NCBI GenBank assembly: GCA_964420085.1
Contig: CAYQRI010000001.1
Span: 31,372 to 95,371 of the forward strand
Source of the DNA: an uncultured Ruminiclostridium sp.
GTDB lineage: Bacteria; Bacillota; Clostridia; Oscillospirales; Oscillospiraceae
DNA length: 64,000 bases
Direction: 5' to 3'
Part shown: positions 1 through 64,000 of the stretch, piece by piece
Position numbering within the stretch: the stretch's first letter is position 1
Layout of the letters: the number at the start of each line of letters is the position of its first letter
Notes under the pieces: model-generated
The model's database searches: none
What the model was told of the DNA's origin: nothing
The model's input: only the letters and a program-made list of their open reading frames with translations
Made by a program: the position numbers and the translations under genes

Positions 1-285
1 CCCTAAGTTTAGCCCCAGTATCTTGTCATTATCTTGTGCCTTTGCAGAGAGAATCAGAATGGGAATATCACTTTTCTTTCGAATCTCCTGCGTGACAGTC
101 AAGCCATCCAGTTTTGGCATCATGATATCCAAAATAGCCATATCGGGTCTGTATTCAGAAGCAGCAGCCAGTGCTTCCTCTCCGTCAGCGGCTTCGATTA
201 CGCAAAAGCCCTCCCCTTCTAAATAAAGCTTGAGAATTTTTCGGATATCCAATGCATCCTCCGCAATCAAAATGGTTTGCTTCAT
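1..285 (-). CDS. OmpR-type response regulator, receiver domain (partial; runs off the window start)
   Basis: Not in the ORF track. Manual translation from ATG at 285 gives MKQTILIAEDALDIRKILKLYLEGEGF...PDMAILDIMMPKLDGLTVTQEIRKKSDIPILILSAK, with the acidic pocket, phospho-Asp DIMMP and SAK motifs. Confidence 0.9.
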   Translation of the reverse strand, partial: MKQTILIAEDALDIRKILKLYLEGEGFCVIEAADGEEALAAASEYRPDMAILDIMMPKLDGLTVTQEIRKKSDIPILILSAKAQDNDKILGLNLG

Positions 286-453
286 ATAGTCACCACCGTT
301 TCTATTTTATAAACGAATATCGAATACTGCGGATAGTATATCGTTTTCTTGGCTTGAATGCAAGCGGGCGTGTAGATCATAACCCCATCCTGCATGACAA
401 AAAGAAAAAAAATATGGTCTGCGAACCGTATGAATTCGGGTCGCAGACCATAC

Positions 454-1176
454 TTATATGGTTTGTTTGGCAGTACAATAGATTGTTCCAACCTGTGGTG
501 TTGTCCCCTCAAGCTCCAAAAGGGATTCCACCGTCACAAAGGTATAGCCCTGTTTCTGAAGCGTGTCAATGATCTTCAAGGCAGCCGTTACAGTCTCGGG
601 GTATATATCATGCATCAATATGATGTCCCCCGGCTCGACTGCCGACAATACAGCCTCTACATCCGCTGCTACATTTTGCTTTTTCCAATCCTCAGGGTCT
701 ACCGACCATTTGATGGCGGGCGTACAGAAAATCTGACGCTGTCTATCCGTGATAGCCCCATAAGGCGGACGAACCCAATAGTCCCCCGCTCCCAGCAAAT
801 TTGTCAAGGCAGCATCCGTCCGTTGAAGCTCTTCCTCTGCTACCGAAAGACTCACCTCTTGCAAGTTCACATGGCTCCATGTGTGGTTTCCAATTTGGTG
901 TCCGTCCTCCTTCATGCGAAGTACCAACGATTCATTGCCCTCAATCAGCTCGCCGATCAGAAAAAATGTGGCATTAACACCCCGTTCATTCAGCCCGTCC
1001 AGCAGCTTGCCTGTTGTCTGTGCCGATGGTCCATCATCAAAGGTCAGAGAGATATATTTTTCTTCTCCTGCCTGGATTTGTGCAGGCGCAGCTGCGGTTA
1101 CCACGTCATTCGATTTTACTGCCGTAACCAGCAGCACGGCACAAATGCCCAAAATAACAAACTGTATTCGTTTCAT
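454..1176 (-). CDS. Polysaccharide/peptidoglycan deacetylase (NodB/CE4), exported
   Basis: N-terminal hydrophobic signal/anchor; CE4 motifs TFDDGP, HTWSH, RPPYG, WSVDPEDW, ILMHD. Confidence 0.9.
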   Translation of the reverse strand: MKRIQFVILGICAVLLVTAVKSNDVVTAAAPAQIQAGEEKYISLTFDDGPSAQTTGKLLDGLNERGVNATFFLIGELIEGNESLVLRMKEDGHQIGNHTWSHVNLQEVSLSVAEEELQRTDAALTNLLGAGDYWVRPPYGAITDRQRQIFCTPAIKWSVDPEDWKKQNVAADVEAVLSAVEPGDIILMHDIYPETVTAALKIIDTLQKQGYTFVTVESLLELEGTTPQVGTIYCTAKQTI

Positions 1177-1235
1177 TCAATCATCCCCAGCGTAGTATAC
1201 CCCACATATGCCGTTTGATTCTTCCTCCATATTTT

Positions 1236-2195
1236 TCAAAAATCACACTTTAAAATTAGTTCCTCCATCGAAGCCGCCGACTGGCTATATTGCTTGATAT
1301 TCTGCCCTGCAAATGCAGTAGCATCCTCTGCGGTAACCGTGTATTCCTGCTTTCCCATCTCGGTTTGATACTCCCATGTGACGTAACTCAGGTTATCAAT
1401 GGCTGCAAGCATTGCATAGGAATTTTGCGCCATGTTCTGCTGCTCCAACTTCACGTTTTCCGCCTGAATAGGCATTTCCAAATGCAGAGTCCAGCCGTAT
1501 GGCTCCCGAGAGGTCTGCAATTCATTGGTATAGGCGCCAAATTGCCCCCCAATGTTGAGGATGGACGCTATTTCTGCATTAGACGACATATCTCCTATAT
1601 AGGGATTCTTTGCCGAAAAAAGCTGAGCGGCTTTGGGACTGATTTCTACGCCATCTTCCCAGATGATCCAATCCCCCACCCTCACTTGTGTAATGGTACT
1701 GTCTGCGCTATACGTCTGACTAAACTCTCCTTGATTAAAAAAAGTCTTCAGTGCAGTATATACTTGAATCTGCACCACGCCGTTTGAATCCGAAACGGTC
1801 ACACGAGAAACACCCAATCCACTGCTGGTAAGTCTGCCTCCTATCGTAAGCGTATCTCCCGAAACCCTAACCTGGCTGGCAACCTCAGAAGCACCCACCG
1901 CAGTTCCCAGATAAAAAAATCGGTAAGAAAAAATCGCCACACACGCGATCATCAACACGACGCCAAACAGAAGGGCTTTGCCCGTCGAACGGCGCCGTAC
2001 CTTTTTGAGATAGTCTACCTCCGTTTGCGGCACACTCGTCGGCTCCGGTTCTCGCATCCGCCGAAGTGCCTCGTTGCAGTCTGTACAAGCTTCCAGATGG
2101 GTCTCTATGGCCTGATTGCTCACATCACTTGTTAATCCGTCTACATAGGATGGAAGCAGGTCTTGCACGACTGCACAGTTTAATTTATTCTCCAT
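1236..2195 (-). CDS. Anti-sigma factor: zf-HC2 zinc finger, TM helix and DUF4825-like extracellular domain
   Basis: C..VQDLLPSYVDG...HLEACTDC (HxxxCxxC); one TM segment; C-terminal LFSAKNPYIGDMS...YTNELQTSREPYGWTL; overlaps the sigma gene by 11 nt. Confidence 0.8.
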   Translation of the reverse strand: MENKLNCAVVQDLLPSYVDGLTSDVSNQAIETHLEACTDCNEALRRMREPEPTSVPQTEVDYLKKVRRRSTGKALLFGVVLMIACVAIFSYRFFYLGTAVGASEVASQVRVSGDTLTIGGRLTSSGLGVSRVTVSDSNGVVQIQVYTALKTFFNQGEFSQTYSADSTITQVRVGDWIIWEDGVEISPKAAQLFSAKNPYIGDMSSNAEIASILNIGGQFGAYTNELQTSREPYGWTLHLEMPIQAENVKLEQQNMAQNSYAMLAAIDNLSYVTWEYQTEMGKQEYTVTAEDATAFAGQNIKQYSQSAASMEELILKCDF

Positions 2196-2667
2196 CTGAT
2201 TTCAGCTCCTTTTTCAATTTTTCCTTCCCACGATAAAATGTAACTCTGGCCCAGTTCTCTCCCTTGGATAGAATCTCGCCAATTTCTCGGAAACTCAAAT
2301 TTCCAAACAAGCGCAGATACATCACCTCCCGCATCGTTTCATTCAAATGATGCAGCTTTCTAAAAAGCTCCAACTGAGAAAGGTTTGTCAGCACCTCTGT
2401 TTCCGGAGAGGCAGAGGATATGCCGCTTGTCTCCCATTCCTCGCAATCGGGGTGTTTGCGACGGTAGCTATAGCATACATTTTTCGCAATGGCACAAAGC
2501 CAAGTAGAAACCTTGCAGCGACCGTCGAAACGTGCAATCCCCTTTACCGCCTGATAAAATGTTTCCTGCGTCAATTCCTCCGATAGATCTGCATCGTGCG
2601 TCAGGGAGAGAAGGTAGCGGTATACCGTCTGTGCGTGCGTGTGGTAGATTTCTTCCATCGAGATCAT
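2185..2667 (-). CDS. ECF-type RNA polymerase sigma factor
   Basis: AEDL-like LSEELTQETFYQAV, STWLCAIAKN and region 4 LSFREIGEIL. Start moved to MISMEEIY (2667), behind an AGGAGG RBS. Confidence 0.9.
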   Translation of the reverse strand: MISMEEIYHTHAQTVYRYLLSLTHDADLSEELTQETFYQAVKGIARFDGRCKVSTWLCAIAKNVCYSYRRKHPDCEEWETSGISSASPETEVLTNLSQLELFRKLHHLNETMREVMYLRLFGNLSFREIGEILSKGENWARVTFYRGKEKLKKELKSDGE

Positions 2668-2749
2668 CCAGCCACCTCCTTTCATTCTTCTTTCTATTGG
2701 TGCTAAAATCACTCCATTCGTTACCGCTCCATCCCTATTTTTTTTATTT

Positions 2750-4297
2750 TTACCATTCTCCCGTCTTTTCGTAAATACAGTTTCCCGCATGGTAGGTTCT
2801 CAGAATCCTTAGCTCCTTCAGCGCCTCCTCTGCCACCGTAAGTGGATTTTTATTTAAGATCACAAAGTCTGCCCTCTTGCCCGGTGCAATACTGCCCTTG
2901 GTGCGTTCTTCCCCGTATTGATAGGCTGCATGGATGGTAACTGCACGGAGGGCCTCAAGCACCGATATGCGTTGATTTCCCCCCAACAAAACGCCTGCCT
3001 TTGTTTTTCTGTTGACCGCACACCAAACGGTGTGAAGCATATCCGGTGCAACAACAGGGGTATCTTGATGGAAGGTAAATCGAATGCCCTCCTCAAGGGC
3101 ACTTTTGGTGGGGCTAATTTGTGAGGCACGCTCGAATCCAAAATTTTCAATGTGTGTATCGCCCCAATAATAGCAATGCGCCACAAAAAATGAGGGAAGG
3201 ATTCCAAGCTTTTTAACCCGCTTCAATTGATCCACGGATAGAAGCTGCGCATGAATCATGACCGGCCGAATGCTTGCAAGACTATGCTGCCGGGCAATTT
3301 TTTCAGCACAGGTCAAAAATTGTTCTGTGGCAGCGTCGCCGTTACAGTGCGCAAGCAGTTGCCGCCCGTCTCTGACTGCCTTTTGAAGGGATGCTAAGAC
3401 TTGCTCGTCCGACAGATACTGGATTCCAAACTCATCGGTCGAACCCACATAAGGCGTTTTCATCCATGCCGTTCTTCCTTGGGGCGAGCCATCCAGAATG
3501 ATTTTATAGCCGCCCAACCGAACATGGTGGACATAGCCATTGGTATTTTCTGGAAAAGTCTCGTAGAATTTGTCTGCCGTAGCAATTTCCGCATAGCCCA
3601 CAACGTCTAAGTTGAGTGCTCCTTTTTCCAGCAGCAAGCGGTAGCTTGGCAGCATTTCAGGAACCATCATCCCCTCTTGAATCGTGGTGATCCCATATGA
3701 CGCATAGTGTGCCATTGCCTTTTGGTATGACTGCAAGAGCTGCTCCGGCTTTGGCATGGGCACTTGTTTGATCGCCGCAATATAGTCACTCTCCTCCAGA
3801 TAGCCATCTTGATCCTTTGACTGCCCCTCCAGTGTGGCAAGTGCCGTAGAATTAAACACGCCAAAATGTCCCGATTGATGCTGTAGCACCACCGCAATCT
3901 CTGGAAACCACGCATCCAGCCCCTGTTTTGTCGGATGCTGTTTCTCAAGGAGTGCGTTGTGATCATAGCCACTGGCGATAATCCACTGACCTGTTTTTAT
4001 CTGATTTGTTTTCGCAAATCGAAGGAGCCTCTCTTTGATTTCCTCCAACGAGGTGGTTCCCTCCAGCGGAACCTGCAAAAGGGAGTTGGCATAAGAGGAA
4101 AGGTGGCTATGTGCATCCAGAAAGGCGGGCAGCATGGTTCTTCCACATAAATCAACTCGTTCAGCCTGTGCCTGATAGGCAAGCATTTCCTGCTCGCTCC
4201 CAACCTTTTTTATGATGCCATTTTCCACTAAGACCGCTTGCGCTTCTCTCTCGTCCTCCATCGTCAAAATTGTACCACCGTAAAATATTGTTTTCAT
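2750..4297 (-). CDS. Amidohydrolase family 3 (YtcJ-like) metallohydrolase
   Basis: PAFLDAHSH, KIILDGS, AHCNGDAA, IHAQ, FHQDTPV and GSIAPGKRADFVIL motifs. Confidence 0.85.
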   Translation of the reverse strand: MKTIFYGGTILTMEDEREAQAVLVENGIIKKVGSEQEMLAYQAQAERVDLCGRTMLPAFLDAHSHLSSYANSLLQVPLEGTTSLEEIKERLLRFAKTNQIKTGQWIIASGYDHNALLEKQHPTKQGLDAWFPEIAVVLQHQSGHFGVFNSTALATLEGQSKDQDGYLEESDYIAAIKQVPMPKPEQLLQSYQKAMAHYASYGITTIQEGMMVPEMLPSYRLLLEKGALNLDVVGYAEIATADKFYETFPENTNGYVHHVRLGGYKIILDGSPQGRTAWMKTPYVGSTDEFGIQYLSDEQVLASLQKAVRDGRQLLAHCNGDAATEQFLTCAEKIARQHSLASIRPVMIHAQLLSVDQLKRVKKLGILPSFFVAHCYYWGDTHIENFGFERASQISPTKSALEEGIRFTFHQDTPVVAPDMLHTVWCAVNRKTKAGVLLGGNQRISVLEALRAVTIHAAYQYGEERTKGSIAPGKRADFVILNKNPLTVAEEALKELRILRTYHAGNCIYEKTGEW

Positions 4298-4506
4298 GCT
4301 TCCAGCACGCCCTTTCCTTTTGTCTGTTATATTTCAACCTTCCTAAGGCTTATGAAAGGATTTGATTGATGCCGCTTTTACAGTTTACCATAATTTTGTT
4401 GCATTTATCCATCCAGAAAAATAAGCAGAGGCACGACCAAAAGGTCATGCCCCTGCCGAAATCATACAATCGCTTATTTGATTTGTGCCATTGGCCTTCC
4501 GCTCTC

Positions 4507-5346
4507 TTATTCAGGATTTCTGTTGTTGATCTCCAGTGAAAAGTCCGTCTTCATTTCCTTGGACGCTTCGTCTTCTCTAAAGACCACTGTAGGCACTGCC
4601 GCTGCGGAAATCTGATCGCAATACATCAGGGTGATAGAATGTGCGAGATCCGATGCATAGGCCAGGGTGATGGAGCCGTCGCCCACGGGGACTTGGTTTA
4701 CAACCTTTAATTCCACCTGATAGAGTGGACCGACAAGGACCGGAAATACCACGTCTGCGGTCACTCTGCCGGTGAAGCCGTCCTCGACGGTAAAGCTACC
4801 GACGCTCGTTCCGTTGATCACCAGTTCCCATTCGACATACGCACCTGGGGCGAGCACATTGGAAACTACGTCAATGTCCAAAACGGCACGGTTGATGACT
4901 TCATTTGCAGCAAATTTCTGGCTGACACTGTCCCCACGGGCAGCAGACCAGAACCAGCCAACCTCGACCCCGTTCAGAAAACCGACCGACGAAATGACGG
5001 TAGATTCCTCAGATGGGAACTCATATCTTGTTGCTTTGCAGCCTTCCGAGATTGCCGCCACATCTTCCAGCTTCATTTGAAGCAGCATCTCCTTCTGAAT
5101 GACGTGCTTCATGGTTTGCTGAACCGACTTGTTGACATTCAACAAATCCTGCATCGTAGGTGCAGGCTCGAGCTTCCTTTGTTCGGGAATCGTACCCAGC
5201 ACATACTGGATTTTTTCTGCCTCGGCATTGATCAAATGGGATAAACCCAATTCTTCAAAGGCGATGGAGGCAAACAACAGATTTTTAGATGCCTCACGGC
5301 TAACCGTAATCGAGGGTGTCACATCGGGTATATTAGGAAAAGACAT
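4507..5346 (-). CDS. Spore-surface fibre-like paralogue A: helical core plus beta-rich C-terminal domain
   Basis: Residues 1-~97 align by eye with the genes at 5448-6233 and 6367-6777, followed by ~145 aa rich in V/G/S/T. GGAGAGG RBS. Family assignment is inferred. Confidence 0.6.
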   Translation of the reverse strand: MSFPNIPDVTPSITVSREASKNLLFASIAFEELGLSHLINAEAEKIQYVLGTIPEQRKLEPAPTMQDLLNVNKSVQQTMKHVIQKEMLLQMKLEDVAAISEGCKATRYEFPSEESTVISSVGFLNGVEVGWFWSAARGDSVSQKFAANEVINRAVLDIDVVSNVLAPGAYVEWELVINGTSVGSFTVEDGFTGRVTADVVFPVLVGPLYQVELKVVNQVPVGDGSITLAYASDLAHSITLMYCDQISAAAVPTVVFREDEASKEMKTDFSLEINNRNPE

Positions 5347-5389
5347 AGAAACCTCTCCAGAATTTATTTGCCGGCTGAGCCGACCACCA

Positions 5390-5418
5390 CATCATATGCC
5401 GATTTTGGTCAAACCGTG
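5390..5418 (-). promoter_or_regulatory. sigmaK-like promoter for paralogue A
   Basis: Minus strand CACG-N16-CATATGATG, ~45 nt upstream of the start; consensus mACm-N16-CATAnnnT(A). Confidence 0.55.
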
Positions 5419-5447
5419 TATAGTTCCGCATTCCTTTCCTCCATATG

Positions 5448-6233
5448 CTATCCTACACATCCACACGAACAGTCGATACTGATCTTAAATTTGTCCTCCG
5501 TGACTGCAACAAAACCGCTGTCATGGTTCAGCAATGGCTCACACGAATGGAGAATCGCCTGGAATCCTGTTCTAAATGCACCGTCCCAAATTGTGATACA
5601 AAAATCCACCCTTCCCGTCATGTTCTGCCCACAGCGATTGGGTCTTACTGCTTCTCCGCTTCCTGTGATTGTCATGCCGGAGAGTTCACCTTGGCAAAAT
5701 GGCTGCACGCAAAGACTGTGCTTGTATGCCTTCATTGTGATTGACGAGTCTGAGTCCTTTGCCGTATAGCAGAGGAAATTGTCGTTTCGCTTGCTGCTTT
5801 GGAAAATACAGAGGGACAGCATCGCCTCTAGGCACGACAAGCCATCACATGAACAGCAGGTACAGCCGCAGGCTCTGCCAACCACACAGCACCCACCCTG
5901 CGGGGGGGGACAGGGTGGGGCAGGCGGTGGAGAGGGCGGCTGAGGGGGAAGCATTTTCTCGACCTTCTCCAGCTTAAATTGTAACAGCATTTGCAGCTTA
6001 ATCATATTTATAATGGTAGAGTTTACGCTCTCATTAACGGATAGCAGATCATCGTCATGACAGCGGCCACAGCCCTGTTTTTTTGTTACATACTTAATTT
6101 TTTCCGATTCGGCGTCCATCAGTTTTGAAAGACTGATCTCCTCCATCGCAATCGAGGTGAGCAGTAAATTGACGGCGTCCTCAAATGAAACGTCAATATC
6201 CGGCGTAATATCCGGGATGTTTGGCATTGACAA
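5448..6233 (-). CDS. Spore-surface fibre-like paralogue B: helical core, Pro linker and Cys-rich domain
   Basis: MSMPNIPDITP...SIAMEEISLSKLMDAESEKIKY...LQMLLQFKLEKV core, PPQPPSPPPAPPCPPP linker, ~21 Cys in 261 aa; AAGGAGAG RBS. Confidence 0.6.
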   Translation of the reverse strand: MSMPNIPDITPDIDVSFEDAVNLLLTSIAMEEISLSKLMDAESEKIKYVTKKQGCGRCHDDDLLSVNESVNSTIINMIKLQMLLQFKLEKVEKMLPPQPPSPPPAPPCPPPQGGCCVVGRACGCTCCSCDGLSCLEAMLSLCIFQSSKRNDNFLCYTAKDSDSSITMKAYKHSLCVQPFCQGELSGMTITGSGEAVRPNRCGQNMTGRVDFCITIWDGAFRTGFQAILHSCEPLLNHDSGFVAVTEDKFKISIDCSCGCVG

Positions 6234-6256
6234 CTTAATCTCTCCTTAACCTTATT

Positions 6257-6285
6257 CACACCTACATTCCGTAGGTCATATGCTA
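6257..6285 (+). promoter_or_regulatory. sigmaK-like promoter (rightward)
   Basis: CACA(6257-6260)-N16-CATATGCTA(6277-6285), a full match to mACm-N16-CATAnnnTA. Confidence 0.7.
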
Positions 6286-6312
6286 TTTTATGACAGGATC
6301 TATATAGGTGTG
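6284..6312 (-). promoter_or_regulatory. sigmaK-like promoter (leftward)
   Basis: Minus strand CACA(6312-6309)-N16-CATAAAATA(6292-6284), a full consensus match. Confidence 0.7.
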
Positions 6313-6366
6313 ATTTGTCATGCCTTTTTGTTCCTTGTCAAAATTAAACTTTGAAAGGGTTGGCAG

Positions 6367-6777
6367 ATGATGTCTATGCCAAATATTCCGAATGTAGACG
6401 CTGAAATCAGCATCGACAAAGAAAATTCCATGCATCTTCTCTTGGCTTCCATTGCCTTTGAGGAATTGGCACAAGCCCATCTTATCAATGCAGAAGCTGA
6501 AAAAATCCAATATGCTCTCGGCACGCTTGGGGATTCCAAGCCATCCGTTCCCACCACTCTCACTGAACTCTTGGATATAAACCAAAGTGCGTCACAAATG
6601 CTGAAGTATGTCATAAAAAATCAAATGCTGCTATTGTTTAAATTGGAGGACATTTTGGCGCATTCCGATTTAAACATTTATAAAAATACCGCTGTTGTAA
6701 CCGCATTTTTTAGAGAGGAAGCATTATCCGAAAGCGACATTGCCTATTATCACACGAAAGGAGCCGTTTTAGTATGA
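6367..6777 (+). CDS. Spore-surface fibre-like paralogue C: helical core with short tail
   Basis: MSMPNIPNV...SIAFEELAQAHLINAEAEKIQYALGT...LLDINQS...NQMLLLFKLEDI; start may be 6370. Confidence 0.65.
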   Translation: MMSMPNIPNVDAEISIDKENSMHLLLASIAFEELAQAHLINAEAEKIQYALGTLGDSKPSVPTTLTELLDINQSASQMLKYVIKNQMLLLFKLEDILAHSDLNIYKNTAVVTAFFREEALSESDIAYYHTKGAVLV

Positions 6778-8276
6778 TCCTCATTGGTGGCGTGAATATG
6801 GGCGATTTGCCCAACTATTTGTTTTTCTTCTCCAATGGAAGTATCGCCGCAGACTGGATGGATGCAAAGCATGGGTATCTCGGTGACGTAGCGGTAAACG
6901 GTTTGACCGCAAAGTTGCACACCAATGCCGGCATTCCCTATGGCGGCACCATATACACCAATGATACAACGCTTGGCGATTGGCAGGATATTGTGGACGC
7001 AAATCCTGGTCAGGCCTTTTCATCTCTGAATCAGACCGCCCGAATTTCTGGACTGCACGCAGATTTGGTGACCGCCCTCCAGCAAATCAATGCATTGCCT
7101 GTAACCGTTGGATATGAAAGCCGAAGTTCGGGGTCTCTGGATGGACTAAACACCCAAAACGGAATCAATGAGGTATTCGTCATTAATATCACCTCTGGTT
7201 TTGATGTATCGAATCCCATCAATATCACAGGAGATGCCGGGGATGTGTATATCCTGCGCTGGGATGAGGATGCAAACCCAACCAACGGGTATGGGGGGCG
7301 TGTTCGTTTCCGTCAAGGCGGTGCCATTGTCCCACACGGTGGTCTCATCCCGACAAACTTCATCAACGTGGCGGGACAACTGGATTCTGCCGGCGGGGGC
7401 AGCACACCTGCTATGCCCTATCCGCAAGGTCCCAGATACAGCGACGGCTTGGGCACACTGATTGTCGGCGGCAGCGACTGGACCAGCGGCGGCTTCTTCA
7501 CTGGTTATTGGCTGACAACCGGCAAGCCTACCACGCTCGATCCTGAAACTGGTCTTTATTATGGCGTCACATCCTCCTTGGGTAACTGCACCGTTGTGGG
7601 TGGGTGGTATACACTGACCACACAGTTCCTGCTGACTGCACAGTCGGGCGGTGTTCACGTTTCCCCGAATCCGGCGACCTCTCCGCTTCCACAGCTTAGC
7701 CTCAAAAAATTTGTCTCACTCGATGACGGCATAACCTGGATTTCTGCCCCAACGCCTCCCGGTCCCACCATCCCCTCTTATGTTACACCTAAGTTTAAGG
7801 TTTTGGTGCGCAATTCGGGAAACGTTCCGCTTTATGACATCCAGATTGAAGACGATGTATTCGGCCCTATTTCCCTTGTCCCTGATATGATGCCCGATCA
7901 GGCTCTGTCGTTCATTTTTTATGGGGCATGGGTCGAAGGTGCCCACCAAAACACGGCAACCGCCGTTGGAACCTTTGAGGAAGAAACGGTCTTTGCTCAG
8001 GATAGCGCTAACTATCTCGGTGTGAGAGAAACCCCGGCCATTTCACTGAAAAAATATGTGTCTGTGGATCACGGTGCAACATGGCTTGATGCCAACACCC
8101 CGCCAGGACCACTCCTTCCGGAAGGTGTGACCCCGCAATTCAAGTATGTGGTCAAAAACGTGGGCGATGTCGTGCTCTCCAATATCACGGTAACCGATGA
8201 TGTTCTTGGCGAAATCGCAGCACTGGATAACCTTTCACCCGGTGAAACCAAAGCTTGGATCTTATCTGCACTTTAA
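6774..8276 (+). CDS. Gly/Thr/Asn-rich 500-aa protein with ~1.5 C-terminal Ig-like (DUF11/DUF7507-like) repeats
   Basis: ATGA overlap with paralogue C. Repeats LSLKKFVSLDDGITW...FKVLVRNSGNVPLYDIQIEDDVFG and ISLKKYVSVDHGATW...FKYVVKNVGDVVLSNITVTDDVLG. No obvious signal peptide. Confidence 0.6.
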   Translation: MILIGGVNMGDLPNYLFFFSNGSIAADWMDAKHGYLGDVAVNGLTAKLHTNAGIPYGGTIYTNDTTLGDWQDIVDANPGQAFSSLNQTARISGLHADLVTALQQINALPVTVGYESRSSGSLDGLNTQNGINEVFVINITSGFDVSNPINITGDAGDVYILRWDEDANPTNGYGGRVRFRQGGAIVPHGGLIPTNFINVAGQLDSAGGGSTPAMPYPQGPRYSDGLGTLIVGGSDWTSGGFFTGYWLTTGKPTTLDPETGLYYGVTSSLGNCTVVGGWYTLTTQFLLTAQSGGVHVSPNPATSPLPQLSLKKFVSLDDGITWISAPTPPGPTIPSYVTPKFKVLVRNSGNVPLYDIQIEDDVFGPISLVPDMMPDQALSFIFYGAWVEGAHQNTATAVGTFEEETVFAQDSANYLGVRETPAISLKKYVSVDHGATWLDANTPPGPLLPEGVTPQFKYVVKNVGDVVLSNITVTDDVLGEIAALDNLSPGETKAWILSAL

Positions 8277-8302
8277 TACTATCCAAAGGATGCGTTTTTT
8301 GT

Positions 8303-8330
8303 CGATGCACTCCTCTTAAGGGGAGTGCAT
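8303..8330. terminator. Hairpin after the 6367-8276 operon
   Basis: GATGCACTCC-tcttaagg-GGAGTGCATC inverted repeat. Confidence 0.6.
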
Positions 8331-8394
8331 CGTTCACAGGTACCTTTTTCGCAAAATAACGGTTCACGATCAACCAAACCTACAACCTAATGAC

Positions 8395-8511
8395 TGCATC
8401 TGGCTTCTAACCGTCGGATGCTTCGGTATAGGTTGGATTGTAGACCTTGTAAACCTCTGCACCAGAAGATTCACAAAAAAAGATGGATCTATGTGGATTA
8501 CAGAGCCATAA
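8395..8511 (+). pseudogene. TM2 (NINE) domain gene remnant
   Basis: Frame reads CIWLLTVGCFGIGWIVDLVNLCTRRFTKKDGSMWITEP*, a typical TM2 C-terminal half; no start codon or first helix found upstream. Confidence 0.55.
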
Positions 8512-8720
8512 GCAACCAATGGGAGGAATTCTACTACTGTAAGAACGGCAAATGTTGCTGCTTTATTCTGGAAATCAACGGTCAAGGTCACGTCGTTATC
8601 TTCGAAATTCCCGCTTGCTGATATATTACATCTTGTGGTATCATAGGTATGTCCTTAGATAGAAAATACGACTCGTACCAAACCAACAATCACCGCACAC
8701 TGCGGTAAAGGAGAGAAATT

Positions 8721-9494
8721 ATGTATCAGATCTCAAATTTCATGGATAACGATGACGTAAAAACACTATCCAGCTTAGGTCCCTTTTCTATAATTGAATA
8801 TCAGCGTGATCTTAGCGTCATGCCCGACTCTGCCATGGTAGCATACTACAGCAGCCAAATGAACGTGCGGAAGCGTCAGCTGGTCTGTGATTTGAAGCAG
8901 GCCAACGTCACCATACAAGCCGGTGCCATGCAGTGGATGCTTGGTAATGTCAATGCTACCACAGGTATCAAAGGCGTGGGTGACTTTTTCGGAAAAGCCA
9001 TTCGTGGCAAGGCCACCGGCGAATCCACCATTAAGCCAGAATACACAGGTGACGGTATTCTGGTTCTGGAGCCTACCTACCGTCACCTTATCCTGATTGA
9101 TACCACCGACTGGAACGGCTCTCTTATTTTGGATGATGGTCTCTTCCTCGCCTGTGATTCTAGCTTGAAGCAAAAGGCCGTAATGCGTTCGAACCTTTCC
9201 TCTGCTGCAATGGGCGGAGAAGGCTTGTTCAATCTCAGTCTGAACGGCAGCGGTGTTGTCTGCATCGAATCCGATTGCCCCCGTGAAGAATTGATTGAAA
9301 TTACCTTGCAGAACGATACACTCAAGGTAGATGGCAATATGGTCCTAGCTTGGAGCAGCAGCTTGGAATTCACCGTAGAGCGTTCGGGCAAATCCTTGAT
9401 TGGCTCGGCAGCCTCGGGCGAAGGGCTTGTGAATGTCTATCGCGGCACCGGCAAGCTCCTCATGGCACCGATCAATCACTTGGTTGATTTATAA
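8721..9494 (+). CDS. AIM24 (DUF124/TRAP-like) family protein
   Basis: QAGAMQWM, GGEGLFNLSLNGSG, VDGNMVLAWSSSLEFTVE, ASGEGLVNVYRGTG; AAGGAG RBS. Confidence 0.85.
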   Translation: MYQISNFMDNDDVKTLSSLGPFSIIEYQRDLSVMPDSAMVAYYSSQMNVRKRQLVCDLKQANVTIQAGAMQWMLGNVNATTGIKGVGDFFGKAIRGKATGESTIKPEYTGDGILVLEPTYRHLILIDTTDWNGSLILDDGLFLACDSSLKQKAVMRSNLSSAAMGGEGLFNLSLNGSGVVCIESDCPREELIEITLQNDTLKVDGNMVLAWSSSLEFTVERSGKSLIGSAASGEGLVNVYRGTGKLLMAPINHLVDL

Positions 9495-9541
9495 TCCCTT
9501 CCTACATAATTAAAAGGTGCCTTACAGCCTATACCTAGAGT

Positions 9542-9680
9542 GGGGCTGTAAAAAAGTTGGAATCCCTAAAAACAGAGAAACAAATCCCAGCAGAAAACGA
9601 GAGATTTCTCGCCTTCTGCTGGGATTTTTCTAACGTATACGATAAGTTCTTTGTTTGAAACTAGACTTTTTTAGCGCCCC
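9542..9680. mobile_element. 139-bp MITE-like element or IS end remnant enclosing a terminator hairpin
   Basis: Imperfect 16-bp TIRs GGGGCTGTAAAAAAGT (9542-9557) and ACTTTTTTAGCGCCCC (9665-9680), 14/16 match; internal hairpin at 9582-9628. Confidence 0.45.
9582..9628. terminator. Bidirectional terminator-like hairpin between the convergent AIM24 gene and recQ
   Basis: AAATCCCAGCAGAA...TTCTGCTGGGATTTTT. Confidence 0.7.
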
Positions 9681-9688
9681 GTTCGATA

Positions 9689-11542
9689 TTAAACGCTACT
9701 TTCAGTGGCCCACACTTCTATCTCTTCTAAAAATGTTTTGCCATACCGCTCCGCCTTCACCGCACCAACACCGGAAACCTCTAAAAATTCCGCAAGGCTT
9801 CTCGGTTGACGGGACGCCATATCGACCAACGCCGCATTTGAGAACACAATATAGGATGGGACATTTTCCTCCTGTGCCAGCCTTGTCCGCAGGGCTTTTA
9901 GCCTGCCAAACAGCTCCTGATTGGCCTCCGCTGGCAGAGGCACGCTCTCCTTCTTTGCCGCCTTTTCCGCAATACTTGCCCTTCGCCAAGTGTAGGTCAC
10001 ACGCTCTCCATGAAAAAGCACCTGCTTGGCCTGTTCTGCCATATGAAGAACAGGATATTCCTCCCCCGACAAGGCAAGATAGCCACCACGGATTAAAAAG
10101 TCAATATAGTCCCGAATCTGGATGCGGCTAAGGTCACCCATAATCCCATAGGTTGGAAGCTGATCCAGACCCAGCTCCAGCACCCTTTTTTCCTTGCTGC
10201 CGTGCAGCATACGGACGATCAGCGTGATCCCCAATCCATAAGGATATTTTTTCTTCACACGAGCAACCGCAGATAGGATTTTCTGTGCCTCTATAGTAAT
10301 ATCCTGCTCTACTATTTCTTGGTTACAGTTGCCGCAATTCCCGCAAGGCTGCTGCTCGGTCTCTCCAAAGTAGGAAAGCATATAGGAGCGCAGGCAGGCG
10401 GTCGTTTTACAATAGCCGATCATCTGCTCCAAGCGCTGCAACTCCTTTTCCCGCACCACGCCCCGTTCCTCCTCGGAAAGTGTCTCGTGCTCCTTGGCAC
10501 TATCCAGAAGAAAGCGTGCAGACCGGATATCTCCTGCCGAAAATAACAGGACACAATGTGCTTTTTCGCCATCTCGCCCTGCTCGTCCCGCCTCTTGATA
10601 ATAGCTCTCCAGATTTTTCGGCATATTATAATGAACCACAAAGCTGACGTTGGACTTGTCGATTCCCATGCCAAAGGCGTTGGTTGCCACCATCACCCTC
10701 GCCCGATCGTAGACAAAATCCTCTTGATTATGTTTGCGTTCATTTGCTTCCAAGCCTGCATGATAGCGTGTGGCGGCGATGCCACTTTTTCGCAGGCTCT
10801 CACAAACTGACTCCACCGATTTTCTGGATGCACAGTAGACAATGCCACTCTGCTGCGCTCTCTCTGCAAGAAAGGTATGTAGATAGCTCCCTTTATTTTT
10901 GGGTGTCACCACCTCAAAATAGAGATTGGGGCGATCGAAGCCCGTGGTGATACAATAGGGTTCCTCTAATCGTAATAGCTTTTCAATATCCTCCCGAACC
11001 TCTGCGGTAGCGGTGGCCGTGAAGGCTGCTACAATGGGACGCTGGGGCAGGGATGCAACAAAGGAAGCAATGTTCAGATAGCTTGGACGAAAATCCTGCC
11101 CCCACTGAGAGACACAATGTGCCTCATCCACCGCAAGGAGAGATACCTCCATGGTTTGGGAGACTCTCTGAAATTCGAGAGTCTCCAAACGCTCCGGCGC
11201 CACATAGATGATTTTATACTTCCCTCCTTGGGCACGCTCCAGCACCTGACTGCACTGCGCAAAGGAGAGGGATGAATTGATGTAAGCGGCAGGAATTCCT
11301 GCCTGAGAAAGTGCAGCCACTTGATCCTTCATCAGCGAAATGAGGGGAGAAATCACCAAGGTGATCCCAGGAAGCAAAAGCGCCGGAAGCTGATAGCAAA
11401 TAGACTTCCCCGCCCCGGTTGGCATCACGCCCAAGGCATCCCGATGGGATAAGAGCGCATCAATCAGCGACTCTTGCCCCAGCCGAAAGCTGCTGTGACC
11501 AAAATATTGCTTCAACACTTCATATTTTTGAATGGGTATCAC
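9689..11542 (-). CDS. recQ: ATP-dependent DNA helicase RecQ
   Basis: MPTGAGKSICYQ, YVAPERL, VDEAHCVSQWGQDFRPSY, ATNAFGMGIDK, YYQEAGRAGRDG, Zn-binding Cys, RQC and HRDC domains. Confidence 0.97.
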   Translation of the reverse strand: MIPIQKYEVLKQYFGHSSFRLGQESLIDALLSHRDALGVMPTGAGKSICYQLPALLLPGITLVISPLISLMKDQVAALSQAGIPAAYINSSLSFAQCSQVLERAQGGKYKIIYVAPERLETLEFQRVSQTMEVSLLAVDEAHCVSQWGQDFRPSYLNIASFVASLPQRPIVAAFTATATAEVREDIEKLLRLEEPYCITTGFDRPNLYFEVVTPKNKGSYLHTFLAERAQQSGIVYCASRKSVESVCESLRKSGIAATRYHAGLEANERKHNQEDFVYDRARVMVATNAFGMGIDKSNVSFVVHYNMPKNLESYYQEAGRAGRDGEKAHCVLLFSAGDIRSARFLLDSAKEHETLSEEERGVVREKELQRLEQMIGYCKTTACLRSYMLSYFGETEQQPCGNCGNCNQEIVEQDITIEAQKILSAVARVKKKYPYGLGITLIVRMLHGSKEKRVLELGLDQLPTYGIMGDLSRIQIRDYIDFLIRGGYLALSGEEYPVLHMAEQAKQVLFHGERVTYTWRRASIAEKAAKKESVPLPAEANQELFGRLKALRTRLAQEENVPSYIVFSNAALVDMASRQPRSLAEFLEVSGVGAVKAERYGKTFLEEIEVWATESSV

Positions 11543-12195
11543 CGTCCTAATTCCGATAAGTCGAAGGTATCTGCCCAGCCTTGCAGGTGTTCGATGAACC
11601 GTGAGATGTGGAAGCCATCACAAACGGCATGATGAACCTGAATGGCAAGCGGCAGCAAAACCTGATTCTTTTCTTCCGTAAATTTCCCCAGTGTGAAAAT
11701 GGGCAGCAGATGCTCATAGCCCTTCTGTAAATTCAGGTTGAGTGCTTGGAAGCTTGTCCAAGGCACGCAGGATACATGAAATAGATTGCCGTCCTGTTCG
11801 CTCTGGTCTCCGTTGCGCTCTCCTCGCCGTTTCTGGATATCGTGGCGGTAGCGTTCAATAAAGACGTTGTAGTCTGGGCTATAGTCCGTCTGTGCCGTGG
11901 TAAAGGCTTCCGTTTCCGGATGAAACACCGTGTAGCTTGGATTGACTGACGCATAATATCCAAGGTCCCCCTCTGCATCAAAGTCCATTCGAAATTCTGG
12001 AAACGTATTGACGGCACGAGAAATGCCATATAATAGCGTGGGAAATAAGGCAATATGATCCTGTTTCTTATTTTCCATCAGTTTAGTGATATCCAATTGG
12101 ATTGTCATGCTATAGGTGCAGGGGTTATCCTCGAAAAAGGTACGGTAGGTCTCTGCCCTGCTCCAGGTCTCCAGATTGATCTTAGTAAACGTCAT
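11539..12195 (-). CDS. catA: Type A chloramphenicol O-acetyltransferase family protein
   Basis: VHHAVCDGFH catalytic motif, plus CTYSMT, SCVPWTSF and PIFTLGKF; GAGGAGG RBS. Confidence 0.88.
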   Translation of the reverse strand: MTFTKINLETWSRAETYRTFFEDNPCTYSMTIQLDITKLMENKKQDHIALFPTLLYGISRAVNTFPEFRMDFDAEGDLGYYASVNPSYTVFHPETEAFTTAQTDYSPDYNVFIERYRHDIQKRRGERNGDQSEQDGNLFHVSCVPWTSFQALNLNLQKGYEHLLPIFTLGKFTEEKNQVLLPLAIQVHHAVCDGFHISRFIEHLQGWADTFDLSELGR

Positions 12196-12309
12196 ACCTT
12201 GCCTCCTCAGGCATTCCTGTGTAGTCTACGACTATTTCTAACGCTCTTAGAAGAAGTATAGCACATTTACTAAAAAATAGCCCCCTATTTCTCTCCTTCT
12301 CCCAAAAGG

Positions 12310-12347
12310 CAACCCCTCGAACGCCGTTCTTAGCTTTCGAGGGGTTG
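12310..12347 (-). terminator. Intrinsic terminator after tyrS
   Basis: CAACCCCTCGAA...TTCGAGGGGTTG inverted repeat. Confidence 0.7.
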
Positions 12348-12387
12348 TTTCTTATACTGGCTTGCTACAAGAATTCGTTGATTTATC

Positions 12388-13617
12388 TTATGCTTCCAAA
12401 TAGGCTCTGTGGAAGACCTTCTTTCCCTTTTTGAGGACAACACCTTCTCCGGACAGCGCCTCTTTTTCAACGGTCTGGGCAACGTCGGTTACTTTTGCGC
12501 CGGCAATTTCTACGCCGCCCTGCTGCACCAAACGTCTGGCTTCTCCCTTGGAGGGTACCAGACCACACTTGAGCATCAGCTCTAAAACGGGAATGCTGCC
12601 GTCTGTGAGGTCGGCGGCGGTGAGTGCGGTGGCAGGCATATTGGCGACATCACCGCCCTTAGAGAACAAACCCTTGGCTGTCTCCTGTGCCTTTGTTGCT
12701 TCCTCCTCGCCGTGCACCAGCTTGGTCAGCTCAAAGGCGAGGATTTCCTTTGCCGTATTCAGCTGAGCGCCCTCCCAAGCATCCATCTTGTTGATTTCCT
12801 CCACGGGCAGGAAGGTCAGCATCCGAATGCACTTCAAGACATCGTTGTCACCCACATTCCGCCAGTACTGGTAAAACTCATAGGGAGAGGTCTTATTCGG
12901 ATCGAGCCAAACGGCACCGGATGCGGTTTTACCCATCTTGTTGCCTTCGGAGTTCAGCAGCAGGGTGATGGTCATGGCATAGGCATCCTTACCGGTTTTA
13001 CGGCGAATGAGGTCAGTGCCGCCCAGCATATTAGACCACTGGTCGTCGCCGCCGAACTGCATATTACAGCCGTAGTTCTGGAAGAGATAGTAGAAGTCAT
13101 AGGACTGCATAATCATATAGTTAAATTCAAAGAAGGACAGTCCCTTCTCCATACGCTGCTTATAGCATTCTGCACGCAGCATATTGTTGACAGAGAAGCA
13201 GGAGCCGACATCACGCAGCAGCTCAATATAGTTGAGGTTCAAGAGCCAATCGGCATTGTTCACCATGATTGCCTTGCCCTCACCGAAGTCGATGAAGCGC
13301 TCCATCTGCTTGCGGAAGCATTCACAGTTGTGGTTGATGGTTTCGGGTGTCATCATTTGACGCATATCGGTACGGCCGGAGGGGTCACCGATCATACCGG
13401 TACCGCCGCCCACCAAAACCACGGGGCGGTTTCCTGCCATTTGCAGGCGCTTCATCAGGCACAGTGCCATAAAATGTCCCACATGAAGGCTGTCTGCGGT
13501 GGGGTCGAAGCCGATATAAAACACAGCCTTGCCGTTGTTGATCAGTTCCCTGATTTCGGGTTCGTCGGTGACCTGTGCAATCAGACCACGGGCTTGCAAT
13601 TCTTCATAGATTTTCAT
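12388..13617 (-). CDS. tyrS: Tyrosine--tRNA ligase
   Basis: [15 protein letters not shown] (HIGH-like), GGDDQW, KMGKT and a C-terminal S4-like domain; start at MKIYEEL. Confidence 0.98.
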
Positions 13618-13671
13618 GATAGTATATCTCCTTTTCCTATCTCGCACCAAGGCGAAGGGTGCAGGGGAGCA

Positions 13672-13975
13672 TAAAAAAACGTCCCCTGTCGTGTTAAGAC
13701 AGAGGACGATGACAGCTTAGTATCGTGGTACCACCTCTATTTACTTCTTTCTCACGAAAGAAGCCTCATGGACTTTGCAAAACTTCAGAGCCTCAGTTCA
13801 GACAAAATCCCAACGCAGTAACGGGCGTACCCGACGTACCCTACTACTTCCCCATACGGAAGGTTCAAGCAGTTGCTCCAGGAGGTAACTTCACCCGTGC
13901 CGCTCTCCCCCTTTCACCAAACGGGGGTTCTCTATGCAGCAAAACACCGGTTACTTCTTCCCTTCATCACAGTGG
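13672..13975 (-). ncRNA. T-box riboswitch (Tyr specifier)
   Basis: Minus strand: stem I with AGAGA and GGTGAAA motifs, specifier GAAGT-TAC-C (UAC at 13885-13887), T-box AATAGAGGTGGTACCACG, terminator CGTCCTCTGTC...GACAGGGGACG-TTTTTT. Confidence 0.92.
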
Positions 13976-14017
13976 CAGTCTCGGCAGACTTGAGAGTCTG
14001 CCGTTTAAACTGTGCCC

Positions 14018-14046
14018 ATTGTAACGGATTCCCCTCCCTTTGTCAA
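14018..14046 (-). promoter_or_regulatory. sigmaA promoter of the tyrS leader
   Basis: TTGACA-N17-TACAAT. Confidence 0.8.
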
Positions 14047-14185
14047 CCACTTTGCGGCTGAGAGCCGCTTCTAATTCGAGAATGCAGCGTTGGGTCGATT
14101 GAATATCAACTCCCCCCTTGGGCACAAAAGTGAATGGTACAACAAACCTACAAACTCGAGATCAACAGCGGGCTTCGCCCGCCTT

Positions 14186-14761
14186 TTATTTTCCTTGCCC
14201 TAAGGCAAATGCCGTTTTATTCAGCTCTAAGACCTTAGCAGGAACATTCGCTACCAAAGCATCCTGCCAAGCCTCCGCAGAGATTGCGGGGAAATAGTGG
14301 GACAGACGACCCATCAGCACCATATTCACCGCCTTGGTAGAGCCTGCCTGCTCGGCCAGCTTCAGGCAGTCCAGTGCATCCACCTGAATGCCTTGTGCCT
14401 GCATCTTTTCCACCAAATTTTCGGGATAGGTTGCCAAGCCGGCAATGACCGGCATCGGCTCCATCTGCTGGGTATTGGTCACAATGCGACCGGTTGGCTT
14501 TAAGTATTCAATCCAACGAGCCGCTTCGAGAAGCTCAAAGGAGACAATGTAGTCTGCCTCCCCCTTGTCGATGATGGGAGAATAGACCTTGTCCCCGAAG
14601 CGAACATAGGTCACCACGCTGCCGCCTCTTTGGCTCATGCCGTGAACCTCGGAGACCTTGACATCATAGCCTTCCTTCACCAATAAGTAACCCAACATTT
14701 TAGAAGCCAGCAGGGAGCCTTGACCACCCACACCGACAATCATAATATTCACCGTTTCCAT
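14186..14761 (-). CDS. iorB: Indolepyruvate:ferredoxin oxidoreductase beta subunit
   Basis: METVNIMIVGVGGQGSLLAS, SEVHGMSQRGGSV. Confidence 0.92.
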   Translation of the reverse strand: METVNIMIVGVGGQGSLLASKMLGYLLVKEGYDVKVSEVHGMSQRGGSVVTYVRFGDKVYSPIIDKGEADYIVSFELLEAARWIEYLKPTGRIVTNTQQMEPMPVIAGLATYPENLVEKMQAQGIQVDALDCLKLAEQAGSTKAVNMVLMGRLSHYFPAISAEAWQDALVANVPAKVLELNKTAFALGQGK

Positions 14762-14775
14762 TTTGCTTTTCCTCC

Positions 14776-16500
14776 TTAGCTCTTGAGGGCATCTCGGTGG
14801 CACATCTGCATACACACCTGACAACCGACACACTGTGTTTTATCTATCTCCACCTTGCCCTCTCGCAAAACGAGTGCAGGACATCCAATCTTCATACAAA
14901 GCCCACAGCCATTGCATTTATCTGCATCCACCTTCAGGGGCGGTGCTTTTTTCACACTTTTCAGCATCACGCAAGGACGGCGGGAGATGATGACCGACGG
15001 CTCCTCGGCGACCAATTCTTCCTTCAGAATTTGCTCCACCGCCTTGAGCTCGTACGGATCGACCACTCGAACCCGACGGAAGCCAACGGCATGGCAGAGA
15101 GCTTCCAGATCAATCTGACCGGCTGGCTCGCCACGCAGGGTGTAGCCTGTGGTGGGGTTTTGCTGATGCCCCGTCATTCCTGTGATGGAGTTATCGAGAA
15201 TAATGACGGTGGAATTGCTCTTATTATAGGCAATATCCGCAATACCTGTGATGCCGGAATGGGCAAAGGTAGAGTCACCAATCACCGCAACGCTTCGCTT
15301 TTCATGGTCGGCACCGCCTGCGATATTAAAGCCATGCAGACCAGAGCAGGAGGCACCCATGCAGACGTTCAAATCCAAAGCGTTCAGCGGCGGCATGACT
15401 CCTAAAGTATAACACCCAATGTCGCCATATACCATACATTTATGCTTGGAAAGCATATAAAAAACGCCGCGATGCGGACAGCCGGCACACATAACCGGCG
15501 GACGATTGGGAATGTCATCAGTCAGAGCGACGGTTTCCTTTGCCGTCTGCGCCGTACACTGTGCCAGAATCCCCTGTGTCAGCTCACCGATCATGGGGAT
15601 GCAATCTTTTCCGGAAACCTCCACGCCGATCTGACGGCAGTGGTTTTCGATAATCGGCTCCAATTCCTCAACGACCAGCACACGGTCAACCTTAGAAGCA
15701 AAGTCCTTGATCTTCTGCACAGGCATTGGCCAGGAAAGCCCCAGCTTCAGCACACTGACCGTATCCCCCCAAAGCTCTTTCACGTACTGATAGCTTGTGG
15801 AGGATGTGATGATACCCAACGAGGTACCGCCCATCTCCACTCGATTGAGGTCGGTGGTCTCGGCAAATTCAGTCATCGTCCTGGTGCGTTCCTCCACGCG
15901 AATATGTGCCTTCATGGAGTTTGTGGTCATCATCACCCGTTCGGGGTTTTTGACATAGGGGCGCTGCGGCACTTCCTGTCTCTCCCCCGCCGTTACGATG
16001 CTCTGCGAATGGGAAATACGGGTACACATCCGCACCAAGATAGGGGTGCGATAGGTCTCCGACAGGGCAAATGCCCGCTTTGTAAAGTCCAGTGCCTCCT
16101 GCGAATCGGAAGGTTCCAGCATCGGCACCTTGGCGGCAATCGCATAATGTCTGGAATCCTGCTCGTTTTGAGAGGAGAACATTCCCGGGTCATCGGCAAC
16201 GCAGATCACCAATCCAGCCTCCACGCCCTGATACGAAATGGTAAACAGCGGGTCTGCCGCTACGTTTAAGCCGACGTGCTTCATGCAGCAAGCGGAACGC
16301 TTGCCGCCCACGGCGGCACCGTGTGCGACCTCCAAGGCGACCTTTTCATTGGGTGCCCATTCACAATACACTTCGGGATAGTGCGCTGCTTCCTCTGTAA
16401 TCTCCGTGCTTGGCGTGCCCGGATAGCTGGAAATGACACAGCAACCGGCTTCATATAATCCACGGGCAACTGCCTTGTTGCCCAGCATGAGTTCTTTCAT
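14776..16500 (-). CDS. iorA: Indolepyruvate:ferredoxin oxidoreductase alpha subunit
   Basis: SYPGTPSTE, WAPNEKVALE, MKHVGLNVAAD, CAGCPHR, GDIGCYTL, TPP motif GDSTF and C-terminal 2x[4Fe-4S] motifs. Confidence 0.95.
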   Translation of the reverse strand: MKELMLGNKAVARGLYEAGCCVISSYPGTPSTEITEEAAHYPEVYCEWAPNEKVALEVAHGAAVGGKRSACCMKHVGLNVAADPLFTISYQGVEAGLVICVADDPGMFSSQNEQDSRHYAIAAKVPMLEPSDSQEALDFTKRAFALSETYRTPILVRMCTRISHSQSIVTAGERQEVPQRPYVKNPERVMMTTNSMKAHIRVEERTRTMTEFAETTDLNRVEMGGTSLGIITSSTSYQYVKELWGDTVSVLKLGLSWPMPVQKIKDFASKVDRVLVVEELEPIIENHCRQIGVEVSGKDCIPMIGELTQGILAQCTAQTAKETVALTDDIPNRPPVMCAGCPHRGVFYMLSKHKCMVYGDIGCYTLGVMPPLNALDLNVCMGASCSGLHGFNIAGGADHEKRSVAVIGDSTFAHSGITGIADIAYNKSNSTVIILDNSITGMTGHQQNPTTGYTLRGEPAGQIDLEALCHAVGFRRVRVVDPYELKAVEQILKEELVAEEPSVIISRRPCVMLKSVKKAPPLKVDADKCNGCGLCMKIGCPALVLREGKVEIDKTQCVGCQVCMQMCHRDALKS

Positions 16501-16511
16501 GATGACCTCCG

Positions 16512-16832
16512 TCATTTATCTTTATCTTCTGTAAGCGCGGGGGATTCCTCCGCCATACGATCCATAACCTCTCCCAAGGCACCTGTTCCATAGTTCAGGG
16601 CACGGTTGACTCGACTGATGGTTGCCGAGCTGGCTCCGGTCTCATTGAGAATGGTAGTATATACCTTGCCATCGTGGAGCATTTTTGCCACATCGAATCG
16701 CTGTTCCATCGCCCGCAGTTCTGTTACCGCACACAGGTCATCGAAAAAACGACAACATTCCTCTATGCTGCCAAGTGCCATAATGTGCTCATATAACGCA
16801 ATGCTGCGTTCCTTTTTTCTTGTTTTGGCCAT
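16512..16832 (-). CDS. YerC/YecD family TrpR-related protein
   Basis: FFDDLCAVTELRAMEQRFDVAKML...TGASSATISRVNRALNYG. Confidence 0.88.
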   Translation of the reverse strand: MAKTRKKERSIALYEHIMALGSIEECCRFFDDLCAVTELRAMEQRFDVAKMLHDGKVYTTILNETGASSATISRVNRALNYGTGALGEVMDRMAEESPALTEDKDK

Positions 16833-16884
16833 ACCGTTCTCCGTTCTGCGTCTTTATCCTACGAAGGCTTGCTTGTAGGCAGCA

Positions 16885-18519
16885 TCAGCCTCGGTTTTGC
16901 TGTGCCACCAGGCAATCTGCACCATAGCGCTTCCGCAGGACAGGCTTTTCAATCTTACCGGTCGCATTTCTGGGAATCTCTGCAAAAATAATCTGACGGG
17001 GACGCTTGTAACGGGGCAGATCCAAGCAGAAGTCTCGCAGCTCCTCCTCTGTGCAGGTCATGCCGTCCTTCACTTCCACAATCGCACCGCAGATTTCGCC
17101 CAGACGCTTATCAGGCAGACCAATGACAGCCACATCCTTGACCTTGGCATTGGCACGCAGGAAGTCCTCGATCTGGACAGGATAGATATTCTCGCCGCCA
17201 CTGACCACGACATCCTTTTTCCGGTCAACCAAGAAATAAAATCCGTCCCTGTCCTGCATAGCCATATCGCCCGTAAACAACCAGCCATCCTTCAGAACCT
17301 CTGCGGTTGCTTCGGGGTTGTTATAATAACAGGTCATGAGTCCCGGTCCCTTGACGCAAAGCTCGCCTACGCCGCCCTGCGGAACGGTCTGACCGTTTTC
17401 GTCCACAACCTTGACTTCCCAGCGATAGCCCGGCACACCAATGGCGCCGACCTTATGGACGTTTTCCAGACCAAGATGGACACAGCCCGGCCCTGTGGAC
17501 TCAGACAAACCATAGTTTGTATCATAGAGGTGTTTGGGGAAGTATTCCTTCCAGCGGCGAATCAGAGAAGGCGGCACGGGCTGTGCCCCGATATGCATCA
17601 GCTTCCACTGATCCAGCTTATAGTCTGCAATCTGAATATCGCCTCGATCCAAGGCATCTAAAATATCCTGTGCCCACGGCACCAAAAGCCAAACAAGGCT
17701 GCATTGCTCATCGGAAACCGCTCTTAAAATCACATCGGGTGTGGTACCCTTTAAAAGCACCGCCTTGCCGCCGGCAATTAAGCTGCCCATCCAATGAAAC
17801 TTAGCACCCGTATGATAGAGGGGCGGAATGCAGAGAAATACATCGTCGTGGGTGATTTGGTGATGCTTCTGCTCCATCTCAGCAGCTTGGGTCAAGCTGA
17901 GGTGTTTGTGCAAAATCGCCTTAGGGAAGCCAGTGGTGCCGGAGGAGAAATAAATTGCACCGTCGTCCTCGTCTGTAATCAGCACCTGAGGTGGCGCCGA
18001 GGAGCAGTCGGCAGAAAGCTCTCGATAGCTCTCTGCAAAGGTCGGGCAGTTATCTCCCACATAAATGAGCAGTCTTCCCTTGCTGAGCTTTTCTGCCACA
18101 CTTTCAATACGTCCGATAAACTCTGAGCCAAAGACCAAAACCTGAACCTCTGCCAGATCGGCACAGTACTGAATCTCGTCGGCGGAGTAACGGAAGTTAA
18201 AGGGCACAGCCAAGGCTCCTGTTTTGAGAATACCGAAATAAATGGGGAGCCACTCCAAGCAGTTATACATGAGGATTGCAACCTTATCCCCCTTTTTCAC
18301 GCCACGAGACAGCAGCATATTGGCAAAGCGATTTGCTTTTTCATTGAATACGTTCCAAGTAATTTCCCGACGGAACGGTTCATCGCTGGTCTGCTGAATG
18401 AGGTCATATTCCTTCCATGTCATGCGGCGATTGTCGGTCACTTCTGGGTTCAGCTCCACAAGTGCGGTCTCATTGCCATAGAGCTTTACATTTCTCTCTA
18501 AAAAGTCGGTAACGGGCAT
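16885..18519 (-). CDS. Class I adenylate-forming enzyme (acyl-CoA synthetase/ligase)
   Basis: YFSSGTTGFPKA, YGLSES, TGDMA, DRKKDVVVSGGENIYP, PRNATGKI; start at MPVTDFL. Confidence 0.92.
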   Translation of the reverse strand: MPVTDFLERNVKLYGNETALVELNPEVTDNRRMTWKEYDLIQQTSDEPFRREITWNVFNEKANRFANMLLSRGVKKGDKVAILMYNCLEWLPIYFGILKTGALAVPFNFRYSADEIQYCADLAEVQVLVFGSEFIGRIESVAEKLSKGRLLIYVGDNCPTFAESYRELSADCSSAPPQVLITDEDDGAIYFSSGTTGFPKAILHKHLSLTQAAEMEQKHHQITHDDVFLCIPPLYHTGAKFHWMGSLIAGGKAVLLKGTTPDVILRAVSDEQCSLVWLLVPWAQDILDALDRGDIQIADYKLDQWKLMHIGAQPVPPSLIRRWKEYFPKHLYDTNYGLSESTGPGCVHLGLENVHKVGAIGVPGYRWEVKVVDENGQTVPQGGVGELCVKGPGLMTCYYNNPEATAEVLKDGWLFTGDMAMQDRDGFYFLVDRKKDVVVSGGENIYPVQIEDFLRANAKVKDVAVIGLPDKRLGEICGAIVEVKDGMTCTEEELRDFCLDLPRYKRPRQIIFAEIPRNATGKIEKPVLRKRYGADCLVAQQNRG

Positions 18520-18659
18520 ATGTACAACAATCCTTTCCTCCCCACCTGTGTGGAGTCGTTTGCAGTGTATTCTACGACGTTTCCATAAAAGCACGGTACG
18601 GTATTTTTATGGAAGCGCCGTATTGATCCATTCTTTCAAGTTATGCACTTCACAGCTTT

Positions 18660-18708
18660 AAAACTTTAATCTAGTTTTCATCGTAGCACGACAACTACAG
18701 AAAGTCAA
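18660..18708 (-). promoter_or_regulatory. sigmaA promoter with an adjacent palindrome (candidate operator)
   Basis: TTGACT-N17-TACGAT (18708-18680), then AAAACT-N7-AGTTTT (18660-18678) over the predicted start site. Confidence 0.55.
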
Positions 18709-18834
18709 GAGAAAGAACCTTCTTTTCCAATCTCCTCGACATCTTTCACCCCCCACCCGCCTGATAAAATGTGGCCCGTCACAAAAGCTTTCTTTTGCAA
18801 CGAGCCACATACTATAGATAAACGATAGGACTTC

Positions 18835-20811
18835 TTATTCCGGCAAAGCATTCTTTTTTGCAAAGAGCTTGCTCGACACGCAAATGCCAAAAACCAAAAT
18901 AATGCCGATGGCATCTGTAATGAGTCCGGATTCAATCAGGAACAAACCGCCCACAATGATGAGCGCTCTCTGCCAGACACGCAAATTGGAGAAGATATAC
19001 CCTCGCAGACCTGCCGATACGCCAAAAACACCAATAAAGGACGTGATTGCCACACGGACGGCATCATACCATGCACAGTCCACAAAAAGGAGCGCCGGGC
19101 TGAGTCCGAAACAATATGGCACGATAAAGGCGGCGATCGCCAAGCCGGTTGCCTGGAATGCCGTTTTCATCGGCCTAGACTTTGCAATGGCACTGCCTGC
19201 ATAAGCGGCAAGCGCAACAGGGGGTGTGATATCTGCCACAATACCGAAGTAGAACACAAACATATGGGCAGAAAGTGTTGCCATGCCCATCTTAATCAGA
19301 ATGGGAGCACAGGTGGTTGCCATAATGACATAGTTTGCCGTGGTGGGAACACCCATGCCAAGGATGATACAGGTGAACATCGTGAGCAGCATAGCAACAA
19401 AAATATGCCCACCGGAAATGCCAACAATCGCAGAAATCAGCTTCGCACCGATGCCAGTCGTGGTGATGACACAGGCAATGGTACCCGCCACTGCACAGGC
19501 GATGCCGACGGTCAGTGTGGAACGGGCACCATTTTCCAAAGCATCAAAAAACTTATGGATGTTAATTCTGGTGTCCTTGGAGAACATACTCACCACAATC
19601 GCAGCAGCCGTAGCCACAATCGCAGCCAAGCTCATGGTGGTTTTCATCATCATGAAGACCAGAATCACCAACGGCAGGAGCAAATATCCCTTGGTGAAAA
19701 TCAGCTTGCCGAATTTCGGCAGATTTTCTCTGGAGATACCCTTCAGGCCCATACGCTTTGCTTCCAAGTGGACGGCGATGAAAATACCGGCAAAATACAG
19801 CATTGCAGGCAGAATGGCACGAGCCGCAATATAGCCATAGCTGAGTCCCGTATATTCTACCATTAGGAAGGCCGCAGCACCCATAATCGGCGGCATAATT
19901 TGTCCGCCTGTTGAGGAGGCGGCTTCGACCGCTCCAGCAAATTCAGGGCGGTAGCCGTTCTTTTTCATCATCGGGATAGTCACGGAGCCAGTGGTTACCG
20001 TATTGCCGACAGATGAGCCGGACACCATGCCGCACAGAGCAGAGGAAATAACCGCTACCTTAGCAGGGCCACCGCTAGAGCTACCTGCAATGGAGTTTGC
20101 CAACTCAATAAAAAATTGCGATATGCCCGTTCGTTCCAAAAACGCACCGAAAATAACAAACAGCACGATGAAGGTGGAGCAGGCACGGATGGGGGTACCA
20201 ATCACACCCTCTGTTGTATAAAACAGGTTATAGATGTTAATGGCCAACGGCTTGGTCGTAAAGGCAATCATATAAATGATAAAGCCGGTGGAAACAATCA
20301 CAATTGGGATACCAACCGCTCTCCGACAAGCTTCTAAGGTGATAACCACACCAATAATACCAATCACCAAATCAAGGGGAGACAAACGGATGGTTTTTTG
20401 AATGATGCTTTCCAGGTTAAAGACGAAGTAAAAATAGCTTCCGCCTCCCAAAATTGCCAAAATGACATCATACCAAGGGATATAATTCTGACGCTTTCTT
20501 GCTCCCTTTTGTGCTGGGAATACGATAAAGGTCAAAAAGACCAGAATCCCAACAAAGGATGCTCTCTCAATTCTGGTTTCCCAGTTGAGACCGAAGTTGA
20601 GAAGCACGCTGTAGAGGGCAAAGGCTACCAGCATATAACGAACGGCAATCTTTGGCATTCCGTTCCAAACACGCACATTGGATTCTCGGTCAAACTTTTC
20701 CATCACGGCTTGTACATCTGCTTCAACCTGAGATTCCTCTGCCGATATGTTCGTATGCTCAAATTCTGTCTCGGGTGTTTCTTCTTTTAATTTCTTTCTA
20801 AACAACGGCAC
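18835..20811 (-). CDS. TRAP transporter fused 4TM/12TM permease (TAXI-type)
   Basis: Many TM helices; GGPAKVAV, SGSSVGNTVTTG, AVEAASSTGGQIMPPIMGAAAF, ILGMGVPTTANY, ADITPPVALAAY. Confidence 0.93.
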   Translation of the reverse strand: MPLFRKKLKEETPETEFEHTNISAEESQVEADVQAVMEKFDRESNVRVWNGMPKIAVRYMLVAFALYSVLLNFGLNWETRIERASFVGILVFLTFIVFPAQKGARKRQNYIPWYDVILAILGGGSYFYFVFNLESIIQKTIRLSPLDLVIGIIGVVITLEACRRAVGIPIVIVSTGFIIYMIAFTTKPLAINIYNLFYTTEGVIGTPIRACSTFIVLFVIFGAFLERTGISQFFIELANSIAGSSSGGPAKVAVISSALCGMVSGSSVGNTVTTGSVTIPMMKKNGYRPEFAGAVEAASSTGGQIMPPIMGAAAFLMVEYTGLSYGYIAARAILPAMLYFAGIFIAVHLEAKRMGLKGISRENLPKFGKLIFTKGYLLLPLVILVFMMMKTTMSLAAIVATAAAIVVSMFSKDTRINIHKFFDALENGARSTLTVGIACAVAGTIACVITTTGIGAKLISAIVGISGGHIFVAMLLTMFTCIILGMGVPTTANYVIMATTCAPILIKMGMATLSAHMFVFYFGIVADITPPVALAAYAGSAIAKSRPMKTAFQATGLAIAAFIVPYCFGLSPALLFVDCAWYDAVRVAITSFIGVFGVSAGLRGYIFSNLRVWQRALIIVGGLFLIESGLITDAIGIILVFGICVSSKLFAKKNALPE

Positions 20812-20921
20812 ATGATCTACCTCCTTTTTCTAAAGGCTGTCCTTCTCCATAAAGGATGCCCTTCTTTTCTCTTTTTCTCAAAAAATCGACCGTTTCGTCC
20901 CTGCATAGGCTGCAAAAACGA

Positions 20922-21413
20922 TCAGCCCATTTCGCAAGTAAAGGTCACTTTGCTGCTGCGACCGCAGAGCTGACGCAAACTGATGGTTTCCTCTCCCAGA
21001 TACAATGTGTGGTCAGAAATGGTACCCACTACAATCACCATCCCATTCATTTTTGCATGGATACCAGAGACAATCATTTCTCCGTTTTCTCCGTAGGAAA
21101 GGCTCTCCCCTTCTCCCAGAATTTCTTCCACACCTGCACCGAAGCCATAATAAATACACTGTGTATTCCAAATTTCCCCATCCTGAATTTCATAGACATC
21201 CCGCACCGGACTTTTGTTGACTGAATGGATAAATTCCACGGCAAAGGATGCGCCATTCTCGATGGGGTAGGATGCATAAACCTGACCACTTTCTTGATCC
21301 GAAAGGACAAGCTTCCTCTCCCCGGAGGCACGGCAGCCGGGAAGGAAAGCGGCCACTGTAATGAAAATCATTACGGTGGCCGCAACCGTAGCAAATCGAT
21401 GCAATTTTTTCAA
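20922..21413 (-). CDS. DUF1850 domain protein
   Basis: FAVEFIHSVNKSPVRDVY...GFGAG; typical position between the TAXI SBP and the permease; TTG start. Confidence 0.8.
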   Translation of the reverse strand: MKKLHRFATVAATVMIFITVAAFLPGCRASGERKLVLSDQESGQVYASYPIENGASFAVEFIHSVNKSPVRDVYEIQDGEIWNTQCIYYGFGAGVEEILGEGESLSYGENGEMIVSGIHAKMNGMVIVVGTISDHTLYLGEETISLRQLCGRSSKVTFTCEMG

Positions 21414-21414
21414 C

Positions 21415-22386
21415 TTAGTCCTTCATAGCACCGACTTCGGTGAAGTACTTCTGAGCACCGGGGTGGAAGGGGATGTCGATGCCGGAAACCGCAGTTTCAA
21501 GCTTCAGCTCAGCACCCTTTGCATGACCTGCGGTGATATCTGCCTGGTTATCAAAGATACCCTTAACCAAAGCATAGACTGCATCCTCGGAAAGGTCGTT
21601 ACGAGCGATGATGGTTGCCATAACAGCAACGGCGGGCACGTCTTCCTTGACGCAGCTATAGGTGTTTGCAGGGATGGTGCCATAGGTATAGAAGCCATAA
21701 TCCTTCATCAAAGCATCTGCGTGCTCCTTATCAATGGGCAACACGTTGAAGCTATAGGTGGAGGAGAGCTCGCTGACAGCGGTGGTAGGATAGCCTGCAA
21801 CCACAAAAGCGGCATCGATGGTGCCGTTCTTCAGGGAGTCGGCAGAGTCTGCGAAGCTCTGGTTGTTCTTGACAATGTCGGTCTCAATGTCAATTCCATA
21901 AGCGGCAAGAATCTGACGGGCATTGAACTCCACGCCAGAGCCTGCATCGCCCACGCTGACCTTTTTGCCCTTGAGCTGGTCAATAGAGGTAATACTGGAG
22001 TTTGCAATAATCTGAACGTATTCGGGGTAGCAGGACATCACAGCAGAATAGCTGGTGATGGGCTCCTTGCCATTATACATATCGGTTGCAGTGTGAGCAT
22101 AGTACATGACGTCGTTCTGAACGATAGCAAGCTGGTCAGCACCGGTATCGACCAAGTCGATGTTTGCGGCAGAAGCTCCTGTGGATTCTACGGTGATATT
22201 CAGGGTGTCGCCGAGCTTCTCGTTAAGCACGTTGCCAAGAACGCTGGAGAAGCCGTAGTAGGTGCCGGATGTGCCGCCGGTTGCCATGTTCATAGCGGTG
22301 CTGCCACCGTCGGCACCGCCGCCGCCGCAAGCGGTCAAGCCCAGGGCCATGATAGCAGTCAGAATCAGTGCAAGAGTCTTTTTCAT
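21415..22386 (-). CDS. TAXI family TRAP solute-binding lipoprotein
   Basis: Lipobox LTAC, ATGGTSGTYY, STGASAANI, VSVGDAGSGVEFNA, IPFHPGA. Confidence 0.93.
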   Translation of the reverse strand: MKKTLALILTAIMALGLTACGGGGADGGSTAMNMATGGTSGTYYGFSSVLGNVLNEKLGDTLNITVESTGASAANIDLVDTGADQLAIVQNDVMYYAHTATDMYNGKEPITSYSAVMSCYPEYVQIIANSSITSIDQLKGKKVSVGDAGSGVEFNARQILAAYGIDIETDIVKNNQSFADSADSLKNGTIDAAFVVAGYPTTAVSELSSTYSFNVLPIDKEHADALMKDYGFYTYGTIPANTYSCVKEDVPAVAVMATIIARNDLSEDAVYALVKGIFDNQADITAGHAKGAELKLETAVSGIDIPFHPGAQKYFTEVGAMKD

Positions 22387-22453
22387 CTGGATAATCCTCC
22401 TCAGTTTGTTTATGTTGCCGAATAGAAATCCATCTTTCGGTACTTCGTTCTAT

Positions 22454-22482
22454 AGTATACAGAATTTTTGCCAAAAATGCAA
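22454..22482 (-). promoter_or_regulatory. sigmaA promoter of the TAXI-TRAP operon
   Basis: TTGCAT-N17-TATACT. Confidence 0.65.
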
Positions 22483-22639
22483 GATATATTTCGATCTTCC
22501 CGTCTAAACTCCATGAAAAACCTTCCTTATTCCCTACCTCGGATTTTGTCTAAGTCATACATTTCATTGTGTATGGGTACAAAAAAGAGAACCCAAACTC
22601 CATACTGCGACAGAATTTGGGTTCTCTTGATGTGTATAA

Positions 22640-24058
22640 TTAGTCTTTGCGCTTTCCAAGCTTATCCTGGTTAGCGAAGTGCTCCTTGGTGCACTTCACG
22701 ACCACGCCGGACAAAGCAACAACAGCAATCAAGTTGGGAATTGCCATCAGACCATTGAGGGTATCAGCGATAGCCCAAGCCAGATCTAGCTTCATCGTAG
22801 CACCAACAACGATGACCAGAACGAAGATAATCTGATAAGGTCTGATCGACTTAGGACCAAACAGGAACTCGCAGCAACGGGTGCCGTACAAAGCCCAGCC
22901 CAAAACGGTGGAGAATGCAAACAGTGCAATACCGATTGCAATGAGCAGAGAGCCGGCTTGGCTGCCAAAAACGGTACCCAAAGCGGCGGCATTCAAAGAA
23001 GTGTCGCCCTGCACGCCATAGTTCAAATCCAGACCTCCGCCCTTAGCGGCACAGAGGATGGTCAAACCAGAGAGTGTGCAGATGACGATGGTATCGACAA
23101 AGACTTCAAAGATACCATAGAGACCCTGCTTGACAGGATCGGTTTCAGAGGTGGTTGCGTGTGCCATAGGTGCGGAGCCCAAGCCGGCTTCGTTGGAGAA
23201 CACGCCACGCTTCACGCCCCAGCTGATAACCATGATAACGGAACCGACTACGCCGCCGGTCACGCCTGCGGGAGAAAATGCACCGACAAAGATATCCTTA
23301 AAGACAGCAGGCAGGGTGCCAGCATAGCAACCGATGACAACCAAGCAAGCCAAGATATAGATGACTGCCATAACGGGAACCAGCTTCTCTGTGACGGCGC
23401 CCAAACGCTTGATGCCGCCGAAAAGAACGATGGCAACCAGAATTGCCAAAACGATACCCAGCACCAGATTTACTGTGCCTTGACCGGTAAAGTCGGGATT
23501 AAAGGACAGCACTGCGGTATTGATGGAGCTGACGATGGTGCCAACCTGAACGGCGTTGCCGATACCGAAGGCTGCCAGAGCGGCAAAAATACTGAACAGG
23601 ACACCGAGCCACTTCCAGTTCTTGCCCAAACCATTCTTGATGTAATACATAGGACCGCCGACCCAGTCGCCGTACTCATTTCGCTCACGGAACTTAACGG
23701 CGAGCAGAACTTCGGAATACTTGGTACACATACCGATGAGGGCTGTGATCCAGAGCCAGAAGATGGAGCCTGCACCACCGAGGGTAATGGCGGTGGTAAT
23801 ACCGGCGATATTGCCGGTGCCAACTGTACCGGCCAAAGCCGTGGACATTGCTTGGAAGGGTGTCATTTCGCCCTTGCCGGCCTCGCTCTTTTTGAAGATT
23901 TTACCGATGGTGTTCTTCATAGCGTAGCCGAACTTCCGGAACTGGACGCCTCTGGTCATCACGGTGAGCAAAATACCTGCACCGACCAAAAGGACGAGCA
24001 TAGGAATGCCCCACACGACACCATTGATGGCATCGTTGATGCTTTCAATTAGTTTCAC
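22640..24058 (-). CDS. Alanine/glycine:cation symporter (AGCS, AlsT/AgcS-like)
   Basis: ALAGTVGTGNIAG, GDWVGGPMYYI, RGVFSNEAGLGSAPMAHA, FVDTIVICT, LMAIPNLIA; GTG start. Confidence 0.95.
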   Translation of the reverse strand: MKLIESINDAINGVVWGIPMLVLLVGAGILLTVMTRGVQFRKFGYAMKNTIGKIFKKSEAGKGEMTPFQAMSTALAGTVGTGNIAGITTAITLGGAGSIFWLWITALIGMCTKYSEVLLAVKFRERNEYGDWVGGPMYYIKNGLGKNWKWLGVLFSIFAALAAFGIGNAVQVGTIVSSINTAVLSFNPDFTGQGTVNLVLGIVLAILVAIVLFGGIKRLGAVTEKLVPVMAVIYILACLVVIGCYAGTLPAVFKDIFVGAFSPAGVTGGVVGSVIMVISWGVKRGVFSNEAGLGSAPMAHATTSETDPVKQGLYGIFEVFVDTIVICTLSGLTILCAAKGGGLDLNYGVQGDTSLNAAALGTVFGSQAGSLLIAIGIALFAFSTVLGWALYGTRCCEFLFGPKSIRPYQIIFVLVIVVGATMKLDLAWAIADTLNGLMAIPNLIAVVALSGVVVKCTKEHFANQDKLGKRKD

Positions 24059-24129
24059 GCAAATCTCTCCTTTTTTCTCAAAATCTCTTTCTCAGGCTTT
24101 GAAGCAAATACCAAAAGACACTTTTTACC

Positions 24130-24179
24130 AACCTCAAAAACGGAGTGCCGCAGGACTGCGGCACTCCGTTTTTGAGGTT
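24130..24179 (-). terminator. Leader terminator/attenuator upstream of the AGCS gene
   Basis: Perfect 24-bp inverted repeat AACCTCAAAAACGGAGTGCCGCAG with a 2-nt loop. Confidence 0.75.
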
Positions 24180-24215
24180 AGGATTCATCCGTTCGGAGAT
24201 GGAATATAGCGAATC

Positions 24216-24335
24216 CCATCCGTTTTACTTCCCTCAGTGCAGAGCAAACGCAATATATCCTGCCCCTTCGGCACCTGCTTGCGCAGGCTCCCCGGAGGCT
24301 TGCAGATCTACAAACATTTTTCTACTTCCTCTCCA
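24216..24335 (-). ncRNA. Glycine-riboswitch-like leader RNA (variant)
   Basis: Minus strand CCUCCGGGGAGCC-UGC-GCAA-GCA-GGUGCCGAAGGGGCA resembles the glycine aptamer GGAGAG...CCGAAGGAGCA. The 3' core reads CUCUGCACUGAGG rather than CUCUCAGG. TATAAT lies at 24345-24340, the AGCS gene downstream. Confidence 0.6.
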
Positions 24336-24655
24336 TTCCATTATAGTATTTCGGGGAGAAAACGTGATAAAATGCCACAGATCGCATCTGGCAGTATTTA
24401 CCTTACTGCTTTTTATTTTAATCTGCATTCTCCAAAAAAGCAAGCGATAAACACTATCTTTTAAATATTTTGTTACCAAATCATAAACTTTATAGGCTTT
24501 CCCAAAAAATCCTTGCATAATATCAACATTCTTACCACATTTGTCTGACTGTATCCAAGCAAACACACATACGCCACCAAGCAGTCGGTAAAATGGTTGC
24601 TTTTCCTATCACTTAAATTAGAGATATTTTGAACTGTAGGCAGCAAAAATTAAAA

Positions 24656-24696
24656 CAGCGGGAGCTGTGGCGAAAGGATCATCACAGTTCCCGCTG
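24656..24696 (-). terminator. Hairpin after the ATPase operon
   Basis: CAGCGGGAGCTGTG...CACAGTTCCCGCTG. Confidence 0.6.
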
Positions 24697-24718
24697 AATA
24701 TTGAATATAACCCTTACT

Positions 24719-25414
24719 TTACGCCGGAGAGGTTTCAAAGGTGGCAAGGCGTGCGGCGTCTTCTGCCCGACGCTCCTCCAGTGCCTTCGCAAGCACCATC
24801 TCCTTCACCTTCATCAGACGGATGGTACTGCTGCGTTCGTTCTCGTCCAACCGCATGGTAATATATTTGATGCTTTCCTGCATTTGCGGAATCTTCACAT
24901 ATTCCAAGGCATTCACACGACGTCTGGTTTTTTCGATTTCCTCTGCCAAAAGCTGTGCCGTTTTTTCGATTTGTGCGAGCTTCAGCATATCCTGAAAGAC
25001 GCCCGAGAACGCTTCCACCGCCTGATCCAGCTCACACGAGGTAGAAGCAAAGCCGTAAGGATATGCACCCGTTTCGTTCCCCTTCTGTTCAAAGCTATAA
25101 ATAGGAACATCCACGCTCATGATATTGCGGAAGGACAGCTCCAACTCTACGCTCTGCCCCGGGCAGAGCAGCGCCAGCTCCAAAGGCTCGGTCGACATCA
25201 GTGCGGAGGCCGTCAAAAAGGCAGCGTGTGCCTGCTTGAGACCTTCCTCCACACGGGTACGGATGGCACGGTTCTCCCGCACCGTTTCCAAAAACTGCTT
25301 CATCAGCTCATCTCGTTTGTCTTTCAAGAGCTTATGCCCCTGCACCGCTGTCTTCAGACGCTTTTTCAGGCGGGTAAGCTCCATTCTGGTGGCGTTTCCA
25401 ACCATAGCACCCAT
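24719..25414 (-). CDS. ntpD: V/A-type ATPase subunit D
   Basis: NATRMELTRLKKRL...GHKLLKDKRDEL, IEKTRRRVNALEY. Confidence 0.95.
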   Translation of the reverse strand: MGAMVGNATRMELTRLKKRLKTAVQGHKLLKDKRDELMKQFLETVRENRAIRTRVEEGLKQAHAAFLTASALMSTEPLELALLCPGQSVELELSFRNIMSVDVPIYSFEQKGNETGAYPYGFASTSCELDQAVEAFSGVFQDMLKLAQIEKTAQLLAEEIEKTRRRVNALEYVKIPQMQESIKYITMRLDENERSSTIRLMKVKEMVLAKALEERRAEDAARLATFETSPA

Positions 25415-25426
25415 GTGCTCGCCCCC

Positions 25427-26809
25427 TTATTCCTGTTTTTCGGGAAGATATTTCTCAATATGTTCCTCTTTGATTCGTTTCAGCTCTGTAACGGGAAGAA
25501 TCGACAGCAGTTCCCAGCCAATTTGCAGTGTTTCCTCAATGGAACGGTTGCCGTCAAAGCCCTGACCGACGTACTTCTTTTCAAATTCATCGGCAAATTT
25601 TGCATAGAGCAGGTCGGTGGGTGACAGCGCTGATTCACCCAGAATACTCATCAGCTCCTTGGCTTCCTTACCCGTTGCATAGGCAGCAAAGAGCTGGTTC
25701 ATCGTGCCGGAATGATCCTCTCTCGTTTTTCCTTCACCGATGCCCTTATCCTTCAAACGGGACAAAGACGGCATGACATCAACAGGAGGATTGATACCCT
25801 TTCGATACAGCTCACGAGACAGAATAATCTGTCCCTCTGTAATATAGCCGGTCAGGTCGGGGATCGGGTGGGTTTTATCGTCTTCAGGCATCGTCAGAAT
25901 GGGAATCATCGTGATGGAGCCTTCCTCGCCCAAACGGCGTCCGGCTCTTTCGTACATCGTTGCCAAGTCAGTGTAAAGATAGCCGGGATAGCCACGGCGA
26001 CCAGGCACCTCTTTTTTGGCAGCAGAAACCTCTCGCAGGGCCTCGGCATAGTTTGTGATATCGGTCATGATAACCAAAACGTGCATCCCCTGATTGAAGG
26101 CGAGATACTCCGCAGCTGTCAGTGCCATACGGGGGGTTGAAATACGCTCAACGGCGGGGTCGTTTGCCAGATTGGTGAACAGAACAGTTCTCTCGATGGC
26201 ACCGGTACGACGGAAGTCCTCCACAAAGAAGGTGGCTTCCTCAAAGGTAATGCCAATCGCCGCAAAGACCACCGCAAACTTAGAGCTGCCGCCACGAACC
26301 TTTGCCTGCCGTGCAATTTGCGCTGCCAATTCAGCGTGAGGCAGACCAGAGCCGGAGAAAATGGGAAGCTTCTGACCACGAACCAGCGTGTTCAGTCCAT
26401 CAATGGAGGAAACGCCCGTCTGGATAAATTCATTCGGATAATCACGAGCCGTTGGGTTCATCGCCAAGCCGTTGATATCCCGATATTCTTCTGCAATGAT
26501 GGCAGGCCCGCCGTCAATCGGCTCACCCATGCCGTTAAAGACACGGCCCAGCATATCGCCGGATACACCCAGCTGAAGGGGATGCCGTAGGAACCGCACG
26601 GTAGACTGTGCCAAATTGATGCCGGCGGAGCTTTCAAAAAGCTGGACAACCGCCTTGTCCCCGTTGACCTCCAGAACCTTACCACGTCGAAGCCCGCCAT
26701 CGGGTAGCTTGATTTCGACCAGCTCATCATAGGTCACGCCCTGCACACGGTCTACAATCATCAGTGGACCCGTGATTTCTCCTATGGTACGATATTCCTT
26801 TAACATCAT
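25427..26809 (-). CDS. ntpB: V/A-type ATPase subunit B
   Basis: [55 protein letters not shown]. Confidence 0.97.
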
Positions 26810-28572
26810 GCCTCTCCCCCCTTCTCTACCGCTTCCATCATCTGTTCTTTTACCTGTACAGCGATTTCGTCATAGACCGTTTGGTATTTGTCCGCAGCCA
26901 CACTCTTGGCTCTGCCAATGGCTGCACGGGCGGTAATCCCAAAGATATCCTGCGGCACAGCGCCTCGTTTCAGTGCCTCTCTGCCCAGGGTATCATAGTC
27001 CAAAATCATCTGCAACAGACGGCTCTGACGATCATATTCGGAGAAGCAGTCCACCTCTGCAAAGGAGTTCTGCTGCAAAAAGTCCTCTCGAATCATCTTG
27101 GCTGTCTCCAAGGTCATCTGGTCGTTGGGAGAAAGTGCGTCACGTCCGACCAGCTGAACCACTTCGTTCAAGCTGTCCTCCTCTTGCAGAATGCTCATGG
27201 CTCTGTCTCTGTTCTCACGGAACTGAGGACCAAGATTTTCATCGAACCACGGCTTCAAGGCATTCAGATACAGAGAGTAGGAATTCAGCCAGTTGATAGC
27301 CGGAAAGTGGCGGCGGTAGGCCAAGCTGGAATCCAACGCCCAGAACACCTTCACGATACGCATCGTGCTCTGCGAAACCGGCTCAGACAAGTCACCGCCG
27401 GGGGGCGAGACGGCACCAACGGCGGTCAAACTGCCGTCCCGTTCGTCCTGACCCAAGCAGGACACACAGCCGGCACGCTCATAGAACTGTGCCAAGCGGG
27501 AGGCCAGATACGCAGGGTAGCCTTCCTCACCGGGCATTTCCTCCAAACGGGCGGACATTTCACGCAGAGCCTCTGCCCAACGGGAGGTTGAGTCTGCGAT
27601 AACCGCTGCATTGTAGCCCATATCACGATAATATTCTGCGATGGTGATACCTGTATAAACCGAAGCCTCTCGTGCTGCCACGGGCATATCGGAGGTATTG
27701 GCAATCAGCACGGTACGCTTCATGATGGTTTCACCTGTACGGGGGTCAATCAGCTCGGGGAATTCTCGCAGAACGTCTGTCATCTCGTTGCCACGTTCGC
27801 CGCAGCCGATGTAAATCACAACATCAACATCGGAAAATTTAGCGATGGCGTGCTGCATCACCGTTTTGCCCGAACCGAACGGTCCGGGAATGGCAGCGGT
27901 TCCGCCCTTTGCCACAGGGAAAATGGTATCGACAATTCGCTGTCCTGTGGCAAGCGGCTGCTTCGGCGGATACTTTCCCTTATAGGGACGACCCACACGA
28001 ACCGGCCACCTTTGCATCATGGTCAGTTCCTTCTTTTCCCCGTTCTCCTGCTTTAAGACAGCAACAACATCGGTCACACGGAATGTACCGCTGGAGATGC
28101 TTTCCAAGGTTCCTTTCATATAAGGCGGAACCATAACCTTGTGCAGCATCGACGGCGTCTCCTGCACGGTGCCCAATATATCGCCGCCAACGAGCTGATC
28201 TCCTTTTTTTGCAACAGCTGTAAAGTCCCACCGCTTGTCACGGTCTAACGCAGCAGCCTCCGTGCCTCTTGCAATGGTAGAGCCACACAGCTCCATGATT
28301 TTGGTCAAGGGACGCTGAATCCCATCGTAGATACTTTCCATAAGACCCGGACCAAGCTCCACGGACATGGGGTATCCTGTTGTTTCGACCTCGGCACCGG
28401 GTCCCAGTCCTGAGGTTTCCTCATAGACCTGAATGGAGGCGGTGTCGCCCTTCATATTCAAAATTTCTCCGATGAGCCGCTGCTCGCCCACACGCACCAC
28501 GTCAGCCATGTTGGCATCTGTCATGCCGGTGGCAACCACCAACGGCCCGGAGACCTTTACAATTTTACCCAT
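26806..28572 (-). CDS. ntpA: V/A-type ATPase catalytic subunit A
   Basis: P-loop [41 protein letters not shown]. Confidence 0.97.
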
Positions 28573-28677
28573 AATGCTCCCCTTCTTTATTGCAAATCAG
28601 AGCAAACCGATATAGGAACTCGCCTAGGGCGCTTTTTCTAAAAGCACCCTCTCTTGGTCATTTTGCTCTTTTGTCTT

Positions 28678-28986
28678 TTACAAAATATCCGCACCAACGG
28701 CACGCTCCACCGATTTTGTCACATTCTTCATGCCGATGCCCAACGAACCATTCTTGCCCGGAATCAGAATCACCGCTGGTATGAGGGTATCTCGATACCG
28801 TGCCAAATCCTCCTCCAGCTCTGCTGCATATTGCTCGGTCAGATAGATAATCGCATACTCCTCTTTCGCCAGACGGTGCAATTCATGCTTTGCCTGCTCC
28901 ACAGACTCCGCTGGAACCGCCTCCAGCCCCAAGGTGCGAAAGCCCAAGACGCTGTCTCTATCGCCTAATACTGCAATTTTATACAT
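28678..28986 (-). CDS. ntpG: V/A-type ATPase subunit F
   Basis: MYKIAVLGDRDSVLGF...VERAVGADIL. Confidence 0.92.
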   Translation of the reverse strand: MYKIAVLGDRDSVLGFRTLGLEAVPAESVEQAKHELHRLAKEEYAIIYLTEQYAAELEEDLARYRDTLIPAVILIPGKNGSLGIGMKNVTKSVERAVGADIL

Positions 28987-29974
28987 AAGTCTCACGCAGC
29001 CTTTCCCGAATCACTTCTGCCGGAAGTCCTGCCAAGCGACCCAAAAGCAAAATGCGAATGGCGGTATATTCCGTTTCCTTGGCGACCAAATATGCAACCA
29101 CCGGTGCATCACCGAAGGCGACAAAGCGAGCGTCGGCGACATAGTCTGTCACCGCATCGTCGCACAGCTTTTCAAAGAGAACCAGAGAGCCGCCTCTCGT
29201 GGCGGTCTCCCCTGCCTCGACCGCCTCTCGCATGGTTGGATCGAAGATCTCCTCCAAGGAACCGCCTGCGCTTACCGTTTGGAGAATTCTCTTTTCATCC
29301 GTGACGCCGCCGGCCAGCAGCACCTCTTCCAAAAATTCCATATCCAAGCCCAAGCGAATGGTACGCACGGCAGAGCGCAAATTGGTGGTGTCAATGAGTC
29401 GTTTGACGTACCCAACCAAGAAGTCAGATTCGGATTCCTCCGCCGCCTTCAGCATAGCAGCAAAGCAATACCGATCCAAAAGAAGCTCCGCTCGTTGCAA
29501 ATTCCCTTCCGTTGCAATCAGCTCCCGTGCAAGCGGGATCACCTCCGCCAGATCCTCCGGCAAGGTGGTATAATCCGCTGCACGCAAACTATCCCGCAGC
29601 ACACGAAGCTCCACCTGCCCCAAAGGGATAAAGAGCCGTTCTGGCTTTTCCCCCGCAATTTTAGCCTTCAGCAAAGCCTTGGTGTTATGATAATCGTATT
29701 TCGTCTGAAAAACCTTTACGATATCCGTGGTTGGCAAAAAGAGTGCCAAATCCTCGGAAACCTTCTGCCGATCCTCTGTCAACAGGGCATCGATGCTTTC
29801 AGGCGAATTGTCCTCCGGCTCATGGTAACCACAGTCATAAAGGATGCGGAATGCTTCCTCCATATTCCGTGCTTCCAGCATCTGCTCCATACGTTCTCTG
29901 CTGAGGAGCTGCGCCTCCAACGAACGCAGGCGAACCGTCAAAAAGAGATATTCGCTATCTTTTACTTTTGCCAT
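28979..29974 (-). CDS. ntpC: V/A-type ATPase subunit C (d)
   Basis: RLRSLEAQLL, KYDYHNTK, LIDTTNL, AKETEYTAIR, RERLRETYV; operon position. Confidence 0.9.
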   Translation of the reverse strand: MAKVKDSEYLFLTVRLRSLEAQLLSRERMEQMLEARNMEEAFRILYDCGYHEPEDNSPESIDALLTEDRQKVSEDLALFLPTTDIVKVFQTKYDYHNTKALLKAKIAGEKPERLFIPLGQVELRVLRDSLRAADYTTLPEDLAEVIPLARELIATEGNLQRAELLLDRYCFAAMLKAAEESESDFLVGYVKRLIDTTNLRSAVRTIRLGLDMEFLEEVLLAGGVTDEKRILQTVSAGGSLEEIFDPTMREAVEAGETATRGGSLVLFEKLCDDAVTDYVADARFVAFGDAPVVAYLVAKETEYTAIRILLLGRLAGLPAEVIRERLRETYV

Positions 29975-30596
29975 GGGAACCTCCTCCCACCTTGCTCTTG
30001 CCAAATAAAATCTCCGAAACCGCCACGGTCAGTTCGTTCCGTGCCAGCCGCACCAGCATTTCCACGGAGCAATCAATTTCTCCATCTGCATCCCGGAGAA
30101 CCACGCCCCCTTTTAGGGGACGGGTCTCCTTGGATACGGTAAGCGCTCCGATCTTGCCCGCTGCTTTTCGGTTCTCATTCGCCGCTTCCACTACTTTTTT
30201 TCCATAAATTTCACGATCTTTAGCGGAGAAGATGACCTGTTCTGTGCCGCTTTCGGTAGCCTCCTGTATCAGTTTGATCAGAAGTGCTTCATAGTCCTGC
30301 GGGGGTAAATCAGACAGCTGCTCCACGGCAAGCCGGAAGGCTTCCTCTACAAGGGTCTGCTTTTCTGCGAGCACAATTTTTTGTGCTTCCATACGAGCCA
30401 GACCCTCCAAGCGTTCTGCCCGATCCTCTGCCTCCGCCTTGCCGTGGCTCAAAAGCTCGGCGACTTCCTTTCCTGCCCGGGCGGCATACTGTGCCTTTGT
30501 TGTTTCCGCCTCACGGTTGGCCTCTGCCAAAATAAGCGCAATCTCTGCTGTAGCATCCTCTCGGATACGCTGTAAGATTTTTTCCATGCCGTCCAT
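29955..30596 (-). CDS. ntpE: V/A-type ATPase subunit E
   Basis: MDGMEKILQRI, helical body, GGVVLRDADGEIDCS; operon position. Confidence 0.88.
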   Translation of the reverse strand: MDGMEKILQRIREDATAEIALILAEANREAETTKAQYAARAGKEVAELLSHGKAEAEDRAERLEGLARMEAQKIVLAEKQTLVEEAFRLAVEQLSDLPPQDYEALLIKLIQEATESGTEQVIFSAKDREIYGKKVVEAANENRKAAGKIGALTVSKETRPLKGGVVLRDADGEIDCSVEMLVRLARNELTVAVSEILFGKSKVGGGSHGKSKR

Positions 30597-30675
30597 GTAT
30601 GACACCCTCCTTTGACTGCATCAGGGCATTGCTATGGTTGATAGCCATGCCGTTCTTCCTATTTTCTATCGCTCG

Positions 30676-31661
<986 letters not shown>

Positions 31662-31663
31662 TG

Positions 31664-33613
31664 TTACATCACCTCCCCAGAATCGTCCGCTACATCAACG
31701 TAGCGTGTTTCATAACGCAGCGGCTGAAACGGTCTGCCGCCTTCCTTATAAAACTTCGTAAAGAACTCCAAATACTGTAACCGTGCCGCATGGACATAGG
31801 TGCCGATCAGGTTGATCCCGATATTAAACACATGACCGATGATAAAGATGAGGAAAAATACAACCACATTCCCTGCAAGGGTTCCCAAGATATTCATAAC
31901 CTGTGCAATGACCGTGGTCGCAAGCATGAGTGCCATCAAACGGGAATAGGATAGGACATCCCCTAGCCAGCTTGTGATATCATACCAACTGGCGATGCCG
32001 CCAAAGAGCTTTCCAAAGAAGCCTTTTTTGTGACGTCCTTGGGTAAGCAGCAGAGCAGCGAAGCCGGCGATGATCCCCCATGCGGTACCATTCACAGCAA
32101 AAAGACCAATTCCTGCAAAGAGAATCCACCAAGGAACCACGTCGAGAATGCCTTCCATGATGTGTCCGTCTCTCGCCTCCATATAGATGTGGACACATTG
32201 CCCGAAAATCAGGTGAACGCATCCGGCGACCACGGCAATGACCAAAATCTGCATGGGAGATTCCAAGGGGCTGATGAGCGCAGGGAGTCTGATGACGTGA
32301 TTGGGTGTAAAGGTGTAGGTGAACTCATAGAGGAAGTCTCCAAAGAAGCCACCCGTCAGCACACCGAAGATCACCGTACTGATGCCGAGATACTGCCCCA
32401 GTTCGAACATATACCCCATGGTATTTTTGGGCTTAAACTTTTTGTGGATCAGACGGCTGATGGCAAAAATGATGATGCCATAGCCGATATCCGCAAACAT
32501 GAACCCGAAAAACAGGATATAGATGAAGAAAATCAGGGGGTTGGGATCAATGCCCGTGCGGTATTCCGGCAGCGAGTACATTTCCGTTACCATGTTGATG
32601 CATCGCATCCACTTGGGATTCTTCAGCAGCGTGGGAACCTGATCGTCCTCGGTTGGCTCTGTAAATTCGGTTGCACAGCAGAACTGCGTCAATTCCTTTT
32701 CCAGTGTTGCGATAGACGAAGCCGGAATCCATCCCTTGAGGTAGAGGATGGTACCGTTTGTCATCAGCTTATTCTGTGCGGTGGCACGGGCGAGGTCTTG
32801 CGTCAATCTGTCCTGACAGAGCTTCAACGCTTGGCAAAGGCTCTCCTGCGCACGAATGGTATTCTCCAAGGCCTTGCGGCTCTCGACACATTTTTCCTTT
32901 TCCTGCTCCAATCGCAGGATGTTTTCATCCGCTCGCCCTTTGAGATCTTTGACACGGAATGCGGTGAAGATATGGTTATGGAGCACCTCGTCAGCCGCAT
33001 CTAACTGATCTCTATGACAAATCACAAGAAGACAAAGCTGATCCCGTCCACGACTAATCACAGAAAGGGTAGAAAGCGGTGCGGCCTCCATCAAATCCTT
33101 CCTCAATGCCTCCTCTGCGGTATTGGCAGGGCAGGTGCCAAGAAAAATCTTGACTGTTTTTGTCCCGGTACTTTCCAAGGGAATATCCAAGGATTTCCAA
33201 GGAAGCAAGCCGTCCCGCTCGGCCTCCAGCTTCGTTTCACGAGAAAGAAGCCGTGCTATTTTTCTGGTGCTGTCGTTAATTACTCTTGCAGCATTCCATG
33301 CTTTTTCTGTTTGTTCTTCATCGAAAAGCGTTTCTTCTGAAATAACATCCCGCTTTTCCATCATGTGGAATTGCTTTGGGGTGTATTTTTTCATGGTGGA
33401 TAAGGCTTCCGATACGGCGTTGCGTCGTACACGCAGCACCGATAATTCTTCCGGTTCATCCCTTTGTACCAACGTCTGCCACTCAGGTGAGGCAAGCTCC
33501 TCCTTTGGCTCTACTACTTCAACGCAGCCAAGCCGCAGCAAGGTGGAAAGCAAGGCTTCCCGCTCTTCCGTCAACCCAATCAGACGCAGGCGTTTCATTT
33601 TTACGATTGCCAT
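31664..33613 (-). CDS. ntpI: V/A-type ATPase subunit I (a)
   Basis: MAIVKMKRL, FFGFMFADIGYG, LGDVLSYSRLMAL, HAARLQYLEFFTKFY. Confidence 0.95.
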   Translation of the reverse strand: MAIVKMKRLRLIGLTEEREALLSTLLRLGCVEVVEPKEELASPEWQTLVQRDEPEELSVLRVRRNAVSEALSTMKKYTPKQFHMMEKRDVISEETLFDEEQTEKAWNAARVINDSTRKIARLLSRETKLEAERDGLLPWKSLDIPLESTGTKTVKIFLGTCPANTAEEALRKDLMEAAPLSTLSVISRGRDQLCLLVICHRDQLDAADEVLHNHIFTAFRVKDLKGRADENILRLEQEKEKCVESRKALENTIRAQESLCQALKLCQDRLTQDLARATAQNKLMTNGTILYLKGWIPASSIATLEKELTQFCCATEFTEPTEDDQVPTLLKNPKWMRCINMVTEMYSLPEYRTGIDPNPLIFFIYILFFGFMFADIGYGIIIFAISRLIHKKFKPKNTMGYMFELGQYLGISTVIFGVLTGGFFGDFLYEFTYTFTPNHVIRLPALISPLESPMQILVIAVVAGCVHLIFGQCVHIYMEARDGHIMEGILDVVPWWILFAGIGLFAVNGTAWGIIAGFAALLLTQGRHKKGFFGKLFGGIASWYDITSWLGDVLSYSRLMALMLATTVIAQVMNILGTLAGNVVVFFLIFIIGHVFNIGINLIGTYVHAARLQYLEFFTKFYKEGGRPFQPLRYETRYVDVADDSGEVM

Positions 33614-33927
33614 TCAGGACTCACGACCCTTCTGCGAATTTCAGCTGCTGCCTGCTGCATTCGTTCTTGCGCTGTCTTGCGCAAGAGAACACACTGCTCT
33701 TTTGCCTGCTGCTGTAGCTGCTCCGCTTGCATTTTTGCTTGCTTCTCTGCTTGTTCAAGCAGCTTCTTGTTTGCTTCCTGTGCTGTTTTTCGTGCTTCGT
33801 CCAATGCATACACGCCATTGAGCCGGGCATCCTCACGCAGTTTTTTTGCTTCTGTGATGGCCGCCGCCTTTTGTCGTGCTGCTTCGTTTTCCGCTTCTGT
33901 CAACATCTGAATTTCCTTTAGTGCCAT
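33601..33927 (-). CDS. V/A-type ATPase peripheral stalk subunit G/H
   Basis: A/E/K/Q-rich coiled coil; first gene of the operon. Confidence 0.8.
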   Translation of the reverse strand: MALKEIQMLTEAENEAARQKAAAITEAKKLREDARLNGVYALDEARKTAQEANKKLLEQAEKQAKMQAEQLQQQAKEQCVLLRKTAQERMQQAAAEIRRRVVSPEWQS

Positions 33928-34078
33928 TTTTCGTCACCACCCTTTCTTTTTTGCTCATTTTCAGCTTTTTTTCATTTATAAACAGGTCGCTAAAATATCC
34001 CATTGTATCTTGCGTAATCTAATTATGGCTCAATTTACTTGCAAAGTCCACTGAAAGAAGTTGACCATTTTTGAATAA

Positions 34079-34107
34079 TTGACTTTCCATTCGAAGAAAG
34101 TTATACT
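34079..34107 (+). promoter_or_regulatory. sigmaA promoter
   Basis: TTGACT-N17-TATACT, ~50 nt before the ATG at 34157. Confidence 0.7.
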
Positions 34108-34156
34108 ATTGTGTAGAATTCCGTTGCTTCCGAGCGAATGAAAGAGGTGCTCAACT

Positions 34157-35626
34157 ATGTCCTTTGGAGAAACGCTGCGAGAACTATTAGACAAAACAAA
34201 CATAAAAAGTGTCAATCTGTCCTCCGCTTTAGATTATGATGTTTCTTATATCAGTAAATGGCTCAATGGTGCCAAGCTCCCCTCTAAGAAAAATGCCGCT
34301 TCTGTTTGCCGCCGTATCGCCGCTTACTTATCCAAAAATGCTTCCCCCCGTGCGATAGAAAAGCTCTGTCGTGACTATAACTTGAAAATTGGACCGGGTA
34401 CAGACGGCGTGCAGCAACGTCTGGAGGATGCCCTGACCATCATCTTGAAGGATTCCTTGACCGAAAAGTCAACAGAAGCTCGCACCTCCAATCCTCTGCC
34501 CTTAGGAGAAGGAAATTGCACCATGCTACGCAACGCCGAAGAAATCCTAATTTTGTCCGTGGAGGCCATCGCGCGACATTTTGCACGCACCTCGGATGAA
34601 AACAGCCTCTTGGAGGTCATTTGTATGCTTCCTTTGTCGGGTCCCTTCTCCAGCTACCGCCAATTTTTCCGTCTCCTCGATGAGCGACAGGCAAACCACC
34701 CCGCTCGTATGCGGCTGAACTGGCTCCTGCGGGAAGCGGATTTGCTGGAAAACCCAGTCCTCTATTGCCGCTGCATCAGCACCGTGCTGGAAACACCTGA
34801 TAAAGTCCACGCCGCCTTTTACACCCTAAGTGCAGCTTCCCCCGCCGCCCCCGAAATCATGGTCATCAAAAATTCTCTCCTCACCATCAAGCTCCCCGGA
34901 TTTTTTGACGGCCGTAATTCTGCCATCGCCAGCCTGCACCCCCAACTGATCTGGGACTCCTATCAGCAGGCTGACCGTTATCTTCAGCAAATTGCAACCC
35001 CTGTCCTCCGCTCCCCTGCCGACGACCTCATTCATAACCGACATTTCCGTGCCTTCCTGATGGAAGACACCTTTTTCTGTATTCTCCGTCATATGCAGCT
35101 ATTTCAGCTTCCCAAGGCACTTTGGGATTCCGTGGAAAAGCAATGTGCAGAAGGCGGCGGCTGTCCCTTGATTCATCATATGCGTCATATGTGTACACAC
35201 TCTCAGGTGCATACCATATTATATAAATCTGCCCTCATCAGCTATATATTCGAAGGGGATATCCACTTATTTAATCTCCCCATCTCCCTCTCCTCTGCCG
35301 AACGCCGACATCACCTACTTTATCTGGCAGAGCAGCTGGAGGATAACCCCGCATTTTCTCTGCTGGTATTGGAGGACGAGAATCCATTCCTGCCCGCCGA
35401 TGAATTATTTTGCTCTCTTTTCTTTTCGTCGGATAATCTCTTTACCCTATGCATCACTGAGGATGGCTCGGTACGCAGCAACAGCTTTTCCTCTTCGCTT
35501 TTAAATCAAGCCTTCTGTACAACCTTTCAGAATATCCAAAAGGATGGACAACGCTTCTTTATGGAACGCTCTGCGCTGGTTTCATTGCTTCGCCGTGGCG
35601 CCGAAGCGGTCACCGACGCCTCTTAA
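34157..35626 (+). CDS. XRE-type HTH protein with a large uncharacterised C-terminal region
   Basis: MSFGETLRELL...LSSALDYDVSYISKWLNGAKLP HTH; the remaining ~400 aa are unrecognised. Confidence 0.7.
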   Translation: MSFGETLRELLDKTNIKSVNLSSALDYDVSYISKWLNGAKLPSKKNAASVCRRIAAYLSKNASPRAIEKLCRDYNLKIGPGTDGVQQRLEDALTIILKDSLTEKSTEARTSNPLPLGEGNCTMLRNAEEILILSVEAIARHFARTSDENSLLEVICMLPLSGPFSSYRQFFRLLDERQANHPARMRLNWLLREADLLENPVLYCRCISTVLETPDKVHAAFYTLSAASPAAPEIMVIKNSLLTIKLPGFFDGRNSAIASLHPQLIWDSYQQADRYLQQIATPVLRSPADDLIHNRHFRAFLMEDTFFCILRHMQLFQLPKALWDSVEKQCAEGGGCPLIHHMRHMCTHSQVHTILYKSALISYIFEGDIHLFNLPISLSSAERRHHLLYLAEQLEDNPAFSLLVLEDENPFLPADELFCSLFFSSDNLFTLCITEDGSVRSNSFSSSLLNQAFCTTFQNIQKDGQRFFMERSALVSLLRRGAEAVTDAS

Positions 35627-35750
35627 CCGCTCTCTGTATATCTTTCCTTTTATGAGGTATCCTATTCCTAAGAAATCACGGCTGCCATCGCCTTTTGGTG
35701 TACATGAATGCGAGCCGCGGTTTGCTGATACCAAAAAAGGAGGCGCTGCC

Positions 35751-36431
35751 ATGATTATTGCGGTCGTCCGTACCATCATTCTCTATCTGCTCATTATGAT
35801 TGGGATACGTCTGATGGGTAAGCGGCAAATCGGGCAGCTGGAACCCTCTGAGCTGGTGCTCTCTCTGCTCATTGCGGATCTGGCTGCCGTCCCCATGCAA
35901 GATTTTAGAATTCCACTTCTCATGGGTGTGATTCCGATTTTGACGCTGCTCTGTCTCTCCACCATTCTCTCCATCCTCACGGTGAAAAGCATTCGCTTTC
36001 GGGCACTCCTGTGCAGCCGTCCCAGCGTCATCATCCAAGACGGGGCAATTTTACAGAGTGAAATGATAAAAAACCGCTTCACTGTGGATGAACTGATGGA
36101 GGAGCTGCGTATGGCAGGGGTTACGGATGTATCCTCTGTCAAATATGCTGTTTTGGAAACCACCGGTCGCATCTCTGTTTTGCAGCGGGCAGAGGAGCGC
36201 CCCCCCTCTGCAAAGGATACAGGCATTTCTGTGCCTGAAAACGGCTTGCCTGTGATTTTGATCAGTGACGGTCGCCTTCTTTCCCAAAATCTTGAAACAA
36301 GGAACCTCACCCTAGACTGGCTGCAAAAAAAATTGAACCAGTACGGCCTACAAGACGCCTCCCAAGTATTTTTGATGACAGTAGACGAAGGCAACCATGT
36401 ATACCTCTCTAAAATGGAGGAAAATCCATGA
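35751..36431 (+). CDS. DUF421 (YetF-like) membrane protein
   Basis: RLMGKRQIGQL, ELMEELRMAG, AVLETTGRISV, LISDGRLL; AAGGAGG RBS before 35751. Confidence 0.9.
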   Translation: MIIAVVRTIILYLLIMIGIRLMGKRQIGQLEPSELVLSLLIADLAAVPMQDFRIPLLMGVIPILTLLCLSTILSILTVKSIRFRALLCSRPSVIIQDGAILQSEMIKNRFTVDELMEELRMAGVTDVSSVKYAVLETTGRISVLQRAEERPPSAKDTGISVPENGLPVILISDGRLLSQNLETRNLTLDWLQKKLNQYGLQDASQVFLMTVDEGNHVYLSKMEENP

Positions 36432-36808
36432 AAAAACTCTGGATTTCAGTGGCAATTTTAGGCTGCGTGATCGGTCTTTTGATTCTGAATTCCATCCGCC
36501 TTTCTGCGCTGATTGACCCTCTCTACGGTAAGCTGGAGGAAGCTTCCTCCGCCGCCCAAGCAAGTGACTGGGAAACTGCGGATCGTTTATGGACAGAAGC
36601 CCACGACACATGGAACGAAGAGGCAACCTACCTGCACTTTGTGCAGTGCCACACGATAACCGATGAAATCACAACGCTGTTACACGAGGCGAAGGTTTAC
36701 CTCTTTTTTGAGGATAAAGTCGCCTATAGCGCCGCCAGCACGCACATTCTGGACTCCTTGAGTGAAATTAAGGATCTGGAAGAATTCTCTCTGGGGAATT
36801 TGTTTTAA
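36428..36808 (+). CDS. DUF4363 family protein
   Basis: N-terminal TM, helical W...A...W...W pattern; ATGA overlap; usual partner of DUF421. Confidence 0.75.
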   Translation: MKKLWISVAILGCVIGLLILNSIRLSALIDPLYGKLEEASSAAQASDWETADRLWTEAHDTWNEEATYLHFVQCHTITDEITTLLHEAKVYLFFEDKVAYSAASTHILDSLSEIKDLEEFSLGNLF

Positions 36809-36854
36809 CGAAAAAGCCTTGACAACGGGCTTCAACGTGTGTATGATAAAAACG

Positions 36855-36905
36855 GTTAGCAAACACTAACCGTTTTTATCAACCCGGAAGTTAGCAACAA
36901 CTAAC
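36855..36905 (+). promoter_or_regulatory. Two palindromic metal-repressor-type operators at the feo promoter
   Basis: GTTAG-caaaca-CTAAC (36855-36870, inside a 15-bp IR at 36845-36880) and GTTAG-caacaa-CTAAC (36890-36905); TTGACA...TATGAT just upstream. Confidence 0.7.
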
Positions 36906-36927
36906 ACAACATAGAAGGAGGATAGGC

Positions 36928-37140
36928 ATGATGCCACTTACCTTATGCAGTGTAGGCGAAACAGCCACCATCAAAGCAATCGGCGGAAAGCCGGAAGTCA
37001 AGCGACATCTCGAAAACTTGGGACTCGTGGCAGGCGGAAGCATCCGTGTTGTATCTGTCCTGGGGAAAAATCTCATTGTCAGCGTGAAGGAAACCAGAAT
37101 CGCCATCAGCCGTGATTTGGCACAAAAAATTATGATATAA
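36928..37140 (+). CDS. feoA: Ferrous iron transport protein A
   Basis: MMPLTL...HLENLGLVAG...RIAISRDLAQKIMI. Confidence 0.92.
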   Translation: MMPLTLCSVGETATIKAIGGKPEVKRHLENLGLVAGGSIRVVSVLGKNLIVSVKETRIAISRDLAQKIMI

Positions 37141-37155
37141 AGAAGGATCGAAACG

Positions 37156-37377
37156 ATGAAGACATTAAAAGAGGTACGAGTTGGAGCTCATGTAACCGTC
37201 GTTAAGCTGCACGGCGTCGGAGCCGTAAAGCGTCGCATGATGGATATGGGCATTACAAAGGGTGTCGAGGTCTACGTCCGAAAGGTCGCTCCCTTGGGCG
37301 ATCCCATTGAGGTCACAGTGCGGGGCTATGAGTTGTCGCTCCGCAAAGCGGATGCAGATATGATTGAGATTGTATGA
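37156..37377 (+). CDS. feoA: Ferrous iron transport protein A (second copy)
   Basis: RRMMDMGITKG, APLGDPIE, LSLRKADA. Confidence 0.95.
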   Translation: MKTLKEVRVGAHVTVVKLHGVGAVKRRMMDMGITKGVEVYVRKVAPLGDPIEVTVRGYELSLRKADADMIEIV

Positions 37378-37426
37378 CGTGCTGAGAGAAAGCACGAAAA
37401 CAGTCTCACTCATTTTTTAAATTGAA

Positions 37427-37442
37427 GTTAGCAAAAACTAAC
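37427..37442 (+). promoter_or_regulatory. Third copy of the feo operator, directly upstream of feoB
   Basis: GTTAG-caaaaa-CTAAC. Confidence 0.6.
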
Positions 37443-37461
37443 TAAGAGAGGAAGAAGCACG

Positions 37462-39666
37462 ATGAATTTGAGAATCGCCCTAGCAGGCAATCCAAACAGC
37501 GGAAAAACCACCCTGTTTAACGCCCTGACCGGTTCCAATCAATACGTTGGAAATTGGCCCGGCGTGACGGTGGAGAAAAAGGAGGGAACGGTCAAAAAAC
37601 ACCCGGAGGTGACGCTCACCGATTTACCCGGTGTGTACTCCCTGTCCCCCTATACATTAGAGGAAGTGGTTGCCCGAAACTATCTCGTTCAGGAACGACC
37701 CGATGCCATCCTCAATATCGTAGACGGCGCAAATTTGGAGCGGAATTTATACCTGACAACCCAGCTCATGGAGCTTGGAATCCCGATTGTGGTCGCCATC
37801 AATCGAATGGACGTGGTGAATAAAAACGGAGATACCATCCATATTGAGCGATTGGGTCAGTCTCTCGGCTGCCCGGTATTTGAGATTTCTGCGCTAAAAG
37901 GCACTGGTATTTCCAGCGTCATAGAAGCCGCCATTCAGGCAGCGGGAGAGGGCACCTTCCTCCCGAAGCATAGCTACAGTGGTGCCGTAGAGCACGCCAT
38001 TGCTCACATCGAGGAGGTCGCTGTCCACACACTCCCAGAGGAGCGGCAGCGGTGGTATGCCATCAAAATCTTCGAGCGGGACGAAAAGGTTTTATCCGAC
38101 CTGAAGATCGCAGGCGGCATTTTAGAACACATTGAGCAGGACATCAAGCTGGCAGAGGAGGAACTGGACGACGACGCAGAGTCTATTCTCACAAACGAAC
38201 GCTATGTCTATATCTCCAATCTGCTAAAAGGTACCTATCAGAAGAAAAATGCCGGGCGTGTGAGCAGATCGGATCAGATTGACCGCATTGTCACGAATCG
38301 TATTCTGGCACTTCCTATTTTTGTGGCTGTTATGTGGGTGGTGTATACCATCTCCATCGGCACCATCGGTGACTGGACAGTCGGCTTTATGAACGATACC
38401 CTGTTCGGTGAATGGATTGTCCCGGGGGTCACCAAGGGACTGGAGAGTCTTGGCATCGCCGCTTGGCTCGTCAGCTTGATTGCAGACGGTATTGTCGGCG
38501 GTGTCGGTGCGGTGCTTGGCTTTGTGCCCCAGATGCTCATTCTCTTTCTGTTGCTCTCCCTCTTGGAGGATGTGGGATATATGTCCCGTGTCGCTTTTAT
38601 CATGGATCGCATTTTCAGAAAGTTCGGTCTTTCTGGCAAAAGCTTTATCCCGATGCTGGTTGCCTCCGGCTGTGGCGTTCCCGGCATCATGGCAAGCCGC
38701 ACCATTGAGCAGGAGCGTGACCGAAAGCTCACCATTATGACCACAGGCTTCATCCCCTGCGGTGCAAAAATGCCGATTGTCGCCCTGATCGCCGGCGCTC
38801 TTTTTGGCGGCAGCGCTTGGGTGGCAACCTCAGCCTACTTTATCGGCGTAGCCGCCGTCATCCTCTCCGGCATCATTCTAAAGAAGATGAAAGCATTTGC
38901 CGGAAAGCCTGCCCCCTTTGTGATGGAGCTTCCCGCCTACCATACCCCGACGGCAGGTAATATCCTGCGTGCTACTTGGGAGCGTGGCTGGAGCTTCATC
39001 AAACGTGCCGGCACCGTCATTTTGGCTGCCAGTGTCCTCATTTGGGTGCTGAACAGCCTGACCTTTGAAGGTGGCTTCCACTATATCGGTGACGGCACCG
39101 AAACCTCTATTCTCACGTTCCTTGGCGAAGGTCTTGCCGTTCTCTTTGTTCCCCTTGGCTTCGGCAAATGGCAGGCCGCCGTCGCTACCATTCTCGGTTT
39201 GGTTGCGAAGGAGGAGGTCGTTGGTGTCTTTGGCTCCCTCAGCTCCATGTTTGCCAGTGCAAACCCAGAAGCTGCCGCCGATCTGCTCACGGCGATGGAG
39301 AGCAACGTAGAAAACCTGAACCTCATCGGGCAGGAATTCTTTGGGGGAAGCGGACTTTCCGCCTATTCTTTCCTACTCTTCAACCTTTTGTGTGCCCCTT
39401 GCTTTGCTGCCATGGGTGCCATCAAACGAGAAATGAACAGCGCAAAATGGACCTTTGCCGCCATCGGCTATATGTGTGGCTTTGCCTACCTCGTTTCTCT
39501 GATTGTCTATCAGCTCGGCACTTTCCTGACAGGTGGCGCTTTTACCCTTTGGACCGCAGTCGCCGTGCTTGCTTTGGGATTCCTGCTCTATCTGTTGTTC
39601 CGCAAAGATCGGTATAAGAATTTGGAATCTCCCCTCGCCCACGCCAGCGTAGGCGGAACCCACTGA
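37462..39666 (+). CDS. feoB: Ferrous iron transport protein B
   Basis: GNPNSGKTT, NWPGVTVEK, DLPG, GFIPCGAK, FVMELP, PCFA. Confidence 0.97.
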   Translation: MNLRIALAGNPNSGKTTLFNALTGSNQYVGNWPGVTVEKKEGTVKKHPEVTLTDLPGVYSLSPYTLEEVVARNYLVQERPDAILNIVDGANLERNLYLTTQLMELGIPIVVAINRMDVVNKNGDTIHIERLGQSLGCPVFEISALKGTGISSVIEAAIQAAGEGTFLPKHSYSGAVEHAIAHIEEVAVHTLPEERQRWYAIKIFERDEKVLSDLKIAGGILEHIEQDIKLAEEELDDDAESILTNERYVYISNLLKGTYQKKNAGRVSRSDQIDRIVTNRILALPIFVAVMWVVYTISIGTIGDWTVGFMNDTLFGEWIVPGVTKGLESLGIAAWLVSLIADGIVGGVGAVLGFVPQMLILFLLLSLLEDVGYMSRVAFIMDRIFRKFGLSGKSFIPMLVASGCGVPGIMASRTIEQERDRKLTIMTTGFIPCGAKMPIVALIAGALFGGSAWVATSAYFIGVAAVILSGIILKKMKAFAGKPAPFVMELPAYHTPTAGNILRATWERGWSFIKRAGTVILAASVLIWVLNSLTFEGGFHYIGDGTETSILTFLGEGLAVLFVPLGFGKWQAAVATILGLVAKEEVVGVFGSLSSMFASANPEAAADLLTAMESNVENLNLIGQEFFGGSGLSAYSFLLFNLLCAPCFAAMGAIKREMNSAKWTFAAIGYMCGFAYLVSLIVYQLGTFLTGGAFTLWTAVAVLALGFLLYLLFRKDRYKNLESPLAHASVGGTH

Positions 39667-39695
39667 TATCAAAGAATAGAACGGAGTGTTTTTTT

Positions 39696-39833
39696 ATGAA
39701 TATCCCCACTCTCCTTACCGCTGTCTTACTGGCGGCGGTAGTGTGTGCCATTGTTGTCTGCACCGTTAAGAAAAAAGGCAAGGGAGGCTGCTCCTGCGGC
39801 GGAAACTGCGGTAACTGCGACCATTGTCATTAA
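39696..39833 (+). CDS. FeoB-associated Cys-rich membrane protein
   Basis: Not in the ORF track. MNIPTLLTAVLLAAVVCAIVVCTVKKKGKGGCSCGGNCGNCDHCH (45 aa). Confidence 0.85.
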   Translation: MNIPTLLTAVLLAAVVCAIVVCTVKKKGKGGCSCGGNCGNCDHCH

Positions 39834-39845
39834 ACTTTTCACGAG

Positions 39846-39887
39846 AAGGGAGCGATATCAAAACTCTGTTTTGATATCGCTCCCTTT
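39846..39887 (+). terminator. Terminator after the feo operon
   Basis: AAGGGAGCGATATCAAAAC-tct-GTTTTGATATCGCTCCCTT. Confidence 0.75.
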
Positions 39888-40153
39888 AGGATACCGCCAC
39901 AGGAATTCATGCATGATAGTATCCCAGGCACCCCGGACAATAGATATTCCAACGTGCTTCCCTTGTTCAATTTTCTACCTCAGGGTAATCATATGCTGAC
40001 CGGGAGGTTTGCGTACTATGCTCCCACACAAGCCTCCCAATGATTGCAACTCATCAATTTTTAGGACGAAACAATATGAACAAAAATGACAATAGCATTC
40101 GTTTGAAAACCCTTGCTGATCTCCAAGGTGTTACGCTTTTGCGGAAGAAGGAA

Positions 40154-41107
40154 TTACAAAAGATTGACAATAGCGCGGCATTTCGGATAGTTTGAGCAGC
40201 CGTAAAATTCTTTTCCGGCATTTGCCCCCTTTGTAGCCTTCCGTTTCACCATGACGGCACCGCACTTTTGGCAAAGAATCTGCTCCGCCCTTGCTGTCTC
40301 TAAAGCAGGGGGCTGTTGGTTGGGTTCCGTTTCCAAGGTTGATGCCTGCTTTTGCACCGTAAGAGCCTCTCGAAATTTCACTGTATAATCAATCTTTTCT
40401 TCCTTGTTTATGTCAAGGAAAAATTGGGCAAGGGCTTCCATTTCCTTATCGCTTCTCGATTCCGCTTTGGACTCTGCATTGGTTTTCCGAATATGCTCCG
40501 CCAGTTGATCCGCACGAATGACCTGCTGGCGGATTTCTTTCTTTGCATAGCGGTCATAGAGTACTGTTTTAGGATTCGCAAGCACCACAATTGAACGGTA
40601 ATTGTCAAAAAAGTATTTCTTAAACAGGGCTTTCGTCAGAAAGTTTCCTCTTTCTGCACTGCGTATTTCCTTAATCAGTTCCAGATGACGGCGATTTTGT
40701 GTAATCGGAGAATAGATGCCCTCTTTTTTTGTTTGGTATCCGTATGTGATGGTTCGAATAAAATCACCGGCGTTGTTGATTTCAATATTCCCATAAAGGT
40801 TCTTACACTCAACAACAAAGATCAGTTTTTTTGTGATAATAAGGTAATCAATCTGGGCAGTGAGACCGCCGTATTCCAAAAATAGGTCATGCAGAACAAG
40901 CATGGGAATGTGGCTGTTCTCTAGTTCAAAGTGCACCGTCTGCTCGCCAAAAATACCAGCATTGACACGCTTGATTTCCTCGTCAATTTTTTCTGCCAGT
41001 TCACCCGTTGCTTCCCTGCGCAGCTCCTGCAACGCAGTCAGCTGCCGATCTGCCTCGCTGTTATCTTTTAGAAATACTGGTTCTTTCAGTTTGTCAAATA
41101 AGCCCAT
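40154..41107 (-). CDS. NERD nuclease-domain protein with C-terminal topoisomerase-type C4 zinc ribbon
   Basis: GEQ...QIDYLIIT...VVECKN (PD-(D/E)xK-like), SPITQNRRH, CQKCGAVM...GKEFYGCSNYPKC. Confidence 0.88.
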   Translation of the reverse strand: MGLFDKLKEPVFLKDNSEADRQLTALQELRREATGELAEKIDEEIKRVNAGIFGEQTVHFELENSHIPMLVLHDLFLEYGGLTAQIDYLIITKKLIFVVECKNLYGNIEINNAGDFIRTITYGYQTKKEGIYSPITQNRRHLELIKEIRSAERGNFLTKALFKKYFFDNYRSIVVLANPKTVLYDRYAKKEIRQQVIRADQLAEHIRKTNAESKAESRSDKEMEALAQFFLDINKEEKIDYTVKFREALTVQKQASTLETEPNQQPPALETARAEQILCQKCGAVMVKRKATKGANAGKEFYGCSNYPKCRAIVNLL

Positions 41108-41297
41108 AGATCATCCTCATTGGGCAACTCCATCCAAAGGATTACAGAACCTTACGGCTCTGCATCGATTTTCCGACGGCTTCACCCATCATTCATCCTT
41201 TTTCTCTATTATATACTTTTTCACAAACAGTTGCAATCACTTACACCACAAAGTAGGCATGATTTTCATGCATCTTTACGCAGTATAACAGCAAAGT

Positions 41298-41328
41298 AAA
41301 AGCCGGAGGTGTTCTACCTCCGGCTTTT
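41298..41328 (-). terminator. Terminator after the amidase gene
   Basis: AAAAGCCGGAGGT-gttct-ACCTCCGGCTTTT. Confidence 0.7.
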
Positions 41329-41336
41329 AGCCCCCT

Positions 41337-42074
41337 TCACTTTAAATATAGCTTCACCGCTCGTGCGGCCATAATCGCCGCCTGATACCGTGGCATCAGC
41401 TCCATCGGATCTTCTCCGTCTGTGATGCCCAGCTTCTTGGCTTCCTCCAGCTCCTTCTTTGCCCATTCTGGTATAGGCTGCCCTTTCAGGTATCCGTTCA
41501 GCTTTTGATAGATTTCTTTTCCGTCCATAGCTTCCTCCGTTTCTCCATCCAAAATGGCATTTACTTTTTGAGCAATCTCTCCGTGTCGGCTGTAAAGCCA
41601 CTCTCCGGGGCAAGCTTTATTCGCAAACCATCGGTGCACTGTCATATTCTGGAGCCACGTCTTTCCAATGAGTGACTCATCTCCCTTCCATTTGAGCCGC
41701 TGTATCGCCGGATTGCGGCGGCAAATATCAACCAGTAGGTCAATGAGGGCAGCGTAGGCTTTGGGTGTGACGGCATAGGGGTGTGTGGTGTCGCTTGCCA
41801 CCTCGATGGTAATGCTGCGTTTATCGTTCTCATAGGACGACGTGCACATAGAGGTGTCCTTTTCTTCCACAAACAGAGCAATCTGTCCATCGAATCCAAT
41901 GCCATAGTTTGATGAGGCTCGGCGGGATTTTTTTGCAAAGATACTACCAAGCGTTTCAACGTGGCATTGCCCCACCACGCAGTGGATCGACACAGTATCT
42001 ATCCTATTCCCGCCCCTGCCTTTGTACTGATTCGGCGAAATCAGCCGATATGTAGCCAGAGGACTATTCCCCAT
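41337..42074 (-). CDS. N-acetylmuramoyl-L-alanine amidase (Amidase_2) with short SLH-like tail
   Basis: IHCVVG, SSNYGIG, SITIEVA, TVHRWFANKACPG; C-terminal PEWAKKELEEAKKLGITDG...PRYQAA. Confidence 0.85.
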   Translation of the reverse strand: MGNSPLATYRLISPNQYKGRGGNRIDTVSIHCVVGQCHVETLGSIFAKKSRRASSNYGIGFDGQIALFVEEKDTSMCTSSYENDKRSITIEVASDTTHPYAVTPKAYAALIDLLVDICRRNPAIQRLKWKGDESLIGKTWLQNMTVHRWFANKACPGEWLYSRHGEIAQKVNAILDGETEEAMDGKEIYQKLNGYLKGQPIPEWAKKELEEAKKLGITDGEDPMELMPRYQAAIMAARAVKLYLK

Positions 42075-42436
42075 TCTGTTTCTCCTTTCCGCCCATGGTT
42101 ACACCTTCCAGAGATCTGGTCGCTTTTCTTCTCAGGGTGACCACGGTGCTTGCGTCTCATTTCAGTGCAGAAAGTATCATACAGACGCCACAAAATTCTA
42201 TGATTCTAATGTGGGGAATATTCACTCTTTCCATCTATCTCTTCTCTCCGAAACTTCATTAAAAAATAGAGAACGAGATACGGCACCTGCGCACGCATCT
42301 CCTTTTATAGCTGTCCCAAAAACGGGCATACCGTATCAAAAAAGAAGCCATCGTCTATGAGAATACATGCGCATAGACAATGGCTCCTTTTCGTCGCTTG
42401 CATAAAATTCACTTCAGATGAAGGAAGCTGTCGTTT

Positions 42437-45400
42437 TCAGGTATTCAGCAGCTCCTGCCAATCGGCCTCCGTCAAGCCCTGCAGGGCGACACCACCTGAA
42501 ATCACGCCCTCAGCAAGCTCTGTTTTTTTCTCTTGCAGCTGCATGATTTTTTCCTCAATGGTCTTGCCGGTAATCAGCCGTATGACCTGCACAGGATTTT
42601 TTTGTCCCATCCGATACGCTCTGTCTGCCGCTTGATTTTCCGCCGCCGTATTCCACCACGGGTCATACAAAATCACGATGTCAGCCGCCGTTAAGTTCAG
42701 TCCCAAGCCACCGGCCTTTAAGGAAATCAGAAAAACATTGGTGGCATCCTTCTGAAATTTGCCGACCAGCTCTTGCCGCTTCTCTTTGGGCGTAGAGCCT
42801 TGAATGGTATAGGAGGAAATCCCATATCGGTCGAGCCTATCCCGTAGGATATCCAGCATGGAGGTAAACTGAGAAAACAGCAACACCTTATGTCCGCCAT
42901 CTACCGCTTCGTTCACAAGCTCCATACAAAGCTCCAGCTTTCCATTTTCTCCTTTATAATTTTCGTAGCAAAGCGAGGGATCGCAGCAAATTTGGCGCAG
43001 TCTGGTCAAAAGCGCCAAGATTTCCAGCTTACTTCTTTCCAGCTGTCCTTCTGCAATCACACGGTTTAAGCTGCCTTTTGCTTCCAGCAATGCTGCTGTA
43101 TACAGCTTTTTCTGCTCCCCTTCCAGATCAATCACCCGTATACTTTCTGTCTTGGGCGGAAGCTCCTTCAAAACCTCTGACTTCATGCGGCGGAGCAAAA
43201 ATGGTGCAGCCATTTTTTGTACATTTTCCAATGCCTTGGCATCTCCATCCTTAACGGCTGGAATTTCGTATCGCTCCTTGAACTTTGCATAGCTGAAAAA
43301 ATAGCCGGGCATCAGGAAATCAAAAATACTCCAAAGCTCAGAAAGCCTGTTTTCAACCGGCGTTCCGGAAAGCGCAAAGCGGTGTGCTGCTTGGATGAGC
43401 TTCACCGACTTCGCTGCCTTTGTCTTTGCGTTTTTAATCATCTGTGCTTCATCTATAATTTGATAGTCGAAGCGCACAGCTTCATAGAACATAATATCTC
43501 GCTTGAGCTGGTCGTATGAGGAAATTAGCACCTGATATTCTTTTGAATTCGCAATGATTTCCTTTCGCTCGGCCAGTGTCCCCACAAGTGCTTTCACTTG
43601 CATTTCGGGACAAAAGCGATTGCATTCACTTTTCCAGTTCAGAACCAGAGAAGCGGGGCAAACAACCAATGCAGAAAGACTTCCCTTCTCTAATTGGACT
43701 GCACGCAGCAGAGCAATGACCTGTAGTGTTTTTCCCAGCCCCATATCGTCTGCCAAGAGTCCATGAAACCCGTTTTCTGCAATACTTCTCAGGAAACGAT
43801 ATCCATTTTTCTGATAGGTTCTTAAAATCGGATTCAATTCCGGCGGGATGCTCCAATCGCTGTCCTCAGAGTTTTTCATATTACGAATCAGGGCACGCAG
43901 GCTGTCGTTTCGGTTATACTGCAAGCCCTCTCGCTTTTTCAGCATTGCATCGAGATACATAGCACGATAGAGCGGGAGTTGAATGGTACCCTTCTCCAAG
44001 GCCTCGGCCTTTAGGTCTAAATTCTCGGAAAGCTCCGCCAGCGTTTGCAGATCAGCATTCTCCTCTGTATTAAAATAGGTGCCATCTTTCAATCTGAAGT
44101 ACTTCCGTTTTTGCTTATAGGCCTCTAAAATTCCCTTCCATTCATCCATGGGAAGCTCTTGTGTCTCCAGATTCAGCTCCAGCAGCTCGGACTGTATCGA
44201 AACACCAAAGCTAATCTTTGGCACGACAGGTTTTCCGATGCGTGCCAACCGGTCAGATATTTCAATTTCCGCAAACTCGGAAAGATACGGAAGCGCATCC
44301 TCCAGAAAATGATAAATTTCTTCATCATCTCCTTCTAAGAAGAGGGTCTCCTCCTGTACCACCGGGAGCCACTGCTCCACATTGCGTACAAACCGCAGCT
44401 CATCGCCGAAGTTTCTGTGCTGCAAATCCTTTGGATTTTCCTTAATGGGATTGAAGGAATTTTCACCATAACGGATTTCCAGCTCTGCAACAATGGTATT
44501 GGCATCCTCTGCATCCAAACGAATGGAGAAATCTGGTTTGTGCGGAAGATAGTCCTCAAGCTCCTCTGTATCACCCGTTAGCTCTATAAATTGCTCAATT
44601 CTCGGGTATACCGTATAGAAAAAGGTTTGAATATCGTCCTTCGACAGCTGGAACCTATTCTGGTCATTCTGAAGCAACTGCAAAAGAGGCTCCATCGCTT
44701 CTTTATAGGCACGGTCTGTCTTATATAGCTTCTCATTTTGGATCAAATAGATCGACGAAACACCATGGATGCGTTCTATATCTGAAACGACCAGCCGTAT
44801 CCCCTCATCCTCTATCTTTTCAACAAGAATGGGGAGCTTTGGATTTTCTTCAAGAATTTGCAGGCTCCTTTTATTTCCATTTTTCCCCTCAATGGTGATA
44901 TCTTTTTCTCCTGCTATGTGGGAGTCCAGCAGCTTATCCATCAGCCAAGGGGTCACCGCAAGCTCTCCCCCAATATTTTTTCTGCCATAATAGGAATTGC
45001 TGCTCGAGCCACTGAGTGCACTGCAATATTCCAAAATCGCACGAAGCAAGCCACGATCCTCAGGTGCGATATCGGAAAAGCGATGGACGAAATGGAATTG
45101 TTTTCCATAGGCAAAGTCTTCCTCATTTTCGAAAAGCTCCACTAGCTTCGTAAAATCACGCACCACATATAGCTTTTCCCTGCCGATTGACAGTTTTAAA
45201 TAATAGCCATCATAATATCTCACAAGCTGAGTAGCCAAACGGACGGGCTGATTTGACCCCTGCGACGGATCATAGCTTTGTTCCTTTTCGACATATCGTT
45301 GGATTAAGATATTGGCATCTTCACTTGTAAAGAAGCCCTTTGGTTGTTTTCTCATATCAGAAACGGCGAGAAGCATAGCGACGATATGCTTACAAAAGCC

Positions 45401-45643
45401 ATCATAGGAATGAATGGCAGGACAGGTACAGGAATAGTCATCGACCTCCCCCTCCGAGTCCAAAAAAACAACGGGACGATAAAGCTCCGTACCCTGCACC
45501 ATCCCGAGATATCTGGTTGTTCCATCGGGAAGCTTCATGGTTCTGATTTCTTCAACGGCGCCCTCTTCATAATAATCCCATCCTTTTTGATAGGTCTTTT
45601 CTTTATATACATTGCTTTTAATTTGAGCAGCTAGGTCTTTCAT
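42437..45643 (-). CDS. SWIM zinc finger plus SNF2-family helicase
   Basis: CTCP...CKHIVA (SWIM), LADDMGLGKTLQ, DEAQMIKN, GTPVENRLSELWS, LISLKAGGLGLNLT, DRAYRMGQ. Confidence 0.95.
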   Translation of the reverse strand: MKDLAAQIKSNVYKEKTYQKGWDYYEEGAVEEIRTMKLPDGTTRYLGMVQGTELYRPVVFLDSEGEVDDYSCTCPAIHSYDGFCKHIVAMLLAVSDMRKQPKGFFTSEDANILIQRYVEKEQSYDPSQGSNQPVRLATQLVRYYDGYYLKLSIGREKLYVVRDFTKLVELFENEEDFAYGKQFHFVHRFSDIAPEDRGLLRAILEYCSALSGSSSNSYYGRKNIGGELAVTPWLMDKLLDSHIAGEKDITIEGKNGNKRSLQILEENPKLPILVEKIEDEGIRLVVSDIERIHGVSSIYLIQNEKLYKTDRAYKEAMEPLLQLLQNDQNRFQLSKDDIQTFFYTVYPRIEQFIELTGDTEELEDYLPHKPDFSIRLDAEDANTIVAELEIRYGENSFNPIKENPKDLQHRNFGDELRFVRNVEQWLPVVQEETLFLEGDDEEIYHFLEDALPYLSEFAEIEISDRLARIGKPVVPKISFGVSIQSELLELNLETQELPMDEWKGILEAYKQKRKYFRLKDGTYFNTEENADLQTLAELSENLDLKAEALEKGTIQLPLYRAMYLDAMLKKREGLQYNRNDSLRALIRNMKNSEDSDWSIPPELNPILRTYQKNGYRFLRSIAENGFHGLLADDMGLGKTLQVIALLRAVQLEKGSLSALVVCPASLVLNWKSECNRFCPEMQVKALVGTLAERKEIIANSKEYQVLISSYDQLKRDIMFYEAVRFDYQIIDEAQMIKNAKTKAAKSVKLIQAAHRFALSGTPVENRLSELWSIFDFLMPGYFFSYAKFKERYEIPAVKDGDAKALENVQKMAAPFLLRRMKSEVLKELPPKTESIRVIDLEGEQKKLYTAALLEAKGSLNRVIAEGQLERSKLEILALLTRLRQICCDPSLCYENYKGENGKLELCMELVNEAVDGGHKVLLFSQFTSMLDILRDRLDRYGISSYTIQGSTPKEKRQELVGKFQKDATNVFLISLKAGGLGLNLTAADIVILYDPWWNTAAENQAADRAYRMGQKNPVQVIRLITGKTIEEKIMQLQEKKTELAEGVISGGVALQGLTEADWQELLNT

Positions 45644-45712
45644 CCCGATTCCCTCTCCTTCACTCCCCTTGCGTCAACGTGCTACCTTGGAATAGGGAGT
45701 AACGATCTATAT

Positions 45713-45875
45713 CTAGGGTCTGTTTCTCAAATCCCTAAAGTGCAATTTCACCACCTTGCCTTGCATATTTTCGTTAAAAGACCTCGCCTTAGCACCACTA
45801 AGGCTGCGTTTTTGCCTCGATCTGCAAGGCAATTTGGCGAAATTGCATCTTTTAGACTTTAGAAATACACCCTAG
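45713..45875. mobile_element. ~155-bp MITE-like palindromic element flanked by CTAG
   Basis: CTAG at 45713-45716 and 45872-45875; imperfect TIRs GGTCTGTTTCTCAAATC and GGTGTATTTCTAAAGTC (rc); nested internal inverted repeats. Confidence 0.6.
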
Positions 45876-45995
45876 TTATTTTATCACGCAAACAGAAAAT
45901 AATCTACCGTCCCACAGCGATACTTTTCGATAAGAAATCCACCAAAGACAGGCGGTGTGGTGCGCATCTGTCTTTGATGGATGATAAGTAATTCT

Positions 45996-47720
45996 TCAAG
46001 AGAGCTGTCTGAATAAAAAGGTCAAAAGCTGTGCTCTTGTGCACGCCCCTTCCGGCTGAAAGGATACCCCCGTTATTCCGTTTGTAATTCCTTTTTGTGT
46101 CGCCCAGAGAACCGCATCATAAAAATAGTCGGTCTCTGCCACATCTTCAAATGGATTCCTGCGGTTTTCCTGCTGGGCACCTGAGAAGCGCCATTGCAGC
46201 GTTACTGCTTGACCGCGTGTCAGCGTTCCATTCGGCTCGAAGGTACTGCTCCCCTCCACCAGACCACGCTCCACCGCCCAAAGAACGGCATCATGATAGT
46301 AGGCATCTGCTGCAACATCTCGAAATGGCGTTTTCGTTATCGTAGGCTTGGGGCTTCCGTTGGCTCGCCATAAAAATGTGACAGCTTGGGCTCGGGTTGC
46401 AGGCGCAGCGGGAGAAAAGGTCGTGCTTCCGGCACCTTCGGTAATGCCCTTCTTGAGCGCCCATTGCACGGCATCATAGTAAAAGGCTTCCTTGCTGACA
46501 TCTGAAAAAGGAAGCTCGATTGGTAAAGGAGATGGTTCACGGGAGCATAGCATATTGAGGTAGTGCTTTGGTGCATGGGCGGCGCCGACTGCCGAAAAAT
46601 CCACGGTATTCAGCAGGGCATACAGGGCGTACATGCCATTCTTTTGTTCATTCACTGAGGCAGGGGCTACCTTCGAAGTGGAAACCACATGCTCTGCCGT
46701 GCCCTCAGCGACGGCAACCTTCCCATACTTCTGTGCAAAATATGCCATCAGCAGCCTTTGATATCCATTTTTGTAATAGGCTTCTTTGCCACCCAAAATG
46801 GTATCTATTCTCATTAAGAGTGCTTGATTTTTGGCGTTATTTTCTTTGCTGCTGGCGGAGACTAAATACAAATCCTGTCCATATCGTCCATAGCCCCAAT
46901 CCTCTGACGGAAGCATTGTTACAAGGTCACCATCGTGCAGAATATTAAAAATATTTTGATTGACTGTCGCCACATCGACACTGGTGTTGGTCGTTGCGTT
47001 TGGTGTCGCAAAGGTATAGGCAAAGACATTCTGTGGTCCCACACGAGCGTTGAGTGCAGCTCCCACCAAATTGGAAACGGCTGCCGCTCGGCTGTAGCCA
47101 GTCACCCAATAAATGACCTCGCCCGTGGTTTGCGTCTGCGTCAAATAGGCATCCATTCTATCTAAGACCAGCGAAGCTGCGTAGGCAAACCCTGCATGAT
47201 CCTGCGTCAGCGTTCCCTCATCGCTTACGATTTGAAAGTTCCCTGCCCATTCGGCCTCATAGCCACTGCCGCTTATCACAATAGAGACCAGCGTTTTTGT
47301 CTGACCTGCTGCATTTGTCACGGGTTTGCGTCCGATTGCCGACGCAATGGAGGACGTGGTAGGCTTTGTATCATAGGCATCAAAACGCAAGTCCAAAAAG
47401 CCTGCCTGCTTGAATGTACCTTCGATATTTTTATGCTTGGTGTCGTAGCGCTCACTTCCTCCATCCGCACTGCGGAAGCCTGCCATAGCAAAGCCCAAGG
47501 AAAGCACCGCCAGCTCATGCTGATAGCTGAATGAATTGCCAAAAAAATAGTGATCCGAATATCTAACCATTTCTGTCTCTTCTCCATCTGTTTTTGGAAA
47601 CACAATGGAAACCTCCTTGGTCTGATCTGCACTGCCGGAGGTCACGCCCACGGCAGCGACTGAAGCTGTGGAAATCAAAACGCAAACGGCCACCAATAGG
47701 CTTGTCCCCCGTTTTTTCAT
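45996..47720 (-). CDS. Secreted lipase-3-like alpha/beta hydrolase with three SLH domains
   Basis: Signal peptide; WVTGYSRAAA nucleophile elbow, YTFATP, DLVTMLP, HAPKHY; C-terminal FSDVSKEAFYYDAVQWA-type SLH repeats. Confidence 0.8.
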   Translation of the reverse strand: MKKRGTSLLVAVCVLISTASVAAVGVTSGSADQTKEVSIVFPKTDGEETEMVRYSDHYFFGNSFSYQHELAVLSLGFAMAGFRSADGGSERYDTKHKNIEGTFKQAGFLDLRFDAYDTKPTTSSIASAIGRKPVTNAAGQTKTLVSIVISGSGYEAEWAGNFQIVSDEGTLTQDHAGFAYAASLVLDRMDAYLTQTQTTGEVIYWVTGYSRAAAVSNLVGAALNARVGPQNVFAYTFATPNATTNTSVDVATVNQNIFNILHDGDLVTMLPSEDWGYGRYGQDLYLVSASSKENNAKNQALLMRIDTILGGKEAYYKNGYQRLLMAYFAQKYGKVAVAEGTAEHVVSTSKVAPASVNEQKNGMYALYALLNTVDFSAVGAAHAPKHYLNMLCSREPSPLPIELPFSDVSKEAFYYDAVQWALKKGITEGAGSTTFSPAAPATRAQAVTFLWRANGSPKPTITKTPFRDVAADAYYHDAVLWAVERGLVEGSSTFEPNGTLTRGQAVTLQWRFSGAQQENRRNPFEDVAETDYFYDAVLWATQKGITNGITGVSFQPEGACTRAQLLTFLFRQLS

Positions 47721-47750
47721 GGGTTTCCTTCCTTTCTAAGCAGAAATGCC

Positions 47751-48164
47751 TCACGCCAAAAGTCCCACCACAACGCCGAGGGCAAACCCGGCAATCACTT
47801 GAAAGATATTGTGACCACAGACCTCTTTGATGATATTATAATCGAAGTTTGTTAAGTCATTCAATTTCTCATGCAATTCGTTCAAAGCCTTCGCTTGCAG
47901 TCCGACAGATTGTCTGACCCCCACGGCATCATACATCACGACAAAGGACAAAACCACACACACACCAAACAGGGAGGAATATAGCCCCTCAACTAAGGCG
48001 ATTTTGGTCGTTGCCGCCACCACAAATGCCGTATGGGAGCTGGGCATTCCTCCCGACGACATCAAAATTCCTAAATTGAATTCTTTCGTTTTAATGCATT
48101 CAAGAACGATTTTTATGAGTTGTGCAATAAACCATGCTGCGGCCGCCGTTAGTATGATGTACAT
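47751..48164 (-). CDS. Divergent PAP2 family protein (DUF212)
   Basis: AQLIK, SSGGMPSSHTA, VMYDAVGVR, GH...QV..G. Confidence 0.9.
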   Translation of the reverse strand: MYIILTAAAAWFIAQLIKIVLECIKTKEFNLGILMSSGGMPSSHTAFVVAATTKIALVEGLYSSLFGVCVVLSFVVMYDAVGVRQSVGLQAKALNELHEKLNDLTNFDYNIIKEVCGHNIFQVIAGFALGVVVGLLA

Positions 48165-49194
48165 ATCCGCCCTCCACCTGCTTCATACAATAATTTCGGT
48201 TTCCATTCATGCGGTAGACTTGAATGAGCTTTTTTCCCATCTCTCGCATACTTCGGTTCTCTGCGACCTCTAATCCCTCCTCCGTCAGGGAGGGCAAGGC
48301 GTTTGCAAGGATGTCCTCCGTCAAGGTCTGAAACTCTGCAAGGGAGCTGCCCTTGTAGCAATTTACACCGCTTTGGAGCCAGCCTTCGTAGACGGGAATA
48401 TCCCGAAGCAAGACAGGAATGGAGCACGCCAGCGCCTCCAGCACAACAATGCCTTCGGTTTCCTCGTGGCTGAGAAAGGCGAATAGATCTGCACCGCAGT
48501 AGGCATCCCGAATGACTTCCTTATCAACGAAGCCGGCAAACAGAACATTTTCGGGTGCCTGACGAACGGCTGTCTTCACAGCATTGGTCATCAGGCTTTC
48601 TGCTGTTGCACCAAACCAGATAAATTTGAGGCTCGGATGCTTGCTTGCTAGGGCAAGAAAATCCAGAATTCCCTTTCGCTCAATCAAATGTCCCGCAGAA
48701 ATGACCACCTTTTCATCCTCTGCAATGTGATAAGCGGCACGAAAGCGTTCTCTTGCCTCTGGTGTTCGTTTAAAATATGTAGTATCGATTCCGTTTGACA
48801 GTGCATAGATCGGCTTTTGAATGCCATAGCTTTCTAATATTCGTTTGGAGTATTCCGTGGGGGTGATCACGATGTCACCCAAGCTATAGCAAAAGGTGAT
48901 CCATTTTCTAAAGAGAGGAGATAAGAGGTTTGAGCCTTTGATGGAATTGCGGAAGTCCTCCTCTGTGGAATGCCCGTAATAGACCACGGTTTTCTTTTGC
49001 CGTCTCGCACGCAGAGCAGCGAGCACAGATTTGGGAAAAACGGTATTGATATGAATGGTATCCACAGCGGGGGACGGACGTTCCTCCGTGGATATTCCCA
49101 CCTGCTTGAGCATTTCCTTTTGATGCAGAATGGCCTTCCCGACCCCACTGTTTTTTACCATGGGGTAATCCCCCATGTATAATTGCACAGACAT
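48100..49194 (-). CDS. Glycosyltransferase family 4 (diglycosyl-DAG synthase/CpoA-like)
   Basis: SGVGKAI.HQ, HSTEEDFRNS, SNGID, ETEGIVVLEALA, LLRDIPVY; GGAGG RBS. Confidence 0.85.
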   Translation of the reverse strand: MSVQLYMGDYPMVKNSGVGKAILHQKEMLKQVGISTEERPSPAVDTIHINTVFPKSVLAALRARRQKKTVVYYGHSTEEDFRNSIKGSNLLSPLFRKWITFCYSLGDIVITPTEYSKRILESYGIQKPIYALSNGIDTTYFKRTPEARERFRAAYHIAEDEKVVISAGHLIERKGILDFLALASKHPSLKFIWFGATAESLMTNAVKTAVRQAPENVLFAGFVDKEVIRDAYCGADLFAFLSHEETEGIVVLEALACSIPVLLRDIPVYEGWLQSGVNCYKGSSLAEFQTLTEDILANALPSLTEEGLEVAENRSMREMGKKLIQVYRMNGNRNYCMKQVEGGYVHHTNGGRSMVYCTTHKNRS

Positions 49195-49218
49195 TTTAAT
49201 TGCCTCCATCCTCTCTAT

Positions 49219-50985
49219 TTATACGGAAACTGTCCCGAGAAGTGTCACCACTCTCTGCCAAATCACGGTTAATCCAAAGCTATAGGCAGCGATGGAAGGA
49301 ATTTTACCGGCTAAAATCGTACCTGTAAAATACCGCCAGCTCATTTGTGTAGTACCCGCTAAATAGCACAGAAAATCATCGGGAGCTACCGGAAGAAAAA
49401 TGGCCCAGGTAAACATCTTATTGAAGCGATCCTTTTTGCTGGTCCAGCTTTGGTATTTGTGAATCAGCTGCCTGGAAAACATGAGATGCATCACACGCTG
49501 ACCAAAATTCTTGGAAATGGCAAAGACCAAGAGAGAGCCAATGCAAATGCCGATATAGTTATAGACAAAGCCATACAGCCCGCCAAATAGAATCACGCCA
49601 GCCAGGCAACCCAACCCCCCTGGGATAATGGGAACCACCACCTGTGTAATTTGCAAGAAAATGAAGAGCAGCGGCGCAAAAATTCCAACCTGTGTCACCA
49701 ATTCCTGCAAGGACTCCACGGAGGTAAACCAGCCGTTTTGATAGCCATAGCAGGTGAAAAAGATACAAAGCACCAACGAGGCGATTGAGCCAAAGGTTCC
49801 AATATGCCTTCCTCTGCCACTATAGTAGGTTCTGCTGTTGATGAGTTCAAGATAAATTTCCTCGATGCTTTTTGCAAAATGCTCAATGGAAAATTTCTCC
49901 ACACTGGTTTGGATGGTATGCGGAGACGCCAAAGCAAGCGCTTGGCTCTCGCAGGGGGCGCAATACTGTGAAAGGTGCGTGTGAAAGTCTTCCTCTGTTT
50001 CGTAAAAGAATCCATTCTCCCCTTCCACAAGGATATCCTTCAAGCAGTCATCCTTGCGACACAGGAGGGGTGTTCCGCTCGCCAAGGCTTCAATATAGGT
50101 CAGCCCTTGTGTTTCACTATTGGAAGCGCTGAGGAACACATCGGCAAGCCGATAATAGAGAGGAATTCGTTCCGGATCCACCATCCCGGCAAAGAGAACC
50201 TTGTCCTCTGCGTGAAGCGTATGAACCAGCGCCTTCAAATCCTCCAGTCTGGGTCCGTCGCCTACAATGAGAAAGACTGTTTTTTCCATTGTGCGGTTGG
50301 TGAGATAGGTAATCAGCTCCTCAATATTTTTCTCTTTTGAGACACGGCTGACAGACAGCAGGATTTTATAATCCTTGGGGATGGAAAGCTCTGCTCTGAG
50401 GGCATCCAGCTCCTCCTGTGCAATCTCTTGTTTGAATTTAGATAGGTTGATACCCGAAGGGGTGACCTTTACGGGGCTTCTCAGTGCGTATCCCATCAGC
50501 ATAGACTGCACCTTTGTGGTGGGTGCTACGATGGCATCACAATGTCTGGCCACCGCTCTGGTAAACTGTCTGACCACCTTTTTCCCCACGGTTTTACTGG
50601 GGGAAAAATAATGGGTATAGTCCTCATAAACCGTGTGATAGGTATGCACCAACGGGATATTCAGTTTTTTTGAAATAGTCTTTGCAACGGGGAAGGTGCT
50701 AAATTCAGTTTGAGAATGTATGATATCAGGCTTCCAATCGTAAATGTGCCGCATAATTCTTTTACAGGGGGCGATTTTGATTCGGACATCGGGATAAATG
50801 ACCTCTCCGCTGACGGAACCGATATAATAGTTGTTCCCTTTGATTTCATTTTTTCCTGTACTGGATAAGGTCAGCACTCTGACCTCGTGACCCAGCGTCT
50901 CGAGTCCTGTCTTCAAATTTATAATCGACGTCACGACGCCGTTAATTGTTGGTACATAACAATCGGATGTGATTAGGATTTTCAT
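49219..50985 (-). CDS. Glycosyltransferase family 4 (monoglucosyl-DAG synthase-like) fused to a TVP38/VTT (DedA) domain
   Basis: MKILITSDCYVPTINGVVTS, HTYHT, SETQGLTYIEALASG; C-terminal ~200 aa QVVVPIIPGG...FLPVAPDDFLCYLAG; one continuous frame. Confidence 0.85.
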   Translation of the reverse strand: MKILITSDCYVPTINGVVTSIINLKTGLETLGHEVRVLTLSSTGKNEIKGNNYYIGSVSGEVIYPDVRIKIAPCKRIMRHIYDWKPDIIHSQTEFSTFPVAKTISKKLNIPLVHTYHTVYEDYTHYFSPSKTVGKKVVRQFTRAVARHCDAIVAPTTKVQSMLMGYALRSPVKVTPSGINLSKFKQEIAQEELDALRAELSIPKDYKILLSVSRVSKEKNIEELITYLTNRTMEKTVFLIVGDGPRLEDLKALVHTLHAEDKVLFAGMVDPERIPLYYRLADVFLSASNSETQGLTYIEALASGTPLLCRKDDCLKDILVEGENGFFYETEEDFHTHLSQYCAPCESQALALASPHTIQTSVEKFSIEHFAKSIEEIYLELINSRTYYSGRGRHIGTFGSIASLVLCIFFTCYGYQNGWFTSVESLQELVTQVGIFAPLLFIFLQITQVVVPIIPGGLGCLAGVILFGGLYGFVYNYIGICIGSLLVFAISKNFGQRVMHLMFSRQLIHKYQSWTSKKDRFNKMFTWAIFLPVAPDDFLCYLAGTTQMSWRYFTGTILAGKIPSIAAYSFGLTVIWQRVVTLLGTVSV

Positions 50986-51542
50986 ATACAACCACTCCTT
51001 TCTTCCTCTTTCATGCTTATTGTACATGATAATTCTTGATTCTTTGTAGTAAAACTTTTAAGATTCATTTAAGAATTTCAAAGCATTTAACCGTGGAATT
51101 TTGCAAGAATCGATCTGATTTCTATTTTTCTCCTAATCTCATATAGTATACCACATTCCCTGTACATTTGCTTCCCTTTCGCTTCCCTTTTGCTTTCTAT
51201 TTTGGAGAAATATCAAGAAAATTCAAATATCATATGCTAACCGCCAACGCCTTTCTTCTTCTGCGTTTTGATGCCATGTATCCGCCCTATTTCGGCAGTG
51301 CCAAACAAAAACCTTGGTAAAGCGGCATAATTTGTGCTTTGTTTTCCAAAAGTTTATGGTATACTATAAGAGTTTGAGAGTCCACCGATTCATATCCATA
51401 AAAAATCCCGAATGGATCGCATTACAATACGAATGGAATCAGTGGCTCCCAGCGTCGCAGAGTTCACAGCGGGAACGAAACCCCGTGAACTTCTGGCTGA
51501 AACTATCCGCAGAGCTATGCTCTGCCCTATATGGAGGTCCTC

Positions 51543-53381
51543 ATGGATCATAAACTGGAAAAAATCTTAACTCGTGTGCAGAAGCCCGGTCGTTATGTGG
51601 GGGGCGAATACAATGCCGTTCACAAAGACAAGGATACCGTGGACTGTCGCTTCGCCTTCTGCTTCCCCGACACCTATGAAATTGGTATGTCAAACCTAGG
51701 TCTGCGCATTCTTTACGGTGTCATCAACAAGCTGGAGGGGGTATGGTGCGAGCGTGTCTTTGCTCCTTGGGGCGATATGGAGCAGGAAATGCGGAACGAA
51801 GAGCTTCCCCTTTACGCATTGGAAAGCGGCGACCCCATCGCCTCCTTCGATATGATTGGCTTCTCCCTGGGCTATGAAATGGCATATACCAACATTTTGA
51901 ATCTCTTGGATTTGGCAGGAATCCCGCTGGAAAGTGAGGACAGGCCAGACCTCACCCCCATCATTGTAGCCGGGGGAACCTGTACCTATAACCCCGAACC
52001 CATTGCCCCGTTCGTTGATATTGTTTCCTTGGGGGAAGGTGAGGATGTCACCGTCGAAATGATTGCCCTTTACCGCACGGCAAAAAAGGAGGGCTGGTCC
52101 AAGCAGGAATTTTTGCAGAAGGCTGCCCAAATCCCGGGCTTGTACATTCCCTCCCTCTATGAGATTTCCTATCACGAGGACGGCACCATTTCTGCCATAA
52201 CGCCTAAGGAGGGTGCGCCGGAAACGGTCTGCAAGCGTTTGGTCAAGGATTTGAATACGTCATACTATCCCGTCGAAACCATCGTTCCCTCCACAGAAAT
52301 CACCCACGACCGTGTCATGCTGGAGCTGTTTCGTGGCTGTATCCGTGGCTGCCGCTTCTGTCAGGCTGGCTTTGTCTATCGTCCCGTGCGCGGACGCACC
52401 CACGAGCTTCTGGCGCAGCAGGGGATTGATGCCTGCAAGGCATCGGGCTATCAGGAAATGACGCTGATGAGCCTTTCCTCCAGTGACTATCCCGACCTGC
52501 TGCCGCTCTGTGATGGTCTACTGGACTGGTGTCAGCCAAACAAAGTGAACATTTCGCTGCCTTCCCTGCGTGCTGATAACTTCTCGATGAGCCTGATGGA
52601 GAAGCTGCAGAAGGGCGGAAAAAAGAGCGGACTTACCTTCGCCCCCGAAGCCGGCTCGCAGCGTCTGCGGGATGCCATCAATAAAAATGTCACGGAGGAG
52701 GATCTGCTCCATTCCTGCCGCACGGCCTTTGCCGGTGGTTGGAGCAGCGTGAAGCTTTACTTCATGCTTGGTCTGCCCACCGAGACCGATGAAGACGTTT
52801 TAGGCATTGCGGAGCTTGCCACCAAGGTTTACCATGCTTGGCGAGAGAGCACCCCTAACTCCTCTCGTGGCGTGCGGATTACAGTTTCTACCTCCTGCTT
52901 CGTGCCAAAATCCCACACACCCTTTCAGTGGGAAGCACAGAATACCCAAGAGGAGTATTTACGCAAGGTAAACCTGTTGCGTGGTGCCATCCGCAATAAA
53001 TCCATCACCTATAACTGGCACGATCCCGAGACAAGCTTTTTAGAAGCCGCTCTGGCTCGTGGTGATCGCCGTATGGCCGCCGTCATCAAGGCCGCTTGGA
53101 AAAACGGCGCAAAGTTCGACTCTTGGAGTGAATATTTCCACCTGCAATACTGGCTGGATGCCTTCGAGAGCTGTGGGCTATCCCCTGCATTTTATGCCAA
53201 CCGAGCGCATTCTACGGACGAAATCCTGCCTTGGCACATCATTTCTGACGGTGTGAAGGAAAGCTATCTCCGGAAGGAACGCGACCAAGCCTACGCAGGG
53301 GTCATTACACCGGATTGCCGTGAAAAATGCTCCGGCTGCGGTGCCAATAAGCTTTGCGAAGGAGGGCTTTGTCATGGCTGA
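51543..53381 (+). CDS. TIGR03960 family B12-binding radical SAM protein
   Basis: VQKPGRYVGGE, FPDTYEIGMSNLG, RGCIRGCRFCQAG (CxxxCxxC), FAPEAGSQRLR; GGAGG RBS before 51543. Confidence 0.92.
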   Translation: MDHKLEKILTRVQKPGRYVGGEYNAVHKDKDTVDCRFAFCFPDTYEIGMSNLGLRILYGVINKLEGVWCERVFAPWGDMEQEMRNEELPLYALESGDPIASFDMIGFSLGYEMAYTNILNLLDLAGIPLESEDRPDLTPIIVAGGTCTYNPEPIAPFVDIVSLGEGEDVTVEMIALYRTAKKEGWSKQEFLQKAAQIPGLYIPSLYEISYHEDGTISAITPKEGAPETVCKRLVKDLNTSYYPVETIVPSTEITHDRVMLELFRGCIRGCRFCQAGFVYRPVRGRTHELLAQQGIDACKASGYQEMTLMSLSSSDYPDLLPLCDGLLDWCQPNKVNISLPSLRADNFSMSLMEKLQKGGKKSGLTFAPEAGSQRLRDAINKNVTEEDLLHSCRTAFAGGWSSVKLYFMLGLPTETDEDVLGIAELATKVYHAWRESTPNSSRGVRITVSTSCFVPKSHTPFQWEAQNTQEEYLRKVNLLRGAIRNKSITYNWHDPETSFLEAALARGDRRMAAVIKAAWKNGAKFDSWSEYFHLQYWLDAFESCGLSPAFYANRAHSTDEILPWHIISDGVKESYLRKERDQAYAGVITPDCREKCSGCGANKLCEGGLCHG

Positions 53382-54045
53382 TCAACGTATTCTTTTTTCC
53401 AAAGGGGATGCCGCAAGCTATAGCTCGCATTTGGATTTGATGCACACCATGGAGCGTGCCTTTTTGCGTGCGGGCATCTCCATTCGCCACACAGAGGGCT
53501 TTCATCCCCATCCCTATGTCTCAATCCCTCTGCCCTTGCCGTTATTTTTCTCCAGTGACTGTGAAATTTTAGAGTTCGGTTTGGTTTCCGGCGCAACTGT
53601 CGAAACCCTACCCGAAAAAATGAACCGTGTTCTTCCCAAGGGCATCGAAATTCGAGTCTGTTACGAGGGTGGTCTTCCCTTTCGAAAGCTCTCCTTTGTC
53701 CGCTATCAAATCACCTTGGAATTTGAAACCCCGCTCGCAGAGCAGGCAGAGTCTGCCTTCCGTGCGCTTCTTTCCAGAGAAAGCTTTGTGGTGAAGAAGC
53801 GCAGCAAGAAGGCAAAGAGCGGCTTTACTGAGGTCGATATCATTCCTCTCGTGGAGGACGTGGAATCCATACAAGCGGAGGGAAGCACACTTACCCTTAC
53901 ACTGCTTTTAAAAGCCCAAAATCCGGGGCTCAATCCTGACGTTTTGCTGCAAGGCTTTCGTGCGGAATACCCTGCATTTCCCATTGCATATTCCGCCTGT
54001 CACCGTTGTGAAATTCTGGACGACCAAAAACAGGTTTATCGGTAA
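53374..54045 (+). CDS. TIGR03936 (DUF2344) radical SAM-associated protein
   Basis: FSKG...YSSHLDLM...ERAFLRA...TEGFHPHP; overlaps the upstream radical SAM gene. Confidence 0.88.
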   Translation: MADQRILFSKGDAASYSSHLDLMHTMERAFLRAGISIRHTEGFHPHPYVSIPLPLPLFFSSDCEILEFGLVSGATVETLPEKMNRVLPKGIEIRVCYEGGLPFRKLSFVRYQITLEFETPLAEQAESAFRALLSRESFVVKKRSKKAKSGFTEVDIIPLVEDVESIQAEGSTLTLTLLLKAQNPGLNPDVLLQGFRAEYPAFPIAYSACHRCEILDDQKQVYR

Positions 54046-54057
54046 TTGCAAAACAAA

Positions 54058-54099
54058 TGCAGCCGCAGAAATGACTTCCGGTTATTTCTGTGGCTGCAC
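54058..54099. terminator. Hairpin between convergent genes
   Basis: TGCAGCCGCAGAAAT...ATTTCTGTGGCTGCA. Confidence 0.65.
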
Positions 54100-54152
54100 T
54101 CTATGTTCCCTCTATTCACAAAAAGACAGAACGTCATCTCAGCCATGCTTCT

Positions 54153-54851
54153 TTAGAAATCAGGCATCTCAAAACGAAGCGCCCAAGGCTCCTCCTGCAT
54201 TTTTTTTATTGCATCTGGATCCCCCCGTGCCGCCTTCTCCGATTCCAAATCCATTCGCACTGCGAGGATATTCTCCCGCCCAGACGGATACTCCTTCAGA
54301 TCATGCACACGCCATCCCAATCCGTGTATAAAGTGAATGGCATCTCCTACGCCTTGTTCCGCTTCAACCTCCAGATAGAATGACAAATTCGTGGGAACCT
54401 TTAAGTATTTATTATCTAGGACACTGACAAAAACCAGAACAACAATCAGGAGAACATACATAATTCCTGCGCAGACGTAAAAACCAACACCGACTGCAAT
54501 GCCCATGCAAGCCGTTGCCCAAAGGGTGGCCGCTGTCGTTAAGCCCTTGATTTCATTTCTGCGTGTGATAATAATGGTGCCGGCACCCAAAAAGCCGATG
54601 CCGCTGATCACCTGTGCACTCAATCTTGCTGGATCGCCCACACCATAGCTGGCATAAAGATATTCGCTGACCAGCATGGTAGAGGCTGCCCCGATACAGA
54701 GCAGCATATGCGTGCGCAGGCCCGCCGCCCGTTGCTTTTGTCCCCGCTCAAACCCAATGGTTCCACCAAAAAACAGAGCCAGCAACAGGCGGATAAAAAC
54801 AGACATGACATTGAGATCTCTCAGTTCTCCGATGAGCTCTAATTGAATCAT
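54153..54851 (-). CDS. MgtC/SapB family membrane protein
   Basis: IGFERG...AAGLRTH, DPARLSAQVISGIGFLGAG, GLTTAATLW. Confidence 0.93.
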   Translation of the reverse strand: MIQLELIGELRDLNVMSVFIRLLLALFFGGTIGFERGQKQRAAGLRTHMLLCIGAASTMLVSEYLYASYGVGDPARLSAQVISGIGFLGAGTIIITRRNEIKGLTTAATLWATACMGIAVGVGFYVCAGIMYVLLIVVLVFVSVLDNKYLKVPTNLSFYLEVEAEQGVGDAIHFIHGLGWRVHDLKEYPSGRENILAVRMDLESEKAARGDPDAIKKMQEEPWALRFEMPDF

Positions 54852-55073
54852 GACTACACCCTCTTTCTGCATCCACATTTTCACATATAAGTATAGCATT
54901 ATATGCTATTATATTGCCATGTTTTCTATAAGTTGTCAAACAAATTAAACAGTATCTCCGACTAATTGGGATGAAGCTTGTTTAAACTCACTATAGATGA
55001 TTGCTTTTTTTCCAGAAATGGGCTATACTGACCCCATTCACCATTTCACTTTACGCTTTGAAAGGAGCACACT

Positions 55074-56834
55074 ATGTCAGACAGTCAGGCAAAACGAACC
55101 TTTCCTCGCATCTTGACTAGCTTACTCATCACGCTTGTCATTGGTGCCATCTGGTTCTACGTTTCCCTGCCAGCCATCAACCTGCATAATACCAGCTTTT
55201 ATAGCTTTGTTCTCATCCTACTTCTGGTATACATTCTGGTCTTTATGATTGTACTGGGGGTCGATACAGGAAAACAAGGCGTTCATCTGAGAGATTACCT
55301 CTCCTTTGCAAAAAATCAGTGCAAAGCCGTGGTCGTCATCGTTCTCGCCTTAGCCGCCCTTTTTGTGATCGGACAACTGATCTCCGTGCCCTTCTTCCGT
55401 GCCAGCTCCTATCACAGCCTGCTGGACGTGGAAACCGGAGATTTTAAAAGCGACATTCAGCAGGTGTCCTTCAATGAAATTCCCATGCTGGATGAGTCCT
55501 CTGCACGGAGATTGGGCGATCGAAAGCTAGGCGAACTCTCTGATATGGTCAGCCAGTTTGAAGTCTCCTACGATTATACCCAAATTAACTACCAAGGCCG
55601 TCCCGTCCGTGTGGCTTCTCTGGAATACGGTGACTTCTTTAAATGGGTCATCAACAAAAAAGAGGGACTGCCTGCTTATATCACCGTAGATATGGTAAAC
55701 CAAGACGTAGAGGTCGTTCGCCTTTCCTCCCTGAATGCCGGCGGAATGCGATACTCCCCTTCCGAATTTTTCAATCGGGACTTGAATCGAACCCTACGCT
55801 TCCGCTACCCCACCTATATGTTCAGCTCCCCCCATTTGGAAATTGACGATGAAGGTCAGCCTTGGTGGGTCTGCCCCCGTGAAACCCGTACCGTCGGTCT
55901 GTTTGGTGGTGCTGATATTGTCGGCGCTGTCCTGCTGAATGCCTGCACCGGCGAAAGTGCCTACTATGACGCAAGCGATATTCCCACTTGGGTGGATCGT
56001 GTCTATTCTGCCAATTTGATCACACAGCAGTATAATTTCTATGGCACCTATACCAAAGGCTTCATCAACTCCATCATTGGTCAAAAGGATGTCACCGTGA
56101 CCACCTCTGACTATAACTATCTCGCCATGAACGACGATGTTTATATGTACACGGGTATCACCTCTGTCAGCAGTGACCAATCCAACATTGGCTTCCTGCT
56201 CTCGAACCAGAGAACCAAGGAAACGACCTTCTATCCCGCCCCCGGTGCCATTGAGGCGTCCGCACAGGACTCTGCCCAAGGTGTGGTGCAGGACTTGGGA
56301 TATACCGCCACCTTCCCTCTGCTGCTCAATATTGGCGGACAGCCCACCTATTTTATGTCGTTGAAGGACAGCTCTGACCTTGTTAAAATGTATGCGATGG
56401 TCAATGTCTCTCAATATCAGATTGTCGCAACAGGAACGTCAGTCGCCTCCTGTGAAGCGGATTATATCACCAAGCTGAGGCAGAGCAACATTCCTGTGGA
56501 TATTAAGGGCAACGAAATCGTCATCGACCAGTCGAAGATTTCGGGCACCGTCGCAGAAATTCGAACCGCTGTGCTTGGCGGAGATTCTTGGTATTATATC
56601 CGTCTGGACGGCTCGGATACCTTCTATGCGCTTGCGGCCTCTGCCAATCAGAAGGTAGTCATTTTGAACCCCGGCGACAATGTGAGCATGAAAACCAAGC
56701 CAGAGGATGTCGATGCTCCCATCCGCAATGCATCCCTTAGCTCGCCGGAGGATGCAGACGAATCACCCAATACTGCGGAGCCTTCCACAACAACCCCTCC
56801 CGCAGTGGCAGAGCCTGCCCCCGCTGCGGAATAA
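55074..56834 (+). CDS. Conserved membrane-anchored protein of unknown function with a large extracytoplasmic domain
   Basis: Three N-terminal TM segments, long Y/S/T-rich soluble region, OB-fold-like C-terminal segment and Pro/Ala/Glu tail; AAAGGAG RBS. Confidence 0.75.
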   Translation: MSDSQAKRTFPRILTSLLITLVIGAIWFYVSLPAINLHNTSFYSFVLILLLVYILVFMIVLGVDTGKQGVHLRDYLSFAKNQCKAVVVIVLALAALFVIGQLISVPFFRASSYHSLLDVETGDFKSDIQQVSFNEIPMLDESSARRLGDRKLGELSDMVSQFEVSYDYTQINYQGRPVRVASLEYGDFFKWVINKKEGLPAYITVDMVNQDVEVVRLSSLNAGGMRYSPSEFFNRDLNRTLRFRYPTYMFSSPHLEIDDEGQPWWVCPRETRTVGLFGGADIVGAVLLNACTGESAYYDASDIPTWVDRVYSANLITQQYNFYGTYTKGFINSIIGQKDVTVTTSDYNYLAMNDDVYMYTGITSVSSDQSNIGFLLSNQRTKETTFYPAPGAIEASAQDSAQGVVQDLGYTATFPLLLNIGGQPTYFMSLKDSSDLVKMYAMVNVSQYQIVATGTSVASCEADYITKLRQSNIPVDIKGNEIVIDQSKISGTVAEIRTAVLGGDSWYYIRLDGSDTFYALAASANQKVVILNPGDNVSMKTKPEDVDAPIRNASLSSPEDADESPNTAEPSTTTPPAVAEPAPAAE

Positions 56835-56868
56835 TCCCCCTCTCTAGGATACCCTAAACCAAACACTG

Positions 56869-56911
56869 GGACACCCGAAGTACGGAAGTAAACCGGACAC
56901 TTCGGGTGTCC
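56869..56911 (+). terminator. Terminator hairpin
   Basis: GGACACCCGAAGT...ACTTCGGGTGTCC followed by TTCTTT. Confidence 0.65.
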
Positions 56912-56967
56912 TTCTTTGTCAATAGATACCCCTTTCATTATATTTTTTATTTATTTCAAAAAAAGCC

Positions 56968-56996
56968 TTGACATTCTTGTCTCTTCATGCTATTAT
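56968..56996 (+). promoter_or_regulatory. sigmaA promoter
   Basis: TTGACA-N17-TATTAT with an extended TG. Confidence 0.7.
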
Positions 56997-57053
56997 AACT
57001 TCACTGCGATGCGAGTCTGCACCGTAGTATTTTTATTATGAAGAGGTTATCCC

Positions 57054-57323
57054 ATGTTTAATGACAAAACAATCGTCTGCAAGGATTGCGGACAAGAATT
57101 CACCTTTACCGCAAGTGAGCAGGAATTTTTCGCAGAAAAGGGTTTTACCAACGAGCCTCAGCGTTGTAAGCCCTGCCGTAATGCTCGTAAGGGCAACAAC
57201 AACTCCCGTGGCGCTCGCCAGATGTTCAGCGCAGTTTGTGCTGAGTGTGGCAAGCCTTGCCAGGTTCCTTTCGAGCCTCGCAACGATCGTCCTGTTTATT
57301 GCAGCGATTGTTTCAGAAGATAA
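57054..57323 (+). CDS. Double zinc-ribbon protein (zf-trcl plus CxxC-x17-CxxC)
   Basis: CKDCGQEFTFTASEQEFF...PQRCKPCR and CAECG...CSDCF. Confidence 0.9.
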   Translation: MFNDKTIVCKDCGQEFTFTASEQEFFAEKGFTNEPQRCKPCRNARKGNNNSRGARQMFSAVCAECGKPCQVPFEPRNDRPVYCSDCFRR

Positions 57324-57371
57324 GTATCTAAACCTAAGAGCGCTGTGGAAACAGATGCCTTAGTCTGAACC

Positions 57372-57415
57372 AAAATCGGGTCTACGATGACAACTGTCAT
57401 TGTAGACCCGATTTT
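57372..57415. terminator. Bidirectional terminator hairpin
   Basis: AAAATCGGGTCTAC...GTAGACCCGATTTT. Confidence 0.7.
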
Positions 57416-57429
57416 GTTGCTTTTTTTGA

Positions 57430-57744
57430 TTATGTTGCATCCTCATCCATCGCTTCGATGAAAAAGCTGACAGGACGAAAGCCATCATTGCAGGAAATCA
57501 TGGCAGACTTGGGATTCTTCATCCAACCATCATATAGATTCTCGCCACCGTGGGCAAGGGTCATGACGAAGGGGGAAATACTCCCCCACGCACTTTCACA
57601 AAATCCATCGGGCTTTGCCCAGCCGTTGGCAATAAAAACCTGTCCCTCCTCCACGTCACAGGCGTGGTCTATGGGATTTTCATACCGCTCCGCCAAATCC
57701 TTGTAAAATGCCTTGCGCACAACCGTGATTCTACATTTTTTCAT
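57430..57744 (-). CDS. TIGR04076 family protein
   Basis: MKKCRITV...CDVEEGQVF...FCESAW...ISCNDGFRPVSF; start overlaps the end of ligA. Confidence 0.85.
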   Translation of the reverse strand: MKKCRITVVRKAFYKDLAERYENPIDHACDVEEGQVFIANGWAKPDGFCESAWGSISPFVMTLAHGGENLYDGWMKNPKSAMISCNDGFRPVSFFIEAMDEDAT

Positions 57745-59782
57745 CATCATTCCCCTGTCTTTCGGTTGAGGCAGCAGAAAATTCTGCAATTCTCTGCAAG
57801 ACTTCCTCCAGAGAATAAATCGGGATACCCAAAGTCTCTGCCTTTTGCAGCTTACTGCCCGCCTCCTCTCCCGCCAGAAGGAAGGTGGTTTTTTTCGAAA
57901 CACTCTTTGTCACCTTGCCGCCATGCTCCGTGATGAGCTGCTCCGCCTCTTCTCTGGTTCTGTCGGGGAGCGTACCCGTAATGACAACGGTCTGCCCAGA
58001 AAACGGCTGCTCGCCGACAGGCTCTGCCACTGGCGTTTGATCCAGCTTCACCCCGGCGACCTTGAACTTCTCTAACAGGCGTTGGGCTGCCTCTGTCTTG
58101 AAGTAATCAAAGACACACTGTGCCGACACAGGCCCGATATCCTCTGTCTGCATCATATCCTCCACGGTAGCGTGTGCGAGGGCATCCATGGAGCCAAAGC
58201 GTTTCATGAGTGCCTCTGCTGCTCCTGTCCCGACATTATCAATGCCCAGCCCAGTCAGCAGGCGGGATGGCTCCTTTTGCTTTGCCTTCTCAATCACCGC
58301 CAGCAGCTTATCCGTATTCTTCTCTTTCCCAATGATGCCCTGTTCAATGAGTGTCTCTCTATGCCGATAGAGCGTAAAAATATCCGCCACATCGGAGAGA
58401 TATCCCTTTTCAATGAGTTCATGGACATACACCGCACCAAAGCCCTTGATATCCATGGCCGTTCTGCCCACAAAATGGGCAATGAGCCGCTCCAACTGTG
58501 CAGGGCAATTGAAATTGACGCAGCGGATATCGGCGGTATCCTCTCGCACCGCTGCTTCGCCACAGACAGGGCATACCATCGGGATATGGAAGACCTCTGC
58601 GTTGGGCGGACGCTTTTCCGCCACCTCACCCACGCATTTCGGAATGACCTCCCCTGCCTTTTCAATTTTGAGCGTAGAGCCGAGACAAATACCCAAATTG
58701 GTGATGTAATCCTGATTGTGCAGCGTGCAGCGTGAGACCGTAGTTCCGCAAAGCCGAATCGGCTCAAAGACCGCCGTCGGGGTGATTTTTCCCGTTCGTC
58801 CCACGGATAGTTCAATATTGAGCAGCTTGGTTTCCTTCTGCTCGGGCGGATACTTATAGGCAATCTGATAGCCTGCATTTTTAGCGGTGTCGCCCAGCTT
58901 TTTTCTCGCAGCCAGCTCGTTCACCTTGACCACTGCGCCGTCAATCTCGTAGGGCAGCGAACCACGCAGCTCTCCAATGCGCTCGATGGCCGTCCAAACC
59001 TCCGCCTTGCTTTTGCAAACGAAGTAGCAGGAAATGACGGTCACACCACAGGACTTCAAGAAGGCATACGCTTCCTCGTGGGTTGCAAGGGCTTTGCCCC
59101 TGATATCCTGCACGTTGAAAACGAAGAAGGAAAGCCCCCGCTCCTTTGTGATTTTGGCATCCAGCTGACGCAGGGTTCCGGCGGCACAGTTGCGGGGATT
59201 GGCAAAGGGCTTTTTCTCCAAAAGCTCCTGCTTTTCATTGACGGCTTCAAACGCCGCCTCGGTCATATAAACCTCGCCACGCACTTCCAAATAGTCAATC
59301 GGCTCCCGAAGCGTTTGGGTGACATCCGCAATGACCTTGGCGTTTTCGGTGACATCCTCCCCGAAGTGCCGTCCGTCCCCACGGGTAATGGCTGTTTTAA
59401 GGCGCCCCTGCTCATAGCGCAGCGCCATAGACAGCCCATCAATTTTGGTCTCTACAATAAAGGTTGTTTGTTCGCCCAGCTTTTCATAGCAGTCGTCCAC
59501 AAAGTGCTCTACGTCCTCCCTGCTGAACAGGTCCTGCATGGAGAGCATCGGCACCCGATGCTCGACCAAAACGCCTGCCGTCCGCTTTGCGATGCCGCCG
59601 ACCTTCTGTGTGGGAGAATCGGGTGTCACCCATTCGGGATGCTCCTTTTCTATGGCTTTCAGCTCCTGCATGAGCGTATCATACGCCACATCGGTAATTT
59701 CAGGGCGATCCTCGTTGTAGTACCGTGCACTGTGATAATTTAGCTGTGCACGAAGCTCCTCAAGCCGTTCGGATACTTCCAT
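57731..59782 (-). CDS. ligA: NAD-dependent DNA ligase
   Basis: ETKIDG adenylation motif, FANPRNCAAG, VGRTGKITP, C4 zinc finger, HhH motifs and BRCT domain. Confidence 0.98.
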   Translation of the reverse strand: MEVSERLEELRAQLNYHSARYYNEDRPEITDVAYDTLMQELKAIEKEHPEWVTPDSPTQKVGGIAKRTAGVLVEHRVPMLSMQDLFSREDVEHFVDDCYEKLGEQTTFIVETKIDGLSMALRYEQGRLKTAITRGDGRHFGEDVTENAKVIADVTQTLREPIDYLEVRGEVYMTEAAFEAVNEKQELLEKKPFANPRNCAAGTLRQLDAKITKERGLSFFVFNVQDIRGKALATHEEAYAFLKSCGVTVISCYFVCKSKAEVWTAIERIGELRGSLPYEIDGAVVKVNELAARKKLGDTAKNAGYQIAYKYPPEQKETKLLNIELSVGRTGKITPTAVFEPIRLCGTTVSRCTLHNQDYITNLGICLGSTLKIEKAGEVIPKCVGEVAEKRPPNAEVFHIPMVCPVCGEAAVREDTADIRCVNFNCPAQLERLIAHFVGRTAMDIKGFGAVYVHELIEKGYLSDVADIFTLYRHRETLIEQGIIGKEKNTDKLLAVIEKAKQKEPSRLLTGLGIDNVGTGAAEALMKRFGSMDALAHATVEDMMQTEDIGPVSAQCVFDYFKTEAAQRLLEKFKVAGVKLDQTPVAEPVGEQPFSGQTVVITGTLPDRTREEAEQLITEHGGKVTKSVSKKTTFLLAGEEAGSKLQKAETLGIPIYSLEEVLQRIAEFSAASTERQGNDDEKM

Positions 59783-59828
59783 CTGTTCTCCCCTTCTTTC
59801 CAGCCCCTTGTGACAGGGGCTTTTCTGC

Positions 59829-61079
59829 TTACTTCCGCAAAAGCTCCTCGGCGGCCAGCAAAACGCCCAGCTTTCCGGATTCGTAGGTTAAGCCGCCCTG
59901 CATATACACGGTATAGGGTGGTCGCATGGGCGCATCGGCAGAAAGCTCAATGGAAGCGCCTTGGATGAACGCACCTGCTGCCATGATGACGGGGCAATCG
60001 TAGCCGGGCATTTCCCACGGGACGGGGGTAACATACGAATCCACAGGGGCACCGGACTGGATGCCCTTGCAGAATTTTTCGACGGCCTCCGGCTTTTCCA
60101 AGTGAATCATTTGGATGATATCGTGTCGAATATCGGTCGAGAGCGGATCGGTGCGATAGCCCAGCAGCTCCATAACCTTTGCCGCAAAAACGGCGGTTTT
60201 GGTTGCCTGTGCCACCGTGTGGGGCGCCAAAAACAGACCTTGATAGAGTGCCCGATTATTTCCCAGGGAAGCGCCGCATTCCCGTCCGATGCCGGGAACG
60301 GTCATCCGCATAGCGGTGCTCTCCACCAAATCACGGCGACCCGCAACATAGCCACCCATGGGTGCCAAGCCGCCGCCGGGGTTTTTGATGAGAGAACCCA
60401 TAATGAGGTCTGCGCCCACCTCAGAAGGCTCCTTTGTCTCCACAAATTCGCCATAGCAGTTATCGACCAAAATATTGACCTTGGGGTTATTCTGGCGAAT
60501 GAGAGTGCAAATCTCCTGAATCTCGGCCACGGAAAGGGAGGCTCTGGTAGCATAGCCACGGGAGCGCTGGATGAGCACCGCCTTTACCTTATCGTCCCGC
60601 ACTGCCTGTGCAATGCCGTTAAAATCGGGGGTGTCCTCGGGGGTCAGGTCAACCTGTCGGTAGGCAATGCCAAACTCCCTCAGGGAGCCGTTTCCATCGC
60701 CTGTGATGCCGATGACCCCCTGCAAGGTGTCGTAGGGTGCGCCAATGGCTGAGACCAAAACATCGCCCGGACGCAGTACGCCGTAAAGAGCCGAAGCAAT
60801 GGCGTGGGTTCCGTTGACGAAATTGATCCGCACCATCGCATCCTCTGTGCCGAAAATGTCGGCATATATCTCGCCCAAGGCTTCTCTGCCTAAATCATCA
60901 TAGCCATAGCCGGTGGTGCCTTGAAAAAAGGCTTCGGCTACACGATGCTTTTGAAATGCAGACAGCACCTTTCGGGTGTTATATTCCGCAATTTCATCGA
61001 TGCGAGTAAACTGTGCGGTCAGTGCCATTTGTGCCCTTGCGCCTAGGGCAAGGGTTTGGTCGCTTATCTGTAAAGGCAT
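59829..61079 (-). CDS. Methionine gamma-lyase family / YnbB-like PLP enzyme
   Basis: TTGYGYDDLGRE, NGTHAIA, IQRSRGY, VDNCYGEF, GSLIKNPGGG, IQGASIELSADAP. Confidence 0.92.
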   Translation of the reverse strand: MPLQISDQTLALGARAQMALTAQFTRIDEIAEYNTRKVLSAFQKHRVAEAFFQGTTGYGYDDLGREALGEIYADIFGTEDAMVRINFVNGTHAIASALYGVLRPGDVLVSAIGAPYDTLQGVIGITGDGNGSLREFGIAYRQVDLTPEDTPDFNGIAQAVRDDKVKAVLIQRSRGYATRASLSVAEIQEICTLIRQNNPKVNILVDNCYGEFVETKEPSEVGADLIMGSLIKNPGGGLAPMGGYVAGRRDLVESTAMRMTVPGIGRECGASLGNNRALYQGLFLAPHTVAQATKTAVFAAKVMELLGYRTDPLSTDIRHDIIQMIHLEKPEAVEKFCKGIQSGAPVDSYVTPVPWEMPGYDCPVIMAAGAFIQGASIELSADAPMRPPYTVYMQGGLTYESGKLGVLLAAEELLRK

Positions 61080-61165
61080 ATTGCATTACATCCTTTATAT
61101 CTCTATATTTTTCTTTATTTTTATGCGCCAATCTTACGCAGTTTTTTCGCTGTATACTCTGGAAA

Positions 61166-62158
61166 TTATGCGTATTTTTTGTTTGCAAAAGCGGCAATCA
61201 GCCTTGCCGCAGCGCTCACATCCTCTGTGTCAACCATTTCAACCGGCGAATGGACATAACGGCAGGGAATGGAAATGCCACCCGTCCGCACACCCGCTCT
61301 GGTCAAGTGAATGGCACCAGCATCCGTTCCTCCGCCTGTAATTACATCTTTTTGACAAGTGATTTTACTTTCCTCTGCAAGTTTTTCAAGGGTTTCTACC
61401 ACCTCGGGGTGGGAAATGACAGAATTATCCATAATCTTAATGGCAGCACCCTTCCCCAGTGCAGAGCTTCCCCTGCCCTTGCTGTCCAATTCATCTCCGG
61501 TGGTAATATCCACCGCAATACCATAGTCCGGCTCAATCACATAGGCGGCAGGCTTACTGCCACGCAACCCCAATTCCTCCTGCACCGTGAATACAAAGTA
61601 AAGGTCGTTCTCACTGGCACGCACCATACTCATCGCCTCCAGCATGGCCGCACAGGAAATGCGGTTATCCAAATAGGGCGCAACCAGACGGGACTCCGTG
61701 CAGAAGGCAGGCATATAGGAAACCGCCGTATCGCCAATGCGAACCAGATGGCGGGCATCCTCCTCGTTCTTTGCGCCGATATCCAAGTAAAGATCCTCCA
61801 AGGTCATATCCTTGACAGCGACCTTTCCACGCAGAGACACCAAGCCAATCACACCGTTTTTAAAACGGAACGGGGTGTGCAAAATACTTTCGGGGCGCAC
61901 CCCACCCAGCTTGCCAAAGGAGAGATAGCCGTGCGCATCGATGTGGGTGACAATCAATCCGATGGAGTCCATATGGGCGGCAAACATCATTTTGGGTCCC
62001 GTCCCCTTTTTGTGTGCGATCAGGTTGCCCATGGTATCTACGGTGCATTCGTCTACATACGGCTCCGCCAAGCGTTTCAGGGTGGTGGCAATCTGCTGTT
62101 CATCCCCCGCAGGACCATGGCAGGCATTGAGCATTTGAATGACAGATAAATAATCCAT
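61166..62158 (-). CDS. M42 family metallopeptidase
   Basis: AHMDSIG, LDNR, TVQEELG, AVDIT, GGTDA, RYVHS. Confidence 0.92.
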   Translation of the reverse strand: MDYLSVIQMLNACHGPAGDEQQIATTLKRLAEPYVDECTVDTMGNLIAHKKGTGPKMMFAAHMDSIGLIVTHIDAHGYLSFGKLGGVRPESILHTPFRFKNGVIGLVSLRGKVAVKDMTLEDLYLDIGAKNEEDARHLVRIGDTAVSYMPAFCTESRLVAPYLDNRISCAAMLEAMSMVRASENDLYFVFTVQEELGLRGSKPAAYVIEPDYGIAVDITTGDELDSKGRGSSALGKGAAIKIMDNSVISHPEVVETLEKLAEESKITCQKDVITGGGTDAGAIHLTRAGVRTGGISIPCRYVHSPVEMVDTEDVSAAARLIAAFANKKYA

Positions 62159-62175
62159 TTCGTAATCTCCTTCTC

Positions 62176-63234
62176 TCAGATTGATTCCGTGGTGGCCATG
62201 GCGTTGAGGAACAGTCTTGCCAAGCTGAGCATATGCTCACAGTCCTGTAAGGAAGCGACACTGGACGGCGTATGCAAATAGCGCACGGCCGCTGAAATGG
62301 CAGCAACTCGCACACCGCCCTTGCTTTTTTGGATCACGGAGGCATCCGTGCCGCCGGAAATATATTGCTTGGTTTGCCATGGAATGCCGCCCGTTTCCGC
62401 CAAGGCACGCAGCAGCTCAAATAGGGGGCGGTCATAGACGGCGCCGCCGTCCATGAAGGGAAGCACAGGCCCTTTTCCCGGGGCACAAACTCTCTGGTGT
62501 GCCGCCATAGAGGGCAGATCCGCCGCAGTCGTCCCCTCCAAAACCAAAGCTACGGCAGGCGTGATAGAAAAGGCGGCGCCGAAGGCACCACGGGCACCGA
62601 CCTCCTCCTGCACGGTGAAAGCGAAGGTACAGTCCATCGGTAAGGGTTCCTTGAGCAGCTCTACCATAATTGCACAGCCGATGCGGTCGTCAATTGCCTT
62701 GGCCTTGAGCAGTCCTTTGCCAAATTCCAAAACGTCGGTATCAAACACCGCCACATCACCCAAGGAAACCAGTTGTTCCGCTTCCTCGGCGGTCTTTGCG
62801 CCGATATCGATATAAAATTCCCGCAGCTTGGGCACTTTCTTTTCTTCTTCGGCATCGGTGAGATGATAAGCCTTCAGACCGATGACACCGGGCACCTGCT
62901 TTTCACCGATCCGCACTTGCTTTCCGATGAGAACCCGACGATCAATGCCACCGACCGTACCGAATTTCAAATAGCCCTCGTCGGTGATGGTCTGAACCAT
63001 CAAACCCACCTCATCCATGTGGGCGGCGAGCATGAGCTTCTTTCTCCCGGGAACCGCCCCTTTTTTGAATACAATCAGGTTCCCCATCGTATCCACACGC
63101 ACATGGTCGGCATGAGGCTCCACTTCCATGCGGATATAGGCACGCACGGCATCCTCATAACCGGAAACGCCGGGCAGGGCACACAAGGCTTTTAGGGTAT
63201 CAATCAGCAAAAAACTCTCCTCCTTCCGCAGCAA
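62176..63234 (-). CDS. M42 family metallopeptidase
   Basis: AHMDEVG, KAIDDR, TVQEEVG, GGTDA, RYLHT. Confidence 0.92.
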   Translation of the reverse strand: MLRKEESFLLIDTLKALCALPGVSGYEDAVRAYIRMEVEPHADHVRVDTMGNLIVFKKGAVPGRKKLMLAAHMDEVGLMVQTITDEGYLKFGTVGGIDRRVLIGKQVRIGEKQVPGVIGLKAYHLTDAEEEKKVPKLREFYIDIGAKTAEEAEQLVSLGDVAVFDTDVLEFGKGLLKAKAIDDRIGCAIMVELLKEPLPMDCTFAFTVQEEVGARGAFGAAFSITPAVALVLEGTTAADLPSMAAHQRVCAPGKGPVLPFMDGGAVYDRPLFELLRALAETGGIPWQTKQYISGGTDASVIQKSKGGVRVAAISAAVRYLHTPSSVASLQDCEHMLSLARLFLNAMATTESI

Positions 63235-64000
63235 GGTTCTTTAAAAAGGCGGCCAGTAAAGCCGCCGTTGTCTCTAAATCCGCCAAGTCGAGTGTTTCCA
63301 CAGGGCTATGCATATATTTGAGCGGCAGAGACAGCACACCCGTGGCAATCCCCTCACGGGCGGTCTGCACGCCCCAAGCGTTGGTGCCGCTGTGTCCTGC
63401 CATGACTTCCAGTTCAAAGGAAAGCCCCTGTTCCTTTGCCTTCTGTCGCAAGCGGTCAGAAAGCCAGCGTGTGATATTGGAGCCAATGCCAATGACGGTG
63501 CCTTCTCCGCTGGGATGGGTCTGATCCTTGGGTGCGTCGGGGGTTCTCGCATGGGTCACATCCACGGCAAGGAAGCAGTGTGGCTCTATGTCATAGGCGC
63601 CTACTAAAGCACCGCCGCCGTTGGTTTCCTCTCGGCTGCTGCCCATGAAATATAAGTCAACATCCAAAGGGGTATCCTGCAAAAGCTCTGCTGTGCGGAG
63701 CAGGGTCACAAAGCCGGCACGGTCGTCCAGTGCCTTGCTGGTGATTCGGTTGTTTTCCAAGCACTGAAAGGAAGCCCGTGGCACAACAAAGGTGCCCACA
63801 AGACGTTCCGCCTCCTCCTGCGTCAAGCCCGCATCAATCCGCAGGTCAGCAATGGGGATGCTTTTATCCGCATCGCCCGACTTTTGGACGTGCGGTGGTA
63901 CGACGGCAACCAATCCAAACATTGGCGGCTCCGTCAGAATGGTCACCTCTCGATTGGGGAGCATACGGGGGTCTACGCCACCCACGGAGCGAAAGCGCAG
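63200..64000 (-). CDS. M42 family metallopeptidase (5' end beyond the window)
   Basis: Open to the window edge (LRFRSVGGVDPRM...); KALDDRAG, REET, AVDVT, KYMHS. Confidence 0.9.
   Translation of the reverse strand: MRFRSVGGVDPRMLPNREVTILTEPPMFGLVAVVPPHVQKSGDADKSIPIADLRIDAGLTQEEAERLVGTFVVPRASFQCLENNRITSKALDDRAGFVTLLRTAELLQDTPLDVDLYFMGSSREETNGGGALVGAYDIEPHCFLAVDVTHARTPDAPKDQTHPSGEGTVIGIGSNITRWLSDRLRQKAKEQGLSFELEVMAGHSGTNAWGVQTAREGIATGVLSLPLKYMHSPVETLDLADLETTAALLAAFLKNLAAEGGEFFAD

Follow-up and report, generated by a model that had tools for sequence, protein, structure and literature searches.

The stretch of DNA analysed here, referred to as the window in the following, has a length of 64 kb and harbors two divergently oriented gene groups that are separated by an intergenic region of 134 bp (Table 1). 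The TyrRS of the window is 88% identical to that of Evtepia, and the host is a relative of Evtepia (Clostridia, Eubacteriales). The sequence is present in gut metagenomes, and a search for runs holding it returned gut-metagenome DNA runs only and no RNA runs. No difference or joint was detected in the three independent metagenome runs that carry this region, which rules out an assembly chimera or artefact. Neither sigK nor core sporulation genes were seen within the 64-kb window; the A-ENA genes described below and a SpoIID gene beside one orthologous locus (L130) suggest that the host sporulates. Farther to the left, a gene for an ECF-type sigma factor (2185-2790, minus strand) adjoins one for a zf-HC2/DUF4825 anti-sigma-like protein (1236-2195, minus strand), and the sigma factor ORF as listed overlaps the 3' end of an amidohydrolase gene (2750-4297) by about 40 nt.

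Table 1. Coordinates, strands and underlying evidence of the genes and of the putative regulatory features at the divergent A-ENA locus (nt positions of the window).
Feature	Position	Strand	Basis
Candidate bidirectional promoter core, pseudo-palindromic, mACm-N16-CATAnnnTAnnnTATG-N16-kGTk	6257..6312	both	sequence and conserved register
Rightward promoter, -35, CACA (= mACm)	6257..6260	+	direct reading
Rightward promoter, spacer CCTACATTCCGTAGGT, 16 nt	6261-6276	+	direct reading
Rightward promoter, -10, CATATGCTA	6277..6285	+	direct reading
Leftward promoter, -35, CACA	6309..6312 (read 6312-6309)	-	direct reading
Leftward promoter, spacer, 16 nt	6308-6293	-	direct reading
Leftward promoter, -10, CATAAAATA	6284..6292 (read 6292-6284)	-	direct reading
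Leftward gene 1, 261-aa A-ENA fusion, TTG start at 6233	5448..6233	-	ORF and 9IHH match
RBS of leftward gene 1, AAGGAGAG	6247-6240	-	sequence
Third, near-consensus sigma-K-like promoter upstream of leftward gene 2, CACG-N16-CATATGATG	5390..5418	-	motif; conserved in L077/L078
Leftward gene 2, 279-aa A-ENA fusion, beta-rich C-terminal domain	4507..5346	-	ORF and 9IHH match
Terminator-like hairpin ending the leftward arm, 15 pairs and T run	4424..4457	-	hairpin prediction
Rightward gene 1, 135-aa A-ENA subunit (136 aa from ATG 6367), second ATG 6370	6370..6777	+	ORF, PF26595, 9IHH
Rightward gene 2, 500 aa, DUF7507/CLIPPER_2 domain	6774..8276	+	ORF and domain match
Predicted 5' structure of the rightward mRNA: outer helix 6292-6298/6332-6339, inner hairpin 6306-6313/6318-6325	6292..6339	+	folding prediction
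Predicted 5' hairpin of the leftward mRNA, ACCUAC-GGAAU-GUAGGU	6260..6276	-	folding prediction

The flanking genes encode subunits of the A-ENA family (alpha endospore appendage, PF26595). The three small proteins all match chain A of the PDB entry 9IHH (E = 2e-15 for the 135-aa, 1e-15 for the 261-aa and 2e-17 for the 279-aa protein), which represents 'Ex vivo spore-silk A-ENA fibers', and PF26595 is precomputed for the 135-aa protein of the window as well as for the L077 orthologs of both leftward proteins. A scan with Pfam and NCBIfam assigned no family to the three small proteins, the Pfam set scanned being one without the PF26595 model. The AF2 model of the 135-aa protein (pLDDT 84.8) exhibits an alpha-hairpin of two long helices (residues 17-50 and 64-99) and a C-terminal beta-hairpin, and its top match in Foldseek, which is also the sole significant one in the PDB, is 9ihh_A (prob 1.0, TM 0.77 on the target). 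The first description of A-ENA fibers ('sporesilk'), published in 2026, concerns Bacillus thuringiensis serovar israelensis (Bti), where stacked alpha-hairpins are locked by intermolecular isopeptide bonds; their N-terminal latch docks along the fiber through M3, P4, I6 and P7 (PMC13111695). Both divergent proteins begin with MSMPNIP (from the TTG at 6233 and the ATG at 6370), which matches the latch residues. Among the isopeptide residues checked (E28/E29, E39, E41, K42, Q44, N64, K76, K77, E78, Q82, K84 and E86), the K42-N64 and K84-E29 sets are kept in all three proteins according to the 9IHH alignments; K77/Q82 are missing in the 135-aa, Q44/K77 in the 261-aa and K76 in the 279-aa protein. 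These different gaps in each paralog may reflect a mixed fiber or specialised positions within the fiber.

The 261-aa protein is composed of an A-ENA domain, a Pro-rich linker and a Cys-rich C-terminal domain. Its linker (PPQPPSPPPAPPCPPPQGG) is encoded by a G-rich run on the plus strand (region 5870-5940), and the Cys-rich domain, which has no family match and is kept in the orthologs (L010: PPKPPCPPCPPCPPFSPCPPCP), is absent from the passenger types listed in the A-ENA paper (PMC13111695). In the 500-aa protein of the rightward arm a conserved N-terminal region of about 300 aa without family match is followed by DUF7507/CLIPPER_2 repeats. Orthologs of this protein (384-808 aa; one of 1392 aa, cut by a contig end) follow the 135-aa-type gene in every related locus, and most of them have a higher number of repeats and a length of 726-808 aa. 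The 500-aa protein may serve as a docking partner for the beta-hairpin tail of the A-ENA protein encoded before it. Most relatives harbor two A-ENA genes at the beginning of the rightward operon, of which the short type encodes 101-105 aa and the long type, with the beta tail, 133-135 aa, as exemplified by L077 (5636-5953 and 6001-6408); the window and L080 have a single A-ENA gene at this place. Residues 1-93 of the 135-aa protein are nearer to the short type (68-73%) than to the long type (56-60%), residues 94-135 represent the long-type tail (31/42), and the gene looks like a fusion that arose by recombination between tandem paralogs. Elsewhere in the family, the loci L003, L005, L006 and L007 (12.4 kb each) share an A-ENA stretch of about 12 kb that is nearly 100% identical between some named assemblies, namely those of Bacillus yapensis, Robertmurraya massiliosenegalensis and Ureibacillus massiliensis, and over about 7 kb that of Bacillus sp. 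PS06, which points to very recent horizontal transfer or contamination.

The intergenic region of the window contains a near-palindrome of 56 bp (6257-6312), which reads CACA-N16-CATATGCTA on the plus strand and CACA-N16-CATAAAATA on the minus strand. The initial annotation had described it as a pair of sigma-K-like promoters on opposite strands, and re-reading of the letters reproduced the coordinates, the 16-nt spacers, the CACACCTA at the beginning of both arms, the GTCATA within each of them and the TA at 6284-6285, which is common to both -10 boxes (overlap of 2 bp). The palindrome within the rightward spacer was likewise retrieved (CCTAC at 6261-6265, GTAGG at 6271-6275). The distance from the end of the -10 box to the start codon amounts to 81-84 nt on the plus and 50 nt on the minus side, and an RBS is present on each side. 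Exact matches of CACACCTA-N12-CATANNNTA within the window are confined to these two promoter sites, with 0.18 matches expected per window even if up to two mismatches are allowed. The pattern AC-N17-CATANNNTA has two matches versus 0.65 expected (64 kb on both strands, i.e. 128 kb); they are the same two promoter sites, located in one 134-bp divergent intergenic region and each aimed at its gene. A further exact match, of AC-N16-CATANNNTA, lies at 35197-35223 (plus strand) inside the ORF 34157-35626 and about 320 nt upstream of a gene (35544-36431) of the DUF421/YetF family, which has been linked to spores; its count is within the chance expectation for the window.

Orthologous divergent loci were recovered by exact-protein look-ups from independent assemblies (L077/L078, L080-82, L130/131, L132/133, L134/135 and the more distant L139), with protein identities to the window of 51-64%. 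A scan of genome contigs for close relatives reached identities of at most 53%, and one of the JGI metagenomes at most 55%. The initial annotation had tied its reading to conservation in such loci, and this expectation was borne out, since mACm-N16-CATAnnnTAnnnTATG-N16-kGTk is found at the same intergenic place in seven further distinct loci. Across the eight sequences only 2 of the 18 positions that are specified by the sigma-K consensus vary, compared with 30 of the 38 other positions (Fisher p = 1.8e-6). Both exceptions concern the 'm' of mACm, namely an A (still m) at the first position in L139 and an A-to-G exchange at 6260 in L134. Neither AC nor CATA nor TA varies on either strand in any of the eight loci, and the leftward -35 CACA is likewise invariant; the NNN of the -10 boxes varies (ATG, AAG, ATT, ACG, GTA). 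The spacer sequences of L139 show no relationship to those of the window, but their length and all core bases have been retained. This is the pattern that two functional promoters of the sigma-K class would be expected to leave. Besides the element, the conserved blocks of the 134-bp region are only the ribosome-binding sites and the leader hairpins, and because the region is so short and has no other conserved block the promoter of each gene must lie within it. Its conservation in related bacteria indicates that the element is very probably real, and a chance origin is ruled out by the match counts versus expectation together with the conservation statistics.

The divergent gene order is also present in L136 and L138 from related AT-rich lineages, where the promoter element was not found. 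The A-ENA operons of L008 (3085-3140) and L009 (330-370), which have no divergent partner, share another upstream block, GTTACGTTCCTTCC ... GTATGTCA(T/A)ATA, that does not fit the sigma-K spacing. L010 (4740-4800), from a metagenome-assembled genome of the Oscillospiraceae, lacks the promoter core together with the first few codons of the leftward gene, and approximately codon 5 of this gene is joined straight to the right arm (TAGGTGTGAAATGTCATACC). Either the deletion is genuine or the assembly went wrong at the palindrome.

Sigma-K is the late mother-cell sigma factor of sporulation. Its consensus in B. subtilis and C. difficile consists of AC, a distance of 16-17 nt and CATAnnnTA (PMC3789822), and the element corresponds to these canonical promoters on both strands in its -35 (mACm), its 16-nt spacing and its -10 (CATAnnnTA) as well as in orientation and distance to the gene. 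It differs from them in the extra invariant CACACC and GTCATA, and in an Evtepia-like host for which the dependence on sigma-K is a prediction. Neither the invariant GT that precedes each CATA nor the extension CACACC belongs to the sigma-K consensus, and because these bases are conserved beyond it a further factor or an RNA structure may take part; a comparison by eye with the consensus sequences of GerE and SpoIIID provided partial matches only. The founding member of the family offers a close parallel: the a-ena gene of Bti has a predicted SigK site (CACCTTTGGAATAGCTGTTACATATAATA) of the form CAC-N17-CATATAATA, comparable to CACA-N16-CATATGCTA in the window, and its reporter is on in sporulating cells only; no sigma motif was found for a-ena1 of Bti (PMC13111695). 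However, the a-ena promoter of Bti is unidirectional, located on a toxin plasmid and serves a single-domain subunit, whereas the window represents a chromosome of a gut Clostridium with two interlocked promoters, fusion subunits and a CLIPPER_2 protein. The sigma-K-like reading of the two motifs thus agrees both with the invariance of AC, CATA and TA against varying spacers and NNN, and with the genes served, which encode spore-appendage subunits; for the founding member of their family a SigK site has been predicted and expression is confined to sporulation. We infer from the sequence that the two promoters would depend on sigma-K.

For the prediction of transcription starts, A4 and T8 of CATAnnnTA were aligned with -11A and -7T of the sigma-70 -10 element, a correspondence deduced from the common mechanism of -10 recognition. 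The starts are accordingly predicted near 6291 (plus strand) and 6278 (minus strand), about 13 bp apart, and the 5' ends of the two transcripts would overlap for about 14 nt. Bidirectional promoters are pseudo-symmetric sequences that bind polymerase in either orientation, the binding of one excluding the other (PMC12825309, PMC10268837). The sigma-70 promoters of this kind described by Warman and Grainger resemble the element in being short and pseudo-symmetric with these binding properties, which are predicted for the element, and in having -35 elements on both flanks and a position between divergent genes with the possibility of co-regulation; their divergent starts are 7-25 bp apart, and about 13 bp is predicted here from the sequence. 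In their commonest form these sigma-70 promoters have starts at a distance of 18 bp with reciprocally base-paired -7T and -11A, whereas the window shows full consensus on both sides instead of a weak 'accidental' partner, and sigma-K-type CATAnnnTA -10 boxes that abut instead of coinciding and have only the -7T/-6A pair in common. In particular, -11A of the plus-strand promoter lies at 6280 and -7T of the minus-strand promoter at 6285, and the reciprocal -7T/-11A pairing of the 18-bp class is absent at 6257-6312. The element is best read as a bidirectional promoter as understood by Warman and Grainger, although its register is not the same. A literature search for SigK together with bidirectional promoters found nothing relevant.

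An origin of the divergent arrangement by inverted duplication of a promoter-gene unit, as proposed in the initial annotation, is not supported. Such an event would have left the promoters back to back, but here they are interlocked, with each -35 inside the predicted transcribed leader of the other promoter. Within the A-ENA domain the identity between the two divergent proteins is only 41%, and the common start MSMPNIP, which had been taken as a sign of duplication, is real but corresponds to the family-wide N-terminal latch that is also found in homologs across the Bacillota (Bacillus, Paenibacillus, Oscillospiraceae and others). The two arms of the element are identical at 18/29 positions in the window and at 15/29 in L139, with the identities concentrated on consensus positions. 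In L139 the arms have only the consensus positions in common, as expected from common constraint and not from common descent. The paralogs of the two gene arms nevertheless share an ancient origin.

Based on the motifs, the conservation pattern, the gene family and the fold, all of them shown here, we regard 6257-6312 as probably a bidirectional promoter of the sigma-K type by which both arms of a spore-fiber cluster would be co-regulated. In this reading each strand carries one promoter, made up of CACA as the -35, a spacer of 16 nt and CATAnnnTA as the -10; the -10 boxes of the two would abut and use one TA in common, and polymerase in both orientations would melt the same approximately 13 bp. 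The leftward promoter would transcribe the genes for the 261-aa and then the 279-aa A-ENA fusion, the latter of which is also preceded by a separate, weaker sigma-K-like promoter; transcription from the rightward promoter would cover the genes for the 135-aa A-ENA subunit and the 500-aa DUF7507/CLIPPER_2 protein, which would be translationally coupled. The function is likely a tight co-regulation of the parts of an endospore-appendage (sporesilk-like) fiber, with the same sigma factor, compartment and time, from a compact region.

Beyond co-regulation, the two promoters might be strong and compete sterically, so that the competition would set the ratio between the leftward (decorating/fusion) and the rightward (shaft/adaptor) products, a proposal already made in the initial annotation that we consider unlikely. 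Mutual exclusion as such is physically expected because the polymerase footprints overlap: with footprints from about -55 to +20 in both orientations, the geometry implies an overlap across the whole core, which would sterically prevent two polymerases from occupying one copy of the DNA. When one side of a bidirectional promoter is strengthened in E. coli, the other is repressed via polymerase competition, and the full consensus on both sides of the element may confer such strength. Competition counts there only when transcription is strong, however, and none was detected at basal activity in five natural E. coli bidirectional promoters (PMC12825309). The two -10 and -35 elements of the window are furthermore nearly equal in quality without an obvious bias, and there are simpler conserved levers, i.e. 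the TTG start, the internal third promoter, the leader hairpins and the translational coupling in the rightward arm. The broader proposition, according to which a dedicated sigma-K bidirectional promoter with abutting -10 boxes (CATAnnnTAnnnTATG) is kept in register across gut Clostridia and polymerase competition partitions late mother-cell transcription, thereby fixing the stoichiometry of shaft/adaptor and decorating subunits or lowering cell-to-cell variation, appears likewise unlikely.

The TTG start of the first leftward gene is kept in every ortholog as TTG-TC(A/G)-ATG, and the change in codon 2 is synonymous; this codon is therefore translated. The start of the second rightward gene overlaps the stop of the first one by 4 nt, an arrangement by which the two would be translationally coupled. 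Taken together with the third promoter, the TTG start and the coupling make promoter competition unnecessary for explaining different subunit amounts, although it is compatible with them. The inner hairpin of the rightward leader, built partly from the -35 of the leftward promoter, is predicted in five of the six close orthologs with one-sided changes only, and RNAalifold detected no pair in this leader with changes on both sides; the hairpin is a modest suggestion from folding. A terminator reading of 6306-6325 was rejected, as the U run is present in the window only and missing from the orthologs. The hairpin predicted for the leftward leader is formed by the CCTAC/GTAGG palindrome of the rightward spacer and is kept in L077-type loci and not in L080. 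In the close clade CACACCTACAT is a further sequence common to the two arms, and in L080 both read CACACCC; this extra similarity of the arms may reflect the RNA structure of the leaders.

A reading of the promoters by another sigma factor, either the housekeeping sigma-A or the earlier mother-cell sigma-E with its CATA-type -10, is very unlikely. A scan for sigma-70-type promoters did find TTCACA-18-TATGCT and ATCACA-18-TAAAAT with 9/12 each, but this reading requires 18-nt spacers, leaves the invariant C and A of CATA and the final A unexplained, and ignores the exact coincidence of the three variable columns with the NNN of CATAnnnTA. The case for sigma-E is that its CATA-type -10 box is almost the same as that of sigma-K; the two factors are discriminated at the -35, with AC for sigma-K and ATA for sigma-E, and C. 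difficile resembles B. subtilis in this respect (PMC3789822). The element has an invariant AC, and among A-ENA family genes AC-N16/17-CATAnnnTA is found upstream of 14/123 genes versus 1.5 in shuffles when the orthologous set is left out (31/186 versus 2.1 when the orthologous loci are included), whereas the sigma-E-type ATA motif is not enriched upstream of A-ENA family genes (5 versus 5.2 in shuffles). Fibers on the exterior of the spore are moreover late products, as in Bti.

It is hardly plausible that the palindrome serves mainly as the operator of a dimeric regulator, with the sigma-K resemblance being secondary: the inner repeat GTCATA-N8-TATGAC (6-N8-6) is invariant in the close clade, including a GT before CATA that sigma-K does not need, and the 12-nt outer arms (TCACACCTACAT/ATGTAGGTGTGA) are 92% complementary and changed together from T to C in L080, but these arms are 34 bp apart and hence too far for one dimer, L139 has lost them and the left GT while keeping every sigma-K position and spacing, the leader hairpins of the opposite transcripts can account for the extra conservation, and a regulator could also sit atop the promoters.

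The proposed sigma-K-type bidirectional promoter at 6257-6312 would be a variant of a sigma-K promoter, a bidirectional promoter and an A-ENA cluster, each of which was already known. Descriptions of bidirectional promoters concern the housekeeping sigma-70, and such promoters were mostly viewed as a by-product of -10 symmetry. If our interpretation is true, a conserved full-consensus pair for a developmental sigma factor would mean that this architecture is selectable and can be used to co-regulate the parts of one structure. The element is small and well defined, so that the idea of competition is directly testable with reporters. It would also provide a regulatory handle on the A-ENA 'sporesilk' clusters of gut Clostridia and a first look at how clusters of this type are regulated in these bacteria; descriptions of the fibers date from 2026 and are limited to Bacillus.

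Follow-up and report, generated by a model that had tools for sequence, protein, structure and literature searches.

The AGCS gene and its leader

The 64-kb stretch of DNA analysed here (the window) comes from a gut bacterium. On its minus strand, a leader element at ~24345-24130 lies 5' of an intact gene for an AGCS (sodium:alanine/glycine symporter) protein. A preliminary description had likened this element to a glycine riboswitch and proposed either shifted specificity or decay. Reading the minus strand directly, we found every sequence element that it listed. The gene and the 5' part of the leader comprise the following features.

22640-24058, minus strand: AGCS gene, 472 aa, GTG start; Pfam PF01235 (Na_Ala_symp), 451 bits
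24070-24065, minus strand: ribosome-binding site GGAGAG of the AGCS gene
24301-24386, minus strand: predicted long 5' hairpin (RNAfold MFE and centroid agree; z = -2.5; equalled by 4 of 200 shuffles)
24345-24340, minus strand: TATAAT, followed by GGAAUGGAGAGGA at 24339-24327
24415-24443, minus strand: probable promoter, with -35 TTGCTT (24443-24438), a 17-nt spacer and -10 TAAAAT (24420-24415)

The window AGCS protein is 78-83% identical in amino-acid sequence to its sibling orthologues, and the 194 invariant or near-invariant columns of an alignment with 120 homologues are free of substitutions private to it. Its closest known relative (P0001, 92% identical) comes from a Logan assembly. The transporter gene is clearly under purifying selection, and its leader must therefore permit expression. 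The start codon (24056-24058, minus strand) is GTG, and ATG occupies the same position in the other 14 of 14 aligned leaders.

The V-type ATPase subunit D gene (24719-25414) is followed at once by a terminator-like hairpin with a T-tract (24655-24668, minus strand), which indicates that the AGCS gene is a separate transcription unit. On the 3' side of the AGCS gene lies an NMT1-like binding-protein gene (21415-22386, minus strand). Several siblings have at this place, directly 3' of the riboswitch-controlled AGCS gene, a ZMP/ZTP riboswitch (RF01750, 58-61 bits; L027:3063-3143, L031:3058-3139, L039:3161-3240 and L020:1114-1194). The V-ATPase subunit D gene and the NMT1-like neighbour are both missing at the relatives' loci, so orthology rests on the common leader and on protein identity. 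The sole Rfam match at gathering threshold in the window is a canonical T-box leader at 13699-13976 on the minus strand (RF00230, 101.5 bits).

Many siblings carry this AGCS subfamily as tandem arrays of 3-4 paralogues with 62-83% identity (e.g., G014:C9, G034:C1, G035:C154 and G016:C45); the glycine leader stands at the first gene only, and the inner copies have different upstream regions. The window's genome (G000) has this AGCS copy and one distant paralogue only. Its sole canonical glycine riboswitch (C11:16271-16373, minus strand; locus L012, 59.7 bits) precedes an AGCS paralogue (C11:14804-16132) that is 41% identical to the window protein.

The preliminary description had the leader start after TATAAT. 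The hexamer is present, but it is probably not the real promoter: it has no -35 hexamer, is unconserved and falls within the apical loop of the predicted 5' hairpin. The promoter upstream of it (-35 TTGCTT or TTGCAA, 17 nt, -10 TAAAAT or similar) is kept in 15 of 15 aligned AGCS leaders of the genus. It agrees with the consensus at 8 of 12 positions and was therefore omitted by a promoter scan requiring 9 of 12. With this conserved element as the true promoter, the transcript probably starts near 24408 and the leader would be ~350 nt long. The base of the predicted 5' hairpin would sequester AUCUG (24307-24303), the ancestral 5' strand of P1.

Orthologous leaders are canonical glycine riboswitches

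We compared the 420 nt upstream of each AGCS homologue in 40 species genomes of the same genus (Evtepia-like), 39 of which encode close homologues of the window protein, often in tandem arrays. Across the genus, 111 glycine riboswitch matches lie above the RF00504 gathering cut-off of 32 bits, distributed over 31 of the 40 genomes. The leaders of the closest orthologues, from ~11 sibling species, contain a canonical singlet glycine aptamer with CUGGAGA, P2, GCCGAAGGGGCAAGAC and CUCUCAGGCAAAAGGACAG. Ten of these orthologous leaders score 48.8-65.3 bits and that of G018 scores 39 bits, against 59.7 bits for the window genome's own C11 copy.

In a multiple alignment of 15 leaders, the window shares the promoter, part of the 5' block, the terminator core and the ribosome-binding region; its P2 and GCCGAAGGGGCA also align with the canonical leaders. 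The conserved 5' block of the relatives (GUGAAUMCCGUCAGAUGAAU) is kept in part, and the linker GGAUGRC just 5' of their aptamer is replaced. Parts of the sibling leaders that are not constrained are unalignable between species. The alignment indicates that the window leader is homologous to the canonical leaders over its whole length. Since the orthologous sibling leaders are canonical glycine riboswitches, the likeness to a glycine aptamer that the preliminary description had recognized reflects homology and not chance.

The core of the aptamer has been rewritten

The remnant of the aptamer is laid out below; the retained half is 24261-24287.

24293-24302, minus strand: J1/2 insertion of ~10 nt, CAAGCCUCCG, where relatives have GAGA only (MAFFT alignment with canonical orthologous leaders)
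24298-24293 and 24222-24216, minus strand: CCUCCG and its proposed partner CGGAUGG, the P1 of the preliminary description (4 pairs, a bulged U, 2 pairs)
24293-24288, minus strand: GGGGAG
24287-24274, minus strand: P2, consisting of CCUGC, a GCAA loop and GCAGG (5 bp; stem identical to that of L015)
24272-24261, minus strand: P3 5' strand GCCGAAGGGGCA, after P2 and a U
24244-24232, minus strand: CUCUGCACUGAGG replacing CUCUCAGG
24231-24244, minus strand: altered pocket strand, CUCU-GCACUG-AGG-G for canonical CUCU-C-AGG-C, which is invariant in 10 relatives
24216-24230, minus strand: altered J3/1 and P1 3' strand, AAGUAAAA and CGGAUGG for the relatives' AAAAGGA and CAGAU
24197-24221, minus strand: competing 9-bp hairpin, GGAUGGGAU, loop UCGCUAU, AUUCCAUCU; present in every RNAfold MFE from 219 nt up
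24204-24194, minus strand: UUCCAUCUCCG, which pairs with the P1 3' strand (RNAfold)

All components of the aptamer-like unit that had been proposed (P1, GGGGAG, the GCAA-capped P2 and GCCGAAGGGGCA) are found at 24298-24216. The P3 5' strand equals the genus consensus at 12 of 12 nucleotides, its core GCCGAAGG is invariant in 12 aligned sequences, and it has the A-rich bulge of the corresponding RF00504 strand (GCCGAAGGrGCA).

Three strands of the core have changed. In J1/2, all 11 canonical sequences compared read CUGGAGA; the window keeps AUCUG and reads AUCUG-CAAGCCUCCG-GGGAG, so that the motif GGAGA is interrupted and the insertion supplies CCUCCG, the 5' strand of the proposed P1. In the pocket, CUCUCAGGC, the 3' strand of the P3 bulge in the Rfam consensus structure, has become CUCUGCACUGAGGG: CUCU is kept, GCACUG stands where the adjacent C was, and G has taken the place of the closing C. 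The replacement of CUCUCAGG by CUCUGCACUGAGG had thus been described correctly. By the Vibrio cholerae numbering, the glycine-contacting U is probably the last U of CUCU, which would place the 6-nt replacement directly beside the contacting nucleotide. The altered strand is also predicted to fold on itself into a mini-hairpin in which CUCU pairs with AGGG. In J3/1, the motif AAAAGGAC, invariant in the relatives, has become AAGUAAAAC, and the P1 3' strand has changed from CAGAU to CGGAU. With J1/2, the P3-bulge strand and J3/1 all rewritten, the canonical glycine pocket most likely cannot form.

The alternative pairing of the P1 3' strand with UUCCAUCUCCG, another point of the preliminary description, is recovered by RNAfold as the 9-bp hairpin at 24221-24197, which rivals any P1 built on CGGAUGG. 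Type-2 singlets are marked by a ghost-aptamer stem-loop on the 5' side, with a P0/k-turn docking on the A-rich bulge of the aptamer. We looked for the k-turn in the window leader, where the long 5' hairpin is predicted, and in the relatives' leaders; none could be assigned.

Fit to RF00504 and predicted folding

The covariance-model comparison that the preliminary description had proposed gave no good canonical alignment. With relaxed thresholds, RF00504 aligns to 24305-24210 at 13.3 bits (E = 3.2-10), against the cut-off of 32 bits, and the pocket columns are altered; at the gathering threshold the element is not reported. Six of the 22 pairs in the Rfam alignment are non-canonical, three of eight in P1 and three of ten in P3, the latter at its base; P2 is intact. 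The window element departs from the family on five of the six sequence and structure features tested. A relaxed cmscan of 24000-24450 for some other Rfam family returned only chance, hairpin-driven matches on the terminator.

As a reference for folding we took five canonical aptamers, the C11 copy and those of four relatives. The P1-P2-P3 junction is the MFE in four of them and the centroid in the fifth, and it is absent from the window MFE, where the inserted GCCUC instead takes up the P3 5' strand. For the isolated aptamer, folding z-scores do not discriminate, as canonical relatives also have z ~0. Constrained aptamer-like folds of the window RNA lie 3-9 kcal/mol above the MFE and do so without a canonical P3. 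Rescue of the canonical fold through a register shift of P3 (UGC/GCA) or a P1b helix (CCUC/GAGG) was considered and rejected on energies above the MFE and the lack of J3/1: modelled explicitly, the rescue fold has -19.9 kcal/mol, compared with -25.5 for the best constrained fold with the same P1 and -34.5 for the MFE, and the rescue and constrained folds are both without J3/1.

The terminator is kept and its anti-terminator appears rematched

The 3' part of the leader contains two further elements.

24130-24179, minus strand: intrinsic terminator with perfect 24-nt arms (24179-24156 and 24153-24130), -45.4 kcal/mol
24232-24252, minus strand: predicted anti-terminator strand, pairing with 24177-24157 of the terminator 5' arm

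The perfect 24-bp terminator of the preliminary description is present. Its GC-rich 14-bp core (ACGGAGUGCCGCAG / CUGCGGCACUCCGU) is 88-94% identical to sibling terminators over 32-37 nt and is followed by UUUUU (24140-24136) inside the 3' arm; flanks CCUCAAAAA and UUUUUGAGG extend the stem to 23-24 bp. A GC-rich hairpin with a U-tract, placed between promoter and start codon, marks it as Rho-independent. A consensus terminator scan misses it because the U-tract lies within the lengthened stem. The relatives have CUUUUGA as 5' flank, and in the window this is CCUCAAAAA, which complements the 3' flank exactly; the change perfects the palindrome and removes the partner for CAAAAG. The perfect 24-nt palindrome resembles the outcome of quasi-palindrome correction via template switching, although this is speculation.

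When relatives' transcripts are cut before the terminator 3' arm, the aptamer 3' strand pairs with the terminator foot in most of the 11 (MFE), through CAAAAG/CUUUUG and through CUCU, whose partner in the terminator 5' arm is GGAG or AGAG. RNAalifold recovered both helices from 10 aligned relatives, with eight of ten pairs possible in every sequence and the other two each mismatched in one. Double-sided covariation was absent from these helices in the 10 aligned sequences, the aptamer side being invariant. Without glycine, the aptamer 3' strand (CUCU...CAAAAG) would pair with CUUUUG...GGAG at the terminator foot and block termination; with glycine, the ligand would hold that strand in the aptamer, the terminator would form and the gene would be off. 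The relatives' layout is thus predicted to be an off switch, in agreement with reports that describe the glycine riboswitches of transporter genes as type-2 singlets or off switches (Crum et al. 2019, PMC6944388; the off-switch layout from Khani et al. 2018, as cited there).

Window transcripts cut at the same point also adopt an anti-terminator fold (MFE; z = -2.2; 3 of 200 shuffles). CUCUG/CGGAG of the relatives is retained within UGCUCUG/CGGAGUG, UGCG/CGCA is added, and UGAGG (24236-24232) with CCUCA (24177-24173) stands in for CAAAAG/CUUUUG. Anti-terminator complementarity has apparently been re-established by compensation, although the predicted pairings are suggestive only: in a duplex scan no other part of the leader pairs more strongly with the 5' arm than this strand (-19.6 kcal/mol), but 9 of 200 shuffled leaders do as well, a marginal result. 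The terminator 5' arm has a second predicted candidate partner, CUGCAAGCCUCCG (24305-24293), and the 9-bp hairpin at 24221-24197 and the pocket-strand mini-hairpin are likewise predicted to compete with anti-terminator pairing.

The variant is unique, and the same leader has decayed in two other species

We searched for further copies of the variant at several depths. BLAST of the 221-nt element against 36 genomes of the genus and 24 further genomes of the order found the terminator core only. Variant-specific patterns gave 14 matches in 185,579 species genomes, all of them chance matches in unrelated coding or other contexts, and five in JGI metagenomes, again all chance and in unrelated contexts; 400 family genomes gave two, at three mismatches and in unrelated contexts. 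By pattern, the 40 genus genomes hold no second copy. A looser genus pattern, common to the remnant in G019 described below, matched the window and G019 only, at a forward rate no higher than that of the reversed-pattern control. No collection searched contained a second representative, and the collection of homologues that the preliminary description had recommended therefore gave no sign that the altered pocket is conserved or covaries. The variant arose within a leader that is otherwise genus-specific, so more members are possible only in the window's own lineage.

Two other orthologous leaders have no RF00504 match at E <= 1. The leader of G019 (L028, G019:C98, 5' of an AGCS gene that starts near locus position 1947) keeps the promoter, a remnant GUCAAAGGGGCAGG and the ribosome-binding site, and has lost P1, P2 and the terminator. 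The leader of G030 (L039, G030:C1, 5' of locus position 1501) keeps CUGGAGA, GCCGAAGGGGCAGG and the terminator, and has lost P2 and the CUCUCAGGCAAAAGGAC strand. Judged by their sequences, these are independently degraded versions of the same glycine leader. An apparent sharing of the window's TATAAT region by G019 was rejected, as the alignment places that match at the conserved upstream promoter.

A relic of a glycine off switch as the probable reading

Taken together, we consider it probable that the window leader is a lineage-specific, glycine-blind relic of a singlet off switch, in which anti-termination has been kept or repaired, leaving a leader that attenuates at a fixed level. Its established basis is the homology to canonical leaders, the loss of core motifs, the uniqueness of the variant, the intact gene and the predicted alternative pairings; from these it most likely follows that glycine is no longer bound and that the leader has ceased to respond to it. 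Three core strands have been rewritten, by the ~10-nt J1/2 insertion, by six nucleotides for one C beside CUCU and by loss of AAAAGGAC; the terminator has been kept with a longer stem and the anti-terminator apparently rematched (UGAGG/CCUCA, with CUCUG/CGGAG retained). The product would be a glycine-unresponsive attenuator with fixed, probably leaky read-through into a selected AGCS gene. As to the two outcomes first proposed, decay fits the sibling scores, the insertions and lost motifs, the six non-canonical pairs and the two other degraded leaders, and shifted specificity finds no comparative support. The leader is thus most likely a case of riboswitch decay and not a new class of sensor.

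Compared with an RF00504 type-2 singlet off switch, the window leader has the same AGCS gene class, the same descent from canonical copies with a common promoter, terminator and ribosome-binding region, the P2 hairpin and A-rich P3 5' strand GCCGAAGGGGCA, and a terminator whose formation would compete with a predicted pairing of the aptamer 3' strand. It differs in scoring 13.3 bits against 32, in a J1/2 GGAGA interrupted by ~10 nt, in CUCUGCACUGAGGG for CUCUCAGGC and AAGUAAAAC for AAAAGGAC, in a mispaired P3 base, in the absent upstream linker, in UGAGG/CCUCA for CAAAAG/CUUUUG and in a terminator stem of 23-24 bp. Ghost aptamers are degraded glycine aptamers that keep scaffold elements only (PMC5066625, PMC6944388). 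The window leader, too, has lost binding-site motifs while some helices persist, which is the degradation route proposed for glycine riboswitches; a ghost, however, serves an adjacent intact aptamer, whereas here the degraded aptamer is the leader's only one.

Several observations sit less comfortably with a relic. The AGCS gene has no relaxed constraint and yet stands behind a 23-24 bp hairpin, which argues for some working anti-termination, possibly regulated. The unchanged P2, the 12-nt P3 5' strand and the new complementary P1 5' strand could reflect continued selection on an aptamer-like fold. The changes are clustered in the aptamer 3' half and not evenly spread, although in a rough count this is not significant (Fisher p ~0.06-0.09), and the anti-terminator complementarity barely exceeds that of shuffled leaders (9 of 200).

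An unlikely alternative is a working riboswitch whose remodelled aptamer senses another ligand, for instance a different small amino acid among those that the transporter moves. The bound ligand would stabilize CCUCCG/CGGAUGG and so choose between anti-terminator and terminator. In favour of such a switch, the gene is intact and under selection behind a strong terminator; P2, GCCGAAGGGGCA and the newly made P1 complementarity are present, and the fold constrained to the proposed P1 is within 3 kcal/mol of the MFE. An altered-pocket class would also not be unprecedented, as glycine-riboswitch variants with mutated ligand-binding cores are reported to reject glycine (Weinberg et al. 2017, PNAS 114:E2077, as cited in PMC9481103). 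From the description given there, those variants share with the window leader a glycine-aptamer scaffold with an altered binding core, but they recur as a class, whereas the window leader stands alone and its large insertions are shared by no relative. Against this alternative, the altered strands occur in no homologue, so covariation cannot be read from this one instance; what has changed is the junction strands, through large insertions, and not a few pocket positions through substitution; the score is ~40 bits under that of the relatives; the P3 base is broken; the relatives' pre-aptamer linker GGAUGRC is not kept; and the same leader is plainly decayed in two other species.

In a related form, which we hold to be just as doubtful, the leader would be a young, one-lineage riboswitch rebuilt from the glycine aptamer, with the insertions in J1/2 and the pocket making a new core for a different transported metabolite. 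The matching changes (UGAGG/CCUCA and the new P1 5' strand) would then keep the aptamer coupled to the terminator. If so, a change of specificity would have been caught soon after it arose, while siblings retain the canonical ancestor.

A non-canonical core that still senses glycine, as an off switch like that of the orthologues, is distinctly less credible. The association with an AGCS gene fits, CUCU (with the probable glycine-contacting U) and the 5' pocket strand GCCGAAGG are both kept, and an anti-terminator/terminator pair is still predicted. Against this, the C directly 3' of CUCU is replaced by six nucleotides, and the GGC closing P3, J3/1 AAAAGGA and J1/2 GGAGA, all invariant in every canonical relative, are altered; the element scores 13.3 bits only. 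The P3 bulge is the site of glycine binding, where a conserved U touches the ligand, and one U-to-A substitution in this pocket is enough to abolish binding (Ruff and Strobel 2014, PMC4201829); the same is true of singlets (Ruff et al. 2016, PMC5066625).

That assembly or consensus errors produced the aberrant strands and the true leader is canonical is very improbable: the genome is a typical metagenome-assembled one (188 contigs, 90.8% complete), but the locus lies mid-contig (position ~55,500 of a long contig) and contains no N. Its numerous changes are scattered and complement one another (UGAGG/CCUCA; the perfect 24-nt palindrome), unlike a chimeric join or a collapsed repeat, and the one other glycine aptamer of the genome differs too much to have been the donor.

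Implications

If the relic reading is right, this locus would offer a dated snapshot of riboswitch decay, in which the canonical switch persists in eleven siblings while here the sensor has been destroyed, the terminator strengthened and the anti-terminator rematched, and two other lineages have moved further along the same path. It would open no new question unless a ligand response were found. The leader would illustrate how expression platforms can outlive their aptamers, and it counsels caution in annotation: a glycine-like leader need not mean a glycine sensor.

Follow-up and report, generated by a model that had tools for sequence, protein, structure and literature searches.

In an uncultured Ruminiclostridium sp. 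(assembly GCA_964420085.1), a tightly packed gene run encodes a GT4 glycosyltransferase (GT4a) fused in one polypeptide to a TVP38/VTT membrane domain, followed by a second GT4 enzyme (GT4b). On balance, we consider that the two GT4 enzymes make glycosyl-diacylglycerols (glycosyl-DAGs) and that the VTT domain moves lipid between the leaflets of the membrane. We observe which domains are present, how they are arranged in the membrane, that the fusion recurs and that its gene neighbourhood is conserved; we infer which sugar is added, which lipid is moved and that transport takes place.

Only Staphylococcus aureus has a known route for glycolipids across the cytoplasmic membrane (LtaA), and most Firmicutes have no known glycolipid transporter (PMC3089915; PMC11804483). 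According to reviews, B. subtilis has no homolog of LtaA or LafC (PMC3089915). Bacterial TVP38-type DedA proteins are themselves without known substrate, and the recurrent fusion and conserved operon point to a single candidate protein and a single candidate lipid, making the VTT domain a testable candidate for a glycolipid-moving protein.

Organization of the locus

The window is the whole stretch of DNA analyzed, 64,000 nucleotides of contig CAYQRI010000001.1. An ORF scan finds three ORFs on the minus strand, at 49219..51027 (602 aa), at 48100..49209 (369 aa) and at 47751..48164 (137 aa), in agreement with the first-pass annotation, which had described three tightly packed genes reaching to 50985 and a first ORF running without a stop into a VTT region; GT4 domains and VTT_dom do lie in one frame. 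The likely start of the fusion ORF is the ATG at 50985, with GAAAGGAG 5' of it, giving a product of 588 aa. GT4b probably starts at the ATG at 49194, which GGAGG precedes by 8 nt; the NCBIfam alignment begins at residue 6. With this start, the gap between the fusion gene and GT4b is 24 nt. The DUF212 gene starts at 48164, with GGAGGG 5', and overlaps the non-conserved tail of the GT4b ORF by 65 nt. The lipase-SLH gene starts 31 nt past DUF212 with its own RBS, and is the last in the same tight co-directional run. The features are as follows.

51026..51053, minus strand: promoter-like site 5' of the fusion gene, TTTACT-16-TATCAT with 9/12 matches (weak evidence)
49219..50985, minus strand: fusion gene, Mgs-like GT4 followed by TVP38/VTT membrane domain, 588 aa (one open frame, Pfam, NCBIfam, AlphaFold2)
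49831..50985, minus strand: catalytic GT4 part of GT-B type (residues 1-385), bearing the motif E291-x7-E299 (Pfam, homolog alignment, Foldseek)
49222..49812, minus strand: membrane part, residues 392-588, TM1 and VTT core, with the PF09335 match at about 49276-49614 (Pfam, ESM Atlas, charges)
48100..49194, minus strand, alternative start 49209: GT4b, IagA/BgsA/LafB-like, predicted diglycosyl-DAG synthase (NCBIfam, RBS)
47751..48164, minus strand: DUF212 "divergent PAP2" small membrane protein (PF02681, PAP2-like motifs, RBS)
45996..47720, minus strand: secreted wall-anchored protein with Lipase_3 and three SLH domains (Pfam)
45786..45955, minus strand: terminator-like hairpins 3' of the lipase-SLH gene (weak evidence)

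Promoter-like sites are no more numerous in the region than in shuffled sequence, and the single terminator-like match between 47720 and 50985 is weak and lies within the DUF212 gene (47990-47974, 3 G-C pairs).

The two glycosyltransferases

GT4a is a retaining GT4 glycosyltransferase of GT-B fold. It matches Glyco_transf_4 (110 bits) and Glycos_transf_1 (101 bits), both above the Pfam cut-off, and E291 and E299 of its EX7E motif are invariant across 24 fused homologs. The AlphaFold2 model of the fusion protein has a mean pLDDT of 83.7, and Foldseek with the whole model retrieves GT4 enzymes exclusively (e.g. MshA, BshA and PimA, E about 1e-19). Basic residues (RGRH) lie N-terminal to TM1 and acidic residues C-terminal to it, and by this charge distribution the GT domain is predicted to be cytoplasmic.

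The best NCBIfam match of GT4a is the Mgs alpha-monoglucosyl-DAG synthase (NF049988), aligned over its full length (1-390/398) at 258.6 bits, below the equivalog cut-off of 400; by this score GT4a appears Mgs-like in type and is not filed as an equivalog. GT4b matches GT4 families in Pfam and, over 1-330/333, the IagA/BgsA LTA-anchor glycosyltransferase model (NF053513) at 454.5 bits against a cut-off of 460, and it scores 315 bits against the Dgs model. Like members of the IagA/BgsA family it adjoins a predicted monoglycosyl-DAG synthase gene, and in nearly all related loci it lies 3' of VTT. Because both enzymes score below their equivalog cut-offs, the sugar and acceptor of each are not certain; the full-length matches nevertheless bear out the earlier description of a glycosyltransferase pair of glycolipid type.

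The VTT/TVP38 membrane domain

The match of the fusion protein to VTT_dom (PF09335, 70.6 bits versus a Pfam cut-off of 33.9) assigns the membrane domain by sequence to the DedA superfamily. All 30 matches in an ESM Atlas feature search are PF09335 clusters, and the three listed by name are TVP38/TMEM64 (score 0.96), so that the domain is best classed as TVP38/TMEM64 type rather than DedA/UptA type, as expected from the C-terminal VTT/TVP38 region noted in the first reading of the sequence. No operon protein matches an MFS family in Pfam, as would be expected of an LtaA-type flippase with the 12-helix major facilitator fold.

Twenty-two VTT columns are invariant and common to fused and split forms, including the polar residues Q445, Q448, N476, S484 and K561, while D536 and D537 are kept in at least 90% of them. 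Many of the invariant columns are polar residues within predicted membrane helices and re-entrant loops. The conserved motifs P452-x2-P455-G456 and P532-x2-P535-D536-D537 and two pairs of short helices in the model (436-450/456-467 and 520-530/536-544) would fit the pair of re-entrant helix-loop regions, with conserved Pro/Gly and flanking transmembrane helices, that typifies the DedA superfamily. The PDB, searched by sequence and by profile, contained no solved structure related to the VTT part.

The host genome also encodes a VTT paralog of 249 aa. When 300 evenly drawn genomes of the same phylum were scanned with the VTT part, all matches were generic TVP38 paralogs, none above 41% identity. 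The four best of these generic paralogs show 37-42% identity by tblastn on their loci, and neither these four loci nor eight weaker ones have GT4 neighbors. The orthologous VTT subfamily begins at about 44% identity; it is a TVP38/TMEM64 subfamily of ∼200 residues, which at the 50% identity level forms about 200 clusters.

Recurrence of the fusion and conservation of the module

The wider setting of the fusion is a module of three genes, GT4a|VTT|GT4b, of which it is a rare but recurrent form. There are about 55 clusters of fused proteins, with identities of 42-87%, and the commonest form is a free-standing VTT gene of 200 aa. Among 48 species-representative loci, five are fused and 43 have split genes side by side, whose stop and start codons often overlap. 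A one-base error could join such overlapping genes, and the first-pass annotation had asked whether the fusion occurs in other genomes. However, fused proteins of the same length occur at 87%, 84%, 57%, 53% and 50% identity in independent assemblies, a recurrence that excludes chance or frameshift error, and the clade of the window's protein is fused down to 53% identity. On the gene tree the fused state requires three changes, at least two of them forced by well-supported branches. Together with the five fused species representatives, these data leave a negligible chance that an assembly or frameshift artefact has joined two genes, and the fusion is taken as real.

The module is found in Oscillospiraceae, Lachnospiraceae, Bacillaceae, Carnobacteriaceae, Finegoldia and Sphaerochaeta, in carriers that include the gut commensals Faecalibacterium, Oscillibacter and Coprococcus comes, and the cultivable Dolosigranulum pigrum, Finegoldia magna and several Bacillaceae. 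In a set of 80 metagenome loci selected by VTT peptide patterns alone, and thus free of selection on glycosyltransferases, GT4a and/or GT4b lies directly beside VTT in 78; these loci are mostly human-gut relatives of one another and are not independent. Alternative gene orders that keep the trio intact are also seen (VTT-GT4b-GT4a and GT4a-GT4-VTT). The link between synthase and VTT protein, originally drawn from the fusion in the window, is strengthened by this conserved operon.

Conversely, the VTT gene is absent from 32 of 80 GT4a loci, showing that the pathway can do without it, and the same glycosyltransferase pair occurs without such a VTT gene in many bacteria (e.g. enterococci, streptococci and Listeria). 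The five nearest sampled relatives of the host have no ortholog of either GT4, indicating that the operon is accessory and patchy, which has no bearing on its function.

DUF212, lipase-SLH and host LTA genes

The DUF212 protein (PF02681, 145.8 bits) carries PSSH and other PAP2-like motifs. Although within the operon here, it is not a conserved member of the module: the gene is beside the module in none of the 80 metagenome loci, and within 6 kb of it in only one of the 48 genome loci, where 3.2 kb and unrelated genes separate the two. The earlier proposal that this PAP2-like protein supplies DAG is left unsupported by its absence from the conserved neighborhood. Literature searches for DUF212/YuiD yielded nothing usable. 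DUF212 was also considered as a counterpart of LafC and dropped, since Listeria LafC is described as having eight transmembrane helices.

The lipase-SLH protein matches SLH (116.8 bits, 3 stretches) and Lipase_3 (33.9 bits) in Pfam, and no homolog was found beside the module in related loci. The host genome encodes one distant LtaS-like protein (26.8 bits versus a cut-off of 970), and no DltD was found in it. As regards lipoteichoic acid (LTA) in this organism, the LtaA-independent route suggested by the first-pass annotation is at most hypothetical, and Sphaerochaeta is among the carriers of the module. Five module-bearing genomes have no match to the LtaS model; because this equivalog model is very narrow (among the controls only B. 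subtilis scores above cut-off), the missing match is weak evidence.

Proposed function and alternatives

We propose that the locus is a module for synthesis of glycosyl-diacylglycerol, a membrane glycolipid. The cytoplasmic GT4 domain of the fusion would glycosylate diacylglycerol at the inner leaflet, like Mgs, LafA and BgsB, and the downstream GT4b would add a second hexose, like BgsA, IagA and LafB. The TVP38/TMEM64-type VTT domain, from a superfamily of lipid scramblases and flippases, would move the glycolipid made beside it between leaflets, populating the outer leaflet and supplying the anchor of any wall polymer assembled on glycolipid. Fusion would fix a 1:1 ratio and set the synthase beside the transporter. 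Extended to the subfamily, it is possible, at somewhat less than even chance, that the ∼200-residue TVP38/TMEM64 proteins are the dedicated glycosyl-DAG translocators of many Bacillota and some Spirochaetota.

The lipid moved might instead be the substrate, with DAG from LtaS-like or other lipid-consuming reactions returned from the outer leaflet and re-glycosylated by the fused GT4. Such DAG salvage is unlikely, since DAG is commonly regarded as crossing bilayers quickly and unaided, and some genomes that carry the module lack a match to the LtaS model used. It would fit the fusion or adjacency of VTT to the DAG-using GT4a rather than to GT4b, the LtaS-like protein of the host, and the B. subtilis flippases for DAG and PG, still drawn as unknown in a 2025 paper (PMC11804483). 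A quite unlikely role is that of a non-transporting anchor, scaffold or regulator, holding the GT4 enzymes at the membrane or tuning them to its state. GT4 enzymes of glycolipid synthesis sit peripherally on the membrane and respond to its lipid composition (e.g. Acholeplasma MGS), any fused membrane domain would anchor them, and the pathway runs without VTT in many organisms. However, the free-standing VTT form is the commonest, all DedA-superfamily members of known role are implicated in lipid transport, and the 22 columns invariant across fused and split forms, many of them polar, are unneeded by an anchor and argue against a mere anchoring function.

It is improbable that VTT recycles polyprenyl phosphate in the manner of UptA, with DUF212 as the PAP2-like pyrophosphatase and the GT4 enzymes building a carrier-linked glycan instead of a glycolipid. 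DedA-PAP2 synteny and fusion are the published signature of UndP recycling, and a divergent PAP2 gene does lie two genes downstream of the fusion, but this gene is not a conserved neighbor, the published PAP2 fusions belong to the COG0586 subfamily whereas the domain here is TVP38-type, and GT4b matches DAG-glycolipid enzymes along its length at a near-equivalog score.

If the subfamily-wide translocator reading is correct, a bacterial TVP38-type DedA protein would for the first time have a substrate assigned to it, and the passage of glycolipid anchors to the outer leaflet would have a second explanation, one not based on MFS proteins, with fused forms handing product directly from synthase to transporter. 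Because carriers include abundant gut commensals and cultivable species, the idea is testable by standard genetics, lipidomics and proteoliposome assays.

Comparison with known systems

Paired GT4 genes in one operon, as here, are found in Listeria (LafA/LafB, with LafC), Enterococcus (BgsB/BgsA), Streptococcus (IagB/IagA) and Acholeplasma (Mgs/Dgs). Listeria also has an extra membrane protein of unknown role in its glycolipid operon, LafC, an 8-helix protein unrelated to LtaA. These operons lack a VTT gene, whereas the extra protein here is a DedA-superfamily domain, sometimes fused to the first enzyme. The LtaA of S. aureus is likewise encoded with a glycolipid synthase (ypfP-ltaA) and is the proposed outward carrier of the diglucosyl-DAG anchor, but it is a proton-coupled protein of the major facilitator fold, and the locus in the window encodes no MFS domain. 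MprF, a lysyl-PG synthase fused to its flippase whose transport role has been experimentally tested (PMC11980842), also combines a cytoplasmic lipid-modifying domain and a membrane domain moving the product outward in one polypeptide, but with another enzyme, another flippase fold and the reverse domain order. The UptA/DedA-PAP2 pairs of undecaprenyl phosphate recycling resemble the locus in that a PAP2-like phosphatase is encoded close to a DedA-superfamily protein; in the present locus DUF212 takes that place without being a conserved neighbor, and the conserved neighbors are instead DAG glycosyltransferases.

Close parallels are also DedA-superfamily proteins encoded between, or fused to, enzymes of one lipid class. 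PetA is encoded between pssA and psd (Roney & Rudner 2023, PMC10193950), and DedA fusions with LPG synthase, CDP-alcohol phosphatidyltransferase and phospholipase D are published (PMC10193950). Adjacent and fused forms occur in both cases, and the logic, that the DedA protein moves the lipid in question through the bilayer, would be the same. The published partners are enzymes of PE and lysyl-PG, CDP-alcohol phosphatidyltransferase and phospholipase D, with no mention of a glycosyltransferase or glycolipid in PMC10193950, and no paper describing a glycolipid counterpart was found. Unlike in the PetA system, the domain here is of TVP38/TMEM64 type, a subfamily linked to aerobic metabolism by Todor et al., and its putative substrate is a neutral glycolipid. 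The rule of a DedA protein next to the synthase of its lipid, which covers phospholipids and polyprenyl phosphates, would thereby come to include neutral glycolipids.

Operon layout and domain composition

The ORF scan and Pfam searches agree with the first-pass annotation in its coordinates and operon description, and place four minus-strand genes head to tail in the window:

Gene 1, open from 51027 to 49219, minus strand, likely ATG at 50985 behind GAAAGGAG: fusion of a GT4 glycosyltransferase (GT4a) and a VTT domain, 588 aa
Gene 2, probably 49194..48100, minus strand: second GT4 glycosyltransferase (GT4b), with GGAGG 8 nt 5' of the start
Gene 3, 48164..47751, minus strand: DUF212 'divergent PAP2' protein, 137 aa, with its own ribosome-binding site
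Gene 4, 47720..45996, minus strand: class-3 lipase domain with three SLH wall-binding repeats (Pfam)

In the gene 1 product, Glyco_transf_4 and Glycos_transf_1 lie within the first ~385 residues and the VTT domain (PF09335, DedA superfamily; 70.6 bits against a cut-off of 33.9) lies near the C-terminus, with no stop between the two parts. Genes 3 and 4 are spaced by 31 nt. The only terminator-like match in 47720-50985 is a weak one within gene 3, and hairpins are located 3' of gene 4. GT4b extends past the end of the family model by a non-conserved C-terminal tail of ~35 aa, whose coding sequence shares 65 nt with the beginning of the DUF212 gene (48100-48164, minus strand); this overlap resembles the outcome of a lost stop codon or of a recent junction.

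Beyond the operon lie a SWIM/SNF2-associated helicase gene downstream (42437-45643, minus strand, 1068 aa) and, at 51531-54045 on the plus strand, a B12-binding-like radical SAM protein gene (PF19864 and PF04055, 616 aa) followed by an overlapping DUF2344 gene, this region having a GC content of 0.53-0.55, above that of the glycolipid operon. Past the radical SAM pair is an MgtC-family gene (54153-54899, minus strand).

Glycosyltransferases and envelope type

Among NCBI curated models, gene 2 matches the IagA/BgsA family of LTA-glycolipid-anchor glycosyltransferases over its whole length (454.5 bits, cut-off 460) and the processive diacylglycerol glucosyltransferase Dgs at 315 bits. The top match of the gene 1 GT4 part is the alpha-monoglucosyl-DAG synthase Mgs (258.6 bits over 1-390 of 398, short of the cut-off of 400). 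Residues E291 and E299, which form the EX7E motif typical of retaining GT4 enzymes, are unchanged across 24 homologues, and GT4 enzymes are the only structural matches to the predicted structure of gene 1. We read GT4a and GT4b as a predicted monoglycosyl-DAG synthase and diglycosyl-DAG synthase; the 2.0-Mb, 90.8%-complete genome holds one copy of each gene.

These glycolipids may anchor lipoteichoic acid or supply the outer leaflet in bulk. A single LtaS-like protein is encoded in the genome (614 aa, sulfatase domain 244-530); its score with the LtaS equivalog model is only 26.8 bits, where the cut-off is 970. DltD was not found in the genome, and module-bearing Faecalibacterium and Finegoldia genomes give no match to this narrow LtaS model. 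SLH-domain matches on ~20 other contigs of the window organism's genome point to a cell envelope that probably has an S-layer or secondary-wall polymer. On these grounds, bulk glycolipid supply is at least as likely as the anchor role.

Occurrence and age of the fusion

The fusion is not unique to the window assembly. A search of 5.8 billion proteins yields ~55 clusters from several sources sharing the fused architecture and length, with identities of 87, 84, 57, 53, 50 and down to 42%; one is present on 108 contigs, including a 3.1-Mb contig. In one-genome-per-species contigs, a script checking for GT4a and VTT matches within one stop-to-stop frame finds five fused loci (an uncultured Eubacteriales bacterium, Pygmaiobacter, two Faecalibacterium species and a contig binned as Oxalobacter) and 43 with GT4a and VTT as separate genes. 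Searching 1.84 billion cluster representatives with a profile returns 209 proteins at E ≤1e-30. The best 150 of these are mostly 195-260 aa long; they include three full-length fusions (579-616 aa) and about nine proteins with partial N-terminal extensions, probably truncated fusions.

In a GT4a and VTT tree of 49 loci, explaining the fused state takes three changes, and well-supported branches make at least two of these unavoidable. The fused loci group as the window paired with locus L001 (53% mutual identity), a Faecalibacterium group and Pygmaiobacter. Having arisen repeatedly and been long retained, the fusion argues for a functional partnership of GT4a and VTT.

A conserved three-gene module

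The 43 split loci nearly always have the order GT4a, ~200-aa VTT gene, GT4b, and in many cases the GT4a stop codon lies within the overlapping VTT gene. They occur in Oscillibacter and other Oscillospiraceae, Coprococcus comes, Lactonifactor, Finegoldia magna, Dolosigranulum pigrum and other Carnobacteriaceae, Cytobacillus, Gracilibacillus, Aquibacillus, Ornithinibacillus, Saccharibacillus, and Sphaerochaeta and another spirochaete. Two loci, from Candidatus Copromorpha and a Lachnospiraceae MAG (L025 and L057), have the order VTT-GT4b-GT4a, and a Lactonifactor locus (L042) has GT4a, a different GT4, then VTT; the trio remains together despite shuffled order.

Since the genome loci were selected with patterns from both GT4a and VTT domains, the test was redone with a VTT-only alignment. 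Among metagenome loci selected by two VTT peptide patterns, GT4a and/or GT4b lies immediately beside VTT in 78 of 80, a count that overstates independence because the loci are mostly human-gut and interrelated; the taxonomic spread of the genome loci is the stronger support. One of the two exceptions is too short to judge. In the other (L117), the only metagenome contig of its kind, an orthologous VTT gene at 4001-4537 with 57% identity is preceded by 4 kb that contain no GT4a, possibly a rearrangement or a free-standing copy. GT4a also occurs in 32 loci with no VTT nearby, so the glycolipid pathway can run without it.

The module has a patchy distribution. A scan of 300 genomes sampled evenly from the window's phylum gives no other orthologue of the window VTT: the best matches reach at most 41% identity, tblastn on the fetched loci puts the top four at 37-42%, and GT4 neighbours are absent from all 12 fetched VTT loci. 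An orthologue of either GT4 is absent from the five nearest sampled relatives. Together with this patchiness, the placement within Bacillota clades of contigs that are spirochaetal or have an odd bin assignment suggests horizontal spread. The module is found in Sphaerochaeta/Spirochaetaceae genomes and in contigs binned as Oxalobacter, Lentisphaeria and Senegalimassilia (L041, L069, L070, L007, L064, L080), whose nesting within Bacillota reflects horizontal transfer or mis-binning.

DUF212 and lipase-SLH genes

The first-pass annotation had proposed a synthase-flippase fusion with the PAP2-like protein supplying DAG. Its observation is confirmed and its reading partly supported, but DUF212 as a module partner is not borne out: DUF212 lies beside the module in none of the 80 metagenome loci and occurs once among 48 genome loci with VTT, 3.2 kb distant, behind genes for ferredoxin, DapF and a dicarboxylate symporter. 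A DedA-PAP2 link of the undecaprenyl type, which would explain VTT and DUF212 together, is thus a minor alternative; the published link concerns undecaprenyl pyrophosphate and a different DedA subfamily. In some Oscillibacter-type genomes (L039, L044, L045, L065), a DUF212 gene lies 3-4 kb 3' of GT4a, which looks like coincidental synteny given the ferredoxin, DapF and dicarboxylate symporter genes intervening in L065. The lipase-SLH gene is not conserved with the module in the loci compared; its product (45996-47720, minus strand), from the last gene of the tight operon, is predicted to be secreted and wall-anchored.

Proposed function of the VTT domain

The nearest ESM Atlas neighbours of the VTT part are TVP38/TMEM64 family clusters (193-207 aa, mostly Bacillota); sequence and profile searches found no related solved structure. 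RGRH immediately before TM1, an acidic loop after it and a long, strongly basic loop at residues 495-525 place the GT4 domain, by the positive-inside rule, on the predicted cytoplasmic side, matching the requirement of its chemistry. In the predicted model, the last GT-domain helix (367-390) passes near-straight into TM1 (392-416). Alignments show that fused and split forms share the polar membrane residues Q445, Q448, N476, S484 and K561 without exception, while D536 and D537 reach at least 90% conservation across both; this retention argues against the VTT domain being a mere anchor. The genome also encodes a second VTT protein (L082 1270-2019; G000:C1:9551-9988; 249 aa, 30% identical), a generic TVP38 paralogue whose gene is flanked by sodium-symporter and ABC ATPase genes, without glycosyltransferase neighbours.

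DedA-superfamily proteins of known role all concern lipid movement: TMEM41B, VMP1, UptA (undecaprenyl phosphate) and PetA (phosphatidylethanolamine). petA is placed between pssA and psd, and Roney and Rudner describe DedA fused to lysyl-PG synthase, CDP-alcohol phosphatidyltransferase and phospholipase D, taking such fusions as evidence that DedA domains move lipid made beside them (PMC10193950). By the same logic we infer, as for every statement on transport here, that the VTT domain of the fusion most likely carries glycosyl-DAG, or else possibly the DAG precursor, from one leaflet to the other. Neither PMC10193950, Todor et al. 2023 and the preprint on UptA nor full-text literature searches name a glycosyltransferase or a glycolipid as a DedA partner. 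The fusion is thereby a concrete candidate glycolipid translocator, and its VTT domain a candidate for the first substrate assignment of a bacterial TVP38-type protein. As in the known DedA-synthase couplings, a DedA-superfamily domain is joined to the synthase of its putative lipid, whereas here the partner is a predicted glycolipid synthase.
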